Of a stretch of DNA of 64,000 nucleotides, positions 1 to 64,000 are shown piece by piece. The notes under the pieces are model-generated. The model was not told the DNA's origin and did no database searches. It was given only the letters and a program-made list of their open reading frames with translations. The DNA is from Acidimicrobiia bacterium. Lineage in GTDB: Bacteria > Actinomycetota > Acidimicrobiia > Spongiisociales > UBA5794. The translations under genes and the position numbers were made by a program. How positions within the stretch are numbered: the first letter of the stretch is position 1; every line of letters starts with the position of its first letter. The stretch is taken from the NCBI GenBank assembly GCA_003235475.1, contig QJWC01000116.1, positions 29-64,028 of the forward strand, written 5' to 3'.

Positions 1-1406
1 CCTACGGCATCATCGCTTATCAGGAACAGGTGATGCAGACGGCCCAGCGCATCGCCGGGTTCTCGATGATCGATGCCGACGGCCTCCGCAAGGCGATGGG
101 CAAGAAGATCCCCTCGGTCATGAAGCAGCAGCAGAAGAAGTTCGTCGCTGGCTGCGTCGCGAACGGGTACACGGACGATCTCGCGCAGGACCTCTTCGGG
201 TTCATCGAGCACTTCGCCGGTTACGGCTTCAACAAGAGCCATTCGGCTGCCTACGCATACATCGCGTATCAGACCGCGTGGCTCAAGGTTCACTTCCCGG
301 CGGAGTACATGGCTGCCCTGCTGACGTCCGTCAAGTCGAACAAGGACAAGACAGCGCAGTACCTGCACGAGTGCAGGATGATGGGAATCCCGGTGCTCGT
401 CCCGGGTGTCAACGTGTCCGGCATCGACTTCATCGCGCACGAGGGCGCCATCACGTTCGGGCTGTCGGCGGTGCGCAATGTCGGGGAGGCAGTCACGGAC
501 CTGATCGTCCAGGAACGCACGGCAAACGGACCGTTCACTTCGTTCTTCGACTTCCTCGACCGCGTCGACGTCCAGGTGCTCAACAAGCGGACCATCGAGT
601 CGATGATCAAGGCGGGGGCGTTCGACTCTCTCGGCTACAGCCGTCGCGGCCTGATCGAGGCCGCGTACAAGGTGATCGACGAGACGATCGCTCGCAGGCG
701 TGCGGAGGAGGCTGGCCAGTACAGCCTCTTCGGTGGCGGCACCGAGAGTGTGGCGGTCGGTACCGAGGAAGTCCCCGAGCACGAGTGGGACAAGAAGGTG
801 CGGCTGGCCTTCGAGAAGGAGATGCTCGGCCTGTACATCTCCGACCATCCGCTGTTCGGCCTCGAACGAGCCCTCGAGACGATGACGGACAGCAGCGTCC
901 CGGGATTGTGGGACAAGGAGGACCGCTCGCAAGCAACGGTTGCGGGAGTGATCGGTGCGCTCAACCGGAGGTACACCCGCAACGGTGAGCCGATGGTCTA
1001 CTTCTCAGTCGAGGACCTCCAAGGCTCGATCGAAGCGGTTGCCTTCCCGAAGGTGGTGGCGGAGTTCGGGCCGATGATCCGCGAGGACGCGGTCGTCGTG
1101 GTCAGGGGACGTGTCGATCATCGTGGTGACGATGTGAAGCTGATCGTTCAGGGCATCACCGAGCCCGACCTGTCGTCCGAGCGCAGCGTCCGCGTGAGGG
1201 TCCCGGCATCGCACCTTTCGCCGACTGTCGTCGACAGGCTCAAGCTGGTGCTCGCGAACCACCCGGGCACATCACCGGTCTACATCCACATGGAAGGTGA
1301 CAGCGGCGAGAGGGTCCTGCGTGTGGGGCCCGAGCACATGGTGAACCCCAGGTCGAGCCTCTTCGCAGAGTTACAGGAGCTGTTCGGTCCCGCGTCCGTT
1401 TTCTAA
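1..1406 (+). CDS. dnaE: DNA polymerase III alpha subunit, C-terminal part (5' end outside window)
   Basis: ADGLRKAMGKK, FAGYGFNKSHSAAY, FEKEMLGLYISDHPL motifs and C-terminal OB fold. Confidence 0.97.
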   Translation, partial: YGIIAYQEQVMQTAQRIAGFSMIDADGLRKAMGKKIPSVMKQQQKKFVAGCVANGYTDDLAQDLFGFIEHFAGYGFNKSHSAAYAYIAYQTAWLKVHFPAEYMAALLTSVKSNKDKTAQYLHECRMMGIPVLVPGVNVSGIDFIAHEGAITFGLSAVRNVGEAVTDLIVQERTANGPFTSFFDFLDRVDVQVLNKRTIESMIKAGAFDSLGYSRRGLIEAAYKVIDETIARRRAEEAGQYSLFGGGTESVAVGTEEVPEHEWDKKVRLAFEKEMLGLYISDHPLFGLERALETMTDSSVPGLWDKEDRSQATVAGVIGALNRRYTRNGEPMVYFSVEDLQGSIEAVAFPKVVAEFGPMIREDAVVVVRGRVDHRGDDVKLIVQGITEPDLSSERSVRVRVPASHLSPTVVDRLKLVLANHPGTSPVYIHMEGDSGERVLRVGPEHMVNPRSSLFAELQELFGPASVF

Positions 1407-2434
1407 ACCTCCAACCCCGTACTGCGGACGAGGTCGGCGATCTCCACCAAGGACGTCGGCGGGGGAGTGACCCACGGGATGCGATACACGGGCACCTTGT
1501 GGCGAACCTCGAGCTCGGCTGCGGCCTCGGCTTGGCGATGGGCTTCAGCGCCCCAGTTCGACAGGTTGGCGGCGAGCGCTGCAAGCCTGTCCCTTCCGAC
1601 TGCGACCGCCGGGGCCGGCGCATCATCCGCCCACTGTCGGGGCAACGCCCGGTTGAACAAGATCGCGGACGGTCGGATCCGCACGTCGTCGAGCTCCCTG
1701 AAGAATCGCTCGGTCTCGTGGATGGGCGTCGGATCAGCCGTCGTCGCGACAAGCGTGGTCGCCTCCCTGAGGTGGCGGTCGATGGTGCGAGCCCTCACAG
1801 AGAGCGTGTCATACATGGTGCGGAGGTCGAGGAGGAAGTCCGCGACATCTGACAACATCGGGCCGCCGAGCACCGAATCGACGAGCCGGAGCATCGGCCG
1901 AGCCGTGATCCGATACAGAACGCTCCGACCGGGAACGCGGGATCCGGTGAGGAGGCGCAAGAGCTTGCCCGAGATGAGGTCGCGCGTTGCCGCAGGTGCT
2001 CGGTAGAAGTCGATACCCCCACCCGATGGCGGGGTGTCGACGACGACGACGTCGAAGCGCCCGGACTCGACGTACTCGGCCATGCGTTCGCCAGCCGCGA
2101 ACGATTGCGCCGCGGGGAATCGATCGGCGATCGCGCGGAAATATGGGTTCACGAGGAGCCGGTCTGCCACCTCGGGTTGGGCGTATCGATGGATGATCGC
2201 CTCCCACGATGCCGACACGTCCAGCATCGCGGCGTGGAGATGTGCATCGCCGCGAACCGGTTGGGGGTCACTCCCGAGATGCTCGAGTCCGAGCGCGTCT
2301 GCAAGGCGGCGTGCCGGGTCGATCGTGATCACGAGCGCGGTGCGGCCGGCAGCAGCATGGGCGCTCGCGATGCCCGCGCTCAACGTGGTCTTGCCGACGC
2401 CGCCAGCCCCGGTCACGACGATCGTCCTGGTCAT
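1403..2434 (-). CDS. ArsA/Get3-family anion-transporting ATPase-like protein
   Basis: GAGGVGKTT P-loop, TIDPARRLADALG, VVVDTPP. Confidence 0.9.
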   Translation of the reverse strand: MTRTIVVTGAGGVGKTTLSAGIASAHAAAGRTALVITIDPARRLADALGLEHLGSDPQPVRGDAHLHAAMLDVSASWEAIIHRYAQPEVADRLLVNPYFRAIADRFPAAQSFAAGERMAEYVESGRFDVVVVDTPPSGGGIDFYRAPAATRDLISGKLLRLLTGSRVPGRSVLYRITARPMLRLVDSVLGGPMLSDVADFLLDLRTMYDTLSVRARTIDRHLREATTLVATTADPTPIHETERFFRELDDVRIRPSAILFNRALPRQWADDAPAPAVAVGRDRLAALAANLSNWGAEAHRQAEAAAELEVRHKVPVYRIPWVTPPPTSLVEIADLVRSTGLEV

Positions 2435-3303
2435 TCCGCCGCCGCCTGACCCGCGCCGAGTTCATCGGCGATCAGCGTTGCGACCTCACCCGGTGTGTGA
2501 ACACCTCTGAGGAACGGAAGTGCGATGTTCGGCGGGAGTTCTGAGATCCACCGACGCTGATATTCCTCGATCGACAGCTGCAGCCTCGCGGCGTCACGGA
2601 GCGAGCCTTCCGGGAGCGGCTCTATGTCTTCGGCGCCGAACCCGGCGTGCGGAACCACGCGGTTTGCGATCACCGAAGGAGGCGCGGTCAGCTCCTCGGA
2701 ATTGATCGCTTCGATCGCCCCACGCGTCTCAGCCGTCGCGAGCTCCGACGGCGTGGTGACGAGCATCACGCTGCACACGTCCGGGTCCGTGAGCGTGTCG
2801 ACGAGGCGCTCTGCCTGTCGCCGCACGGTCCCAGACGGGGCAAGGCCAGCGATCGTGCCTGGCCCGTGCAGGTACGACTGGAACTGGCCGAGTGAAGGGG
2901 CGTCGACGATCACGGCGTCCCACCGGCCGGACCACGACTCGTAGATCGGCTTACCGATGCTGATGATCTCCCTGACGCCGGGAGCCGTCTCCACGAGCAC
3001 GGAGAGCGCTCGGGCCAGCTGACGGGTCGGCGATCCTTGCGGGACGTGAAGTTGGAGTTTCAGATACTCGTCGAGGGCGCGTGCCCTGTCGATCTCCATG
3101 GCAAACAGCCCCGGTCGAACCTCGACGGGCGCGTATCCAAGGTCCGTCCGTCGCAGGTGCGAGGCGAGCCCGAGCCCTCCGCCCATGTCGACGCACAGGA
3201 CGCGCTCGCCTGCCCTTGCGCGCACGAGGCCGATTGCCGCAGCGACGGCCGATTTGCCGGTGCCGCCCTTTCCGGACACGAAGATGAGCGGTTTGTGAAG
3301 CAC
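2431..3303 (-). CDS. ArsA/Get3-family ATPase-like protein (partner of the adjacent gene)
   Basis: SGKGGTGKS deviant Walker A, IVDAPSLG; GTG start 6 nt after TAGCCT; 4-bp overlap with downstream paralog. Confidence 0.88.
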   Translation of the reverse strand: MLHKPLIFVSGKGGTGKSAVAAAIGLVRARAGERVLCVDMGGGLGLASHLRRTDLGYAPVEVRPGLFAMEIDRARALDEYLKLQLHVPQGSPTRQLARALSVLVETAPGVREIISIGKPIYESWSGRWDAVIVDAPSLGQFQSYLHGPGTIAGLAPSGTVRRQAERLVDTLTDPDVCSVMLVTTPSELATAETRGAIEAINSEELTAPPSVIANRVVPHAGFGAEDIEPLPEGSLRDAARLQLSIEEYQRRWISELPPNIALPFLRGVHTPGEVATLIADELGAGQAAAE

Positions 3304-3379
3304 GGTCTGAGGCTAGTTTCGGTACCGCAAGCGAAATATCAGGTGCCGACGTGGGGCACCGCTGGAGGAGGAGTCGCCC

Positions 3380-3592
3380 GTGGCCCAGCTCGACATGGAT
3401 GCTTTCCTGAAACGGTTCGCCGATCGTGCAACCGCGGTGAAGGAACGAGGTGTGCCACCACTCGAAGGGGCGGCCCGCAAGAGGTTCATCGAGGCAGCGA
3501 ACCAGGATTTCGTCGACTACTCACTCATCGCGAGCGCGAGCTGGTCGGTCGAGGACGAACGTCTGGTGCTTCGGATCCCGCTGTCAGGCTGA
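3380..3592 (+). CDS. small hypothetical protein (70 aa)
   Basis: strong GGAGGAGGAG RBS before GTG; fills intergenic gap; typical codon usage. Confidence 0.7.
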   Translation: MAQLDMDAFLKRFADRATAVKERGVPPLEGAARKRFIEAANQDFVDYSLIASASWSVEDERLVLRIPLSG

Positions 3593-5239
3593 CGGTTCGG
3601 CGATACCGAGGACCGCTCGCTTCGCTGCGGCCTTTCGCTCCGATTCGATGCGAGCCAGTTCGTAGTCCTCGTGATCCACATAGGACATCGAGTCTGCGAT
3701 TCGTGAATGGCCCGCGACTTCGCGGATTTGGTCGTGCATGGCCTGGCATACGCGCCGGTAGTCGGGATGGCCACCTTGTTGGGTTCGGAGTTCGAGCATG
3801 TGCATCGCCTCGCGGGCGTTCATCTTCATGGAGAAGCGGACGTTGTTCGCAAACGGCACGACGTATTGGGCGACCGTCGGATCGATCTTCTCGCTGATCG
3901 ACGCATGGAGGCGCCCGAGCCGCGCGATCGTACGGTCCCACACGTCGACCGCACCGATGTCGCCTATCGACGGAGGTGTGATGTAGCCATGTTCCGGGCT
4001 CAGCGTCTGCCATTCGAGCGTCATCATCCTGTGGCGCTGGAGGTCTCTGAAGATCCCGTAGTCGCACAGCACGTCGAATCGGTAGAACGTCTCCTCGAAG
4101 GCGCGGCCGGGTTTGTGCCGCCTGTTGCTCCGCGAACCGACGTACGCGTCGAAAACGCGGGTGACCTCGTCCTCGGACATCGTCGATACGAGGTCACGGA
4201 TCTGCGCCTCCGGCAGGTTGGATCCCGCGTACAGCGCTGCCGCAGCGACCTTTCGCTCGCCGTCCGGGTCGAAGTCGACGAGCGTCACGGTCGGCGCAGG
4301 AGCGGGCTGGGCTTCGAGCGAGGCTGCGAGCGCCTGCATCGCTGACGCGTTCGTCGCGAGGTACTCGGACCATGCGCCGCCCCGGTCGGGAAGGTCGACC
4401 CGCTTCATGAACGACGGGATCACCTTGCGGAGTTCGCCGAGCATCTCCCGCCCGAACCACCTGACCTCTGACAGCGGGTGGGCCTCCATGCGAAGAAGAA
4501 GGCCCTCGTACGCCTGGCCAGAGCCGAAGATCCCGACGTTCGACAGCGTCGACGCAGGAAGGAGTCCTCTGGCGTCGTCGCACGCCTTCGCCCTGATGGA
4601 CGACTTCCACACGAAGTTCGAGTCGCCCTCTTGCTTCGGGAACAAGGTCTCGTAGTACGTCACGAGCTGTGCGACGACCTTGCTGTACGTGTCGAAGACA
4701 GCGGTCATCTCGTCGCGGTACACGGGGCCGATTCCGGCCTCGACGATCTCCGTGGGGATTTGGAACCGATAGCGGTCGCCGAGATGTTTGTCGTAGAAGA
4801 TGTACCGCGTCGACTGCTCGAGGTAGGACGCGAGCCTTCCCCATTCGAGAACCTTGGTCAGGATGTTCGACGCCTGCTCGACTGCCAGATGTGCTCCTGC
4901 GAGCTGTGCAACCGAGTCGTCCCCGTACTGTGTGAACACACGGTCGTAGAGCTGCTCGGCACGAGCCACCCCCACCCTGTCCGCACCTTCCGGCTGGGAT
5001 GCGATGGCGCCGATCCCGGCGTCCGCGTCGCCGACGAACTCGTCGAGAAAGAGTCTGCGAATCGATTTGTCAGACCTGCTGTAGCGGGAGAAGAGGGCTC
5101 CCTTGACGACCTCTGGCAGCCCTCGAAGCGCGAAGACCGGCGAATCGAGGTTCGTGAAGAACGGTGCGAGCACAGCCTCTTCGTCCGGCGTGAACGCCTC
5201 GACGTAGAACGGGGGAGCGGGATAGGAATCGTGCGTCAC
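3584..5239 (-). CDS. thyX: FAD-dependent thymidylate synthase, long tandem-domain form (~551 aa)
   Basis: ALFSRYSRS, YGDDSVAQL, LEQSTRY, FRDLQRHRM, ELRTQQGGHPDYR; start set at GTG (VTHDSY). Confidence 0.88.
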   Translation of the reverse strand: MTHDSYPAPPFYVEAFTPDEEAVLAPFFTNLDSPVFALRGLPEVVKGALFSRYSRSDKSIRRLFLDEFVGDADAGIGAIASQPEGADRVGVARAEQLYDRVFTQYGDDSVAQLAGAHLAVEQASNILTKVLEWGRLASYLEQSTRYIFYDKHLGDRYRFQIPTEIVEAGIGPVYRDEMTAVFDTYSKVVAQLVTYYETLFPKQEGDSNFVWKSSIRAKACDDARGLLPASTLSNVGIFGSGQAYEGLLLRMEAHPLSEVRWFGREMLGELRKVIPSFMKRVDLPDRGGAWSEYLATNASAMQALAASLEAQPAPAPTVTLVDFDPDGERKVAAAALYAGSNLPEAQIRDLVSTMSEDEVTRVFDAYVGSRSNRRHKPGRAFEETFYRFDVLCDYGIFRDLQRHRMMTLEWQTLSPEHGYITPPSIGDIGAVDVWDRTIARLGRLHASISEKIDPTVAQYVVPFANNVRFSMKMNAREAMHMLELRTQQGGHPDYRRVCQAMHDQIREVAGHSRIADSMSYVDHEDYELARIESERKAAAKRAVLGIAEPSA

Positions 5240-5318
5240 GGGGCGTGTGTCCTCACGCGCCGCACCGTACACATGGCGCGTTCCGTGGGCAAAGCTCTGC
5301 CGCAGGTAGCCTCGACGC

Positions 5319-5588
5319 ATGGCGTTTCTCAGGTTCGCCCTCGGGGTGCTGATCGCGCTCGGCGTGGTGGTCGTTCTCGTTCCGGCGGTGGTGCTCATCG
5401 ATCTCGTCGCTGGCGGAACGGGCCTCGGGCTCTGCCCGAATGGTCTCGGCACGTGCGACACCTCGGTGTTCACCATCTCTGAGCTGGCGATGATCCTCGG
5501 CGTCGCCACCGGCGTGGTCGGCGCCGGAATCGCCGTGTGTGTTCGATCCCTCCGAGCCCTCGAGCGGCGGACCCCGGCGGGCAGCTGA
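5319..5588 (+). CDS. small two-TM membrane protein with a Cys pair in the loop
   Basis: two hydrophobic segments flanking LCPNGLGTC; TAGCCT 6 nt before ATG. Confidence 0.65.
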   Translation: MAFLRFALGVLIALGVVVVLVPAVVLIDLVAGGTGLGLCPNGLGTCDTSVFTISELAMILGVATGVVGAGIAVCVRSLRALERRTPAGS

Positions 5589-5628
5589 GGCACTCCCCGG
5601 GGTGCCGGCGCGGGTACGCTCTTGCCCC

Positions 5629-6063
5629 ATGGAGTCATTCGAGGATCGAGAAGATTCGGTCGTTCTCCCGCTGCGGGATCGCATGCCCGACTACCTCGCG
5701 GTGTTCGGCATAGGGCTTGCGGCATGCGTCGCCGTGGGCGTGGTGATCTGGCTGATCTCGGACGTCACGCTCGCGTCGGCCGTCGGCTACACGACCATCC
5801 TCTACGGCGTCATCCTCGGACTCGCGGGCGGTGCGACGGGCGGTGGCTACACGAGCCTCGGCATGGGCGCGGTAGGGGCGATGTTCGGGTCACGCCGAAC
5901 CGACGAATCCGCTGGAGGGCCCGGGAGTGGAGGGGCGAGTTTGGACCCTCACGAGCGCCTTCGCAGGGGCCTTCGGCCCGAAGCGAACCCGAGGGCCTTC
6001 TGGCAGGTCATCGCGGCCGTCTCCTACCTCGTCATCGGACTCGGAATCGTGAATCTGGGGTAG
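5629..6063 (+). CDS. hypothetical membrane protein
   Basis: ~3 hydrophobic segments; TACGCT upstream of ATG (MESFEDRE). Confidence 0.65.
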   Translation: MESFEDREDSVVLPLRDRMPDYLAVFGIGLAACVAVGVVIWLISDVTLASAVGYTTILYGVILGLAGGATGGGYTSLGMGAVGAMFGSRRTDESAGGPGSGGASLDPHERLRRGLRPEANPRAFWQVIAAVSYLVIGLGIVNLG

Positions 6064-6070
6064 GGGCGCC

Positions 6071-6529
6071 TCACGTCGAGGAGCCTCCGGCCAGCTCGGC
6101 CGTGAACTCCTCGGCGATCATGAACAAACCTTCGGATTGCGCGACCACAGTGTCCCCATCGATCATCGACGCCTCGATCACCAGCCGTCTGCCGCGGCGC
6201 TCTGTGACCTCGCCGCGCATGGTGAACGACCGAGAGGCCCTTGCTTGCTTTCGGTAGCGGATCTCGAGCTTGGCGGTGAACACCAGGACGCCGTGATCGA
6301 GCATCGCCGCCCATGCCGAGATCTCGTCGAGGGCCGTCGCGACCACGCCGCCGTGGAGCGTGTCGTCGAAGCCCGCGTACTCGGGTCGCGGGATGAACGG
6401 TGCCTCGACAGCGCCGTCACGATGCGCGAACCCGTCGAGCTGAAGACCGAGCGGGTTGTTGATTCCGCATCCGAAGCAGTCTCCGTAACGAGCCCTGAGT
6501 CGGTTCACATGGGCGATGTCGATGGTCAC
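6071..6529 (-). CDS. PaaI-family (hotdog) thioesterase
   Basis: CFGCGINNPLGL, HGGVVATALDE, TAKLEIRYRK. Confidence 0.88.
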   Translation of the reverse strand: MTIDIAHVNRLRARYGDCFGCGINNPLGLQLDGFAHRDGAVEAPFIPRPEYAGFDDTLHGGVVATALDEISAWAAMLDHGVLVFTAKLEIRYRKQARASRSFTMRGEVTERRGRRLVIEASMIDGDTVVAQSEGLFMIAEEFTAELAGGSST

Positions 6530-6555
6530 GGGCGGTCCTCGTCGCGTCGCGTCAG

Positions 6556-6577
6556 CGTCGCACCCTACCGGTAGCAT
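6556..6577 (+). promoter_or_regulatory. putative PafBC/RecA-NDp-type DNA-damage promoter of nth
   Basis: CGTCGC-N10-TAGCAT, 9 nt before the ATG. Confidence 0.5.
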
Positions 6578-6586
6578 CGCCAGTCC

Positions 6587-7258
6587 ATGGCTTCGGATCC
6601 GAACGCACCCACCACCGAGGAGAAGCGAAACGCTCGCGTGATCCTCCGCAGGCTCATCAAGCGCTATCCGCAGATGAAGACAGCGCTCGAATACGAGAAC
6701 GCCTGGCAACTGCTCGTGGCGACGGTGATGTCGGCCCAGACCACGGACGAGAACGTGAACAAGGTTGCGCCGACGCTCTTCGAGAGGTATCCGACGCCTG
6801 AGGACCTTGCCGCCGCTAACCCCGAGGATGTCGAGGAGATCATCTTCTCGACGGGGTTCTACCGCCAGAAGACGAAGAGCGTGATCGCCCTCTCCGCTGA
6901 CCTCGTCGAGCGGTTCGGGGGCGAGGTGCCCCGTGATCTCGACGCGCTCACGGAGCTTCGCGGGGTCGGGCGGAAGACCGCGTCCGTGGTGCTCGCCGAA
7001 GTGTGGGGGACGCCTGCAATTGCCGTCGACACCCATGTCAGCCGGGTCACGAACCGGCTCGGCATCGTCGATTCGAAGGATCCGGTCAACGCGGAGTTCC
7101 GGTTGCGCTCCCTGTACCTGAAGAAGGATTGGCCGGAGATCTCGATGCGGTTCATCCAGTTCGGCAGGGACGTGTGTGATGCCCGCAGGCCGCGCTGTTG
7201 GGAGTGCCCGCTACGTGATCGCTGTGCGTACGAACCAAAGGCCGTTCGCCCCTCGTGA
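6587..7258 (+). CDS. nth: endonuclease III
   Basis: HhH motif LRGVGRKTA, AVDTHV, Fe-S motif CDARRPRCWECPLRDRC. Confidence 0.97.
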   Translation: MASDPNAPTTEEKRNARVILRRLIKRYPQMKTALEYENAWQLLVATVMSAQTTDENVNKVAPTLFERYPTPEDLAAANPEDVEEIIFSTGFYRQKTKSVIALSADLVERFGGEVPRDLDALTELRGVGRKTASVVLAEVWGTPAIAVDTHVSRVTNRLGIVDSKDPVNAEFRLRSLYLKKDWPEISMRFIQFGRDVCDARRPRCWECPLRDRCAYEPKAVRPS

Positions 7259-8610
7259 TCAAGGAGATCCGATCCGCATTCGCTCGTCATCCGCGCGACC
7301 GTGCGATTGCGGCGTTGGCGGTTCCGGCGCTCGGAGCGCTCGCCATGGACCCTCTCGTGTCGATCATCGACACCGCCTGGGTCGGAAGGCTCGGGACGAA
7401 GGAACTCGCGGCGCTTGCGATCGCCAGCGCCGTCTTCGCAGCCGTGTTTTCCGTCTTCAACTTCGTCCACCTCGCGGTCACGCCGCTCGTCGCGGGGGAG
7501 GTCGGGCGGGGGGACACCAGGAGGGCAGGAGCGGTCGCCACCGCAGGACTGCTCGTGTCGGTCCTTGTCGGTCTCGTCGTGGCGATCGTGGCCATCGCGC
7601 TCGCATCGGTCATCGCCAACGCGTTCGGCGCGGACGCCGGAGTGTCAGGAGATGCCGCGAGTTACCTGCGGGTGCGCTTCCTGGCCCTTCCGGCGATGCT
7701 CGTCGCACTCGTCGGGCACGGCATCTACCGGGGCCACTCCGACACGAGGACGCCGCTGCGGGTGGCCTTCGTGATGAACGCCATCAACGTGGTGCTCGAT
7801 CCGCTGCTCATCTTCGGATTCGACCTCGGAGTCGTGGGTGCGGCATGGGCCACCGTCATCGCGCAGTATGTCGCGGCTGTCATGTTCGTTGTGATGATGT
7901 TCGTCACCCACAGGGAACGTCTCGGCATGACGACCGACCTCTCGAAGGCAAGGCCGCTCGGCGTCGGCGCGATCCTCAGCGGCGGATGGCCGCTCATGAT
8001 CCGCTCGGCTGCGCTGCTCACGGCGATCACGGCGTCGACGTTCGCGGCGACCCGCATCGGAACCGTCGAAGTGGCGGCGCACCAGATCGCGATGCAGGTG
8101 TGGTTGTTCCTCGCCTTCGTTCTCGACAGTTACGCGATCGCCGCACAGGCGATGGTTGGTACGGACCTCGGTGCCGGAAGGGTCGATGACGCCCGCTCGG
8201 TGTCCAACCGCCTTCTGGCGCTCGGTTTCATCACCGGTTCGATCATCTCGGTCGCGTGGATCGCCGCAAGTCCGTGGCTCGGCGCCGCCTTCGGCGCGGA
8301 GCCTCCTGTCGAATCCGTCCTACGCACGATCTATCCGATCGTGTGGGTGCTCCAGCCGATCACAGCCCTCGTCTATGTGTGGGACGGCATCGGCATCGGT
8401 GCAAGCGCATTCCGCTACTTGGCGGTGTCGATGGTCATCGCGGCCGTCGCGGCCGTCATGACGATGGCGGTCCTCGGCGATTCGCTCTTCGGCGTGTGGA
8501 TGGGCCTTGCGGTTCTCAGCTGTGCGCGGCTGGGTTCGTTCCTGTGGTGGCACCGGACGGGGCCTTTGGCGCGCGAACGAGGTCCATTGCCCGCGTCTCG
8601 GGCAGTCTGA
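7255..8610 (+). CDS. MATE family (DinF-like) efflux transporter
   Basis: IDTAWVGRLG, DTRTPL, NVVLDPLLIFG, AAHQIA; ~12 TM. Confidence 0.92.
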   Translation: MIKEIRSAFARHPRDRAIAALAVPALGALAMDPLVSIIDTAWVGRLGTKELAALAIASAVFAAVFSVFNFVHLAVTPLVAGEVGRGDTRRAGAVATAGLLVSVLVGLVVAIVAIALASVIANAFGADAGVSGDAASYLRVRFLALPAMLVALVGHGIYRGHSDTRTPLRVAFVMNAINVVLDPLLIFGFDLGVVGAAWATVIAQYVAAVMFVVMMFVTHRERLGMTTDLSKARPLGVGAILSGGWPLMIRSAALLTAITASTFAATRIGTVEVAAHQIAMQVWLFLAFVLDSYAIAAQAMVGTDLGAGRVDDARSVSNRLLALGFITGSIISVAWIAASPWLGAAFGAEPPVESVLRTIYPIVWVLQPITALVYVWDGIGIGASAFRYLAVSMVIAAVAAVMTMAVLGDSLFGVWMGLAVLSCARLGSFLWWHRTGPLARERGPLPASRAV

Positions 8611-9778
8611 GCACGAGGAAGATAGACGCGACCAGCCCGACGCTGAGCAGGGTCACGGTGAGCGGGAGCCCGATCCTGTCGATCAGAACCGCACCGATCC
8701 CGAAACCTGAGATCGACCCCAAGATTGCAGCGTTGGTGATCCAAGCATTCGCGGTCGCGCGGACCCTGGTGGGGAACAGCTCTGAGCGGTGCGCACCGAA
8801 GCTGGGGGTCAGCATCGTCGCCCCGAGGGTGGCGAGGAAGATCGCCGCGGCCAGGAACCAGCCGTTTTCGAGCATGTAGAAGCCGATCCCGCCGATGCCC
8901 CCGAGCGTGAGGGCTGCGACGGTCGTCGGGCGGCGGCCGTAGGTGTCAGCCGCCCGCCCGCCAATGAGAAGTCCGACCGTCCCTATGCCCGAGAACACGA
9001 TCAGGAGGAAGCGTGCTGCGCCGGTGTCCCAGGAGAGGTCGTGGATCATCCGCTCGAGCACGAAGTCGAACGCCGGGGACGAGAAGGCCGCAACGAAGAA
9101 GGACACGGCTGCGAGCGGCCAGAAGTGTTTCGAGAGTCCCATCCCGAGCGCCTTGAGGAACGGGATGCGCGGCGCGGGCACGAACGCACGGCTCTCCCCG
9201 AGGAAGCGGGACAGCAATGGCACGAAGAGGAGGCCGAGCGCGGCGAGTCCGAAGAGCACCCGCCACGCATTGTCGTTTCGTTCAGCGATGGGAAGGAGGA
9301 GCAGTCCGAGACCCACGCCGAGTGAACCGGCGAGGCCGAAAAGCCCGATTGCGAGCGCCCTGAGCCTCGGCTCGACTTGCTCGGCGATGAGGACGAGGGT
9401 CAGCGCGGCGAGTGCGACGAGGCACACCCGCACCAACGACTGGGAGACCGCGTAGGCAGCTGAACTCGGGATGAGGGCTGTCGCGAGGCTCCCCAACAGC
9501 AGCAGCGTGTACGACGCGAGGATCGGACGACGCCGGCCCTTCGTGTCAGCGACGATTGCAAAGGCGACCCCCGCGAGCGACACGGCCCTGACGATGGCGA
9601 ACAGCGCGCTCATCTGCCCTTCGGTCAACCCGAGGGCGTTTCGTGCAAACGGGAGCGTGTGTGCCATCTGGCTTCCGGCATACCCGGCGACGAAGGCGAT
9701 GATGGCGGTGAGGAATATCACACGACGATCGCTCGTCGAGAAGTGTGGTCGCGCGTGCGCAGTGGCGGATGCCGTCAT
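8516..9778 (-). CDS. MFS transporter
   Basis: ADTKGRRRP and ADTYGRRP motif A repeats, SELFPTRVRATA. Confidence 0.9.
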   Translation of the reverse strand: MTASATAHARPHFSTSDRRVIFLTAIIAFVAGYAGSQMAHTLPFARNALGLTEGQMSALFAIVRAVSLAGVAFAIVADTKGRRRPILASYTLLLLGSLATALIPSSAAYAVSQSLVRVCLVALAALTLVLIAEQVEPRLRALAIGLFGLAGSLGVGLGLLLLPIAERNDNAWRVLFGLAALGLLFVPLLSRFLGESRAFVPAPRIPFLKALGMGLSKHFWPLAAVSFFVAAFSSPAFDFVLERMIHDLSWDTGAARFLLIVFSGIGTVGLLIGGRAADTYGRRPTTVAALTLGGIGGIGFYMLENGWFLAAAIFLATLGATMLTPSFGAHRSELFPTRVRATANAWITNAAILGSISGFGIGAVLIDRIGLPLTVTLLSVGLVASIFLVLRLPETRAMDLVRAPKAPSGATTGTNPAAHS

Positions 9779-9940
9779 GAAAAGGGGGTCCGTTCCGGGC
9801 GGTCGGGCGGCAAGACTATCAGTGGTGTCCGAGTTGTCCGATGCAGGCTGATCGGGCGGACACGTCGGGTCCCCGCCAATCGGGGGAACACGGTGAACGC
9901 TCCTACCGTTGGTACGGCGACCGACCCATCAAGGACGGAC

Positions 9941-10687
9941 ATGGAAGTCTCGATACTGGCAGCGCTCTTCGCAGGAGCCGCTTCGTTCCTTTCCCCGTGC
10001 GTCCTGCCCCTGCTCCCCGGGTACGTGTCCCTCATGTCCGGGTACGAGATGTCCGAGCTCGCGGACGGACACGTCTCGCTTCGCCGCGTCGTCGGCCGAA
10101 CGAGCTTGTTCGTCCTCGGCTTCACCGTGGTGTTCGTTGCGCTCGGTGCGACGGCCACGTCCCTTTCGAGTTTCCTCCAACAGAGCGTCTTCACGGTGAT
10201 CGCCGGCTGGGTGATCATCGCGATGGGTCTCTTCATCGCGATCACAGCCGTCTGGACGTCTGCGTGGATGCTTCCGGTGATGAAGGATCGACGCATCGAG
10301 GCGTCCGGCGCGAAGAGGCTTGGTCTGTTCGGTCCTCCGCTCATGGGCGGTGCCTTCGCCTTCGGGTGGACACCGTGCATCGGGCCCTTCCTGGCCTCGG
10401 CCCTCGTCCTTGGCGCACAGTCGGACACCGTCATCGAAGGCATGGTCGTCCTCTTCTTCTACAGCCTCGGCCTCGGCATCCCATTCCTCCTGACATCCCT
10501 GCTGCTCACGAAGGCCTTCTCGGCGTTCGGCGTGGTGAAGCGGTATCTCACCCAGATCACCGTGGTGTCCGGTCTTCTGCTCGCTGGTTTCGGGGTATTG
10601 ATGGTGACGGGCAGGATCACGGATCTGTCCGCGTGGTTCTCGGACCTGTTGATCAGGCTCGGCCTCGATGAGCTCGCCGACGTGTAG
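9941..10687 (+). CDS. ccdA: cytochrome c biogenesis protein CcdA
   Basis: SFLSPCVLPLLPGY and FGWTPCIGP. Confidence 0.93.
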   Translation: MEVSILAALFAGAASFLSPCVLPLLPGYVSLMSGYEMSELADGHVSLRRVVGRTSLFVLGFTVVFVALGATATSLSSFLQQSVFTVIAGWVIIAMGLFIAITAVWTSAWMLPVMKDRRIEASGAKRLGLFGPPLMGGAFAFGWTPCIGPFLASALVLGAQSDTVIEGMVVLFFYSLGLGIPFLLTSLLLTKAFSAFGVVKRYLTQITVVSGLLLAGFGVLMVTGRITDLSAWFSDLLIRLGLDELADV

Positions 10688-10706
10688 GCGGTAGCCTCGC
10701 CGCACG

Positions 10707-12188
10707 ATGCAGCCGTCCCTCACCCTTTCCCAGTTCTCTGAGCTCTCCGCGTCGCATTCGGTGGTGCCGCTCGCCGTCGAGGTCCTCGCAGACCGCCACA
10801 CACCGGTGTCGGTCTTCGATACGCTCGTCGATGACGACGACGGGTTCCTCCTCGAATCCGTCGAGGGCGGGGAACGGTGGGCGCGGTGGTCCTTCATCGG
10901 ATGGAATCCCGCATTCACGTTGTCGTCGACCGACGGTGTGACGACCGCGGACGCGCCGGTCGCGGTTCCTTCCGGCGATCCCCTCGAAGTCCTCGAAGCG
11001 ATGGTCGACCGCTTCTCGGTCCCGGACCCGGACGACCTTGGGTTCCCGGGACCGGTGCCCCCGCTCCATTCGGGCCTCGTCGGGTATCTCGCGTACGATG
11101 CCGTGCGCTATATCGAGAGGCTCGATTCGGCACCGGTCGACGACCGCCACCTTCCAGAGATGCTGTGGCAGTTCGCGGGCGGCATCGCAGCATTCGACCG
11201 ACTCAGGGAGACGATCACCCTCATATTCAATGTGTTCACGACAGGAGATGCGGACGCGGATTACAGAAGCGGTGTGGAATCCCTCGAGCGGGCGGTGGTT
11301 CAACTCGGGCTGGCGACGACGCGCCCTGTGCCGAACCGGCCGAGGTTCGATCGTCAGGTCGATGCGTCGGCTTCGATGACCGAACACGAGTTCATCGAGG
11401 TCGTGGACACCTGCATCGACCACATCAGGGAGGGCGACGCCTTCCAGATCGTGCCCTCCATCCGCTTCGAGGCAGAATTCTCGGGGAACGCGTTCGCTGT
11501 GTATCGAGCCCTCCGCCTCGTGAATCCCTCTCCCTATATGTTCTTCGTGCGCTCAGGCGATCTCGCCATTGCAGGTTCATCCCCGGAGCTCATGGCGAGG
11601 GTCAGGGATGGCAAGGCCTACTCGAGGCCCATCGCGGGCACCCGTCCCCGTGGCACGACGGTCGAAGAGGACGAGGCGCTCGCCGGAGAACTCCTCGCAG
11701 ATCCAAAGGAGCGGGCAGAACACGTGATGTTGATCGACCTCGCCAGGAACGACCTCGGGCGGGTGTGCGAGTTCGGCACGGTGTCGGTGGACGACCTGAT
11801 GGTCATCGAGCGCTACAGCCACGTGATGCACATCGTCTCCGGCGTGTCAGGAACGATTGCCGACGGTGTCGGGCCCCTCGACGTTCTCCGCGCCACATTC
11901 CCCCACGGGACGGTGAGCGGCGCGCCGAAGGTGCGGGCGATGGAGATCATCGACTCGTTGGAGCCGATGCGCAGGGGGCCGTATGCGGGCGCCGTCGGGT
12001 ACCTCGACTTCTCGGGCAACCTCGACACCGCGATCGCCCTCCGCACGTGCGTGACGAAGGGGACCTCGGCGTGGGTGCAAGCGGGAGCTGGCATCGTCGT
12101 CGACTCGCACCCGCCTTCGGAATATCGCGAGTGCGTCAACAAGGCCAAGGCGGTTCTCACCGCGATCGCCGCCTCGGACGAGATCTGA
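10707..12188 (+). CDS. trpE: anthranilate synthase component I
   Basis: FLLESVEGGE, NPSPYMF, GSSPE, PIAGTRPRG, KERAEHVMLIDLARND. Confidence 0.95.
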   Translation: MQPSLTLSQFSELSASHSVVPLAVEVLADRHTPVSVFDTLVDDDDGFLLESVEGGERWARWSFIGWNPAFTLSSTDGVTTADAPVAVPSGDPLEVLEAMVDRFSVPDPDDLGFPGPVPPLHSGLVGYLAYDAVRYIERLDSAPVDDRHLPEMLWQFAGGIAAFDRLRETITLIFNVFTTGDADADYRSGVESLERAVVQLGLATTRPVPNRPRFDRQVDASASMTEHEFIEVVDTCIDHIREGDAFQIVPSIRFEAEFSGNAFAVYRALRLVNPSPYMFFVRSGDLAIAGSSPELMARVRDGKAYSRPIAGTRPRGTTVEEDEALAGELLADPKERAEHVMLIDLARNDLGRVCEFGTVSVDDLMVIERYSHVMHIVSGVSGTIADGVGPLDVLRATFPHGTVSGAPKVRAMEIIDSLEPMRRGPYAGAVGYLDFSGNLDTAIALRTCVTKGTSAWVQAGAGIVVDSHPPSEYRECVNKAKAVLTAIAASDEI

Positions 12189-12251
12189 GGTCTCACGACC
12201 TTCTCGCCTTTCCCTCAGCCTCGTCTCATCCTGCGCGGATACCGTCGCATC

Positions 12252-12656
12252 ATGGAGGCGACTCCCGCTGTGGTGCTGTCAGGAGCGGATGAGGCGACCC
12301 TCGCGCGGGCGCGGGCCCTGCTCGAGTCCGAAGGGTTCAGCGTCGACACGCCTGGGTCGCAGACCAAGAGGCTCGTGGCAGGCGAGGTGGTAATCGATCT
12401 CGATCGGCGCGAGGTCGTGGCGAACGACGGTCGCGTGATACGACCCACGACGAGCGAATTCGAGGTGCTCGCGTTCCTCGCCACGAATCAGGGGATCGTC
12501 CTTGGGAGGGGTCGCATCCTCGACGCGGCGCTCGACCAGCCTTTCACCGATCCTCGGACCATCGACACCCACGTGATGCAGCTTCGGCGGACGATCCCGG
12601 GTCTGGTGATCGAGACCGTCAGGGGCGTGGGGTACCGCATTCCCGGCTCCGGTTGA
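12252..12656 (+). CDS. OmpR-type winged-helix DNA-binding protein lacking a full receiver domain
   Basis: PTTSEFEVL, RTIDTHVMQLRR, IETVRGVGYR; only ~35 aa precede the domain. Confidence 0.8.
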   Translation: MEATPAVVLSGADEATLARARALLESEGFSVDTPGSQTKRLVAGEVVIDLDRREVVANDGRVIRPTTSEFEVLAFLATNQGIVLGRGRILDAALDQPFTDPRTIDTHVMQLRRTIPGLVIETVRGVGYRIPGSG

Positions 12657-12685
12657 TCGCCGCGTCGATGTCATAGCATTGACGG

Positions 12686-13453
12686 ATGCTCGACGAGATC
12701 CTCACACGCACACGCACCCGTGCAGCGAACGCTGGGGCCAACCGCGCTGCGCTCGTCGAAGCGGCCTCGGCTGCTTCCCCTGTGCGAGCATTCGCCGAAG
12801 CCCTGAGGGTCCCAGGTCTTTCCGTGATCGCTGAGATCAAGCGCCGGTCGCCGTCCGCTGGCATCATCGATGCGGGGATTGACCCGGCGGCGCAGGCAGC
12901 GAAATACGAGTCCGGCGGCGCAGCGGCGCTGTCGGTGCTGACCGAGCCCTTCTTCTTCGATGGATCCCTCGATGACTTGTCGGTTGCACGAGACGTGGTC
13001 TCGATTCCCGTGCTTCGGAAGGACTTCGTGCTCGATGAGGCCCAGGTGTGGGAGGCACGGGCCGCCGGCGCAGACGCCGTCTTGCTCATTGTCGCGGCGC
13101 TCGCGGCGGACCAGCTCGCCGACCTCGTCGCCGTGGCGGCGGAAGCCAGCCTCGATGCGCTCGTCGAGGTGCACACCGAGGGCGAGGTCGTGATTGCCGT
13201 TGAGGCGGGTGCGTCGATCATCGGCGTGAACAACCGCGATCTCGCCACGTTCACGACGGATCTCGCCGTTGGTGAGCGACTTCGCGGGCTCATCCCTGAC
13301 GGAGTGGTGACCGTCGCTGAGTCTGGCGTGACGAGCGTCGAAGGTGCGGTGCGCATGCGCGACGCGGGATACGACGCGATCCTCGTCGGGGAAGCCGTGG
13401 TCCGCCACGAGGATCCAGCGGGGTTCATTGCGCAGTTGCGAGGTGAGGCGTGA
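12686..13453 (+). CDS. trpC: indole-3-glycerol phosphate synthase
   Basis: IAEIKRRSPSAG, SVLTE, LRKDF, GVNNRDL, AESG. Confidence 0.97.
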   Translation: MLDEILTRTRTRAANAGANRAALVEAASAASPVRAFAEALRVPGLSVIAEIKRRSPSAGIIDAGIDPAAQAAKYESGGAAALSVLTEPFFFDGSLDDLSVARDVVSIPVLRKDFVLDEAQVWEARAAGADAVLLIVAALAADQLADLVAVAAEASLDALVEVHTEGEVVIAVEAGASIIGVNNRDLATFTTDLAVGERLRGLIPDGVVTVAESGVTSVEGAVRMRDAGYDAILVGEAVVRHEDPAGFIAQLRGEA

Positions 13454-14058
13454 CGTGGGTGAAGGTGTGCGGCCTTTCGACGCACGAGACGGTGCGCGCC
13501 GCTGAGGAGTCCGGCGCCGACGCCGTCGGCTTCGTTCTCGTACCTTCGTCGCCCCGCGTTGTGACCCTGGCACTCGCCGGTGAGCTCATCGAGGCGTCGT
13601 CGGCCGACTCGTACGTGTTGACCCTCGATGTCGGTGTCGCCGAGGGCGTCGAGATCCTCCGCGAGTTGGATGCAACCGGTGTCCAACCCTATGGCGAAGG
13701 AAGGCGCGCGTTCGCCGAAGCGGCGCTCCATGCCGGTTTCAAGGTGCTGTATCCGATTCCCGTTTCGGGACAGACGCCACCGGACGCGAAGGCGGTACCG
13801 GCCGGCGCCGTGCCGTTGTTCGATCATTCCGATCCGGATGCGCTGGGCGGGACCGGTCGAACCTTCGCCTGGTCGGCGTTGAACGGCGCGCCGCAGCCGT
13901 ACGTGGCCGCGGGAGGCCTGAGCCCTGACAATGTGAGAGACCTCGTTCGCTCCTTCGCGCCCTGGGGCGTCGACGCATCGAGCGGACTGGAGATTTCCCC
14001 GGGTGTCAAGGACGTGCATACCATCCGCGCATTCGTGAAGGCGGCGAAGCAGGCATGA
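13450..14058 (+). CDS. trpF: phosphoribosylanthranilate isomerase
   Basis: [39 protein letters not shown]. Confidence 0.95.
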
Positions 14059-15239
14059 AACTCGAACGACCGGACAGCGCAGGCAGGTTTGGCTCGTTTG
14101 GCGGCTCGTTCGCCCCTGAGACGCTGATGCCTGCGCTCACCGAGCTCGAGCGGGCCTTCACGGAGGCGTGGGGAGATCCCTCGTTCCGCGAGGAGCTCGA
14201 CGGCCTCCTCGCATCCTTCGTAGGACGGCCGACGCCCGCCCACCGGGCCACCCGCTTGAGCGACCGGCTCGGCATCGATCTCTGGCTCAAGAGGGAGGAC
14301 CTCGCACACACCGGTGCGCACAAGATCAACAACACCGTCGGCCAGGGGCTTCTCGCCAAGCGGATGGGGAAGCCACGGATCATCGCGGAGACGGGAGCTG
14401 GCCAGCACGGCGTCGCGACGGCGACCGCAGCCGCGCTTCTCGGCTTCGAATGCGCGGTGTACATGGGGGAGAAGGACATCGAGCGTCAGGCGCTCAACGT
14501 CTACCGCATGGAGCTGCTCGGTACCGAGGTGATCCCCGTGACGTCCGGTTCGGGCACCCTCAAGGATGCGGTTTCGGCTGCTCTCAGGGACTGGGTCGCC
14601 TCTGTCGAGAACACGCACTACATCATCGGTTCGGTTGTGGGGCCGCATCCCTTCCCATGGATGGTTCGGGAATTCCAGAAAGTGATCGGAGAGGAACTCC
14701 AGGGCCAACTCGATGGCTCGAAAGGTCATCCGAGGCCCGATGTGATCGTCGCGCCGGTCGGCGGCGGGTCGAACGCCATGGGGGTCTTCTACCCATACGT
14801 GGGAGATACGTCGGTTCGCTTGGTCGGCGTCGAGGCCGCTGGTCTCGGGATCGAAACGGGGCATCACGGAGCGTCGCTCGGTCACGGTTCGCCGGGGGTG
14901 CTGCACGGTGCGATGAGCTACATGCTCCAGGACGCCGAAGGGCAGGTGCTCGAAGCGCACTCGATCAGTGCGGGACTCGACTACCCAGGGGTCGGGCCAG
15001 AGCACAGCTACTTCAAGGATGCGGGGCTTGTCGAGTACGACAGCGTCTCGGACACCGAGGCGGTCGGGGCACTTCACCTCCTTTCTTCGACCGAGGGCAT
15101 CATCCCCGCGCTCGAGTCGGCCCACGCGCTGGCGTGGATCACGAGGGAAGCAGCCTCGCTATCGGGCAAGACGGTGGTGTTGAACCTCTCCGGGAGAGGC
15201 GACAAGGACGTCCAGCAGGTGGCGGCGTTCGATGGCTGA
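14055..15239 (+). CDS. trpB: tryptophan synthase beta chain
   Basis: [41 protein letters not shown]. Confidence 0.98.
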
Positions 15240-16041
15240 CGGCAGGGCCGCTCTCACGGCGATGTTCGCAAGTGCTCGCTCGGAGGGCAGGGCGGTTCTG
15301 CTGCCGTATCTCACTGCCGGGCTCCCCGATCCAGATTCGTCTGTCGAGATCTTCGCTGCGATGGCGGCCGCCGGAGCGGATGGCTTCGAAATCGGAATCC
15401 CGTACTCGGACCCGCTCATGGACGGTCCAACGATCATGGAGGCTGGAGAGCGGGCCCTGAAGAGAGGGATGACGGTCGACAGGTCGCTCGATGTGGTGCG
15501 TTCGGTCGTTGAGCGGACGGGAGTGCCGGTACTCGTCATGACGTACGTGAACCCGGTGCTCCATCGAGGCATCGATGCATTCTTCGGCGCCGCGGCGGAT
15601 GCAGGTGCGGCTGGCGTCATCCTCGCCGACCTCCCCGTCGACGAAGCAGTGCCGTTCGTGGACGCAGCAACCCGACAGGGTCTCGGCATGGTGCTCTTCG
15701 TCGCTCCGACGACGACCGCAGGGCGTCTCGAGAAGGTCGTGGCAGCGGATCCAGCCTTCGTGTACGCCATCGCCGAGGTCGGCGTGACGGGGGAGAGGGA
15801 CCGCGCCTCTGTGAACACAGCGTCGTTGGCGGCGTCGCTTCGAGAGCGTTCCGATGTGCCGGTGGTGTTCGGCGTCGGGATCGCATCGCCCGATCAAGCA
15901 CGACAGGCCGCAGCCGACGGCGACGGGGTGATCGTCGGAACCGCGATCGTCAGGCGCGTGCTCGACGCGGACAGCGCCCGAGCAGCCATCGAGGAGCTCA
16001 CGCCGTTCGTTCGCGATCTGGCATCAGCGGTACGGCGATGA
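15232..16041 (+). CDS. trpA: tryptophan synthase alpha chain
   Basis: [31 protein letters not shown]. Confidence 0.97.
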
Positions 16042-16056
16042 CGAGCGCCGCGGTTC

Positions 16057-16529
16057 GTACCGGGAGAGGGACTCGAACCCGAAAGTACTGACCCGGGGTC
16101 TGGCGCAAGTTGTTGTCTCCGCGTTGCATTGAGTCGTGAGCGCAAGAGTGCGTCAGAGTGGGTGGAGAGCGTTCCCTCGGTGATTCTTGAGGGGAGCCTC
16201 GCGTGAGTACCGGGAGAGGGACTCGAACCCAAAAGCATTGACCCGGGGTTTCGCGCATGCCGGCGACGTCGCGGTCCAATGAGTCGTGGAGGTGACGTTG
16301 CCTTGTGGGGCCCCGAGGTCTCGTGCTCGGTGATTCCTGAGGGTGCCTCGCGGGGGTACCGGGAGAGGGACTCGAACCCAAAAGCATTGACCCAGGGTTT
16401 CGCGCGAGCCGATGTGTTCGCGTTGTGATGAGTCGTGAAAGCAAGAGTGCGTCGGCGTGGGTGGAGAGCGTTCCCTCGGTGATTCTTGAGGGGAGCCTCG
16501 CGTGGGTACCGGGAGAGGGACTCGAACCC
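16057..16529 (-). repeat. tandem array of three ~150-bp units each delimited by a 24-bp copy of the tRNA-Leu(CAA) 3' end
   Basis: GTACCGGGAGAGGGACTCGAACCC at 16057, 16207, 16356 and 16506 (last copy is the tRNA's own 3' end); periods 150/149/150. Confidence 0.95.
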
Positions 16530-16589
16530 TCACGAGCTTGCGCCCAGCGGATTTTGAGTCCGCCGCGTCTTCCATTCCGCCATCCCGGC
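16507..16589 (-). tRNA. tRNA-Leu(CAA)
   Basis: minus strand GCCGGGATGGCGGAATGGAAGACGCGGCGGACT-CAA-AATCCGCT...GGGTTCGAGTCCCTCTCCCGGTA; long variable arm. Confidence 0.95.
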
Positions 16590-16637
16590 CGGTCGCGGCA
16601 GGATAGGGGCAGCGCCGCGAAGGTCTACTCTGGCCGC

Positions 16638-19253
16638 ATGCCGAAACTCGCGTTGCTCGATGGGTATTCGCTCGCCTATCGAGCGTTCTACGCCCTCCCG
16701 CCGGACCTCGCGACACCGTCGGGTCAGATCACGAACGCAGTCTTCGGCTTCACCTCGATGCTGATCAAGCTGATGGACGATGAGGCGCCGGATGCGATCG
16801 CGGTGGCGTGGGACCGCAAGGAACCGACCTTCCGCGTTGCCGAGTATCCGGAATACAAGGCGAACCGCGAGGCGGCGCCAGACCTGTTCCGGTCGCAGGT
16901 ACCGCTGATCCACGATGTGCTCGAGGCGATGAACATCCCTGAGATATCGGCGGCAGGTTTCGAGGCAGACGATGTGATAGCGACGCTCGTGGAGAGTGCG
17001 AAGTCCTCGGACGTCGATGTCATCGTCGTCACCGGCGACCGTGACGCCTTCCAACTGTCGTCCGACGATGTGACCATCGTGTACACGCGACGCGGGATAT
17101 CAGACACGGTGCATGCAACCCCGGAATGGATCGAGGAGCGATACGGCATCAGCCCGTCGCGCTACGTCGAGTATGCGGCCCTGAGAGGCGACTCCTCGGA
17201 CAACCTGCCAGGCGTCCCTGGCGTAGGGGAGAAGACCGCTGCGAAGCTGATCAACGAATACGCATCGCTCGAGGAGCTCTACGCCCACCTCGATGCGATG
17301 ACCCCGAAGCTGCGGGAGAACCTCGAGAACGCGAGGGAGCAGGTGTTCGTCAACGAGCGCCTCATGACCATGGTGAGAGACGTCCCACTCGACGGGGTCA
17401 CACCGGAGAGCTTCGAGCTCGAACCGTTCGACAGGGACCGCGTGCGCGCGCTCTTCGACGACCTCGCCTTCCGCACGCTGTGGCAGCGGCTCGAAGAGCT
17501 CGGGGGCCTCGGCGAGAGGACGGAGGCCATCGAGGAGGTCGAGGTCATCACGGCAACGACCGCCGCCCAGGCGACCGGGGTGGGCAGCAATGGCATCGTC
17601 GCGTGCGAGCCTGTGTGGGATGACGAGGCGCTCGTCGGCTTTGTCGCATCCGGAGAACCGTGCGTGTTCGTGCCGCTGGAGCTGGCGGGCGACACGTTCG
17701 CCGAAGCGGTTGCGATCGCGGGGCACGACGTCAAACCGATGCTCAGGGCGCTGCTCGAAGCCCAGATGTCGCTACCGAAGGTGGCGTTCGACACGATGCT
17801 CGCGGCGTGGATCGTGAACCCGGCGCAGCGGGCCCCTTCGATCGACGACCTCGCGTACCGCCAGATCGGTTTCGACGTTGGAACGTCCGCAGACGGCGGG
17901 GCTGCGTCACCACAAAGGGCGTTCTCGTTCGAAGAGGAAGAAGGTCTCGATATCGAGGCTGCGGCGCGCCGCGCAGTCGCCGTGGAGCGGCTCATCGATC
18001 CGTTGAGGGCACAACTCGACGCCCGCGGCACCTCGGAGCTCTACGACGGTGTCGAGATCCCACTCATCGCGATCCTTGCCGAGATGGAGGATGCGGGAAT
18101 CGGAATCGATCGCGCCTTCCTCACATCGTTCGGCGAGGATCTCGCAAGGCGCATCGCGACGCTCCAGGAGGACATCCACGCCCTTGCCGGACACGCGTTC
18201 AATGTGAACTCCACCCTCCAGCTTCGGCAGGTGCTCTTCGACGAGCTCGGGCTTCCCGTGATCAAGAAGACACCGAAGGGCGCACCGTCCACCGATGCCT
18301 CTGTCCTCGAGAAGCTCGGTGATGAGCACGACATCGTCGCGAAGCTGCTCGAGTTCCGCGAGCTCGACAAGCTCCGTTCGACCTATGTCGAGTCGCTCCT
18401 CGGACTGGTCGATCCAGACGGCCGCGTGCGTGGCCGTTTCAATCAGACCGGGGCGGCCACCGGTCGGCTCTCCATGGAAGCCCCGAACCTCCAGAACATC
18501 CCGGCCCGCAGCGAGGAGGGAAGGGCGATACGCAAGGCTTTCGTGAGCGAGGAGGGCTCGAGCTTCCTCGTCGCTGACTACTCCCAGATCGAACTCCGCA
18601 TCCTCGCCCACCTATCCGAGGATCCGGGGCTCGTCGAGGCGTTCGAGAACGACATCGACATCCACGCCGCGACGGCGGCTCGGGTCAACGCCGTTCCGCT
18701 CGACGAGGTCACGGACGACATGCGCCGCACGTCGAAGATGATCAACTTCGGGCTGCTCTACGGGATGGAGGCGTATGGTCTCGCGCAACGGCTCGATATC
18801 TCCCGGAGCGAGGCTCAGCGCCACATCGACGAGTATTTCGTTCAGTTCCCGGATGTGCGTGCGTTCATGTCGGGCATCGTGGACGAGGCCCGATCGACTG
18901 GATTCACCACAACGATCCTCGGTCGTCGCCGATATCTCCCCGAACTCAATGCCAGGAGCACTCGGGAGCGCCAGATGGGGGAGCGGATGGCCCTCAACGC
19001 CCCGATTCAGGGATCCGCAGCCGACGTCATCAAAAAGGCGATGATCGTGCTCCACGGCGAGTTCGCATCCCATACACTTGCGGCGTCGATGCTGCTGCAG
19101 ATCCATGACGAGCTCGTGATCGAGGTCCGCGACGACGATCTCGACGCTGCCACGACCTTGACGAGGGATGTCATGCAGGGCGTGGTGGAGCTGAAGGTGC
19201 CGCTGAAGGTGTCGTACGCAGTCGGCAAGACCCTCGCGGAGGCCGCTCACTAG
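16638..19253 (+). CDS. polA: DNA polymerase I
   Basis: LLDGYSLAYRAFYAL, GDSSDNLPGVPGVGEKTA, ADYSQIELRILAH, NAPIQGSAAD, LQIHDEL. Confidence 0.98.
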   Translation: MPKLALLDGYSLAYRAFYALPPDLATPSGQITNAVFGFTSMLIKLMDDEAPDAIAVAWDRKEPTFRVAEYPEYKANREAAPDLFRSQVPLIHDVLEAMNIPEISAAGFEADDVIATLVESAKSSDVDVIVVTGDRDAFQLSSDDVTIVYTRRGISDTVHATPEWIEERYGISPSRYVEYAALRGDSSDNLPGVPGVGEKTAAKLINEYASLEELYAHLDAMTPKLRENLENAREQVFVNERLMTMVRDVPLDGVTPESFELEPFDRDRVRALFDDLAFRTLWQRLEELGGLGERTEAIEEVEVITATTAAQATGVGSNGIVACEPVWDDEALVGFVASGEPCVFVPLELAGDTFAEAVAIAGHDVKPMLRALLEAQMSLPKVAFDTMLAAWIVNPAQRAPSIDDLAYRQIGFDVGTSADGGAASPQRAFSFEEEEGLDIEAAARRAVAVERLIDPLRAQLDARGTSELYDGVEIPLIAILAEMEDAGIGIDRAFLTSFGEDLARRIATLQEDIHALAGHAFNVNSTLQLRQVLFDELGLPVIKKTPKGAPSTDASVLEKLGDEHDIVAKLLEFRELDKLRSTYVESLLGLVDPDGRVRGRFNQTGAATGRLSMEAPNLQNIPARSEEGRAIRKAFVSEEGSSFLVADYSQIELRILAHLSEDPGLVEAFENDIDIHAATAARVNAVPLDEVTDDMRRTSKMINFGLLYGMEAYGLAQRLDISRSEAQRHIDEYFVQFPDVRAFMSGIVDEARSTGFTTTILGRRRYLPELNARSTRERQMGERMALNAPIQGSAADVIKKAMIVLHGEFASHTLAASMLLQIHDELVIEVRDDDLDAATTLTRDVMQGVVELKVPLKVSYAVGKTLAEAAH

Positions 19254-19372
19254 CCGAACCGCCGACCGCGAGTTGGTCCTTTGGTGCGCACCTTGATACC
19301 ATGTCGATTGCTTCGTACGCCGTTTTCGCGCGCATCGAAGCGCAACCGTATTCCAAGGAGACCCACCCTTAC

Positions 19373-20947
19373 ATGCCCACCGACAACCAGCGCGACGCCG
19401 AACCGGGCGACGCGATGACCGAACCCGCCGACACCCAGGAACCATCAACCCCCGAGATGGCCGATGCTGTGGCCGCCGAGACCGCCGAGGTCGAGGCTGT
19501 CGCGGAAGAGGCGATCGAGGAAGCAGCTGAAGCCGCCGAGGAGGCAGCGGAGGCCCTGACCGACGCGTCGGTCGACGATGGCGAAACCGGTGATCAGGAC
19601 GGGGATGGGCAGCCAACCTCCGAAGCAGACGCAGAGGAAGCTGAGGAGGCCGAGGAGACGCGACCGGCCCCAAGGGGCGACCGTCCTGCGATCAGCGCTC
19701 CCAAGACGATCGGCGATGTGCCGAACGACATGAGCGCTGACGATTTCGCAGCCGCGATCGAGCAAACGGTCTTCGAGTTCAAAGAAGGCGACATCGTCGC
19801 CGGCACCGTGGTCCGCGTCGATCCGGACGAGGTATTGGTCGACATCGGCTACAAGTCCGAAGGCGTCATCCCTCCGTACGAGCTCTCCGTTCGCAACAAC
19901 TCGAACCCCTCCGAGATCGTGTCCGTCGGCGATGAGATCGAGGCATTGGTCCTCCAGAAGGAGGACGATCAAGGCCGTCTCGTCCTGTCGAAGAAGCGTG
20001 CCCAGTACGAGCGGGCGTGGGGACGCATCGAGAACGTGATGAACGAGGGCGGCACCGTCACGGGACACGTGATCGAGGTGGTCAAGGGTGGCCTCATCGT
20101 CGATATCGGCCTTCGTGGGTTCCTTCCGGCATCGCTCGTCGACCTCCGTCGCGTTCGGGATCTCCAGCCATTCGTGGGCGAGCCGATCGAGGCGAAGGTC
20201 ATCGAACTCGACCGTAACCGCAACAATGTGGTGCTTTCGCGCAGGGCGTACCTCGAAGAGGAGCAGGCCGAACAGCGCCACGCCTTCCTCGACGACCTGA
20301 AGGAAGGCGACGTCCGGGAGGGTGTTGTCTCCAGCGTCGTGAACTTCGGCGCATTCGTCGACCTCGGGGGCATGGACGGCCTCGTACACGTGTCAGAGCT
20401 GTCGTGGCGCCATGTGAACCATCCGGGCGAGATCGTGACGGTCGGTGACAAGGTGAGAGTCAAGGTTCTCGACGTTGACCACGGCAAGGAGCGCATCTCG
20501 CTTTCGATCCGCCAAACGGCCGAGGATCCGTGGGAAACCTTCGCCCGTGACGCCTCCGTCGGGTCCGTCGTCGAGGGCAAGGTGACCAAGACCGTGCCCT
20601 TCGGAGCGTTCGTATCCGTGGGGGATGGAGTCGAGGGCCTGGTGCATGTGTCGGAAATCGCCGCGCATCACGTCGAGAGCCCGGAACTCGAACTGTCGAT
20701 CGGGCAGGAAGTAAACGTAAAGGTCACCGAGATCGATGCCGACAGACGTCGAGTGAGCCTGTCCATAAAGCAGGCACTTCCGGAATGGGAGGAGCGCTCG
20801 TCGTGGAGCGAACGAAAGCCAACGCGTCCCCGTCGAAGGGAATTCGAACGTGAGGACGAAACACCCGATGCCCCAAGCTTTTCTGCAGACTCGTCTCTCG
20901 AGGCCATCCTGCAGGAGCTCAAGGAACGCGGTATCGGCCGTTCCTGA
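19373..20947 (+). CDS. rpsA: 30S ribosomal protein S1 with a long acidic N-terminal extension
   Basis: four S1 repeats (DIGYKSEGVIP, GFLPASLVD, DGLVHVSELSW, EGLVHVSE); AAGGAG upstream. Confidence 0.95.
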   Translation: MPTDNQRDAEPGDAMTEPADTQEPSTPEMADAVAAETAEVEAVAEEAIEEAAEAAEEAAEALTDASVDDGETGDQDGDGQPTSEADAEEAEEAEETRPAPRGDRPAISAPKTIGDVPNDMSADDFAAAIEQTVFEFKEGDIVAGTVVRVDPDEVLVDIGYKSEGVIPPYELSVRNNSNPSEIVSVGDEIEALVLQKEDDQGRLVLSKKRAQYERAWGRIENVMNEGGTVTGHVIEVVKGGLIVDIGLRGFLPASLVDLRRVRDLQPFVGEPIEAKVIELDRNRNNVVLSRRAYLEEEQAEQRHAFLDDLKEGDVREGVVSSVVNFGAFVDLGGMDGLVHVSELSWRHVNHPGEIVTVGDKVRVKVLDVDHGKERISLSIRQTAEDPWETFARDASVGSVVEGKVTKTVPFGAFVSVGDGVEGLVHVSEIAAHHVESPELELSIGQEVNVKVTEIDADRRRVSLSIKQALPEWEERSSWSERKPTRPRRREFEREDETPDAPSFSADSSLEAILQELKERGIGRS

Positions 20948-21062
20948 GCGCGAGATCCTTGACCCTCGTCGGGTCGATGTGGGAACCTTCGCCGACCGCG
21001 ATCGAGATGCACACGCGCCTCGTACGCCGTTGTCGTCTTATTTCATGGGGAGGAGCGACTGA

Positions 21063-22052
21063 ATGGGCCGCCGAACACTTGTACTCGTCATCGCGGTCGC
21101 GCTCGCGGCGATCTCTGGTCTGGCCATCTGGCAATATTTGAGGGGCGTTGAGGGCGGCATCCGCTCCGACATCTCCGAGGTGTCCGTTTTCCGGGCAATG
21201 GAGAACATCCCAGCGGGCACCCCTGGTGAGGAAGCTCGCGCCCTCATCGAGGAGAGCACCGCACTACGCGAAGCCGTCGCCTTCGACGGTTCGACCATCA
21301 TCTGCACGGGTGCCGCAGGCGACAACGCCTCGGAAGACCCGGCGAAGTTCGGATGTCTCGGCAACCCGAATGATCTGAATGTCGTGCTCAACGGCAACGT
21401 TGCCGCGGGGCCGATCGCCAAAGGTCAGCTCATCGCGTCCTCGTCCTTCGCGGACACAAGAGACCTGCAGCAGCGCCTCAAGGACGCGATCGCCCCAGGC
21501 AAGGTCGCGATCTCGATCGAGGCGACGGTTGCTGGCGCAAGCGGCGGGTTCATCCGTCCGGGTGACAATGTCAACATCCTCGCTTCGGCGACGCTTTCAC
21601 CTTCGAGCTTCCTCGAGATCATCTCGAATGACGAGCTCAGGGACCTTCTCGTGACGATCGAAACCGATCCCAACGCCGAACCGGTCGACCCGAACGCGCC
21701 CGACGAGGCGGCCGGACCGGACAACCTGGCGTCAGCAATCGCCGGTTCCTACGACGTCACGCAGACGATCCTCCAGAACGTCCAGGTGCTTGCCGTCGGC
21801 GAGGACACGCGTCCTGCGCCGCTCGAGTCCGGGCTCACGGCGGTCGCCGGTGTCTTCGTCTTCGAGGTCACGCCCCAGCAGGCAGAGCTGATCGAGTATG
21901 CACGCCAGTACACGACGATCTCACTGTCATTGCTCCCAGCAGGCGATTACGTGACATATGATTCGCAGCCGATCGTGGTGGATGACATCTTCACCCTGCT
22001 CGATCGCATCGAAGCTGAACTGGGTCAGGTGAGTAGTGGCACAGGAAACTGA
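21063..22052 (+). CDS. cpaB: Flp pilus assembly protein CpaB/RcpC
   Basis: N-terminal TM, GFIRPGDNVNIL, ILQNVQVLAVG, VTPQQAE; first gene of tad cluster. Confidence 0.88.
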   Translation: MGRRTLVLVIAVALAAISGLAIWQYLRGVEGGIRSDISEVSVFRAMENIPAGTPGEEARALIEESTALREAVAFDGSTIICTGAAGDNASEDPAKFGCLGNPNDLNVVLNGNVAAGPIAKGQLIASSSFADTRDLQQRLKDAIAPGKVAISIEATVAGASGGFIRPGDNVNILASATLSPSSFLEIISNDELRDLLVTIETDPNAEPVDPNAPDEAAGPDNLASAIAGSYDVTQTILQNVQVLAVGEDTRPAPLESGLTAVAGVFVFEVTPQQAELIEYARQYTTISLSLLPAGDYVTYDSQPIVVDDIFTLLDRIEAELGQVSSGTGN

Positions 22053-23229
22053 GAGCACGAGGTCGATTCTCGTAGTCGACACCGATACGGCGGCGATGGA
22101 CGCCGCCGTATCGCTTCTCGACGGCCACAAGGTCTATCAGGCACGCAACGTCTCCGACGCGCAGCGTAAGCTGGTCGAGGAGGGGATCGAGCTCGCGATC
22201 ATCGGGCCGGGCTTCGCCCATGAGGCTGGCGTCCACGAGGCGAGCCTCCTGCTCGACATCCAGCCGACGCTCCCGATCGTCCTCGTCGCGGACGGGCTCA
22301 CCACCGACGTCCTCCGTGCGGCGATCCGCGTCGGTTTCAAGGATGTGGTCGACGCACCGTTGAATCAGTCGAAGGTCGATTCGATGTTGAAGCACATCGA
22401 GCGTGCCGCCGCCATCTCGTCCGGCGACATCCGCCCGAAGACGAAGATCGGCAAGGTCATCACCGTCATGTCTCCGAAGGGCGGCGCAGGCAAGACGATG
22501 ACGTCCGCGAATGTCGGCCTGGCACTGGCGATGATGACGGACAGGCCCGAACGGGTCGTCATCATGGACGCGGACCTCCAGTTCGGCGACATCTGCATCT
22601 CGCTCCAGGTCGAACCCCAGCACACGATCGTCGACGCCGCCAGGGACATCGACAAGCTCGACGAGCCGTTGCTGGACTCCCTGCTCGCGACCCACACCTC
22701 GGGGATGCGGGTTCTCTCGGCGCCGCTCGAGCCTTCGTTGGCTGACGAGGTGTCCACCCAGGTCGTCGTGAAGACGCTCGGCATGCTCAAGCGGATGTTC
22801 GACTACGTCATCATCGACACGGCACCGTTCCTCGACGAGCCGGTGCTGTCCATCCTCGAGCGGTCGGACGTCGTGCTCCTCGTGGTGGACATGGACCTGC
22901 CAGCTGTCAAGAACGCAAAGCTCGCGCTCGACACGCTGAAACTCATCAAGTTCCCGTTCGAGAAGATGAAGCTGATCCTCAACAGGGTCAACTCGAAGGC
23001 GCGCCTCGACATCGGCGAGCTCGAGCGGTCGCTCGGTCTCGAGGTCCAAGCCGCGATCAGCTCCGACAAGCTCGTGCCGCGGGCCGTCAACGAGGGCGAG
23101 CCGGTCGTGAGCCTCTACCCGCGGTCGCGGGTCGCAAAGGACCTCCGCAACGTTGCCAGCCTCGTGGTCGACGGGCATGTGGAGATCGAAGATCCCGAGG
23201 ACGAACCCAAGCGCGGTTGGTTCCGCTGA
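22036..23229 (+). CDS. cpaE: CpaE/TadZ-type receiver + MinD-like ATPase
   Basis: SPKGGAGKT, DADLQFGD, IIDT. Confidence 0.88.
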   Translation: MAQETESTRSILVVDTDTAAMDAAVSLLDGHKVYQARNVSDAQRKLVEEGIELAIIGPGFAHEAGVHEASLLLDIQPTLPIVLVADGLTTDVLRAAIRVGFKDVVDAPLNQSKVDSMLKHIERAAAISSGDIRPKTKIGKVITVMSPKGGAGKTMTSANVGLALAMMTDRPERVVIMDADLQFGDICISLQVEPQHTIVDAARDIDKLDEPLLDSLLATHTSGMRVLSAPLEPSLADEVSTQVVVKTLGMLKRMFDYVIIDTAPFLDEPVLSILERSDVVLLVVDMDLPAVKNAKLALDTLKLIKFPFEKMKLILNRVNSKARLDIGELERSLGLEVQAAISSDKLVPRAVNEGEPVVSLYPRSRVAKDLRNVASLVVDGHVEIEDPEDEPKRGWFR

Positions 23230-23265
23230 TCGAGCGCACGCCAGGGCGCAGGAAGGAACATACGC

Positions 23266-24615
23266 ATGAGCCTCGCAGACAGGGTCAAAGCCGCAAAGTC
23301 GGCCGACACGACAACTGAAACCCTCAGGGACGAAGTCCGGAGCGACCTCCGCCGCAAGCTGCACTACAAGGTGGTCGAGGGCCTCGGCCCGACGCTGTAC
23401 AACGCGCAGATGTCAGACGCGGAGCTGAAGCTTCGCGTCATGGAGATGCTCGAGTGGGCGCTCGAACAGGAGCAGTCGGTCCCCCTCGCGCGCACCGACC
23501 GCCTTGCCCTTCTCCAGGAGATCGCCGACGACGTCCTCGGCTACGGGCCTATCGACCCGTACCTGGCGGACCCGGAAGTCACCGAGGTCATGGTCAACGG
23601 GCCGCACGCGGTCTGGGTCGAGCGCGCTGGTCGCATCTACAAGACCGAGACACGCTTCGTCGACGCAAACCACCTCGAGCGAATCATCGAGAAGATCGTC
23701 GGCCAGGTGGGTCGCCGCATCGATGAGTCCACCCCGATGGTCGATGCCCGCCTGCCTGACGGCTCCCGCGTGAACGCCATCATCCACCCGCTCGCGATCG
23801 GCGGGCCGTATGTGACGATCCGAAAGTTCGCCGTCGATCCGTTCACCGTGGAAGACCTCGTCGCGAACGACTCCATGAGCGAGCAGGTGGCCGGCCTGTT
23901 GAAGCGGTGTGTCGAGGGCAAGCTCAACATCATCGTGTCGGGTGCGACGGGTTCCGGCAAGACGACGCTCCTCAACGTGCTGTCAAACTTCATCCCCGCG
24001 AACGAACGCATCATCACGGTTGAGGACGCGGCTGAGGTGCAGCTGAACCAGACACACGTCCTGACGCTCGAGTCGCGCCCGACCAACCTCGAGGGCAAGG
24101 GGGAGGTCACGATCCGCGACCTGGTGCGCAACACGCTGCGTATGCGTCCCGACCGCATCATCGTCGGTGAGGTTCGCGGCGGCGAGGCGCTCGACATGCT
24201 CCAGGCCATGAACACGGGTCACGACGGATCGCTCACGACGGTGCACTCCAACGCACCTCGCGACACCCTCGCTCGTATCGAGACGATGGTGCTGATGGCT
24301 GGCATGGACCTTCCAGTCCGTGCCATCCGTGAGCAGGTTGCGTCGGCGATCGATCTGATCGTCCACGTCCACAGGCTCAGGGACGGCACGAGACGCGTGA
24401 CGTACGTCACAGAGGTCGTCGGCATGGAGGGTGACATCATCACGCTCCAGGACCTCATGCTGTTCGACTACGGCATGGGCGTCGACGAGGACGGCAAGTA
24501 TGTGGGCCGGCTGAAGGCCACGGGTATCCGACCTACGTTCTCCGAGCACCTCGAGAACTACGGCATCAACCTGCCAGCCGAGCTGTTCCATCCGGAGCCG
24601 TTCGCACGACGATGA
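23266..24615 (+). CDS. cpaF: Tad pilus assembly ATPase CpaF/TadA
   Basis: DARLPDGSRVN, GATGSGKTT, LRMRPDRIIVGEVRG, AMNTGHDGS. Confidence 0.96.
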   Translation: MSLADRVKAAKSADTTTETLRDEVRSDLRRKLHYKVVEGLGPTLYNAQMSDAELKLRVMEMLEWALEQEQSVPLARTDRLALLQEIADDVLGYGPIDPYLADPEVTEVMVNGPHAVWVERAGRIYKTETRFVDANHLERIIEKIVGQVGRRIDESTPMVDARLPDGSRVNAIIHPLAIGGPYVTIRKFAVDPFTVEDLVANDSMSEQVAGLLKRCVEGKLNIIVSGATGSGKTTLLNVLSNFIPANERIITVEDAAEVQLNQTHVLTLESRPTNLEGKGEVTIRDLVRNTLRMRPDRIIVGEVRGGEALDMLQAMNTGHDGSLTTVHSNAPRDTLARIETMVLMAGMDLPVRAIREQVASAIDLIVHVHRLRDGTRRVTYVTEVVGMEGDIITLQDLMLFDYGMGVDEDGKYVGRLKATGIRPTFSEHLENYGINLPAELFHPEPFARR

Positions 24616-25661
24616 GACGCTTGGCCCCCCTCGGACTCGGATTGGGCCTTGTCGCCGCGGCATCTCCCGCCTCGGCACAGACTGCCGCGGAGCCAGCGGT
24701 CAGCTCATCACTGATGTTGATGCTGGCAGCAATAGGTGCCTCCGTGGCAGTGTTCCTGCTCGTGATCATCCTTCTCGGGAAGGGAAGGGCGGTCGGCACG
24801 GTTCAAGGTCGCCTTGGCGGCCCGCCCGGCTCGTCACCGACCGGGGGTCTCTTCGGAAAGGTTCCATTCCTGCGCCGTGCGGCACGGCAGGCCGAGAGCG
24901 CCGCGCATCAGCGCGGCGCGACGAGCATGATCGAGTCCGCGCTCGAGCAGGCGAACATCCCGCTCAAGGCCGGCGAAGCGATCATCGCGGCGCTCGGCGT
25001 CGCGATCATCGGGTTCGTGCTCGTGAGCGCGGTCACGCGGTCGTTCCTGTGGGGAGCGGCCGTCGGTGCGGTGGTGCTCGTGGGCTCGCTGATGTTCGTG
25101 AACAACGTCGCGGCACGTATGAAGAAGAAATTCGAGACGCAACTGCCTGACACGCTCAACTTGCTGGCCACGTCGCTCCGTGCCGGGTATTCCCTGCTTC
25201 AGGCGATCGAGGCCGTCGGCGAGGAAGCCCCAGAACCGACACGCAGGGAGTTCGGCAGGGCCATGGCCGAGATCCGGCTCGGGCGCCCGATCAACGACGC
25301 CATGAGCGACATTGCCGAACGAATGGCGTCCCGTGACTTCGAATGGACCGTCATGGCGATGGCGATCCAGAGGGAGGTCGGCGGAAACCTGGCCGAAGTG
25401 CTCCAGACGACGGCCGAAACGATGGTGCAACGGAACCGCTTGCGCCGCGAGATGAAGGCACTCACCGCAGAGGGCCGCATCTCGGCGATCGTGCTTTCGA
25501 TCATGCCCTTCGGCCTCTTTGGGTTCATCTGGTTCGCGAATCCCGAGTACATCCAGCCGCTCCTCAGCAACACGATCGGCATCGTCGTCATCGGTGCGGG
25601 GATCCTGTTCATCGGAGTCGGCATCTTCTGGATGTCGCGCATTGTGAAGGTGGATGCCTGA
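24612..25661 (+). CDS. tadB: TadB-type inner membrane platform protein (T2SS F family)
   Basis: QLPDTL...SLRAGYSL, IQREVGGNLAEVL, TAEGRISA. Confidence 0.92.
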   Translation: MRRLAPLGLGLGLVAAASPASAQTAAEPAVSSSLMLMLAAIGASVAVFLLVIILLGKGRAVGTVQGRLGGPPGSSPTGGLFGKVPFLRRAARQAESAAHQRGATSMIESALEQANIPLKAGEAIIAALGVAIIGFVLVSAVTRSFLWGAAVGAVVLVGSLMFVNNVAARMKKKFETQLPDTLNLLATSLRAGYSLLQAIEAVGEEAPEPTRREFGRAMAEIRLGRPINDAMSDIAERMASRDFEWTVMAMAIQREVGGNLAEVLQTTAETMVQRNRLRREMKALTAEGRISAIVLSIMPFGLFGFIWFANPEYIQPLLSNTIGIVVIGAGILFIGVGIFWMSRIVKVDA

Positions 25662-26572
25662 TGTCGTTGCCCATCTCTGATCTCATGTTCGTGGTCTTGT
25701 CGGTGAGCGTGACCGTTCTCGCCTTGGCGTACTACGTCGGTAACGGCGTGTTGAAGTCGCAGAAGCAGTCGGTGAGCCGTCTCGCGAGCCTCCAGACCCG
25801 CGACGACATCCTCGACCAGGACTTCTCGGCTCGAGCCGTCGCGCCGGTGATGCAGGGCCTCGGCCGCTTCGCCCTCCGATTCACGCCGACCGGCTGGGTC
25901 GAGAAATCCCAGAAGAAGTTGATCCACGCCGGGTGGTCTGAGCGACTCGACGGGAACTCGTGGGCCGCCATCCGCATCATCGCGATGATCGGCGGTGTCG
26001 TTCTCATGATCGTGGCCGTTCCCCTCATGGATCCGGGCATGATGAGGTGGTTCGTGGGGATCACATGTCTCGTCATCGGTTTCTACGGGCCAGAGGCTTC
26101 GCTCAACCGTGCGATCGACGACCGGCGCAAGAGCATGGAGCGACAGCTGCCTGACATCATCGACCTCCTCGTCATCTCGGTCGAGGCAGGCCTCGGGTTC
26201 GAAGCTGCGATGGGAAGGGTCGTGCAGAACGTTCCGGGCGACCTTGCGCAGGAGTTCCAGCGAACCCTCCAGGAGACCCGTGTCGGCGTGAGCCGGCATG
26301 AGGCGTTCCGGAACCTCTCGGAGCGAACAGATGTCGAGGACCTCCACTCGTTCATCCTTGCGATCATCCAGGCCGACCAGTTCGGTGTCTCGATCGCCCG
26401 CATGCTTCGCGTGCAGGCGGACGAGATGCGCGTGCGGCGGCGCCAGCGCATCCAGGAGAAGGCGTTTGCTGCTCCCGTCAAGATGATCTTCCCGATGTTG
26501 CTGTGCATCTTCCCCTCGATCTTCATCGTGATCGTGGGACCCGCAGCGATCAACATCAGCAGGGCTCTCTGA
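25661..26572 (+). CDS. tadC: TadC-type inner membrane platform protein (T2SS F family)
   Basis: LPDIIDLLVISVEAGLGF, QADQFGVSI, KMIFPMLLCIFP. Confidence 0.92.
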   Translation: MSLPISDLMFVVLSVSVTVLALAYYVGNGVLKSQKQSVSRLASLQTRDDILDQDFSARAVAPVMQGLGRFALRFTPTGWVEKSQKKLIHAGWSERLDGNSWAAIRIIAMIGGVVLMIVAVPLMDPGMMRWFVGITCLVIGFYGPEASLNRAIDDRRKSMERQLPDIIDLLVISVEAGLGFEAAMGRVVQNVPGDLAQEFQRTLQETRVGVSRHEAFRNLSERTDVEDLHSFILAIIQADQFGVSIARMLRVQADEMRVRRRQRIQEKAFAAPVKMIFPMLLCIFPSIFIVIVGPAAINISRAL

Positions 26573-26578
26573 TCCCAC

Positions 26579-27937
26579 GTGTCGGACGGCGGCACACCCG
26601 GACCACGCGGCCTTCGGTTGGTGCACATTGCGCCCCTTGTCCCGCTGCTCATCATTTCGGCAGTTGCGAGCAGGCACATCCTCGACAACTCCTTCCTGTG
26701 GCACATCAGAGCGGGATCCCACCAGATCGACATCGGCAGGGTCCTGACCGAGGATCCGTTCTCGTTCCGTACGGTCGGTCAAGCGTGGCGAACACAGTCG
26801 TGGCTCGCTGAGCTGCTCTACGCGTGGCTCGAATCGCTCTTCGGCTCGCTCGCGTGGGTGAACTGGATGACCTTCGTCACCGCCGGCCTCGTCATGCTGT
26901 TCGCTGGAATCGCCGTCTACCGCAACGTGAAGTCTCCCGTCGTGACGGGTTTCGTCCTCGTGGTGACGGCATGGCTCATGGGGCCGTTCGTGCAGCCGAG
27001 ACCGGTGATCTTCTCGTTCCTCCTCCTGGCAATGCTCGTCGTCGTGTTGCAGCACCGCGAGACACTCGCGTGGGCGGTCATCCCGATCATCTGGTTGTGG
27101 GCAGGGATCCATGGGTCGTGGGTGCTCGGCGGTGCCCTCGTCTTCCTCGAGTGGATCCGGACGAAGGACCGCAAGCTGTTGTTCGCGGGCGCGGCTGCGG
27201 GGCTCGCGACGCTCGCGACGGCCCACGGGTTCGGTACCTGGGAGATCGTGCTCGACTTCTTCAGGTCCCGTGATGCACTCGCTCTGATGGAGGAGTGGAA
27301 GGCTCCCGAGTTCGGCGACGTCGTCCAGGCGCCCTATTTCTTGGTCATGGTCGGACTGATCGTGGCCGGCATCCGCGGGAAGGTTTCGATTCGCGATCTC
27401 ATCGTGATCGTGCCGTTTCTGTTCTTCGGCCTGACATCGAGGCGCGCCGTCGTTCCCGCAGCCATCATCCTGATTCCGTGGGCGGCGCTCTGCCTTCCCG
27501 AGCTCAAGCCGTCGAACCTCCGGTTCGGGAAGCCCCTCGTCGTGGCCGGGATGACGGCTCTGGCCGTCCTCGCAATATCCCCGATGTTCATCGCACCGCT
27601 TGGTGTGCTCGACAGCGAACGGTTCCCGAGCAGGGCGATCGTCGAGGCGATGGGCTCCGACAGGGCCTTCCACGACGACGCGTCTGGCGGGTATCTGATC
27701 GCAGCCGAGTGGCCCGAGCGGCTCGTGTATGTCGATGATCGCGCGGAGCTCTTCGGTGTCGACGGCCTGAAGCCGTTCCACGACATCAGGGCTGGCAAGT
27801 ACGCGGAGGAGTTCGAGAAGTGGGGCATCGACGTTGCCCTGGTTCGTCCCGACTGGGACCTCTACGACCGGCTGACCGAGGACGGCTGGACCATCAGGCT
27901 CGAGGACGAGTACTTCGCGGTCTTCGAACGCCCGTAG
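26579..27937 (+). CDS. polytopic membrane protein, possible GT-C-fold glycosyltransferase
   Basis: DNSFLWHIRAG in first loop, DPFSF, WAGIHGSW, YVDDRAELF; ~10 TM. Confidence 0.6.
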   Translation: MSDGGTPGPRGLRLVHIAPLVPLLIISAVASRHILDNSFLWHIRAGSHQIDIGRVLTEDPFSFRTVGQAWRTQSWLAELLYAWLESLFGSLAWVNWMTFVTAGLVMLFAGIAVYRNVKSPVVTGFVLVVTAWLMGPFVQPRPVIFSFLLLAMLVVVLQHRETLAWAVIPIIWLWAGIHGSWVLGGALVFLEWIRTKDRKLLFAGAAAGLATLATAHGFGTWEIVLDFFRSRDALALMEEWKAPEFGDVVQAPYFLVMVGLIVAGIRGKVSIRDLIVIVPFLFFGLTSRRAVVPAAIILIPWAALCLPELKPSNLRFGKPLVVAGMTALAVLAISPMFIAPLGVLDSERFPSRAIVEAMGSDRAFHDDASGGYLIAAEWPERLVYVDDRAELFGVDGLKPFHDIRAGKYAEEFEKWGIDVALVRPDWDLYDRLTEDGWTIRLEDEYFAVFERP

Positions 27938-27959
27938 GGGGCATGGGTCGAATGACCCA

Positions 27960-27985
27960 TCAAGTTTCCCCGAAAACTGCCGTTA
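27960..27985 (+). promoter_or_regulatory. putative sigma28/WhiG-like promoter of pilin copy 1
   Basis: TCAAG-N14-GCCGTTA. Confidence 0.45.
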
Positions 27986-28024
27986 AACGGGGTACGGATC
28001 GCCTTGTACGTAGGAGGTACAGAG

Positions 28025-28201
28025 ATGCTTCGTCTTTGGACGGCCTTCCAGAGCCGCATGGTACGAGATGAAGAGGGTGCCAGCATGGTGGAGTACGCCT
28101 TGCTCGTCGCGCTCATCGCAATCGTCGCAATCTTGGCAGTGACCGCAGTCGGTAAAGCTGTCTCGAGCAAGTTCGAAACCGTCAGCTCCTCGCTGGGTTA
28201 A
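28025..28201 (+). CDS. flp: Flp family type IVb pilin, complete copy 1
   Basis: RDEEG|ASMVEYALLVALIAIV Flp motif; AGGAGG RBS. Confidence 0.93.
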   Translation: MLRLWTAFQSRMVRDEEGASMVEYALLVALIAIVAILAVTAVGKAVSSKFETVSSSLG

Positions 28202-28220
28202 GAACTCGACACAAACAAGA

Positions 28221-28256
28221 CCGGAGGGAGGGGTGCACTGCGCTCCTCCTTCCCGG
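28221..28256 (+). terminator. hairpin after pilin copy 1
   Basis: CCGGAGGGAGGGGTGC...GCGCTCCTCCTTCCCGG. Confidence 0.65.
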
Positions 28257-28364
28257 CGTCTGCTCCGGAGAGGTCGCACGCTGAATGAGTCGCAAGACCT
28301 ATGGGATCCTGCGGACGGGTGCGTAGATTCCGAAGTGGATCGCCTTTACCCAGGAGGTACAGAA

Positions 28365-28505
28365 ATGCTTCGTCTTTGGACGGCCTTCCAGAGCCGCATC
28401 GTACGGGATGAAGAGGGTGCCAGCATGGTGGAGTACGCCTTGCTCGTCGCACTCATCGCAATCGTCGCAATCCTGGCCATTACCGCCGTCGGTAAGGCCG
28501 TGTCC
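28365..28505 (+). pseudogene. flp: Flp pilin copy 2, tail and stop missing as assembled
   Basis: near-identical to copy 1 up to GKAVS, then jumps to the 3' arm of a terminator-like hairpin (~70 bp missing vs copy 1). Confidence 0.75.
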
Positions 28506-28634
28506 GTTGCACTCCTCCTTTCCGCGTGTGGGCGTCGACGAGCCTCGTCGAATGAGCCGCCGGGCCTATGGGCACCTTGCGTCAACCTGCGTACATTGCA
28601 AGACGGATCGCCTTGTAAACCAGGAGGTAGAGAA

Positions 28635-28789
28635 ATGCTTCGTCTTTGGACGGCCTTCCAGAGCCGCATCGTACGGGATGAAGAGGGTGCCAGCATGGTG
28701 GAGTACGCCTTGCTCGTCGCACTCATCGCAATCGTCGCAATCCTGGCCATTACCGCCGTCGGTAAGGCCGTGTCCAGTCACTCGGCTAA
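28635..28789 (+). pseudogene. flp: Flp pilin copy 3, tail frameshifted as assembled
   Basis: 145 bp identical to copy 2; TCA CTC GGC TAA (SLG*) present but out of frame (~22 bp missing vs copy 1). Confidence 0.75.
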
Positions 28790-28812
28790 CCCGGGTCGAC
28801 ACAAACCAACCG

Positions 28813-28850
28813 GAAGGGAGAGCGCTGGTCGCTCTCCCTTCTTCCTTTTC
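28813..28850 (+). terminator. intrinsic terminator after pilin copy 3
   Basis: GAAGGGAGAGCG-CTGGT-CGCTCTCCCTTC followed by pyrimidine/T tract. Confidence 0.75.
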
Positions 28851-28874
28851 AGGGCCGACCCGTTCAGGCGCGAG

Positions 28875-29510
28875 CTACCAGTCGCGGTCGAGTCCGAGCT
28901 TCATCGCTTCGACCACGGCTTGCGCCCTGTCGTTCACGCCGAGCTTCTCATAGATCGATGCAAGGTGGTTCTTGACGGTCTTCTGGGAGATGTACAGCTC
29001 GTCTGCGATGTCCCTGGTTCCTGAGATTCCCTGGACCAGGCATCGGAGCACGTCCCGCTCACGGTCGGTGACGGTCTCGGCGCGAACAGAGAGCGTCGGA
29101 GCCCTGTAGCGGTCGAGAACGTCGTCCTCGGCCTCGAACAGGTTGACACCATCGTGGGCAGCGCGAATCGCTGCGGCGAGGTCCGGAAGCGGCAGGCCCT
29201 TCGACAGGAAACCCCGAGCGCCAGCGTCCCGGGCCGCCTTCTCGTATTCGTCGGCCGTGTGCATGGTGACGACGAGCGTCGGTGGCGGATCCACGAGCTT
29301 CGCCACCGCAGCGAGGCCGGACATACCCGGCATTTCGACATCGACGAGCAGTACATCGGGCTCGTACGTCTCGACGCCGCGTGCGATGTCCGTTCCGTCG
29401 GTGAGCGTCGCGACGACGGAGATGTCGGGCAGGCTGTTGAGGGCCTGCCTGAGGCCGTCGAGCATCAACTGGTGATCGTCGGCTATGAGGACCTTCAGGG
29501 GAGTGTTCAC
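28875..29510 (-). CDS. NarL/LuxR family response regulator
   Basis: LIADDH, LLVDVEMP, GFLSKG, ISQKTVKNHLASIYEKLGV. Confidence 0.93.
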   Translation of the reverse strand: MNTPLKVLIADDHQLMLDGLRQALNSLPDISVVATLTDGTDIARGVETYEPDVLLVDVEMPGMSGLAAVAKLVDPPPTLVVTMHTADEYEKAARDAGARGFLSKGLPLPDLAAAIRAAHDGVNLFEAEDDVLDRYRAPTLSVRAETVTDRERDVLRCLVQGISGTRDIADELYISQKTVKNHLASIYEKLGVNDRAQAVVEAMKLGLDRDW

Positions 29511-31012
29511 GACGTTCCGCTCCACGACACGGAGACCGTTGTTCCCCTACCGGGGGCGGATGTCACATCGAATTCGGCCCCGATGAGCTGTGCTCGTTCT
29601 TTCATGCCAACGAGACCGTAGCGATCGTCCGTTGCGGACGAGGGATCGAAGCCCCGACCGTTGTCGGTCACGGCGATCGTGCCGCCCTCCACGCCGACTC
29701 TCCCTGTGACCTCGATGACGGTGGCCCCAGCGTGTTCGACGGCGTTGCGGAAGGCCTCCGTGAGGAGCCCGGAGAGCTCGGCCGCGACGGCTGGACGAGG
29801 CGGCACTCGTTCCTCGATGTCGACGACGACGGTCGGTCCGTCCGCATCCACCTCGGCAACGAGGGAGTGGGCGCGCTCGACGAGGGACGTGGTGCGGTCA
29901 GCGCGCAGGTCCTGGACCCGCGCCCTCACGACGTCGACGAGCCGCGTGACATTGCTGCGGGTGGCCTCGAGCGTGCGCTGGTCCTCCTCGTTGAGGTGAT
30001 CGCCCATCAGCAGCATGTCGAGTGTGAGCCCGACGCTCGCAATGGAAGGGGCGATGTCGTCGTGGAGCTCGCGGGCCAGACGGACGCGCTCGCGCTGGAT
30101 CGTCAGCCCTGCGAGTTGCTGCACCATCTCGTCGTTTTCGATTGCAAGCCCCACCGGCACGATCGAAGCCTCGATCGCGGCCCGCTGGCTCGGTGAGAGG
30201 GGGCCCTCGTCCATCCAGAGGTCCAGCCTGGCGAGCTCGCCTGACGCAGTACCGATGACGAAAACCTCCGCTGGTTCGGACTCATGCGACCCGCCGCGAT
30301 GGGCGAGGGTAACATTGCCCTTGCCGACGATCCGGCAGTCGGCCATCGGAAGCACGACGCCAATGTCACGGAGGGCGTTCTGGGCGGAGGCGACGGCGTT
30401 CACCTCCGGTGCGTTCGCAACCCTGAGGAGATCCTCGAGCAGCTCGTGCGTCTCCTCGAGCCGTGCGCGACGTCCCTCGGCCGTCTCGCGGGCAAGCGAC
30501 AGGTCCTCGGCACGCTCGACCTCGGAGAGCAGGGCTCGTTGAACCTCGCTGAACGCGATGGCGGTGATGACGTAGATGGTGGGGAGCCGGATGTAGGCCT
30601 CGATGCTCACGGAGGACTCCGTCGACCACAACGCTGCGAAGAGCCCACCGATCGAGACGGCAGCGACCGGGACCGCCGCTGCGGCCCCGCCGCCTATCGC
30701 AGCAAGGAAGATCGAGCCGACGGGCATGACGACGAACCCGCTCGCTGTGCCGTCCGTCAGTGCGATCGCGATGGAGTAGAGCACGACGCTGAAGGCGAGC
30801 AAGGCCAAGCCGCGCCGCTGCGTCCCCGCGAAGGGGACATCGACGACGACAGCAACCGCCACGCCGACCGCCACGAGGAGGATTGCGATCGACGCCGACG
30901 CGTCCACGGGTCCGGCGATGATCGTCGCGGCCGTTCCGAGCACGAATCCACCCACGTGGACCACGTTCGACGTGACCTTGAGCCGCTGCGCCCATTCACG
31001 TTTTCGTGTCAC
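29507..31012 (-). CDS. membrane sensor histidine kinase (HisKA_3 type)
   Basis: ERVRLARELHDD, EAFRNAVEHA, DNGRGF, GLVGMKERA; N-terminal TMs. Confidence 0.92.
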   Translation of the reverse strand: MTRKREWAQRLKVTSNVVHVGGFVLGTAATIIAGPVDASASIAILLVAVGVAVAVVVDVPFAGTQRRGLALLAFSVVLYSIAIALTDGTASGFVVMPVGSIFLAAIGGGAAAAVPVAAVSIGGLFAALWSTESSVSIEAYIRLPTIYVITAIAFSEVQRALLSEVERAEDLSLARETAEGRRARLEETHELLEDLLRVANAPEVNAVASAQNALRDIGVVLPMADCRIVGKGNVTLAHRGGSHESEPAEVFVIGTASGELARLDLWMDEGPLSPSQRAAIEASIVPVGLAIENDEMVQQLAGLTIQRERVRLARELHDDIAPSIASVGLTLDMLLMGDHLNEEDQRTLEATRSNVTRLVDVVRARVQDLRADRTTSLVERAHSLVAEVDADGPTVVVDIEERVPPRPAVAAELSGLLTEAFRNAVEHAGATVIEVTGRVGVEGGTIAVTDNGRGFDPSSATDDRYGLVGMKERAQLIGAEFDVTSAPGRGTTVSVSWSGTS

Positions 31013-31035
31013 GCCCGCAGGGTACAGTCGGCGCC

Positions 31036-31635
31036 ATGCAGGACGATGAATCCCACCGCGCAGGCGCGCGGGTGCTTGTGGGAGGGGGAATCGGCGCTGG
31101 CAAGTCCTCAGTCGTCGAGATGTTTCGGCGCGCCGGCTTCCACGTGATCATCGCCGACGACATCGGGCGAACCGTTCTCCAGCCGGGCACCGAGGCCGTT
31201 GCGATCGTCGAGGAACGATGGCCGTCGGCGGTGAAGGACGGCGAACTCGACCGCGGCGCGCTCGCCACGATCGTGTTCAACGACCGCGGTGAGTTGGCCA
31301 CGCTCGAGGCGATCACGCATCCGGAGATCAAGAGGGCGATCGATGCCGAGTGCGAGGCCCACCTCGACGACGACATCGTCATCGAGACCCCGGTTGCGAA
31401 TCTGATGGGGGATGCGGGTTTCCTCAAGGTTGCCGTGGTCGCTGCACCCGAGCTCCGCCTCGCGAGGTCAGTGACGCGCGGAGGCGCTCGGGCAGACGTC
31501 ATGGCGCGCATGGGGATGCAGGCGTCTGACGCCGAGTGGTCCGATTGGGCCGATGTGGTGATCGACAACTCCGGTACCCCCGAGGAGCTCGAGTGGCGCG
31601 TCGTGCCGATCATCGAGGAAGTTCGCCGTGGCTGA
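31036..31635 (+). CDS. coaE: dephospho-CoA kinase
   Basis: [30 protein letters not shown]. Confidence 0.92.
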
Positions 31636-33658
31636 GATGCGACCATTCGAGGTGGTGAGCGACTTCCAACCGAGCGGCGACCAGCCAGAGGCGATCGCAA
31701 AGCTCACGGAGGGCATCAGGAGGGGTGATCGCTTCCAGACACTGCTCGGGATCACCGGTTCGGGAAAGTCGGCAACGGTGGCGTGGACGATCGAGCAGGT
31801 GCAGCTCCCGACGCTCGTCCTCGCACCGAACAAGGCCCTTGCGGCGCAACTCGCGAACGAATACCGGCAGTTCTTCCCCAACAACCGCGTCGAGTACTTC
31901 GTGTCCTATTACGACTACTACCAGCCTGAGGCGTACATCGCGCAGTCGGACACCTACATCGAGAAGGAGTCGACGATCAACGACGAGATCGACCGGCTCA
32001 GGCATGCCGCAACCGCGGCGCTCCTGACACGGCGCGATGTGATCATCGTCGCATCGGTCTCAGCCATCTACGGCCTCGGGTCGCCAGAGCACTACGAGGG
32101 ACAGCTCCTGCGACTGGTCCGCGGTGTCGAGTTCCCGCTGTCGGAGTCCATCAAGAGGCTCGTGAACATCCAGTACGACCGCAACGAGGTCAACCTCACG
32201 AGAGGCACCTTCCGTGTCAGGGGCGACACCCTCGAGGTCTTCCCGAACTACGAGGAGACGATCACGCGCATCCAGTACTGGGGCGACGAGATCGAGCGCA
32301 TCTCCCGCATGAACCCGGTGACCGGAGAGGTCATCGAGGAGATGTCCGAAGTGTTCGTGTATCCGGCGACGCACTACGTCACGTCCAAGGAGATCATCGA
32401 GCGTGCGATAAGCGGGATCCAGGTCGAGCTCCAAGACCGGTTGGCGGCCCTCGAGCGCAAGGGAAAGCTGCTGGAGGCGCAGCGGTTGCGGATGAGGACC
32501 CACTACGACATCGAGATGATGAGGGAGGTCGGCTACTGCTCTGGCATCGAGAACTACTCGGTGTACCTCGATGGGCGCGAGCCCGGTCAGGCGCCCTTCA
32601 CCCTGCTCGACTACTTCCCGGACGACTTCCTGATGGTCCTCGACGAGAGCCACGTGACGGTGCCTCAGATCAACGGCCAGTTCGCCGGCGACAAGTCGCG
32701 AAAGGACGTCCTCATCGAGCACGGCTTCCGTCTCCCGTCTGCGCTCGACAACCGGCCGCTGCGCTTCGACGAGTGGTACGACAAGGTCAACCAGGCCATC
32801 TTGCTCTCGGCAACGCCGAGCAACTGGGAGATGAGGGAATCGTCCCAGGTGGTCGAGCAGATCATCAGGCCGACCGGGCTCATCGACCCTGAGGTCATCG
32901 TCAGGCCGACCAAGGGCCAGATCGACGACCTGGTCGGCGAGATCCAGTCGGCAGCAGAGAGCGACCAGCGCGTCCTCGTCACCACCTTGACGAAGAAGAT
33001 GTCGGAGGATTTGACGGACTACCTCCTCGAGCTTGGGGTCCGCGCGCGGTACCTGCACTCCGACATCGACACCCTCGAACGCGTCCAGATCCTCCGCGAC
33101 CTGCGGCTGGGGGAGTACGACGTCCTCGTCGGCGTCAACCTCCTCCGGGAAGGCCTCGATCTCCCCGAGGTCGCGCTCGTGGCGATCCTTGACGCGGACA
33201 AGGAGGGCTTCCTCAGGTCCGGTACGAGCCTCATCCAGACGATCGGGCGTGCGGCACGAAACGTCGACGGCTCCGTGGTGATGTACGCGGACGAGGTGAC
33301 CGATTCGATGAGGCGAGCCATCAGCGAAACCAACCGGCGCCGCATGAAGCAGCTCGAGTACAACGAAGAGCACGGCATCGATCCGCAGACGATCCGCAAA
33401 CGCGTGTCCGACATCCTGGAACTCGTGTCGTCCCGTGACGCGCCGTCGGTCGACCGCAGGGCGCGGGAACTCCGCAACCGCCAGCCACTCGACCTGACCA
33501 CCCCGGATCTGAGGCGGCTGATCCAGAGCCTCGAGGACGAGATGCACGAGGCTGCCAAGGAGCTCCGGTTCGAGTACGCGGCGCGCCTGCGCGACGAGGT
33601 GAACGAACTTCGGAGGGAGCTGAAGGAACTCATGGACGGCGCGGTCCCCGCCCCGTAA
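31628..33658 (+). CDS. uvrB: excinuclease ABC subunit B
   Basis: [41 protein letters not shown]-terminal UVR domain. Confidence 0.98.
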
Positions 33659-33661
33659 TCG

Positions 33662-33683
33662 TGTCACACCCCTTCGGTACACT
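33662..33683 (+). promoter_or_regulatory. putative PafBC/RecA-NDp-type DNA-damage promoter of uvrA
   Basis: TGTCAC-N10-TACACT. Confidence 0.6.
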
Positions 33684-33763
33684 CGCTGCGCCTCGTGCGG
33701 GAGGGCTCCGAAGTCGAGAGCCCGATTCGCGAGGGGGCGCACAACGAGCGGAGTTTCGAGGAC

Positions 33764-36595
33764 ATGGCGAGTGACCAGATCGTCATACGGGGGGCGCGAG
33801 AGCACAACCTGAAGAACGTCGACGTCGAGCTCCCGCGCGACAGGCTGATCGTGTTCACAGGGCTCTCCGGCTCAGGCAAGTCGTCGTTGGCATTCGACAC
33901 GATCTACGCAGAGGGCCAGCGCAGATATGTCGAATCCCTCTCTGCATACGCGCGCCAGTTCCTCGGACAGATGGACAAGCCGGACGTCGACTTCATCGAG
34001 GGCCTTTCGCCTGCCATCTCGATCGATCAGAAGACCGCGAGTCGCAACCCTCGATCCACCGTCGGGACCGTCACCGAGATCCACGACTACCTCAGGCTGC
34101 TCTTTGCGCGCATCGGGATTCCCCACTGCCCGAACGACGGGTCCCCCGTGTCCCGTCAGACGCCGCAGCAGATCGTCGACCGCGTCCTCGAGCTCGACGA
34201 CGACACCAAGTTCATGGTCCTCGCCCCGGTGGTCCGCGGCCGGAAGGGCGAGTACGACGCGTTGTTCCAGGACCTCGTCAAAGCAGGGTTCTCGAGGGCG
34301 AGGGTCGACGGTGATCTGGTCGAGCTCACCGACCCCATCGAGCTCGCACGGTACGAGCAACACACCATCGAGGTGGTCGTCGACCGCCTGGTGCGCAAGG
34401 ACGGCATCGAACGTCGGCTGACGGACTCGATCGAGACGGCGCTCGGCCTGGCTGACGGTGTGGCGATGATCGACATCGTCGAGGGCCCCACCCTCTCCTT
34501 CTCCCAGGCGTTCGCGTGCGGCGAGTGCGGGCTGTCATTCGACGAGCTGCAGCCGCGCAACTTTTCGTTCAACTCGCCGTACGGGGCGTGCCAGGACTGC
34601 ACCGGGATCGGGACCAAGTTCCAGGTCGACGCCGACCTGGTCGTGCCCCAGCCGGACCTGTCGCTCGAAGAGGGCGCGATCGCCCCGTGGCGGGGCCGCC
34701 ATCGTATGACGTACTACCAGAGGCTGATCGGGGCTGTGGCCAAGGCGCACCGCATCCCGATGTCGAAGCCGTGGAGAGAGCTCACCGACCAGCACAAGGA
34801 CATCCTGCTCAACGGCGGGCCGAAGGCGAGCTACACGATCGTGTACGAGAACCGGTTCGGGCGGCAGCGGTCGTACGACGCCGCGTATGAGGGCGCCCTG
34901 CCGTGGCTCGAGCGTCGGTATGCCGACTCGGAATCCGACGGGGCGAGGGCTTCATACCAGCAGTACATGCGTGAGATCCCGTGCTCGTTGTGCAAAGGGG
35001 GCCGCCTCAACTCGATCAGCCTCGCCGTCACGATCGACGGCCTGAGCATCGCTGATGTGTCGCGGCGGAGCCTCGCCGCTGCTCTCGACTTCCTCGAGGG
35101 TCTCGACCTGTCCGACCGCGACGCCACCATCGCGGGGCCGATCGTCAAGGAGATCGGTGAGCGGCTTCGGTTCCTGGTGGCGGTCGGCCTCGACTACCTC
35201 ACGCTCGCTCGTGGCGCGGCGACCCTCGCCGGGGGAGAAGCACAGCGGATCAGGCTCGCGACCCAGATCGGATCTGGCCTGGTCGGCGTGCTCTACATCC
35301 TCGACGAACCGTCGATCGGCCTGCATCAGCGGGACAACCAGCGACTCATCGAGACACTGCTTCGACTGCGGGACCTCGGGAACACCCTCATTGTCGTGGA
35401 ACACGACGAGGACACCATCAGGATCGCCGATCATGTCGTGGACATCGGCCCGGGCGCCGGCGAGCACGGGGGACGGATCGTCGCTGAGGGATCGGTCGAC
35501 GACCTCGTGGGGGCTTCCGAGTCGATCACTGGGAAGTACCTGTCCGGTGAGCGCCGCATCGAGGTGCCCGGGAAGAGGCGAAACGGCCGCAAGGAATCGA
35601 TCGACGTCTTCGGGGCAGCCGAAAACAACCTCGCGGACATCGACGTCTCGTTCCCGCTCGGGAGATTCATCGCCGTCACCGGAGTCTCCGGCAGCGGAAA
35701 GTCATCTTTGGTGCAACAGATCCTGAGCAAGGCGCTGCATGGGTCGTTGCACGGCTCGCGTTCTCTCCCCGGCAGGCACAGCCGCATCGAGGGCCTCGAA
35801 CACATCGACAAGGTGATCAACATCGATCAATCACCGATCGGCCGCACCCCTCGCTCGAACCCCGTTACCTATACGAAGGCTTTCGACGCAATCAGGCAGC
35901 TCTTCGCGGCGACGCCGGACGCGCGCATGCGCGGGTACAAGCCAGGGCGATTCTCGTTCAACGTGGCTGGCGGGCGTTGCGAGACGTGCAAAGGCGACGG
36001 CACCCTCAAGATCGAGATGCACTTCCTCCCTGACGTGTACGTGCCTTGTGACACGTGCGGGGGTCTGCGGTACAACCGCGACACGCTCGAGGTGCAATTC
36101 AAGGGCCATTCCATCGCCGACGTGCTCGACATGTCGATCGAGGACGCCCTCGTGTTCTTCGAGCACCAGCCGAGGATCGCAAGGGTGCTCGGCACGCTCT
36201 ACGACGTCGGCCTCGGGTACGTGCGCCTCGGCCAGCCGGCGCCGACACTGTCGGGCGGGGAGGCGCAGCGGGTCAAGCTCGCGTCCGAACTCGGCAAACG
36301 TTCCACGGGCCGGACCTTCTACATCCTCGACGAACCGACGACGGGTCTCCATTTCGAGGACATCAGGAAGCTGCTCGGCGTGCTCCAACGCCTCGTCGAC
36401 AATGGCAACACCGTCGTCGTCATCGAGCACAACCTCGATGTCGTGAAGTCGGTCGATTGGGTGATCGACCTCGGACCTGATGGGGGTGACGGCGGCGGCC
36501 GGATCGTGGCGACCGGTACGCCAGAGGACATCGCCGACGTGCCCGAGTCCTACACGGGCAAGTTCCTGAGGGATGTGCTCGTCAGTGGTGGCTGA
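33764..36595 (+). CDS. uvrA: excinuclease ABC subunit A
   Basis: [33 protein letters not shown], two ABC domains, Zn fingers. Confidence 0.98.
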
Positions 36596-37310
36596 CAGTT
36601 GGGATGTGAGAGCATCGTGGTGGCGGTCCGAGGTTGCTGACGACCCTGTCTACCGGAACGACATCGAGCCGCTGTTCGTCGAGCTGATCCCCACGACCGG
36701 ACTGGCCGTTGATCTCGGCTGTGGTGAGGGGCAGACGATGCGATCGCTCGGGGGCCGGGCCGTCGGGGTCGATCTCTCGCGTTCGCTCCTGGTCGAAGCT
36801 GCGAGGACGCATCCGGTCATCGCATGCAGGCTTCCGGATCTATCCGCAGTCAGGGCTGCATCCTTCGACATCGCCTACACGATCTATGTGCTCGAACTCC
36901 TGGCGGACCACGAGCAGTTCTTCGAGGAGACCGCGAGGGTGGTCAGGCAGGACGGCTGTCTCGTCGTCATCATGAACCACCCCGCATACACGGCGCCCGG
37001 CGCGGGTCCCATCCTGGACGACGACGGCGAGACCCTCTGGCGCTGGGGCCGGTACTTCGGACATGGGACCACAGAGGAGCCAGCCGGGGATGAGCCGGTC
37101 ACCTTCCACCACCGCCCCCTGGACGACCTCCTGACGGCGGCAGCCGGTTCGGGCTGGGTTCTCGATCAGATGCACGAGCGAGGCCTCTCGGACGAGACGG
37201 TCCGACGCATTCCGGGGTATGTCGGACAGCAGCACGTCCCTCGGATCCTGGGTATCCGGTGGACGCGAGGCCACCGTGGCGATCGTGCCTGGTCGGTACC
37301 ATCGGCATAA
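36588..37310 (+). CDS. class I SAM-dependent methyltransferase
   Basis: VDLGCGEG motif I, GVDLS, ASFDIA; overlaps uvrA stop and uvrC start. Confidence 0.85.
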
Positions 37311-39148
37311 TGCTCAAGAGGCCAGCGCCGTCGTCGATTCCGGACTCGCCAGGTGTCTACATCTTCAGGGATGCCGAGGGCCGAGCCCTGTACGTGGGGA
37401 AGGCGAAGTCACTCAGGAAGCGCACTGCGAACTACTTCGCGAGGGATCTCTCACCTCGCACCAGGATGATGGTGGACACGGCTGCCGACCTCGAGTGGAT
37501 CGTGACGGACTCCGAGGTCGCGGCGCTGATGCTCGAGTACTCGGTCGTTCAGGAACACCAGCCGATGTTCAACGTGCGCCTCAAGGACGACAAGTCGTTC
37601 CCGTACCTTGCGATCACGAGGAACGAGGAGTGGCCCCGCGCCGTCGTGATGCGCGGCAAGAAGCGGAAGGGCGTGCAGTACTTCGGCCCGTATGCGAGGG
37701 CCTACTCGATACGCCAGACGCTCGACTCGCTGCTTCGCCCATTCCCGATACGCACGTGTACCAATGCCAAGTTCAACCGCCACGAGGCCTCTGGTCGTCC
37801 GTGTCTGTTGTTCCACATCGAGAAGTGCGCCGGCCCATGTGTGGGGGAGGTCGACCGCGGCACCTACGACAGGCATGTCGACGGGTTGGCGTCGTTCCTC
37901 TCGGGCGGGAGCGACGAGTTGATCGCGGACCTTCGCTCGGCGATGAGCGCGGCAGCCGACGCGCAGGAGTACGAGCGCGCGGCCAGGCTGAGGGATGAGA
38001 TCGGGGCGATGCACACCGCACTCGAACGCCAGGAGCTCGTGACCGAGAAGCGTGAAGACTTCGATGTGCTCGCGTGTGTCGAGGACGACCTCGAGTTCGT
38101 GTTGGTGATCCTCAATGTGCGTCAAGGACGTGTGACGGGCCGCAAGACGACCGTTGTCGACAGGGTCGAGGATCTCACGACAGCGGAGTTCATGGAGCGC
38201 ATGATCGGGCAGGTGTACGGGTCCGAGGATCCGCCGAAGGAGGTGCTCGTCCAGGAACTCCCGGAGAATCCAGAAGTCCTCACGGAGTGGTTGGCGCTTC
38301 GCCGTGGTTCCTCGGTGTCGCTTCGGGTCCCGAAACGTGGCACCAAGCGCAGGATCATGGAGACGGCGTCGGCCAATGCCGACGAAGAGTTCGCTCGCCA
38401 TCGGCTGAAGCGGCACAGCGACCACAATGCCAGAGCGAGGGCCCTGCGTTCGCTCCAGCAGACGCTCGGTCTCCCGACCTCACCGCTGAGGATCGAGTGC
38501 TACGACATCTCGACGATCCAGGGCCGCCACACCGTGGCGTCGATGGTGGTGTTCGAGGACGGGCTGCCGAAGAAGAGCGACTACCGCCGCTTCCGTATCA
38601 AGACGATCGACGGACAGGATGACTTTGCTTCCATGGAGGAGGTGCTGCGGCGGCGCTTCGGCGCGTATCTCGCTGAGCGAGCGCAAGGACCGGCTGAGGG
38701 CCAGAAGTTCGCGTACCCGCCTTCGCTCGTCGTGATCGACGGCGGGAAGGGCCAACTCGGCCGGGCCGTGAAGGTGCTGTCCGAGTTCGATCTGGACATA
38801 CCCGTTGTCGGGCTCGCGAAGAAGCTCGAAGAGGTGTTCGTTCCGGGGAGGTCCGATCCGATCGTCATCGACCGCGGTGAGGAGTCGCTCTATCTCCTCC
38901 AGCGAGTCAGGGACGAGGCACACCGTTTCGCGATCACGTATCACCGGAAGGTGCGGTCGAAGTCGATGATCGACTCCATCCTCGACGATGTGCCGGGCGT
39001 CGGGTCTGGCCGAAAGAAGGCCCTCGTTCGGACGTTCGGGTCGGTCAAGAAGATGCGTTCGGCATCGGTTGACGATCTCGCCAAGGTGGTTCCGGATAAG
39101 GTGGCGGCGTCACTGTACGAAGCGCTCCACGAGGTACCACGGTCGTGA
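37310..39148 (+). CDS. uvrC: excinuclease ABC subunit C
   Basis: PGVYIF...YVGKAKSLR, RIECYDIS, DGGKGQ, RDEAHRFAI, HhH. Confidence 0.97.
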   Translation: MLKRPAPSSIPDSPGVYIFRDAEGRALYVGKAKSLRKRTANYFARDLSPRTRMMVDTAADLEWIVTDSEVAALMLEYSVVQEHQPMFNVRLKDDKSFPYLAITRNEEWPRAVVMRGKKRKGVQYFGPYARAYSIRQTLDSLLRPFPIRTCTNAKFNRHEASGRPCLLFHIEKCAGPCVGEVDRGTYDRHVDGLASFLSGGSDELIADLRSAMSAAADAQEYERAARLRDEIGAMHTALERQELVTEKREDFDVLACVEDDLEFVLVILNVRQGRVTGRKTTVVDRVEDLTTAEFMERMIGQVYGSEDPPKEVLVQELPENPEVLTEWLALRRGSSVSLRVPKRGTKRRIMETASANADEEFARHRLKRHSDHNARARALRSLQQTLGLPTSPLRIECYDISTIQGRHTVASMVVFEDGLPKKSDYRRFRIKTIDGQDDFASMEEVLRRRFGAYLAERAQGPAEGQKFAYPPSLVVIDGGKGQLGRAVKVLSEFDLDIPVVGLAKKLEEVFVPGRSDPIVIDRGEESLYLLQRVRDEAHRFAITYHRKVRSKSMIDSILDDVPGVGSGRKKALVRTFGSVKKMRSASVDDLAKVVPDKVAASLYEALHEVPRS

Positions 39149-40017
39149 TCGGCAACAACGAAGACGTCCACGTCGTCATCATCACAGGGTTGTCCGGCGC
39201 TGGCCGATCGCAAGCCGCCAAGGTGTTGGAGGACATCGGCTACTTCGTCGTCGACAACCTTCCCGTCGCCATGATCGGGAAGCTGATGGACACGCTCGGA
39301 GTGGTCGAGGGAGAGCGACAGCGACTGGCGATCGTCGCCGATACTCGCACCCGCATGAACGCCGAGATCCTCGAGAACGCCCTCGTCGATCTGCGCCGTG
39401 AAGGCATCCCCACCACCGTGCTGTTCCTCGACGCGGACGACGCGGTGCTCCACAGGCGATTCAAAGAGACGAGGAGGCCCCACCCCGTTGATGCAGCCTC
39501 GCTCGCTGAGTCGATCGCAGTCGAACGCGCCGCGTTCGAGGACGTCCGGGCGAGCGCCGATGTCATCGTCGACACCACCCAGCTCTCGGTGCATCAGCTG
39601 CGAGACCGCCTCCGGGAGGCGTTCTCAGACGCAGACTCGCGCACGTCGATGAGGGTCGTCGTCACATCGTTCGGATTCAAGAGGGGAGCCCCATCGGTCG
39701 TCGACCTGATGTTCGACGTGCGATTCCTCCCGAACCCACATTGGGATCCCGACCTCCGGCCCCTCACTGGGCTCGACGAGCCGGTGAGGGCTTTCGTCTT
39801 CGACCAGCCACAGGCTGCGGAGTTCCTCGAGCGCGTCACGGACCTCCTCGACTTCCTGCTCCCGCAGTACGAGCTCGAGGGCAAGTCGTATCTGACGATC
39901 GGCATCGGCTGCACCGGCGGCCGGCACCGAAGCGTCGCGATGGCCGATGCGATCGGGAAGCACCTCGCGGCGAACGGCGTGGACAGCTCCGTCAACCACA
40001 GGGACCTCGAAGCCTGA
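39145..40017 (+). CDS. rapZ: RNase adapter RapZ/YvcJ family P-loop protein
   Basis: TGLSGAGRS, VDNLP, FDVRFLPNP, GCTGGRHRSV. Confidence 0.95.
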   Translation: MIGNNEDVHVVIITGLSGAGRSQAAKVLEDIGYFVVDNLPVAMIGKLMDTLGVVEGERQRLAIVADTRTRMNAEILENALVDLRREGIPTTVLFLDADDAVLHRRFKETRRPHPVDAASLAESIAVERAAFEDVRASADVIVDTTQLSVHQLRDRLREAFSDADSRTSMRVVVTSFGFKRGAPSVVDLMFDVRFLPNPHWDPDLRPLTGLDEPVRAFVFDQPQAAEFLERVTDLLDFLLPQYELEGKSYLTIGIGCTGGRHRSVAMADAIGKHLAANGVDSSVNHRDLEA

Positions 40018-41000
40018 TGCGACCGATGTCGACAGAGCCGGCGCCCCTCCGCCAACGGACCACATCTGCTGTCGATGGCCCTCACGTCGTGGCAATCGGG
40101 GGAGGGCACGGCCTGTCGAATGCCCTCCGCGCCGCGACCTCATATGCCGGTCGGGTCGACGCTGTCGTGTCCGTCACCGACGATGGGGGCTCGAGCGGTC
40201 GCCTGGTCCCGCACCTCGACATCCCGCCCCCCGGTGACATCCGGAAATGCCTCCTCGCGCTCGCACCGTCGGAGTCGCCGTGGACGAAGCTCTTCGACTA
40301 CCGGTTCGATGAGTCAGACGTTGCGGGACACTCGCTCGGCAACCTGATCCTTGCCGCTCTCGCGGACATCGAAGGATCGTTCGAGAACGCCCTCGTCATG
40401 GCCGAGCGCCTACTGCGGACCTCGGGGAGCGTGATTCCTGCGTGCAGGGACCACCTCAAGCTGGTGGCAGAGTCAGACGATTCGCGGCTCGACGGACAGG
40501 TCACGATCGGGAAGCACCGCGGGAGGATCGATTCGGTCTGGGTCGAGCCGCTGTCAGCGGCAGCGACGCCCCACGCCGTTGACGTCATCGAGTCTGCTGA
40601 CCAGATCCTCCTCGGCCCTGGGAGCCTCATCACGTCGACGGTTGCAGCGATGCGCGTACCCGGCATCACGGAGGCAATCAACCGTTCGGGCGCGAGGGTC
40701 GACTACATCGCAAACCTCATCACCCAGGACGGTGAGACGTATGAAATGGACGGTATCGACCACCTGGACGCGCTCCTCCGCCTGACAGGAGTGCGCCCTC
40801 CCGCTGCTATCGTCGCGAACGAACACGAGTTCAAGGTACCCCCACCGCACCGGGCCATCGAGTTCGACCCCGACCTGACGGCGACCTACGGTGCCGACCT
40901 CGTTTCGGCCGATTTGGTCGACACGAGCAGCACTTGGCCGAGCCACGATCCGGTGAAGCTGGGGCTTGTGCTTTCATCGATGGCCCGCACGGGCGGGTAG
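40017..41000 (+). CDS. yvcK: YvcK/CuvA (GlmR-like) family protein
   Basis: IGGGHGL, DDGGSSG, PPGDIR, GHSLGNL, LGPGSL. Confidence 0.92.
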
Positions 41001-41010
41001 GAGAGAATCC

Positions 41011-42093
41011 ATGAAGATCGCCATCAACGGGTTCGGCCGGATCGGCCGGAACTTCTTCCGGGCAGCGAAGGGCACCAGTGTCACATCGGACGTCCGCAAA
41101 GCGCTGTACGGCATCGATGTCACCGACGTCGAAGCAATCCAAGAGACCTGGAAGGAGATCGCCTCTGCGCTCAAGGGCTTCGACATCGTGGCGATCAACG
41201 ACCTCGGCGATGTCGAGGCGAACGCGAACCTCCTGAGATACGACACGGTTCACGGGCGGTACCCGGGATCCGTCGAGGTCGTCGACGGCGACATGGTGGT
41301 CGATGGGGATCGTTTCAAGGTGTTCGCGGAGCGAGACCCGGCGAACCTGCCGTGGGGAGAACTCGGTGTGGACGTCGTGATCGAATCGACGGGCGTGTTC
41401 AGGACCCGAGACGCAGCCGCAAAGCACCTCGAGGCGGGAGCGAAGCACGTCATTGTCTCGGCACCGATGGGTGATGCCGATCTGTCGATCGTGCTTGGCG
41501 TCAACGATGCCGATCTGGACGTCGAGGAGCACCGCGTCATTTCGAATGCATCGTGCACGACGAACTGCGTAGCGCCGATGGTCAAGGTGATCGACGAGGC
41601 CTTCGGCATCCAGAACGGCGCGTTCACGACATGCCACGCGTACACGAACGACCAGAGCCTTTCGGACGTTCTCCACAAGGACCCTCGTCGGGCGCGTGCC
41701 GCTGCGCAGAACATCATCCCCGCATCGACCGGCGCCGCCACGGCGGTCGGGAAGGTGCTGCCGAACATGCAGGGCAAGTTGCTCGGCACGGCGCTTCGGG
41801 TTCCCGTGATCGACGGTTCGATCACGGACCTCGTGGTCAACGTCGGCCGCGAGACGACCGTCGACGAGGTCAACGGAGCGCTCAAAGCGGCAGCAGAGGG
41901 CGAACTCGCCGGGATCATGCGGTACACGGAAGACCCGATCGTTTCTTCGGACATCGTCGGTGACCCGCACTCGTGCATCGTGGACGGTGCATCGACGATG
42001 GTGTCCGGTTCGCTCGTGAAGGTGTTCGGCTGGTACGACAACGAGTGGGGATACTCGAGTCGCCTCGTGGACCTCGCCCGCAAGCTTGCCTGA
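41011..42093 (+). CDS. gap: type I glyceraldehyde-3-phosphate dehydrogenase with an N-terminal-domain insertion
   Basis: [27 protein letters not shown]. Confidence 0.97.
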
Positions 42094-43294
42094 CCCGATC
42101 CGCGTCCGGGGGCTCGACGACATCGACCTCACCGGTCGAACGGCCTTCATCCGATCCGACCTGAACGTCCCGATCGAGGGTGGCGTCGTGTCGGATACGT
42201 TCCGGATCGTCGCGAGCCTTCCCACGATCGAAGAAGTGAGGCAGCGGGCGTCGCGCGTGGTCGTCGCAAGCCACCTGGGACGACCCGACGGCTATGACGA
42301 GCGCCTGTCGATGCGTCCGGTCAGCCGCGCACTCGGCGACATCGGTGGTTTCGAGGTCGTGCAGGCCCCCGCGGTGGTCGGAATGTCGGTCGCCGATGCG
42401 ATCCACGGCGCCCCTGAGGGCGCGGTGGTCGTGCTCGAGAACACACGATTCGAGGCAGGCGAGACGACGAACGACGCGAACCTTGCTGACGCGATGGCCT
42501 CGCTCGCAGACGTCGCGATCAATGATGCGTTCGGGACGGCGCATCGGGCCCATGCCTCGAACGTCGGTGTCGCTGAGAGGCTGCCGTCGGCTGCTGGAAG
42601 GCTTCTCGCATCCGAGATCGAAGCGTTCGATCGCGTGCTCACCAGCACAGACCGGCCGTACGTCGTGATCATGGGCGGTGCGAAAGTGTCTGACAAGCTC
42701 GGGGTCATCCGAAACCTCTTGCCACGGGTCGACTTGATGCTGATCGGCGGTGGCATGTGCTTCACGCTGCTCAAGGCAGCCGGCTTCGCGGTCGGCGACT
42801 CGCTCGTCGAGGACTCCATGTTGCCGGAGGTCGCAGACCTGCTGTCGTCCGTGCACGGGGACAAGATCGCCCTCCCGACGGACCTCATCGTGGCTGATGC
42901 CTTCGCAAGCGACGCGAACCACGAGGTCCGGAGTGCGTCGGACATCGATCGGGGGACGCTCGGCCTCGACATCGGGCCGGACACGCGGGCTGCGTTTGCC
43001 GGGGCGGCCAGAGAGGCGGAGATCGTCTTCTGGAACGGCCCGATGGGCGTATTCGAGTGGGAGGCATTCCGAGCTGGCACGGAGGCAATCGCAGAGGCCG
43101 TCGCGGAGTCCAACGGCTATACCGTTGTCGGAGGCGGCGACAGCGCCGCGGCGCTCCGGCTGCTCGGGCGGGAACACGACGTGTCGCATCTCTCGTCTGG
43201 TGGGGGAGCGGGCCTCGCAATGCTCGAAGGGGCGAAACTGCCGGGCATCACCGTGCTCGAGTTGAATACCGGAGGAGACACTGATGGGGAGTGA
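42086..43294 (+). CDS. pgk: phosphoglycerate kinase
   Basis: [40 protein letters not shown]. Confidence 0.97.
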
Positions 43295-44060
43295 CGTGCG
43301 CAAGAACCTGATCGCTGGCAACTGGAAGATGCATGCGACGCACCTCGATGCGATCCAGATGGTGCAGAAGCTGAGCTATCGCCTCGACCACGGCGACTAC
43401 GAGCGCGTCGAGGTGCTTGTGTGCCCGCCGTTCACGTCGCTTCGGTCGGTGCAGACCGTCATCGAGACCGACCATCTCTCGATCAAGCTCGGGGCGCAGA
43501 ACGTCAACCCGAACGACCAGGGTGCGTTCACCGGCGAAATCTCGCCAGCGATGCTCGCCAAGCTCTCCGTGTCCTATGTCATCGTCGGTCATTCGGAGCG
43601 ACGTCAGCTGTTCGGCGAATCCGACGCCTTCATCAATCAGAAGATGCGTTCGGTGTTCGATGCAGGCATGACGCCGATCCTGTGTGTGGGCGAAACCGAA
43701 GCCGAGCGCGATGAGGGGAGTGCGATGGATCGCGTCGGATCGCAGGTCGCCGCCGGCATCGCCGGACTCTCGGATGAAGAGCTCGGGAGACTCGTCGTCG
43801 CGTACGAGCCCATCTGGGCGATAGGGACGGGCAAGACTGCGAGCGCCGACGACGCAGATGAGATGTGCGGTTTCGTCAGGTCGCAGGTCGGCGCTGCTTC
43901 GTCGGAGGCGGCCGAGCGCACGAGAGTGCTGTACGGGGGGTCTGTGAATCCCGGAAACATTGCCGGGCTCATGGCCAAGCGCGACATCGACGGGGGGCTC
44001 GTGGGTGGCGCATCACTCGATCCGGACCAGTTCGCTTCTGTCGTCCGATACTGGATGTAG
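43284..44060 (+). CDS. tpiA: triosephosphate isomerase
   Basis: AGNWKM, GHSERR, AYEPIWAIGTG, YGGSV, LVGGAS. Confidence 0.98.
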   Translation: MGSDVRKNLIAGNWKMHATHLDAIQMVQKLSYRLDHGDYERVEVLVCPPFTSLRSVQTVIETDHLSIKLGAQNVNPNDQGAFTGEISPAMLAKLSVSYVIVGHSERRQLFGESDAFINQKMRSVFDAGMTPILCVGETEAERDEGSAMDRVGSQVAAGIAGLSDEELGRLVVAYEPIWAIGTGKTASADDADEMCGFVRSQVGAASSEAAERTRVLYGGSVNPGNIAGLMAKRDIDGGLVGGASLDPDQFASVVRYWM

Positions 44061-44088
44061 GCGCCGCCCTGGCGCATAGAGTGGCCGT

Positions 44089-44472
44089 ATGACCTTGTAC
44101 GAGCTTCACTGCGAGTTCGACGTCACGCGTCGCATCGGATGGTCGGACGACGATCTCGGCGATCACATCGATGAGGTCTACGAGACACTCCATCAGGGCA
44201 AGGACGTCGTCGGCATCGATTCGCGAGCGGACCTCGACACCGGCATGACCGAGATCACGGTGCGGTTCCGCGATTGGATAACCGACGACCCCGAACACGT
44301 CGGCCGCGTCATCCTCGGTGCTGCCATCTCTTCGTCCGGGGCGGAGCACGAAGGCCTGCTTCCGATCGGGCGGGCCGCCGGCGCGGGTGTGGGAGCGATG
44401 CGCTACCGCGGGATCAAGCTCCCTCACTGGAAGCTTCGCGCCGCATCCGCTGCACCCGTGGCCGACGAGTGA
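44089..44472 (+). CDS. hypothetical protein (127 aa)
   Basis: fills tpiA-gpmA gap; TAGAGT 6 nt before ATG; typical codon usage. Confidence 0.65.
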   Translation: MTLYELHCEFDVTRRIGWSDDDLGDHIDEVYETLHQGKDVVGIDSRADLDTGMTEITVRFRDWITDDPEHVGRVILGAAISSSGAEHEGLLPIGRAAGAGVGAMRYRGIKLPHWKLRAASAAPVADE

Positions 44473-44490
44473 TCCGGTAGCCTGCGCGCC

Positions 44491-45243
44491 ATGGGACAGT
44501 CGTCGACGCTCGTCTTGCTCCGTCACGGCGAGAGCGTGTGGAACCTCGAGAACATCTTCACAGGGTGGACCGACGTGCCGCTCTCCCCGAAAGGGGAGGC
44601 AGAAGCCCGCTCAGCAGGTCAGCTCCTCGAGGAGGCCGGCATCGAGCCCGATGTGGTCCACACTTCGCTCCTCCGGCGGGCGATCAACACGGCGAACCTG
44701 ACGCTTGACGCGATGGACCGGGGCTGGATTCCGGTGCGTCGTCACTGGCGCCTCAACGAACGCCACTACGGCGACCTCCAGGGACGCAACAAGAGCCAGA
44801 CAGCAGAGGAGTTCGGCGCGGAGCAGGTCCACGTGTGGCGCCGGTCCTACTCGACGGCGCCCCCGCCGGTCGCGGTCGACGACGACCGACATCCGGCGAA
44901 CGACCCTCGCTATGCGCATCTCGCTCCCGAGCAATTGCCTGCGACGGAGTGCCTCGCCGATGTTGTCGAACGGATGCTGCCGTATTGGTATGACGCCATC
45001 GTTCCGGACCTCCGCGCTGGTTCGTCCGTCCTCGTCGCTGCGCACGGGAACTCCCTTCGGGCCCTCGTGAAGCACCTCGACGGCGTCAGCGACGAGGAGA
45101 TCCCGGGGCTCAATATCCCCACGGGCATCCCTCTCCGCTACGTGTTCGACTCCAACCTTAAGGTTTTAGGCCGCGGGTATCTCGGGGATCCACTGGCGGC
45201 AGAGGAAGCTGCGGCACGGGTTGCAGCTCAGGCAAGCGGCTGA
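44491..45243 (+). CDS. gpmA: 2,3-BPG-dependent phosphoglycerate mutase
   Basis: [34 protein letters not shown]. Confidence 0.97.
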
Positions 45244-45651
45244 CGTCTTCGCACCTTAACGCGATAGTTAAGGAAACCTTGAATATTTCATATGGGCTCG
45301 CCATACTGTGCCTACGCGCGGTGGGGGACGTTTCCCGCCGGGCGAAGATGGAACACGAGGCGAGGGAGCGTGTGCCATGGTGGTGGCTCCGAAGCGGTCA
45401 GGACACGCATTGTTCGAGCGTGTCATCGGACGCTGGTGGAGTGCCGCCGCGGTTGATGCAGATCTGCCATCGATCCCGACTCCATGTCCACGGCGGTTGC
45501 TGTGCATCGGCTGATCCCAGCACGATCGCACCGCGGCCATCAGGACCGGATCGGGGCGACAACAGTTGCAGTAGCGCGCTCCACTCGCCATACTTCCGCC
45601 ATATCGGACCCGTCTCGTTCGCGGGTCTTGGTGCGAGAAAGGGTTCGTACA

Positions 45652-45888
45652 TTGGTTGATGGAATCGTTGCGGTTCTCCATCTACTCGTTTCGCTGGCAT
45701 TGACCTTCCTTGTTCTGCTTCACGCGGGCAGGGGAGGCGGCATGGGTGACATGTTCGGCGGTGGCATGAGTAGTGGGAACGTGGGTGGCTCGACTGTGGT
45801 CGAGCGGAACCTCGACCGCCTCACGGTGGCGCTTGCGATTTCATTTGCCGTGACCACGTTCGTTTTGACGTGGTTGCTCGCAACCTGA
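45652..45888 (+). CDS. secG: preprotein translocase subunit SecG
   Basis: VLLHAGRGGGMGDMFGGG, VERNLDRLT; TTG start after AGAAAGGG. Confidence 0.9.
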   Translation: MVDGIVAVLHLLVSLALTFLVLLHAGRGGGMGDMFGGGMSSGNVGGSTVVERNLDRLTVALAISFAVTTFVLTWLLAT

Positions 45889-45941
45889 CCTGGCGGTCGG
45901 GCACCCGTCTCCGAACCCAGCGCTGATCAAGGAGGCAAATT

Positions 45942-47735
45942 TTGAATCGATTGTGGCGAAGCCGCTCGGTCGCGTTCATGGTCCTTCTCATTGCATTCGC
46001 TCTTGTAGCGGCCGCTTGCTCGTCTGACGACGGCACGGGCAATGAGACGACCACGACAACGACCGTGGCGCCAGACACAACTACGACTGCGCCGCCAGAG
46101 ACGACGACCACCACGGAGCCGAAGCTCGAGCATCCGTACGGTGGTGAAGCGATCGTCGCTGACGACCAGGAGCCCCCGACGCTGAACACGTTCGTTCCCG
46201 GTGGTGACAACTTCATTGTGTCGCTCATCGGAAACGCGTACTTCGTCGGTGTGCAGAAGATCGACGGCTACACGCTGGCTCTGATTCCAGACGTCGTCGA
46301 ATCGCTGCCGACGGTTTCCAACGGTGGCGTTGTCGTCAATGACGATGGCACGATGACCGTGTCCTACCAGATCCGCGACGAAGCGGTTTGGGAGGATGGA
46401 ACTCCGATCTCCGGTGACGACTTCCAGTTCACGCTCGACACCATCCTGAACCCCGATCTTCCGATCGACAAGACCACGTACGAGGATGTCGTCAGCTCTG
46501 ACGCTGGCGCGAAGACATTCACGTACACCCTCGCGGCACCGACGGCGATCTACGAATTGCTGTTCGGCGTCATCCTGCCGAAGCACCAGGTCGAGGGCTC
46601 GGACTTTGTCAACGACTGGAACGACACGATGTGGCTCTCTGGAGGGCCCTTCAAGTTCGACACGTGGGCAAAGGGTGAGTTCGTGCACCTGGTCAGGAAT
46701 GACAACTACTGGGGCATCGACGAAGAAACCGGGCAGACGCTGCCCTATCTCGACGAGGTGACCTTCAAGTTCATTCCGGAGACCGAGTCGATCCTCAACG
46801 CCTTCAAGGCACGCGAGGTCGATGCGATCAACCCGGCTCCAAGCACGGAGATCATCAACACGCTGCAGGCCCTCGAGCCTGAGGGTGCACGCGTCGAGGT
46901 GCTCGCCGGTTCGATCTGGGAGCATGTGAACTTCCAGTTCGGTCCTGGCCGTCTCGACCGGAACCCGAACAGCTGTAACGACAACTACAACATGCGCCTT
47001 GCGGTTGCCCAGGCCATCGACAAGACCGTCCTCACGGACGAGATCCTTGCCGGCCAGGTCGCACCGCTCTCGTCGTTCGTGGACGCGTTCTCGCCGACAC
47101 TGTCGACGAAGGCGTGGGATCAGTACTCGTACGATCCTGCCGCTGCAGCCGCGTCGTATGCCGCTGCTGTTGCTGAAACCGGCAAGGAGTGCTCGGTTGT
47201 CTTCTCCACGACGTCGAACAACGACGGTCGTGTGAAGATGTCAGAGCTCTTCGTCGGCATGTTCGAAGCTGCGGGTATCCCGTACGAGAACGACCTCGAA
47301 GACAGCTCGCTGTTCTTCGGTGAGACGCTCGACAACGGTACGTGGGACTTCGGCGAATGGGCATGGGTTGGCGGTGCAGGCCTTGCGGCTCTCATCAGCA
47401 ACTACGACCTGTTCGATCCGGAGGCACCGCCACCGGACGGCGGTAACTACTACCGCTGGGGCACGGAAGACAGTTCTGTCATCGATGACGCCACGGCTCG
47501 CTTTGCCGAGGTGCGCGATGAGATGAACGCGACCGTGGACGACCAAGAGCTTGTTGCCCTGATCCAGGAAGGCGAGAACATCATCGCCGACAACCTGGTC
47601 ATCATTCCGCTGTACGCCCGTCTCGCGACGGCAGCAGTGTGGGAGGATGAGATCGGGAACTACAAGCACAACCCGACCAACGGTGGACACACGTGGAACA
47701 TTGGCTATTGGTACCGAGTTGATCTCGAGGGCTAA
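45942..47735 (+). CDS. peptide/nickel ABC transporter substrate-binding lipoprotein (family 5)
   Basis: lipobox LVAAAC, Thr-rich linker, WEDGTPIS, GPFKF, RNDNYW. Confidence 0.9.
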   Translation: MNRLWRSRSVAFMVLLIAFALVAAACSSDDGTGNETTTTTTVAPDTTTTAPPETTTTTEPKLEHPYGGEAIVADDQEPPTLNTFVPGGDNFIVSLIGNAYFVGVQKIDGYTLALIPDVVESLPTVSNGGVVVNDDGTMTVSYQIRDEAVWEDGTPISGDDFQFTLDTILNPDLPIDKTTYEDVVSSDAGAKTFTYTLAAPTAIYELLFGVILPKHQVEGSDFVNDWNDTMWLSGGPFKFDTWAKGEFVHLVRNDNYWGIDEETGQTLPYLDEVTFKFIPETESILNAFKAREVDAINPAPSTEIINTLQALEPEGARVEVLAGSIWEHVNFQFGPGRLDRNPNSCNDNYNMRLAVAQAIDKTVLTDEILAGQVAPLSSFVDAFSPTLSTKAWDQYSYDPAAAAASYAAAVAETGKECSVVFSTTSNNDGRVKMSELFVGMFEAAGIPYENDLEDSSLFFGETLDNGTWDFGEWAWVGGAGLAALISNYDLFDPEAPPPDGGNYYRWGTEDSSVIDDATARFAEVRDEMNATVDDQELVALIQEGENIIADNLVIIPLYARLATAAVWEDEIGNYKHNPTNGGHTWNIGYWYRVDLEG

Positions 47736-47759
47736 ATAGCGTTTCAATCGTGAAACACA

Positions 47760-47793
47760 GGGAGAGGGGGCCCCGCTCGGGGCTCCCTCTCTC
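47760..47793 (+). terminator. hairpin after the substrate-binding protein gene
   Basis: GAGAGGGGGCCCC-GCTC-GGGGCTCCCTCTC. Confidence 0.65.
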
Positions 47794-47901
47794 GTTGTGG
47801 AACCGCCCAGATCTCCGCTGCTGTGGAATCGGCGCATTCGCAATGGCTGATCGGCCGGATTCCGGTATAGTTGCAGCACCCCGACGAGCCGGAGGCACCT
47901 G

Positions 47902-49050
47902 ATGCTCGCTTATATCACCCGTCGCCTTGTGTACGGGCTTGTGACGCTCCTTGCACTCAGCATGATCGTCTTCAGCCTTCTCCAAGCGTCCGGTGGGGGC
48001 CCGCTCGACCGGCTGAAGTTGAATCCGCGCATGCAGGATCTCATCGCACAGCTGACGAAGGACTGGGGCCTCGACCAACCACTGTGGCGGCAGTACCTCA
48101 CGTGGCTGTGGAACTACGTCACGCCGAACGACTTCTCGCCGCTGTGGGTACCGCTCGTCGCGATCGCCATCGCCGCGGGTGTGACCTTCGCGATCGTGAA
48201 GCTGGTCAAGTATCAGTGGAAGGGTGCCGCCATCCTTGCCGTGTGGGTACTCGCCGTGTACGGCGCGGTCACGAACATGACGATCCGTTTCAACTGGGGC
48301 ATCTCGTTCCAGGGATTCGGCGACGTGTGGGACCTCGTATTTTCGAGGGTCGGGGCAACGTTCCGGCTCGGGTTCACCGCCCTCGCCATCGCGTTGATCA
48401 TCGGTATACCGCTCGGGATCTACCAGGCGATTCGACAGTATTCCTTCTTCGACCAGCTCGGGACGATGGGCGCATTCCTGATGTTCTCGACACCGATCTT
48501 CATCATCGGCGTCGGGCTCCAGATCATTCTCGCCCTCTATCTCGAGAAGTGGACAGGCGTCAAGCTCTTCTTCGTCACCGGGATGAACGACCCCGGGTAC
48601 GCCAACCTGTCGCTCATCCAGCGGATCATCGACACGATCCAGCACCTGGCTCTACCCGCGATATCGATCGCGCTGATTTCCCTCGCTGGGTATTCGAGGT
48701 TCCAGCGTGCGTCGATGCTCGAGGTCTTGCACAGCGACTACCTCCGCACCGCAAAGGCAAAGGGCCTGCCGCGCCGCAAGGTCGTCGTCAAGCATGCCCT
48801 TCGAAATGCGATGATCCCCATCGTCACGCTGGTGTCCCTCGACATCGCGTTCATGATCGGCGGTGCGATCATCACCGAGTCGATCTTCGGGTGGCCCGGC
48901 GTGGGACGCCTGTACATCACGGCCATTGCAGGCATCGACTACCCGGTCGTGATGGCCATCGTGATGGTGATCGGCATCGGCATCGTCGCGATGAACATCA
49001 TCGCCGACATCTTGTACGGGGTGATGGACCCAAGGGTTCGGTATGACTGA
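47902..49050 (+). CDS. peptide ABC permease (OppB/DppB-like)
   Basis: GLDQPLWRQY, DYLRTAKAKGL, KHALRNA, DPRVR. Confidence 0.93.
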   Translation: MLAYITRRLVYGLVTLLALSMIVFSLLQASGGGPLDRLKLNPRMQDLIAQLTKDWGLDQPLWRQYLTWLWNYVTPNDFSPLWVPLVAIAIAAGVTFAIVKLVKYQWKGAAILAVWVLAVYGAVTNMTIRFNWGISFQGFGDVWDLVFSRVGATFRLGFTALAIALIIGIPLGIYQAIRQYSFFDQLGTMGAFLMFSTPIFIIGVGLQIILALYLEKWTGVKLFFVTGMNDPGYANLSLIQRIIDTIQHLALPAISIALISLAGYSRFQRASMLEVLHSDYLRTAKAKGLPRRKVVVKHALRNAMIPIVTLVSLDIAFMIGGAIITESIFGWPGVGRLYITAIAGIDYPVVMAIVMVIGIGIVAMNIIADILYGVMDPRVRYD

Positions 49051-50095
49051 TCCCGGTCAGGGAGCACCGCTGAGTCCGGACGTACTGGACGAAGCCGAAG
49101 GGATATCAGTCGAACCCATAACACAGTGGGACCTGTTTTCCACGCGTCTCCGTCGGCATCGGCTCGCAATGCTGGCGACCTTCTTCGTGGCCTTCATCGT
49201 GGTCGTGGTGCTGGTCGCGCCCCTCATGCAGAACGCAGGGTGGATCGACAATCCCACCAAGGGCCTCGTCGACGGCGCCGGTCGAATACTCGCCAACATC
49301 GAGCCACGTGCCAGCAACGATGGAGTGTTCTACGAGCAAATCGTCGATGGGGTCGAGCAGACCTTCGAAGCATCGCCCACTGCGATGCTGTTCGGCACCG
49401 ACTCGCTCGGCCGATCCGTGTTCTCCCGCCTCATCTTCGGTGGCCGAGCATCGCTGATCGTCGGGGCGGTAGCGGGCCTCATCGTGGCCTCGATGGGCAC
49501 CCTCGTGGGTTCGCTCGCCGGGTATTACCCGGGCGGTGTTGACCAATCACTGATGCGTTTCACGGACCTCGTCCTCGGCCTTCCGCTCCTTCCGGTTGCG
49601 ATCGTCGTCGGACGGCTTCTTCCCGAGCTCACCTTCTTACCGCTCTGGGTCAAGTCGGGACCGTTCGGCATCGCGATCCTGCTCGGGGCCCTGTCGTGGG
49701 GCGGCCTCGCACGCATCGTGCGCGCCGAGTTCCTCTCCCTGCGCGAGAAAGAATTCGTCGAGGCCGCACGCGCCGCAGGGGCGAACGACCGGCGGATCGT
49801 GTTCCGGCACATCCTTCCGAACGCAATGAGCCCGATCATCGTCCAGACAACCCTCATCATCGGCGCAGCCATCGTTGTCGAGGCAGCGCTTTCCTTCCTC
49901 GGATTCGGTGTCCGTCCGCCAACGCCGACCTGGGGAGCCATGGTTGCCGAGGGCGGCCGGCAGGCTGTTCGCGGCTTCTGGTGGGAGATCGTGTTCGCAG
50001 GCTTCGCTCTCGTCTCCACCGTCCTCGCCATCAACTTCCTGGGTGACGGTCTCCGAGACGCCCTGGATCCGACGCAGACGATCGAGCGAAAGTAG
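49043..50095 (+). CDS. peptide ABC permease (OppC/DppC-like)
   Basis: FGTDSLGR, EFVEAARAAGA, RHILPN, GDGLRDALDP. Confidence 0.93.
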   Translation: MTDPGQGAPLSPDVLDEAEGISVEPITQWDLFSTRLRRHRLAMLATFFVAFIVVVVLVAPLMQNAGWIDNPTKGLVDGAGRILANIEPRASNDGVFYEQIVDGVEQTFEASPTAMLFGTDSLGRSVFSRLIFGGRASLIVGAVAGLIVASMGTLVGSLAGYYPGGVDQSLMRFTDLVLGLPLLPVAIVVGRLLPELTFLPLWVKSGPFGIAILLGALSWGGLARIVRAEFLSLREKEFVEAARAAGANDRRIVFRHILPNAMSPIIVQTTLIIGAAIVVEAALSFLGFGVRPPTPTWGAMVAEGGRQAVRGFWWEIVFAGFALVSTVLAINFLGDGLRDALDPTQTIERK

Positions 50096-50102
50096 AGAAG
50101 GC

Positions 50103-51137
50103 GTGACGCAGCCACTCCTGAGGGTCACGGACCTTCGCACGTACTTCTCGACCGAAGAAGGTGTTGTCCGTGCCGTCGACGGCATCTCGTTCGACCTGCA
50201 GCCGGGCGAACGAAGGGGAGTTGTCGGCGAGTCCGGTTCCGGGAAGTCCGTGACCGCGATGTCCATCATGCGGCTGATCGAACCTCCCGCCGGTGAGATC
50301 GTCACCGGGAGGATCGAGTACAAGGGAGCAAACCTCCTCGAGATGGCGGAGGACGAGATGCAGGCGGTCCGCGGTGGCCAGATCGCGATGATCTTCCAGG
50401 ATCCCATGACCGCGCTCAATCCGGTCTACACGATCGGTGACCAGCTCATGGAGACGATCACACTGCATCAGAAGGTCTCGAAGCGCGAGGCCCGGGACAT
50501 CGCGATGCAAGCGCTCGCGGATGTGCAGATCCCGAACCCAGTCGCTCGCCTCGAGGAATACCCGCATCAGTTCTCGGGAGGTATGCGGCAGCGGGTGATG
50601 ATCGCGATGGGGTTGTCGTGCAATCCCGACATTCTGATTGCCGACGAACCGACCACCGCACTCGACGTCACGACGCAGGCCAAGATCATGGACCTGATGC
50701 TCGGCCTCGCGGACGAGCGCAACACTGCGGTGCTCCTCATCACCCACGACCTCGGCGTCGTCGCAGGATTCTGCGACACGATTCAGGTGATGTACGCGGG
50801 GGGGATCGTGGAGTCGGGGTCGGGTGACGAAATCTTCCACAACCCCCAGCATCCGTACACGTGGGGGTTGCTCGGTTCGATGACGAGGCTGGACCAGGCA
50901 CAGCAGGTGCGCCTGCACTCGATTGCGGGGGCGCCGCCTTCCGTGATCGACCTTCCCGTCGGCTGCCGCTTCCGTCCGCGTTGCGAGTTCGCGCAGGACA
51001 TCTGTGGACGAGTGCTTCCACCGTTGGTCGAGACGGGAGCCGGAAGATCCGTTGCCTGCCACTTCGCCGAGGAACTCGACCTGAAGGCGATCGACGTGCG
51101 TCACCGTGAGACAGAAGCCGAGGAGGTGATCTCGTGA
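50103..51137 (+). CDS. peptide ABC ATPase (OppD/DppD-like)
   Basis: [25 protein letters not shown]-terminal Cys motif. Confidence 0.94.
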
Positions 51138-52204
51138 CCGACACGATGGATCAAGCCGCACAGCCATCATCGGTCAGCGTGGGAGACCTTCCGGCCGACG
51201 TGATCATGAGGGTGAACCACCTCGTGAAGGAGTTCCCGATCCGGAAGGGTGTGTTCTTCAAGAAACAGGTCGGCGCTGTCAAGGCCGTGACCGACATCTC
51301 GTTCGAGGTGAAGTCGGGCGAGACTCTGGGCCTGGTCGGCGAATCGGGATGCGGGAAGTCGACGACTGCTCGCTCCGTGATGCGGCTCCTCGAGCCGACG
51401 TCCGGAGACGTGTGGTTCCGATCGAAGACCAGGAACAAGGTCGTCAACGTCGCAACCGCCGGCAAGGAAGAGTTGCGGGGAGTTCGCGAGGACATCCAGA
51501 TCGTGTTCCAGGACCCGTATGCCTCTTTGAACCCGAGGATGACGGTCGCGTCGATCATCGCCGAGCCCCTCGTCGTCCACGGGAAGGGCGACAAGCAGGA
51601 GCGTCTGGACAAGGTGAAGTCACTGCTGAAGGTCGTAGGCCTCCAGCCGGAGCACGCAAACCGGTATCCGCATGAGTTCTCGGGTGGTCAGCGGCAGCGC
51701 ATCGGGATTGCGAGGGCCTTGGCGCTGAATCCGTCATTCGTCGTCCTCGACGAGCCGGTCTCCGCGCTCGACGTGTCGATCCAGGCGCAGGTTCTCAACC
51801 TACTGGACGATCTCCAGAGCGAGTTCGGATTGACGTACCTGTTCATCGCCCACGACCTTTCGGTCGTGCGGCACATCTCGGACCGTGTGGCCGTGATGTA
51901 TCTCGGACGGATGGTCGAGATGGCGGATCGCGATGCGCTCTACGACCGTCCGATGCACCCGTACACGCACGCCCTTTTGTCCGCGGTTCCCATTCCTGAC
52001 CCCAAGGTCGAGGCGACCCGCGAGAGAATCCTGCTCGAGGGCGACATTCCGTCTCCGATCAACCCGCCGTCCGGGTGCCGCTTCCACACGAGGTGCCCGA
52101 TCGCGCAGATGGGCAAGTGCGATGTGGACGAGCCGCAGCTCCTGGAGCTCGAGCCAGGGCATTGGGTCGCGTGCCACTTCCCGGAGATCAAGCAGGTCAT
52201 CTGA
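51134..52204 (+). CDS. peptide ABC ATPase (OppF/DppF-like)
   Basis: [32 protein letters not shown]. Confidence 0.94.
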
Positions 52205-52275
52205 ACCGCTCGGCATCGGCCGTGTCGCATGATCCTTGCGAGGGGGCGGTCGGTATACTCCCGGCTTCTCACCAC

Positions 52276-52360
52276 GTCGGAGTGGCGGAATTGGTAGACG
52301 CGCTAGGTTGAGGGCCTAGTGGGCGAATAGCCCGTGGAAGTTCGAGTCTTCTCTCCGACA
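52276..52360 (+). tRNA. tRNA-Leu(GAG)
   Basis: GTCGGAGTGGCGGAATTGGTAGACGCG-CTAGG-TTGAGGG-CCTAG...GTTCGAGTCTTCTCTCCGACA. Confidence 0.95.
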
Positions 52361-52398
52361 CCCAATACCGGGGACACCTGTCGCTAGGCTGGCCGACC

Positions 52399-53295
52399 AT
52401 GACGCTTGACGCCCTTCGGACGCCTCCCGATAGGTTCGCTGACCTTCCCGACTGGCCCTATGAGCCGCGCTACCTCGACGATCTCTCGGGTTACGAGGGG
52501 CTCCGGATGCACTACGTCGACGAAGGTCCGGCCGATGCCCCCGTGATGCTCTGCCTCCATGGCGAGCCGACGTGGTCGTACCTCTATCGACGGATGATTC
52601 CCGTCTTCCTCGACGCGGGATACAGGGTGGTCGCTCCTGACTTCTTCGGGTTCGGCCGTTCCGACAAGCCCGTCGAGGATGCGGTGTACACATTTGACTT
52701 CCACCGCGATTCGCTGCTGCGGTTCATCGAGCGGCTCGACCTGAGCGACGTGACGCTCGTCGTCCAGGACTGGGGCGGCATCCTCGGGCTGACAGTGCCC
52801 GTTGACCACCCAGCACGCATCTCGGGGCTCTTGATCATGAACACGGCATTCGGCGTGGGCGCCACTCCGACCGACGGATTCATCGCTTGGAGAGACTACG
52901 TCGCGCACACCGCGGACCTCGCCGTAGACCGGCTCATGGCTCGAAGTGTCGGCCATCTGACGGCGCAAGAGGCCGCCGCATACGAGGCACCCTTCCCGTC
53001 TGCGGAGTACAAGGCCGGAGTGAGGACATTCCCCGCATTGGTTCCCACCGACACGTCAATGGCTGGTGTGGAGGTGTCGCGTCGCGCAGTTCGTTGGTGG
53101 TCCGCCGAGTTCTCGGGACGCTCCTTCATGGCCATCGGGATGCAGGATCCCGTGCTCGGGCCGCCTGTGATGGAGAGGATGCACAGCGTCATCCGCGGTT
53201 GCCCCGAACCGTTGCGCATCGAAGAGGGAGGGCACTTCCTCCAGGAGTGGGGCGGCCAGGTTGCGCACGCAGCCCTGGATGCCTGGGCGACGTAG
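52399..53295 (+). CDS. haloalkane dehalogenase (alpha/beta hydrolase)
   Basis: HGEPTWSYLYR, GFGRSDKP, nucleophile QDWGG, GHFLQE. Confidence 0.9.
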   Translation: MTLDALRTPPDRFADLPDWPYEPRYLDDLSGYEGLRMHYVDEGPADAPVMLCLHGEPTWSYLYRRMIPVFLDAGYRVVAPDFFGFGRSDKPVEDAVYTFDFHRDSLLRFIERLDLSDVTLVVQDWGGILGLTVPVDHPARISGLLIMNTAFGVGATPTDGFIAWRDYVAHTADLAVDRLMARSVGHLTAQEAAAYEAPFPSAEYKAGVRTFPALVPTDTSMAGVEVSRRAVRWWSAEFSGRSFMAIGMQDPVLGPPVMERMHSVIRGCPEPLRIEEGGHFLQEWGGQVAHAALDAWAT

Positions 53296-53315
53296 CGACC
53301 CCGCAAGACCAGGAA

Positions 53316-53350
53316 TGGGATCGGGGGCAGTGTGTGTGCCCCCGAACCCA
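53316..53350. terminator. hairpin between convergent genes
   Basis: TCGGGGGCA...TGCCCCCGA. Confidence 0.6.
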
Positions 53351-53367
53351 CGCCGCATGTTCCTCTT

Positions 53368-54072
53368 TCAAGCCGGTCCCGGGCTGCCCTTCGCCTGGCA
53401 GGTGTCGAACCAACGGTCGAGTCCGGCGTACGCCTCGTCGAAGTCGATGCTCGGAAGCTCGAGGCCCTCGGCGACGATCTCGACGGTCGCCGTGAACGCG
53501 GCGTCGCGCGATGTCGAGCTGCCCCGACAGACATACCCGTCGCCGCGGCTGTTCCAAGAGTTACGGGAGAGTGTTCCGACACCCGTCCACGTGGCGGTGA
53601 CCGTGACGGTGACAGGCACGAATTCAGCTCCAGGGCCCTCGCCTTCGTCGTGCTGGATGGACGCCTCGCCCGCTGTGACGATCTCTTCCAAGGGTGGTTC
53701 CGCTCCCTCGCCTTCGCCTTCGACCGAGACGTAGCACTCCCCGGCAAGCGTCGTCGCGACCGTGAGGCCGGTCAGTTGCCGATCCAGAGTCACGTCTGTC
53801 TCGTCGCTGGCGTAGCAGGACAGGTATCCGGTCTCGGAGTATGAGTCGAGGTAGAACGACACGCCGCTCCATGCGTCCGAGTATTCCTGGTCCGTGAATT
53901 CCCAGCTCCCGGCCTCGAGGGCCGCGAACAGGAACCCAGATTCTGTCTCCTGTTCGAGGTACGCGTGTGCGGACTCCGATTCCGATGAATATGCAGCCGG
54001 TGGCGCGGCTGCCGCTACTGCGGGCAACATGGACAGCGCGAACACCGAGGCGATAACGATCAGTTTCCTCAT
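53368..54072 (-). CDS. secreted acidic hypothetical protein
   Basis: signal peptide MRKLIVIASVFALSMLPAVAAA; GGAGAG RBS; four Cys. Confidence 0.75.
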   Translation of the reverse strand: MRKLIVIASVFALSMLPAVAAAAPPAAYSSESESAHAYLEQETESGFLFAALEAGSWEFTDQEYSDAWSGVSFYLDSYSETGYLSCYASDETDVTLDRQLTGLTVATTLAGECYVSVEGEGEGAEPPLEEIVTAGEASIQHDEGEGPGAEFVPVTVTVTATWTGVGTLSRNSWNSRGDGYVCRGSSTSRDAAFTATVEIVAEGLELPSIDFDEAYAGLDRWFDTCQAKGSPGPA

Positions 54073-54371
54073 GGTTTCTCTCCCATCTCCCGCCGCGAGG
54101 GCGGGTAGGTGCATCCGCTCCATCCCCGGGGAGGACTTACCATCCAGACGCCGCAGACCAGGATGCACGCTGACACCGGTGCGAGGTGTTGTCGCGGCCC
54201 TGCCGATGAGTCAGCACAGTGTCCCGACGGCACGCACCTTGCTGTTGCGTGGGTCGGATCCCTGTCATACGATTTGGGCTCTCCGCACCTTCCGTTGCAG
54301 GGCGTGATTGGTGACAGGCCACGCCCTCCCAATCGTTGACCCTTCTCGCATCTCCCAGAGAGAGGTACCCG

Positions 54372-55421
54372 ATGAGCCGTGCATCCCACTCCACGGAACG
54401 ACCGTTGGTTCCCATCCAACGAAAGCGGCGCGCAGGACCTCTCGCGATTGTCGTCGCGCTCATACTGCAGGGCTGCGGTTCGGGCGCGGCACCAGTCCCC
54501 TCATCGACGTCCAACCCCGCCTCCGGAGCGACGTCGTCGACGGAAGTTCCTCTGTCGGAACAGACATGGATTGTCTATCAGGCGGAGTTCTCCGGCGCCG
54601 TGGACCTGGGTCTCGTCCATCCCGATGGGACCGGCGATCACCGCATTCCGGGCGGGCCAGGGAACCGCTGGCATCCCAATTGGTCACCTGACGGAACGTA
54701 CGTCGCCTATGACTGGACCCTCCAGAGCGGAGTGTCCCAGATCGCGCTCGTCGATCTCGATGGATCGGAGGACGTGACGCTGCTGACCTGCACCGGGACG
54801 TGTCTGGGAAACGGTGGCCCTGCGTGGTCTCCCGACGGAGCACTCATTGGATTTGACGGTGCCGAGTCCGCGACTGCCGAACACGGCGGTGACCTGTGTT
54901 ACCTGGCACTCCTGAGGGTCGGGACAACCGATGTCACGCGATTCCTCGAACACCCGGGATGCACCATCCAGGACTCGTATCTACAGTTCTCGCCAAATGG
55001 CCAGCGCGTTGTCTTTCAGCGTTCCGGGCCGGAGGGACAGGCCGTGTTCACGGCGTCGATTGACGGGAGCGACGAGTTACAGCTGACGGACTGGAGTTTG
55101 TGGGCGCGACCCGACTGGTCGCCCGATGGTGAGTGGATCGTCTTCCAGGACCGCGAGGCGGAATTGCACCCCGGAGAGATCGTGAGCATCTTCCGGGTGC
55201 GCTCCGACGGCAGTGGGCTCGAGCAGCTCACGGCACCGGAGCAGGGTCTCATCGACCTCTATCCACGTTTCCTTCGAGATGGGAGCGCGATCGTCTTCAG
55301 CCGATGCCGTCGAGCGGGGGGCTGCCAGGTCAGGCTCATCGACCCGGACGGCAGGAACGACCGCGAACTCTTTGCCACCGAATCTGAAACCGTGCATGTC
55401 GATTGGCAGCCGACGCCGTAG
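54372..55421 (+). CDS. TolB-like (PD40 repeat) beta-propeller lipoprotein
   Basis: LQGC lipobox, repeated WSPDG/FSPNG motifs. Confidence 0.8.
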   Translation: MSRASHSTERPLVPIQRKRRAGPLAIVVALILQGCGSGAAPVPSSTSNPASGATSSTEVPLSEQTWIVYQAEFSGAVDLGLVHPDGTGDHRIPGGPGNRWHPNWSPDGTYVAYDWTLQSGVSQIALVDLDGSEDVTLLTCTGTCLGNGGPAWSPDGALIGFDGAESATAEHGGDLCYLALLRVGTTDVTRFLEHPGCTIQDSYLQFSPNGQRVVFQRSGPEGQAVFTASIDGSDELQLTDWSLWARPDWSPDGEWIVFQDREAELHPGEIVSIFRVRSDGSGLEQLTAPEQGLIDLYPRFLRDGSAIVFSRCRRAGGCQVRLIDPDGRNDRELFATESETVHVDWQPTP

Positions 55422-55507
55422 TCGGTTCTGCTCTGTTCGATTCACCCCACGGTTGTGTCTTACGATCGCCCATGTCGCCGCCTTAAGGGGTGAGGAGTTT
55501 GTGAACG

Positions 55508-55975
55508 ATGGTTGCCAAGACCGACGTCACAGTTGAATTCGAGAGCTTCGTCGCCGAGGTGGGCCCACGTCTTCGTGACTGCCTCACGGCGAGGTTCGGT
55601 CGTGAGGCAGGATCGGAGGCTGCATCGGATGCCCTGTCGTATGCATGGGAGCATTGGGATCGGGTCTCGCGAATGGACAACCCTGCGGGGTACCTGTTCG
55701 CTGTTGCGAGGGGAAGGGTCCGTCGAGAGCGTGGCCGACGATTCGTGCGACTCGAGCAGGTCGACGAGCGGCGTACCCCGTGGGTGGAACCCGGCCTTCC
55801 GGCGGCACTGGAACGTCTCTCACCAAAGCAGAGGACGGTCGTCATGCTGGTGCACAGTTTCGGGTGGACGATGGGTGAGGTCGCTGAGGTTCTCGGGGTT
55901 GCGAAAGGGACGATCCAGTCCCACGAGCGGAGGGCGATGTCTCGTCTTCGGAAGGAACTGGGGGTCGAACAATGA
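55508..55975 (+). CDS. ECF RNA polymerase sigma factor
   Basis: NPAGYLFAVA region 2; LSPKQRTVVML...EVAEVLGVAKGTIQSH region 4. Confidence 0.88.
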   Translation: MVAKTDVTVEFESFVAEVGPRLRDCLTARFGREAGSEAASDALSYAWEHWDRVSRMDNPAGYLFAVARGRVRRERGRRFVRLEQVDERRTPWVEPGLPAALERLSPKQRTVVMLVHSFGWTMGEVAEVLGVAKGTIQSHERRAMSRLRKELGVEQ

Positions 55976-57033
55976 CGAGAGACATTCCGAGCCAGCTCGC
56001 CGCGTATGGCGCACAGCTCAACGATGGTGCTCCGCCCGTGACCGTCGAGTACCGACAGCTCGAACCGGAGACACTCGTGGATGCAGAAGAGACCCTCGCG
56101 CGACAGGGGTGGCCCGGCATGCGGGTCGCGGCGGCGTTCGCGATCGTGTTGCTGATCGGGCTGACGCAGGTGATATTCCGCACGGGCGACGCTGACGATG
56201 TGAGTTCTGCTGGTATCGGGCAGGAGCCCGATCTCGGCGTGTTTGAACCGCTTCGGGGATGGATCGTCTACCCGGTCTCCGGGTGGCATCTGGAGGCAGT
56301 GGATCCGGACGATCCGACGAGTCGGTACGTCTTGGATGTCCCGAAGGAGGCGTCGCGCGGGGTTCCGATCGGCTGGTCGGCCGACGGATCGCGTCTTGCA
56401 CTCGAGGATGAGGATGGGGGGCACGAATTCGTGATCGACCGGAACGGCGAGATCAGCGCCCGCGTGACGACCGGTGGATGCTGCATGTTCGTCCACTCGA
56501 ACGCGATGGCGCCCGACGGCGGCTTGAGCCCGGGATTGGTCTGGTCGCCGGACGGGTCGGCGTACGCAGTGGTCCGTGAGGCGGGCGAGGGCGTTTCGAT
56601 CCTTGTCGTCGAGGCCGCCACTGGCACGGCGGGGAGGCCCGACGGTCAAGAGTTCGCTGGATTCGCTCTCATACGCCACGTGGCCTGGTCCCCGAACGGT
56701 AGGCACCTCGTCGTGACCGGCAGCGAGACCAGCCCGATTTCCGCTGCGGGAGAGCCCCTCGCGGACTACAACCCAGCCGCATTGCCACTACCGGCCAACC
56801 TCTACGTCTTGGATGTTGACGGCGAGGGGCGACGAACCGAGGTCGCGTCCGGTTACTTCATGGCTGCCGCCTGGTCGCCCGACGGGAAACGTATCGCGGC
56901 GCTGGAATGGCCTGACCGGAAGCATGCCAGACGAATCGTCGTGATGGACAGCGACGGCGCGGACCTTCGGGTCCTTCCGGGCGTTACCCCGAGGGGAGAC
57001 TTCACGGGAATCACGTGGCACCCCGTGCCCTAG
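55972..57033 (+). CDS. single-TM protein with extracellular TolB-like repeats, probable anti-sigma factor
   Basis: 4-bp overlap with the sigma gene; short N-terminus, one TM, WSPDG repeats. Confidence 0.7.
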   Translation: MTRDIPSQLAAYGAQLNDGAPPVTVEYRQLEPETLVDAEETLARQGWPGMRVAAAFAIVLLIGLTQVIFRTGDADDVSSAGIGQEPDLGVFEPLRGWIVYPVSGWHLEAVDPDDPTSRYVLDVPKEASRGVPIGWSADGSRLALEDEDGGHEFVIDRNGEISARVTTGGCCMFVHSNAMAPDGGLSPGLVWSPDGSAYAVVREAGEGVSILVVEAATGTAGRPDGQEFAGFALIRHVAWSPNGRHLVVTGSETSPISAAGEPLADYNPAALPLPANLYVLDVDGEGRRTEVASGYFMAAAWSPDGKRIAALEWPDRKHARRIVVMDSDGADLRVLPGVTPRGDFTGITWHPVP

Positions 57034-57064
57034 CACCCGCGTGATCGCGTGAGGCCGGAGTCGC

Positions 57065-57421
57065 TCAGTCCGCTTCGCGGTGCTCTTCGCCCCGCGGAAC
57101 GCGTCGGTCGCGTCGCTTGGCCGCGCGCTTCCTCGTCCGAAGGTTGAAGTACGTTGCGATGAGGCCGACGCCCGTGAGCAGATAGACCACCGTGAAAAGC
57201 TTTGTGAACGTGGTGGTCGGCGTGAGATCGCCGAAACCCACAGTCGTCACCGCGACCACGCTGAAGTACAGGGAGTCGACAACCGACCAGTCCTCGACCG
57301 TCGAGTAGACGATCGTTGCAACCAGGATCATCAACAACGCGGCGATCGTGATCAGCTTGTATGCATGGTGGTCGAACGCCTCAACTGACTGGCGCCTCGT
57401 CGGTTCGTGTGATTTGCTCAT
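57065..57421 (-). CDS. two-TM potassium channel
   Basis: DSLYFSVVAVTTVGFGDLTP selectivity filter; alternative start at 57433. Confidence 0.9.
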   Translation of the reverse strand: MSKSHEPTRRQSVEAFDHHAYKLITIAALLMILVATIVYSTVEDWSVVDSLYFSVVAVTTVGFGDLTPTTTFTKLFTVVYLLTGVGLIATYFNLRTRKRAAKRRDRRVPRGEEHREAD

Positions 57422-57432
57422 GGAGTGCGACA

Positions 57433-59916
57433 TTACGCGACCTCGGCGGCGATCGCGGCGAGGCCGCGTCGTATGTCCGGTACGTCGGAGAGGAGCCCAT
57501 CGTGCGGATCAGATGCGAGCGACGCGAGGCGCTTGGGCATCGTGAGGATCGTGTACTTCCCGGGGTCGAGTCTCTTCGTCACTTCCGACCAGCGCAACGG
57601 AGCTGACACGGTCGCCCCCGGCACCGGACGGACGCTGTAAGGGCCGACGATGAGCTTTCCCCTTCCGTTCTGGAGGAAGTCGATATAGACCTTCCCGTCG
57701 CGCCCGGCGGGGTTGCGCACGGTGGTGGCGATGTCCCTGGTCTTGGTCTCCACGACTCGCGCGATCAGCTCGCCGAGCATCTTCTGCTGGGCATACCCAA
57801 CCGAGCGCCCGAGGGGGATCAGCACGTGGAGCCCGGTCTTGCCGCTCGTCTTCGGGTATGACGGGATGTCCATCCGGTCGCACACCTTCTTGATCTCCTT
57901 CGCCACATCCACGACGTCTGTGAAGGGGGCACCCTTCGGGTCGAGGTCGAGGATGCACCAGTCCGGCGCGTCGAGGCTGTCGAGGCGGCTCGCCCACACA
58001 TGGATCGGAATCGATGCGAGGTTCGCGAGGTAACGCAGGCCCTCGACGTCGTCGATCAGGAAGTATGTGTTGCCCTTGCCGTCTTCGTCGCCGATCCACT
58101 CCGTGCGTATCCAGTCGGGTACGAACTCGGGTGCGTTCTTCTGGAAGAAGGATTTGCCGTCGATCCCGTCCGGGTAGCGGTCGAGCACGAGTGGCCGACC
58201 CGCGAGGTAGGGGAGGAGGTTGTCGGCCACCGCCGTGTAATAGCCGATCAGGTCGCCCTTCGTGTAGCCCTCTTCCGGCCAGAACACCTTGTCGACGTTG
58301 GTCGGCTCTGATGTCCGCGCATCGATGACGGCGGGCGGCGGCGGGTCGGAGGACGACGGTGCTTCGAGCACATCATCGAGGTCCAGGTCGCCCCACGACT
58401 CGAGCACCGGCTGGCGGAGGAGGCCGTCATCCGTGATCTCCTTGAACCGCACGACCGCGCTCAGGGATGGCTCGACCCATGTGTGTTCCGATCCTGTCGG
58501 AGGCTCCCCAGCGACGCGGGGTGCGCTGACCGTTGCATTGGACAGAACCCCACCGAGTGTGGTCAGGTCGGAATCGGAGATACCCGAGCCGACCCTCCCG
58601 GTGTACGTGAGGGTGCCGTCCGACATTCTTGCGAGGTGAAGCGCACCGACGCCATGCCGCGATCCCTTGGGCGCCGTGTAGCCGACGATGGCGAATGACG
58701 CGGTGTGCTCCGCCTTCACCTTCTGCCAGGCCGATGACCGTCCAGCGAGGTACTTCGACGACGCGTCCTTGGCCACGATGCCTTCGAGACCCATGGCCTG
58801 CACCTGGGCGAACATCGCCTCGCCCATGGTCTCGATGTGGTCTGCATATCGGAGGGGGCCGAGCTTCGGGACGATGCGTGAGAGCAGCTCTTTGCGAGAT
58901 CGGAGGGCAAGCGGCCTGACATCACGGCCCTCGAGCGAGATGAGATCGAATACGAACATCGTTGCGGGCAACGTGGCCGCGGCCCGGGCGATGTCGTGCC
59001 GGTTGCCAAGACGTCCCCGTCGCTGGAGGAGGCCGAACTGGGGCTTTCCGTCGTCATCGAGGACAGCGATCTCCCCGTCGATGACGAGGTCGTCATATGG
59101 GAGGCGCCGGATTGCCGAGACGATCTCAGGGAAGATGGCGGTGGCATCGAGCCCGCTCCGGTACTGCAGGGCGACGTTGCGGCCGTGCTTCCGTGCGACG
59201 AGGCGATACCCGTCGTATTTGATCTCAAACAGCCACCCTGCCCTAGTGAACGGAGCGTCGGCGGTCTCGGCGAGCATCACCTCGATCTTGTCGGGCAGAT
59301 CCTTGATCCTCGGGGCTTCGAGATCGTCAAGGGCGGCAATCACCCGAGCGGCGTCCTCGGCACCGTGTGCGAGGTCCTCGACCGTTCGGCCGGTCAGGAT
59401 CGAGGCTTCCGACGGCGGGTCCTCGCCATCGGGGCGCACCCATCCGTCGCGGTGCTTGATGAGCAGCCAGTCCGAGTTCTTCATGTGGACGAGGGTCCAT
59501 TGGCCGTTGAGCTTGTAGCCCGAGAGGGTGAAGAGCAGTTTTCCCTTGGCGATGCCCTCGTCGGGATCCTCGTCCCAGGTGAGCGCACCCCTGTCCCACA
59601 CGATCATCTCGCCGCCGCCGTACTCGTCCTTCGGTATGACGCCTTCGAAGTCGGCGTAGTCGAGAGGATGGTCCTCCGTGTGGGCAGCGAAGCGCTTGAC
59701 GGCGGGGTCGAACGAGACGCCCTGGGGCACCGCCCATGACATGAGCACGCCGTCGTGCTCGAGGCGAAGGTCGTAGTGGAGGCGGGTCGCCGCGTGCTTC
59801 TGGACGACGAAGATGCCCTGTCCGTACGTGGAAGCCTCGCCGAACGGCTCTGGCGTCCTGGAGCGATCGCGCTTGCGGCGATAGTCGGTGAGGCGATCGG
59901 TGGGCGGATCGGGCAT
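57433..59916 (-). CDS. ligD: NHEJ DNA ligase D (phosphoesterase-ligase-polymerase order)
   Basis: QKHAATRLHYDLRLE, EIKYDGYR, EGIVAK, RYPDGI, DLDP, KTSGKTGLH. Confidence 0.96.
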   Translation of the reverse strand: MPDPPTDRLTDYRRKRDRSRTPEPFGEASTYGQGIFVVQKHAATRLHYDLRLEHDGVLMSWAVPQGVSFDPAVKRFAAHTEDHPLDYADFEGVIPKDEYGGGEMIVWDRGALTWDEDPDEGIAKGKLLFTLSGYKLNGQWTLVHMKNSDWLLIKHRDGWVRPDGEDPPSEASILTGRTVEDLAHGAEDAARVIAALDDLEAPRIKDLPDKIEVMLAETADAPFTRAGWLFEIKYDGYRLVARKHGRNVALQYRSGLDATAIFPEIVSAIRRLPYDDLVIDGEIAVLDDDGKPQFGLLQRRGRLGNRHDIARAAATLPATMFVFDLISLEGRDVRPLALRSRKELLSRIVPKLGPLRYADHIETMGEAMFAQVQAMGLEGIVAKDASSKYLAGRSSAWQKVKAEHTASFAIVGYTAPKGSRHGVGALHLARMSDGTLTYTGRVGSGISDSDLTTLGGVLSNATVSAPRVAGEPPTGSEHTWVEPSLSAVVRFKEITDDGLLRQPVLESWGDLDLDDVLEAPSSSDPPPPAVIDARTSEPTNVDKVFWPEEGYTKGDLIGYYTAVADNLLPYLAGRPLVLDRYPDGIDGKSFFQKNAPEFVPDWIRTEWIGDEDGKGNTYFLIDDVEGLRYLANLASIPIHVWASRLDSLDAPDWCILDLDPKGAPFTDVVDVAKEIKKVCDRMDIPSYPKTSGKTGLHVLIPLGRSVGYAQQKMLGELIARVVETKTRDIATTVRNPAGRDGKVYIDFLQNGRGKLIVGPYSVRPVPGATVSAPLRWSEVTKRLDPGKYTILTMPKRLASLASDPHDGLLSDVPDIRRGLAAIAAEVA

Positions 59917-59991
59917 GCGGGCGATGCTAGGTGCCTACCCTTTCGGCTTTTCGCGATCTGTGGTACAAATGATCCCTTCAGGAGGCACTTC

Positions 59992-60792
59992 ATGGCGCGA
60001 CCAATAGCGACTGGGACCATCAGCTTCGGACTGGTTTCGATACCCATTCGAATGTTCAGCACGAGCGAGTCCGAGGCGAGGATCGCCCTCAACTCGATCC
60101 ACGAGTCGTGCGGAACCCGGATCAAGCAGCAGTTCTACTGCCCCACGGACGAGCGGGTTGTTACGAGGGACGAGCTCATCAAGGGCTACCAGTTCGCAAA
60201 GGACCAGTACGTCACCTTCAAAGCGGATGAGCTGAAAGCGATGGAGCTCGCACCCACGCACTCCATCGACATCAAGGAGTTCGTGCCCCTCGAGCAGGTG
60301 GACCCGATCTATTACGAGAAGGCGTACTACCTCGGCCCCGACACCAACGGTGCCAAGCCGTACTCGCTGCTCTCGGAGGCGATGCGCCAGACCGGCAGGG
60401 CGGCGCTCGCACGCTATGCGGCACGTGGCAAGGACTACCTCGTGCTTCTGCGGCCGTTCGAGGACGGGATCATCATGCAGCAGCTCCGGTACCCGGACGA
60501 GATCCGGGCGTTCGATGGCGTCGAGCTGGGGGACGTCCAGATCGACGAGAAGGAGCTCGACCTCGCGAAGCAGCTCGTCGACCAGATCGCCAGCGATGAA
60601 TTCCATCCGGACGAATATGAGGACGGCGTCAAGGTGCAGATGCTCGCAGCCATCGAGCAGAAGATCGCCGGCCAGGAGATGACCTTCGCGCCCAAAGAGG
60701 AACCCAAGGCTCAGGTCATCGACATCATGGAAGCGCTCAAGGCGAGCCTCGAGGAGGGCGCGAGCGACGAGAAGGCGCGCAAGCAGGCGTAG
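59992..60792 (+). CDS. ku: Ku protein
   Basis: GTISFGLVSIPI, IKGYQF, DPIYYEKAYYL, VIDIMEALKASL; GGAGG RBS. Confidence 0.96.
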   Translation: MARPIATGTISFGLVSIPIRMFSTSESEARIALNSIHESCGTRIKQQFYCPTDERVVTRDELIKGYQFAKDQYVTFKADELKAMELAPTHSIDIKEFVPLEQVDPIYYEKAYYLGPDTNGAKPYSLLSEAMRQTGRAALARYAARGKDYLVLLRPFEDGIIMQQLRYPDEIRAFDGVELGDVQIDEKELDLAKQLVDQIASDEFHPDEYEDGVKVQMLAAIEQKIAGQEMTFAPKEEPKAQVIDIMEALKASLEEGASDEKARKQA

Positions 60793-60821
60793 CGTCCTGC
60801 GCTGCAGGCGAGGGAGTGGAA

Positions 60822-61007
60822 ATGGCAACGACCAAGCAGTGGCCGACGTGGATGATCGTGGTGGCATTCCTCATCTTGATCCCACCGATCGTGTGGGCGC
60901 TCAACCTCGTGATAGGACTTGCCACTGCAATGACCATCGGCGGCATGCTGCTCGTCGTGGCGATCGTGTGGTTGTTCGTCTGGCTGAGAGGGCGCGTCGA
61001 AGCCTGA
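60822..61007 (+). CDS. small two-TM membrane protein
   Basis: GGAG RBS; two hydrophobic helices. Confidence 0.55.
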   Translation: MATTKQWPTWMIVVAFLILIPPIVWALNLVIGLATAMTIGGMLLVVAIVWLFVWLRGRVEA

Positions 61008-61020
61008 GGCAGCGTGACCG

Positions 61021-62988
61021 TCAGACGACGCCTGAAACCAGCAGCAGCATCATCAGGACCACGAGGTAGAGGATCGTTCCCCCTCCGACGACGACCCCTC
61101 GAATGAACGCGGGGATAGATGACTTCCCGAACGCGAAGTACGCCATCACGCCGACGATCGGGACGAGCAGGATCACGAGGAACCAGAGGATGAACATCCC
61201 TTTGGACATCTCGTCCTGGCGTCGGACCATGTCCCATATGGCAAGCGCGATCCATGCACCCACGAGCGCGAGTGGCAGGAAGTAGGCCCACAGGCTCATG
61301 ACGAAGGTCCAGAAGGTGGGCTGTGTGACGGGTACTCCTGACACGAAGATCTCCTTGCTCCGGATCTCGACGCCCGCCGGGAGAGCTGGCGTCTCGATCG
61401 CGTCCAGATCGGGTTTCACGAAGACGTTGAACGCTGGTTGAACTGTTGCCGAGGCGGACGACGGCATCACTTCCTGCGGATCGGGGGCTGGCCAGTCGCG
61501 GTGGTCGCCTCCCTCGGGGAAGCCGGCCGCGCTGTCCGCGAATACGCCTGCGAGGTAGAGCGGGGTGGCGAGGTCGAGTTGGAACGGCAGGTTGATGCCC
61601 GAACATGAGTGGTAGAGCGTCAGCAGCGGGGGAGTGGCCCAACTGTCGATGAGGTTGCCCTCGAAGCAGTTCCCCTGGCTCGGCGGCCCGACGAGGCCGA
61701 GGTCAGCGGCGCCCGACCCGGTGACGGTGTTGTTCCTCACGATGTTGTTCTTCGCAAGCCAGATGGTGTCGTCCGGCAGGAGGTTCGTGACGATGCCCCA
61801 GCGGTCGTGGTTGACGACGAGGTTCTTCTCTGCGATGTCGCCCTCTCCGCCTGCGAGGATGATGCCCTGCCCGATCGCGAGCCGTGCGAAGCCCTTCGTT
61901 GGGACGTCGTACCCGTTGTTGTCCATGACGAGGTTTCCGCCGATGTACACCTCGCGGTGCGGCGGGTAGAGCTCAGAGTCGAGAGAGTTGGGCGCGACGC
62001 CTCCCATGTTGCCGACGAACTCGTTGTTGATCAGGTAGAGATCCCCGCCTGCATTCGTTCCGGAGTATCCGAGGCCGTTCTCGAACGACACAGAGTTCTG
62101 GATGATGGCGTTGCACGGATAGCACTGGCCGATGTACAGACCGCTGTCGTGGTTCCCCTTCGCGTAGACGTGGTCGAACAGGCCGTCGACGGAGTCGAAC
62201 GCGTAGATCCCGTAGTCACCGTTGTTGTAGGCGGTCACGTACGAAGCGCGATACCCGGTGACGCCCGTCCAGTAGAACCCGTTGACCTCGTAGTTGCGCG
62301 CCGACATGTTCTCGATGGCAACGGCATCAGCTACGACATGGAACCCGTTGGACAGCTCGAAGCCCCCATCGACGATCGTCTCGTTCCGATCCTCACCGCG
62401 GATGACGAGGGACGGCGTGCGAACTGTGACGCCCTCGTGGTACACGCCCTTACGGATGAAGACGAGGTCGCCTGGCGAGGTCGCGTCGACGCCTTCCTGG
62501 ATCGTGGCGTAGTCGTCAGGGATCGTGATCGTGTTGCCGGACCACGCGTCGACCGGCTCGACGTCGTTCGCCTCGGGGATCTCGTAGTCGGGCACGTCTC
62601 CCACGACGATGTAACCGGCCATTCCGCCGCCCTCGGCGTCACCGTGGAAGGAGCAGAAGTAGGGGTAGACGCCCGGCTCGACGAAGGTTCGCTCGTAGCG
62701 GTCGTTGCGCTCCATCACCGTGTCGGACTGCCAGGTACCGTCTGCGGCGAAGACATTGTGGGGGTTGTCGCCGACCATCTTCCACTCGACGGTGTCGCCC
62801 GGATCGATCTTGACCACGCTTTCGTAGAAGGCGTCGTCGTAACCGAAGATCTCGACCGCATCGGGGTTGGCAGTGGGTGGCGCCCCGGAGTCGCCGCATG
62901 CCGCCACGAGGGTCGACAGCGCAGCGACGCCAACGATCCACAGGCCGACGTGAATCCGGTGTGTCCGTTGGGCTCCCACGGCGGTCAC
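61021..62988 (-). CDS. lipoprotein with cupredoxin domain, parallel beta-helix and C-terminal TM segments
   Basis: LVAACG lipobox; PHNV...YFCSFH...GMAG type-1 Cu-like ligands; Asn/Gly beta-helix repeats; C-terminal WFLVILLVPIVGVMAYF; start approximate. Confidence 0.78.
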   Translation of the reverse strand: MTAVGAQRTHRIHVGLWIVGVAALSTLVAACGDSGAPPTANPDAVEIFGYDDAFYESVVKIDPGDTVEWKMVGDNPHNVFAADGTWQSDTVMERNDRYERTFVEPGVYPYFCSFHGDAEGGGMAGYIVVGDVPDYEIPEANDVEPVDAWSGNTITIPDDYATIQEGVDATSPGDLVFIRKGVYHEGVTVRTPSLVIRGEDRNETIVDGGFELSNGFHVVADAVAIENMSARNYEVNGFYWTGVTGYRASYVTAYNNGDYGIYAFDSVDGLFDHVYAKGNHDSGLYIGQCYPCNAIIQNSVSFENGLGYSGTNAGGDLYLINNEFVGNMGGVAPNSLDSELYPPHREVYIGGNLVMDNNGYDVPTKGFARLAIGQGIILAGGEGDIAEKNLVVNHDRWGIVTNLLPDDTIWLAKNNIVRNNTVTGSGAADLGLVGPPSQGNCFEGNLIDSWATPPLLTLYHSCSGINLPFQLDLATPLYLAGVFADSAAGFPEGGDHRDWPAPDPQEVMPSSASATVQPAFNVFVKPDLDAIETPALPAGVEIRSKEIFVSGVPVTQPTFWTFVMSLWAYFLPLALVGAWIALAIWDMVRRQDEMSKGMFILWFLVILLVPIVGVMAYFAFGKSSIPAFIRGVVVGGGTILYLVVLMMLLLVSGVV

Positions 62989-63129
62989 CCTAGCCACGCA
63001 TGGCCGCGAACGAGGGTCGGGGTCGTCGTCTTGCGGGGTGTCGATTGCGGGCTGATACCCGTATCCTTCGGGGACTTCACTGCCTTGGCAGAAAGACGGA
63101 TTCCCAAGGCGGAAATCCGGGTGGAAGAG

Positions 63130-63158
63130 TTGCACTAACGCCTGCGTTCGTGTACGGT
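63130..63158 (+). promoter_or_regulatory. rRNA operon sigma70-type promoter
   Basis: TTGCAC-N17-TACGGT. Confidence 0.6.
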
Positions 63159-63266
63159 TCCATCTCCGTCGGTCACCGACCGACCGCTGTCGCTTGCTCT
63201 GAGCGACGGTACACTGTGAGGCCCCTGGGCGCATGAATCGCTGTATGCGATGCGCTCTGGAACCGG

Positions 63267-63280
63267 GCTCCTTGACAACT
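63267..63280 (+). promoter_or_regulatory. boxA-like antitermination element of the rrn leader
   Basis: GCTCCTTGACAACT upstream of 16S. Confidence 0.6.
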
Positions 63281-63545
63281 GAACAGTGCGTCGATCGTGC
63301 GCCGAAAGGCGAACGATCGAGATTGACAGGCGTCTGTCGCACGGCCATTCATTCTGGGCGGTCGAACGGCAGACGTAGCAACGTCCATCAGACCGACCGC
63401 TTCGGCGGAAGGAACGATGGTCGTACAAGCCAACGGTCATGCCGTGAAGGGAACCCCGTTCCTGGTATGACCGCATCCTTTTGAGGGATGAAAAACTCCT
63501 GGTCCGCGGACCTCGCGGACACAGGATCGTTCTCATCGAAGAACT

Positions 63546-64000
<455 letters not shown>

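Follow-up and report, generated by a model that had tools for sequence, protein, structure and literature searches.

Tandem repeats behind the tyrT tRNA gene of Escherichia coli have been known for decades, and their origin and function are little understood. Another E. coli tRNA-trailer spacer, the 3′ETS of leuZ, acts as a small RNA; it is unrepeated and carries no copies of the tRNA end. The tyrV locus of E. coli K-12, where the small RNA RttR is annotated, has 3.1 copies of a 178-bp repeat that each time finishes in 19 nt copied from the tRNA end. One report describes the release of rttR small RNA from a tRNA precursor in E. coli (10.1101/2024.07.17.603846). Direct repeats of tRNA 3′ parts are also a product of integration: integrases with an attB site starting in the T-loop are described as duplicating the part of the tRNA gene from the T-loop to its end (10.1101/2020.11.02.365908). 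CIMEs, in the description given for these elements, arise by decay of an ICE or IME, measure kilobases and still contain gene remnants. Here, we describe a lineage-restricted family of non-coding modules of approximately 125 bp at tRNA genes of an actinobacterial class. An earlier note on this DNA had pointed to E. coli tyrT as a parallel, which holds against the tyrV reference locus, and had called the array the best candidate for an undescribed system, which goes too far, since the E. coli rtT repeats have this very layout. The novelty lies in the sequence family, in the many tRNAs that it has reached and in the constraint acting on its tRNA-end copies.

The window is the whole stretch of DNA that was analysed, 64,000 nucleotides from an Acidimicrobiia bacterium. 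Its positions 16057–16529 contain three non-coding units of 150, 149 and 150 bp, bounded by a 24-mer that recurs exactly four times; the last occurrence forms the 3′ end of tRNA-Leu(CAA) (Table 1). The three units beside this tRNA are as the earlier note had it: ARAGORN places the tRNA on the minus strand, and Tandem Repeats Finder reports a period of 150, 3.2 copies and 75% matches for positions 16057–16529. The bounding 24-mer, GTACCGGGAGAGGGACTCGAACCC, is exact at 16057, 16207, 16356 and 16506, again as claimed; 0 of 100 shuffles contain a match, and there is no extra copy at up to 3 mismatches. The note had given it as T-loop, inner T-stem and 3′ acceptor strand; an Infernal tRNA alignment corrects its span to tRNA positions 51–74, which comprise three bases of the T-stem, the T-loop, the 3′ strands of T-stem and acceptor stem, the discriminator and a single C. 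CCA is incompletely encoded. The three units align over 150 columns with one gap (alignment A1), and conserved and variable blocks lie where the note had placed them, in the sequence as well as in the alignment. Module bodies are 69–84% identical and the cores are identical in all four copies. Neither an integrase nor a cas gene nor an ORF near the array was found on the window contig, which agrees with the note. Both ARAGORN and the Rfam tRNA model recognise only the true tRNA at the array and no further cloverleaf, and the module bodies contain no partner for the acceptor strand. The distal 24-mer is bridged, from trpA into the first unit, by contigs of runs X1, X3 and X4, the first being possibly the source sample of the window DNA. 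Because no single contig spans the whole array, the window copy number of three is that of this assembly.

Table 1 Features of the array at tRNA-Leu(CAA) and its flanks, in window coordinates
Feature	Position	Strand	Basis
tRNA-Leu(CAA) gene	16505..16589	-	ARAGORN; Rfam tRNA model, 56.7 bits; last 24 nt are the proximal core copy
Core copy 0, within tRNA, positions 51-74	16506..16529	-	Exact 24-mer match
Module body 1, tRNA-proximal, begins directly after tRNA end	16380..16505	-	Alignment A1; model R1, 72.3 bits; nhmmer
Core copy 1	16356..16379	-	Exact 24-mer match
Module body 2, middle, most divergent	16231..16355	-	A1; model R1, 53.1 bits; 69-73% identity to bodies 1 and 3
Core copy 2	16207..16230	-	Exact 24-mer match
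Module body 3, distal	16081..16206	-	A1; model R1, 68.6 bits; 84% identity to body 1
Core copy 3, distal array end	16057..16080	-	Exact 24-mer match; 15 bp from trpA stop codon
Conserved block beside tRNA end, CTCGGTGATTCTTGAGGGGAGCCTCGCG read on plus	16475..16502	-	Sequence; conserved A1 and A2 columns
Further copies of the CTCGGTGATTCTTGAGGGGAGCCTCGCG block	16326-16352, 16176-16203	-	Sequence
Central conserved motif, TGAGTCGTG read on plus	16429..16437	-	Sequence; invariant A2 columns
Further copies of the central motif TGAGTCGTG	16280-16288, 16130-16138	-	Sequence
trpA, flank convergent with tRNA, outside element	15232..16041	+	Pfam Trp_syntA, 254.9 bits
polA, flank upstream of tRNA, outside element	16638..19253	+	Pfam DNA_pol_A, 493.7 bits, and 5'-3' exonuclease domains

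Related modules are found at tRNA genes of 13 anticodons (Leu-CAA, Ser-GCT, Ser-GGA, Ser-CGA, Val-GAC, Val-CAC, Val-TAC, His, Glu-TTC, Met, Lys, Thr-GGT and Ala-CGC), where the block pattern that the earlier note had wanted checked in relatives recurs; conserved blocks are common to two genera. The modules are always oriented with the tRNA strand, start at the tRNA 3′ end or a few bases away, and are closed by a copy of the local tRNA’s own 3′ end, approximately positions 52–74. On the left the identity always begins at T-loop GTTC or GGTTC, and on the right it stops at positions 73–76. Across the family the repeat period is 144–154 bp; the note's claim of fixed length is good to ±1 bp in the window and to ±3–5 bp in the family. 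Distribution is patchy, with matches to model R1 in 2 of the 30 genera of the bacterial family. A coding role was rejected because the central motif and the block after it are separated by distances that do not differ in steps of 3 (matched strings of 57–63 nt), and the profile alignment A2 has no coding pattern. Related bodies at different tRNAs reach a best identity of 0.78–0.80; none are near-identical, so nothing suggests that modules moved between tRNAs recently.

Single modules, in which the tRNA end and one copy are followed by native flank and a terminator hairpin, are present at Thr-GGT in genome G020 and at Ser-CGA and Ser-GCT in the window’s own genome, where the Ser-linked modules are degenerate. 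Closure of a lone module by one copy is a signature of insertion, not of tandem duplication of the trailer. Some loci count against the reading that we favour below: the closing copy is missing from the Lys-TTT module in G149 (the G324 contig stops within the unit) and from a decayed module at Thr in G077, and several arrays finish in a truncated module instead of a copy. Inverted-repeat-like ends (GTCTYG.CCC ... GGGTCGAGAC), read from the sequence, are confined to the Val and His subtype.

Several apparent outliers were set aside. A unit that seemed free of a tRNA (L079) sits behind the displaced 3′ half of a tRNA-Val; four lone pattern matches in other families of the order have no tRNAs and were dropped as chance; and a metagenome scan with the family pattern returned three stretches, none with a tRNA and one with a weak partial profile match, which are probably chance as well. 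No larger ‘parent’ element with the same ends was found, and unpaired matches to the 5′ block barely exceed a reversed-pattern control. Phage and plasmid collections gave no match to the window array, and viral contigs gave 0 matches to the family pattern. In a literature search that covered texts outside supplementary files, we found no such repeats described for Acidimicrobiia and no multi-locus repeats of approximately 150 bp bounded by tRNA ends. Other tRNA-end duplications, of different kinds, occur in the same genome: at tRNA-Arg(ACG) there is a remnant of 263 bp that includes a 45-bp repeat, and tRNA-Glu(CTC) has pseudo-tRNA-like repeats of 94 bp.

The copies are far more constant than the bodies that they enclose. 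Among 16 intact arrays, 43 of 49 copies outside the tRNA itself have 0 mismatches in 21 nt, and the bodies there are 62–84% identical. At tRNA-Val(GAC), comparison of G149 with G324 gives 0 changes in the 115 nt of five copies, against approximately 10 expected, with flanks 85.7% and orthologous bodies 81–83% identical. Judged from such comparisons, the tRNA-end copies are under measurable constraint. CCA is often lost from them. In 4 of the 5 intact arrays with decay, decayed copies lie at the distal end or rise toward it, and copies are decayed too in an array that an island has separated from its tRNA. The island at tRNA-Val was integrated via a site stretching between anticodon loop and 3′ end, and simply displaced the array.

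Copy number is variable, as the earlier note had predicted: orthologous tRNAs carry one to six units, the number differing between species, and the orthologous trpA–tRNA-Leu–polA locus is empty in 9 of 9 genomes of the same genus. Identical neighbouring units exist, and at Ser-GCT of G020 the order is a,b,a,a,a.

Terminator-like hairpins, also read from the sequence, follow the arrays at L055, L054, L080, C99 of the own genome, L096 and L086, so that wherever the far end is readable the array lies between the tRNA and such a hairpin. The modules are therefore most likely transcribed with the tRNA. In the window array itself, 0 promoter-like or terminator-like sites were scored. Folding signals are mixed. 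RNAalifold gave no usable consensus structure on either strand, and one subtype reached a weak consensus (−12.2). Averaged over 34 units, the fold z-score is −1.07 for the tRNA strand and −0.81 for its complement; the window units fold better on the plus strand, most units of genus g12 on the tRNA strand. In the commonest subtype, tRNA-strand hairpins with G-U pairs have fold z-scores down to −4.8. A tRNA-like fold made by body and copy together was rejected, as in 27 of 32 units the own copy pairs worse than foreign copies do. The copies retain only two or three T-stem pairs, and because the T-stem and the acceptor partner are missing, no tRNA-like structure explains why the copies equal the tRNA.

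In the own genome (95% complete) the tyrosine recombinases are XerC- and XerD-like only, on other contigs, and Cas1, reverse transcriptase, Y1 transposase and phage-type integrase were not found. Among five other carriers, Cas1 was found in none and no reverse transcriptase was detected; these carriers have 1–10 further tyrosine recombinases, none adjoining the arrays.

The explanation that we favour, at rather less than even confidence, is that the modules are co-transcribed parts of the tRNA trailer and that the tRNA-end copies serve as recombination joints. One to six head-to-tail modules would fill the trailer from tRNA to terminator on a single transcript, and the copies would be working joints held identical to the tRNA. 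Modules could be gained, lost or duplicated by recombination between copies, either through loop-out and loop-in of circles of approximately 150 bp or by unequal exchange; the copies would be att-like because modules recombine at them. The first insertion at a tRNA would most likely follow the site-specific integration logic of T-loop-type integrases, and the match between the copy edges and the tRNA part that integrases are described as duplicating counts for this. The conserved, AU-richer blocks beside the copies and in mid-module may be protein-binding or processing sites, with the variable stretches acting as spacers of constrained length. We count the family spread, copy edges, single modules, copy constancy, decay polarity, copy-number dynamics, hairpins and the tyrV precedent for this reading. 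Against it stands the lack of any enzyme found in the own genome beyond the XerC- and XerD-like proteins, and a carried att core does not readily account for bodies that are related although the 3′ ends of their tRNAs differ. The missing near-identical modules at different tRNAs, the modules and arrays that lack a closing copy, the absence of matches in viral, phage and plasmid collections and the 0 sites scored in the window array also count against it.

The main rival, which we consider somewhat unlikely, is a host-functional RNA similar to rtT (RttR), a 3′ external-transcribed-spacer RNA cut from the tRNA precursor, whose blocks and copies are kept by RNA-level selection on processing, stability or regulation and whose arrays grow only by ordinary unequal crossing-over. 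The layout equals that of RttR as annotated behind tyrV, the arrays lie between tRNA and terminator hairpins, and blocks and copies have been conserved since the species and genus splits in genomes without a candidate mobilising enzyme. The G-U-containing hairpins of the commonest subtype point the same way, and the weaker pairing with the own copy looks as if tRNA folding were being spared. However, copies without a T-stem or an acceptor partner, and often without CCA, count against it; so do the missing consensus structure, the modest mean z-scores of the two strands, the better folding of the window units on the opposite strand and the lack of a match to the Rfam RtT model. The patchy occurrence and the nine empty Leu loci of congeners also weigh against it. 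The related proposal of the earlier note, an array co-transcribed with the tRNA and processed into small RNAs, is possible.

One mobile-element explanation, which we regard as unlikely, supposes an undescribed class of miniature elements without an enzyme of their own, homing to the T-loop in nearly any tRNA gene, copying its last 22–24 bp at each insertion and so forming polar, CRISPR-like arrays behind it; they would be moved by a host recombinase (for example, XerCD) or an unrecognised protein, and E. coli rtT would be a distant example. The note’s own version, serially integrated non-autonomous miniature elements mobilised in trans, is possible too, and the lack of a mobilising enzyme in the own genome counts against it. 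Less probable than the homing elements is a miniature transposon in the style of CRISPR repeats or casposons, with a non-autonomous body of approximately 125 bp for which staggered cuts at the T-loop and the gene end, followed by gap repair, would copy 22–24 bp. Such a mechanism would account for related bodies joined to the own tRNA’s 3′ end at 13 anticodons, for the constant edges of the duplicated segment, for the inverted-repeat-like ends of the Val and His subtype and, by addition beside the tRNA, for distal copy decay. Yet copies made by insertion should decay like bodies and do not, no near-identical donor and copy pairs occur at different tRNAs, and the window subtype has no inverted ends. 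Cas1, Y1 transposase and reverse transcriptase were not found in carriers, and we know of no transposase that makes a duplication of 22–24 bp.

Neutral leftovers, that is, inactive and functionless products of tandem trailer duplication or remnants of decayed islands, are already disfavoured and very improbable. The duplications at tRNA-Arg(ACG) and tRNA-Glu(CTC) and the degenerate Ser-linked modules of the own genome would suit them, but the same blocks at 13 anticodons in two genera, the unchanged copies where about 10 changes were expected and the narrowly held period would not, and trailer duplication cannot yield single modules closed by a copy. Most improbable of all are the note’s att-site decoys against tRNA-targeting phages or islands and its guide-like segments: the copies do repeat a common integration target exactly and variable segments do lie between fixed blocks, but the tRNA-Val island used its anticodon-loop-to-3′-end site and displaced the array, no cas genes were found, phage, plasmid and viral collections gave no match, the folding signals of the variable blocks are weak and strand-ambiguous, and the ‘spacers’ are mutually homologous.

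The tyrT-type layout can now be seen as a whole family, at no fewer than 13 anticodons and with natural variation in copy number, sequence and decay. With this variation and the constraint on the copies, origin and the role as RNA, as recombination site or as both become testable by comparison. An insertion mechanism, should there be one, would represent a new mode of tRNA-gene targeting; modules that prove to be processed RNAs would give a little-studied and mostly uncultured actinobacterial class a new family of tRNA-trailer RNAs. On the practical side, the modules break short-read assemblies at tRNA genes and may pass for att sites of islands.

Among known systems, REP/BIME sequences and MITEs are likewise short, non-coding, multi-copy and intergenic, with hairpin potential and often in tandem; unlike them, the modules keep strictly to tRNA 3′ ends and to a single orientation, neither RAYT nor Y1 transposase was found, and the duplication is 22–24 bp instead of short. 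The resemblance to CRISPR arrays and casposons is one of architecture only (a short exact repeat, near-constant inserts, a fixed ‘leader’ in the form of the tRNA, and distal decay), whereas here no Cas1 was found, the 125-bp inserts are mutually homologous and part of a tRNA gene serves as the repeat. With the 3′ETS of leuZ the modules share non-coding tRNA-trailer sequence, potentially released by tRNA processing, but they are repeated and bounded by tRNA-end copies. Like integrase-made att repeats and CIMEs, as these are described, they have direct repeats of the tRNA 3′ part flanking an insert, tandem arrangement and an identity block from T-loop to gene end. In contrast to CIMEs as described, they are uniform, approximately 125 bp long and without ICE or IME gene remnants, and in contrast to CIMEs and tandem accretion they show relatedness between tRNAs whose cores differ, and they sit in a genome where the only tyrosine recombinases found are XerC- and XerD-like.

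The closest likeness is to the rtT repeats of E. coli tyrT and tyrV, where tandem units also stand directly 3′ of the tRNA on the same strand and each unit ends in a tRNA 3′-end copy that starts in the T-loop, the final copy being followed by native flank. The E. coli units do not match the modules in sequence, and the Rfam RtT model has no match in window positions 15500–17200 at E ≤ 10 or in six related loci at E ≤ 0.1. Release of RNA, as far as the report on rttR describes it, is documented for E. coli only, and the modules here are known from DNA. An E. coli unit contains, as its letters read, a 10-nt stretch complementary to its own copy, whereas the modules here do not pair with theirs. 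E. coli has 178-bp units with a 19-nt copy, 95% alike, compared with three units of 150 bp with a 24-nt copy, 69–84% alike, in the window. Finally, the E. coli repeats were examined at a single locus, whereas the family described here extends over 13 anticodons and at each of them carries the end of the local tRNA.

The repeats behind the tRNA-Leu(CAA) gene of the window belong to a tRNA-anchored repeat family that is both constrained and dynamic, in which a unit typically combines a module body of ~125 bp with a copy of the tRNA 3' end. Tandem Repeats Finder resolves 16057-16529 into 3.2 copies with a period of 150 bp, and the exact 24-mer by which the earlier note had delimited the units is confirmed, with four exact occurrences (16057, 16207, 16356 and 16506; 0/100 shuffles) that span tRNA positions 51-74 in the Infernal alignment. 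The three units fill 150 alignment columns with a single gap, and their bodies are 69-84% identical, whereas the 24-mers are identical in 4/4 cases. Within 15500-17200 no Rfam family other than tRNA was found at its gathering score, and no terminator-like site was scored in the array. The trpA stop codon lies 15 bp from the distal 24-mer, and the path from trpA through this 24-mer into the first unit is bridged by contigs of three sequencing runs, X1 (possibly the source sample) and X3 and X4 (both from other studies); further contigs cover the proximal unit, and none spans the whole array. The second tRNA gene of the window, Leu(GAG) at 52276-52362, is followed by neither a 3'-end copy nor a unit. 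The T-stem pair 50:64 of the window tRNA-Leu(CAA) is A:T, and T:A or G:C in 28/28 relatives examined (stretches L003-L031); of these two positions, only 64 belongs to the repeated 24-mer.

Features of the window array and its flanks, and spacing of 3'-end copies behind tRNA genes of the own genome
Feature	Position in window	Strand or placement	Downstream copies at (bp)	Source
tRNA-Leu(CAA)	16505-16589	minus		ARAGORN (one of two tRNA genes in window); Rfam tRNA model, 56.7 bits
trpB	14055-15239	flank		Pfam
trpA	15232-16041	flank		Pfam
polA	16638-19253	flank		Pfam
Own-genome Leu-CAA			150, 299 and 449	
Own-genome Ser-CGA			147	
Own-genome Ser-GCT			149	
Own-genome Met-CAT			151	

A search downstream of 46 tRNA genes of the own genome for repeats of their final 16 nt gave a spacing of ~150 bp behind four, and Ser-GGA is followed by a partial unit. 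Joint mapping of tRNA genes and units on 32 stretches placed the first unit 0-12 nt past the tRNA gene on the same strand, a rule covering arrays with an intact head that lies within the retrieved sequence. It does not hold for arrays truncated at contig ends, for two arrays behind a tRNA-Val 3' half that an integrated island has displaced, or for one array behind a degenerate Ser-GGA-like gene not called by ARAGORN. Units follow tRNAs of 13 anticodons (Leu-CAA, Ser-GCT, Ser-GGA, Ser-CGA, Val-GAC, Val-CAC, Val-TAC, His-GTG, Glu-TTC, Met-CAT, Lys-TTT, Thr-GGT and Ala-CGC). One 3-kb cluster of nine tRNA genes has units behind tRNA-His and tRNA-Glu and, between tRNA-Trp and tRNA-Asn, a weak 242-nt match to RNase P class A (L047:2067-2308, minus strand; 51.6 bits, gathering score 100). 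Outside the window, the own genome also holds two 94-bp units behind tRNA-Glu(CTC) (C75:800-1197), which resemble decayed partial tRNA copies, each close with a ~31-nt tRNA 3'-end copy and are of a different kind from the 150-bp family, and a region (C110:3416-3850) resembling what an integrated element leaves behind after excision or deletion.

In the orientation of the tRNA, the tRNA end or copy is followed by a conserved 5' block, either (A)CGCGAGGCT..CCTCRAGAAYCACCG or the CTTGTCYC.CCTYRAGAAYCACCG of the Val and His subtype, then by a variable stretch, the motif CACGACTCATTG, further variable sequence, GGGTCGAGACTTT with one extra base and the closing tRNA-end copy. The stretch identical to the tRNA always opens with the T-loop GTTC or GGTTC and runs to positions 73-76, CCA often being missing from the copies. 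The period is 144-154 bp, except in the Met array of the related genome G020 (193-195 bp), whose repeat takes in a two-hairpin module. This module (L103:2080-2165, L043:1437-1485) is found both inside that tRNA-Met repeat and behind tRNA-Lys of the same genome, and could represent a second type of trailer module. Single units with one closing copy, then native flank and a hairpin, are seen behind Thr-GGT of G020 and behind the own Ser-CGA and Ser-GCT, and many arrays have terminator-like hairpins downstream (read from the sequence, unscored). Hairpins of the GTCCCCCC..GGGGGGAC type terminate many tRNA transcription units across the family; with the ~100 nt after it (L080:1390-1580), this hairpin is a highly repeated element, with 73 matches in G149 and 30 in G198, two related genomes. 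Several arrays finish with the initial ~20-26 nt of another unit. The G149 Lys-TTT unit has no closing copy, and the contig of a further relative, G324, ends within the corresponding unit; the G020 Lys trailer is rearranged, and the Thr trailer of G077 is a decayed unit without a copy.

Across 16 intact arrays, 43/49 non-tRNA copies have 0 mismatches in 21 nt, whereas bodies within an array are often just 62-84% identical; the 49 exclude two picks in G020 Ser-CGA that were artefacts of the regular expression, a copy truncated at a contig end, and the displaced Val array. Changed copies sit at the distal end or increase distally in four of five intact arrays, and copies are decayed too in the displaced Val array. 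The same AT-richer island end (AAAACCCCACAAAAACCCCACAAG...) recurs in two genomes (L054:1200-1400 and L079:1000-1180), each time against the displaced 3' half of a different tRNA-Val gene, and the units kept with the displaced half have decayed there. At Val-GAC, G149 and G324 share 85.7% identity over the 1.2 kb upstream and 81-83% over orthologous bodies, whereas the five non-tRNA copies differ at 0 of 115 nt, against ~10 changes expected at the surrounding rate. Against the sequence of a related strain from X3, the window has five listed differences over 430 nt of trpA, four over the spacer of 15 nt, none in the 24-mer and eight over the adjoining 28 nt of the unit.

Orthologous tRNAs carry 1 to 6 units, and identical adjacent units exist, as in the order a,b,a,a,a at G020 Ser-GCT. 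No units are present at the Leu-CAA locus in 9/9 genomes of the same genus (g1) or in any of 28 relatives examined, which makes the window array younger than the genus; its units bear blocks typical of g12, a second genus of the family. Body identity across different tRNAs is at best 0.78-0.80, and hence there is no sign of very recent movement between loci. At L078:700-3000 (minus strand), foreign DNA of ~1.3 kb carrying remnants of ORFs interrupts a unit of a Ser-GGA-type array whose tRNA-like head gene is degenerate and missed by ARAGORN.

In a DNA-level search all 60 relatives had a match to the tRNA and only two genomes had one to a unit, both times behind serine tRNAs, and a unit-specific pattern gave real matches in 6/401 genomes of the order, all from g1 and g12 (the unpublished G050 is counted only in the denominators of this search and of both 401-genome patterns). 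Four extra single pattern matches were dropped, no tRNA being present. R1, a sequence-only profile of 27 units (alignment A2), matched 9/133 family genomes (g1 2/10, own genome included; g12 7/11; 28 other genera 0), the two genera being those from which its training units came. It gave 9 to 23 units per carrier genome. All carrier genomes are drafts or metagenome-assembled, and since arrays break short-read assemblies, the copy numbers given throughout are lower bounds; with related units not being independent, all the counts are descriptive. In a scan of 185,579 species, one genome each, 11 stretches matched; they come from three assemblies, two deposited as Acidimicrobiia bacterium and one as Armatimonadetes bacterium, so that the lineage is presumably Acidimicrobiia. 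Two Ser T-loops 114-154 bp apart were found in 16/401 genomes (reversed control 0), namely the own genome, 13/124 in its family and 2/41 in another family; as these include genomes with units that R1 did not match, the layout is wider than the sequence family.

We tentatively favour co-transcribed trailer modules with the tRNA-end copies as joints: the modules would be transcribed with the tRNA as part of its trailer, units would be gained, lost and exchanged by joining at the copies, and the first insertion at a tRNA would follow a T-loop-type site-specific logic. Tyrosine integrases that cross over in the T-loop are described as duplicating exactly that part of the tRNA gene (10.1101/2020.11.02.365908).

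The strongest rival, a host-selected rtT-like RNA, appears somewhat unlikely. Individual units have hairpin potential, with compensatory differences visible by eye in the hairpins beside the tRNA end; no alignment-wide consensus structure of the units emerged, and the mean fold z over 34 units (-1.07 for the tRNA strand and -0.81 for the other) is a weak statistic. The commonest g12 subtype favours the tRNA strand (G-U pairs, z to -4.8), and the window units favour the plus strand, the tRNA being on the minus strand. The own copy pairs worse with the body than foreign copies do in 27/32 units. A tRNA-like fold of the unit is excluded, since bodies contain no pairing partner for their copy and only 2-3 T-stem pairs are left in copies, and a conserved reading frame is excluded by spacing differences that are not multiples of three.

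A target-duplicating miniature transposon comes next and is more doubtful still. Neutral decay, decoys and guide arrays are unlikely explanations.

Among enzymes, the own genome (95% complete) has two tyrosine recombinases, with XerD and XerC as best models and both slightly below equivalog cut-offs, and no Cas1, RT or Y1 transposase was found in it. In five other carriers neither Cas1 nor RT was found; their additional tyrosine recombinases number 1 to ~10, and none was seen next to an array.

CIMEs, described as decayed elements that retain att sites, are kilobase-sized ICE remnants, unlike the Acidimicrobiia units. In the tyrT-tyrV region of E. coli K-12, tyrV is followed by 3.1 repeats of 178 bp, 95% alike, each closing with a 19-nt tRNA-end copy that starts in the T-loop. 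The first is annotated as the small RNA RttR; rttR is described as involved in tyrT transcript processing, its mode of action being given as unknown (10.1101/2024.07.17.603846). Unlike the Acidimicrobiia units, that of E. coli pairs with its copy; although the Acidimicrobiia units also differ in sequence and have no match to the Rfam RtT model, their layout is identical to that of the tyrV repeats.
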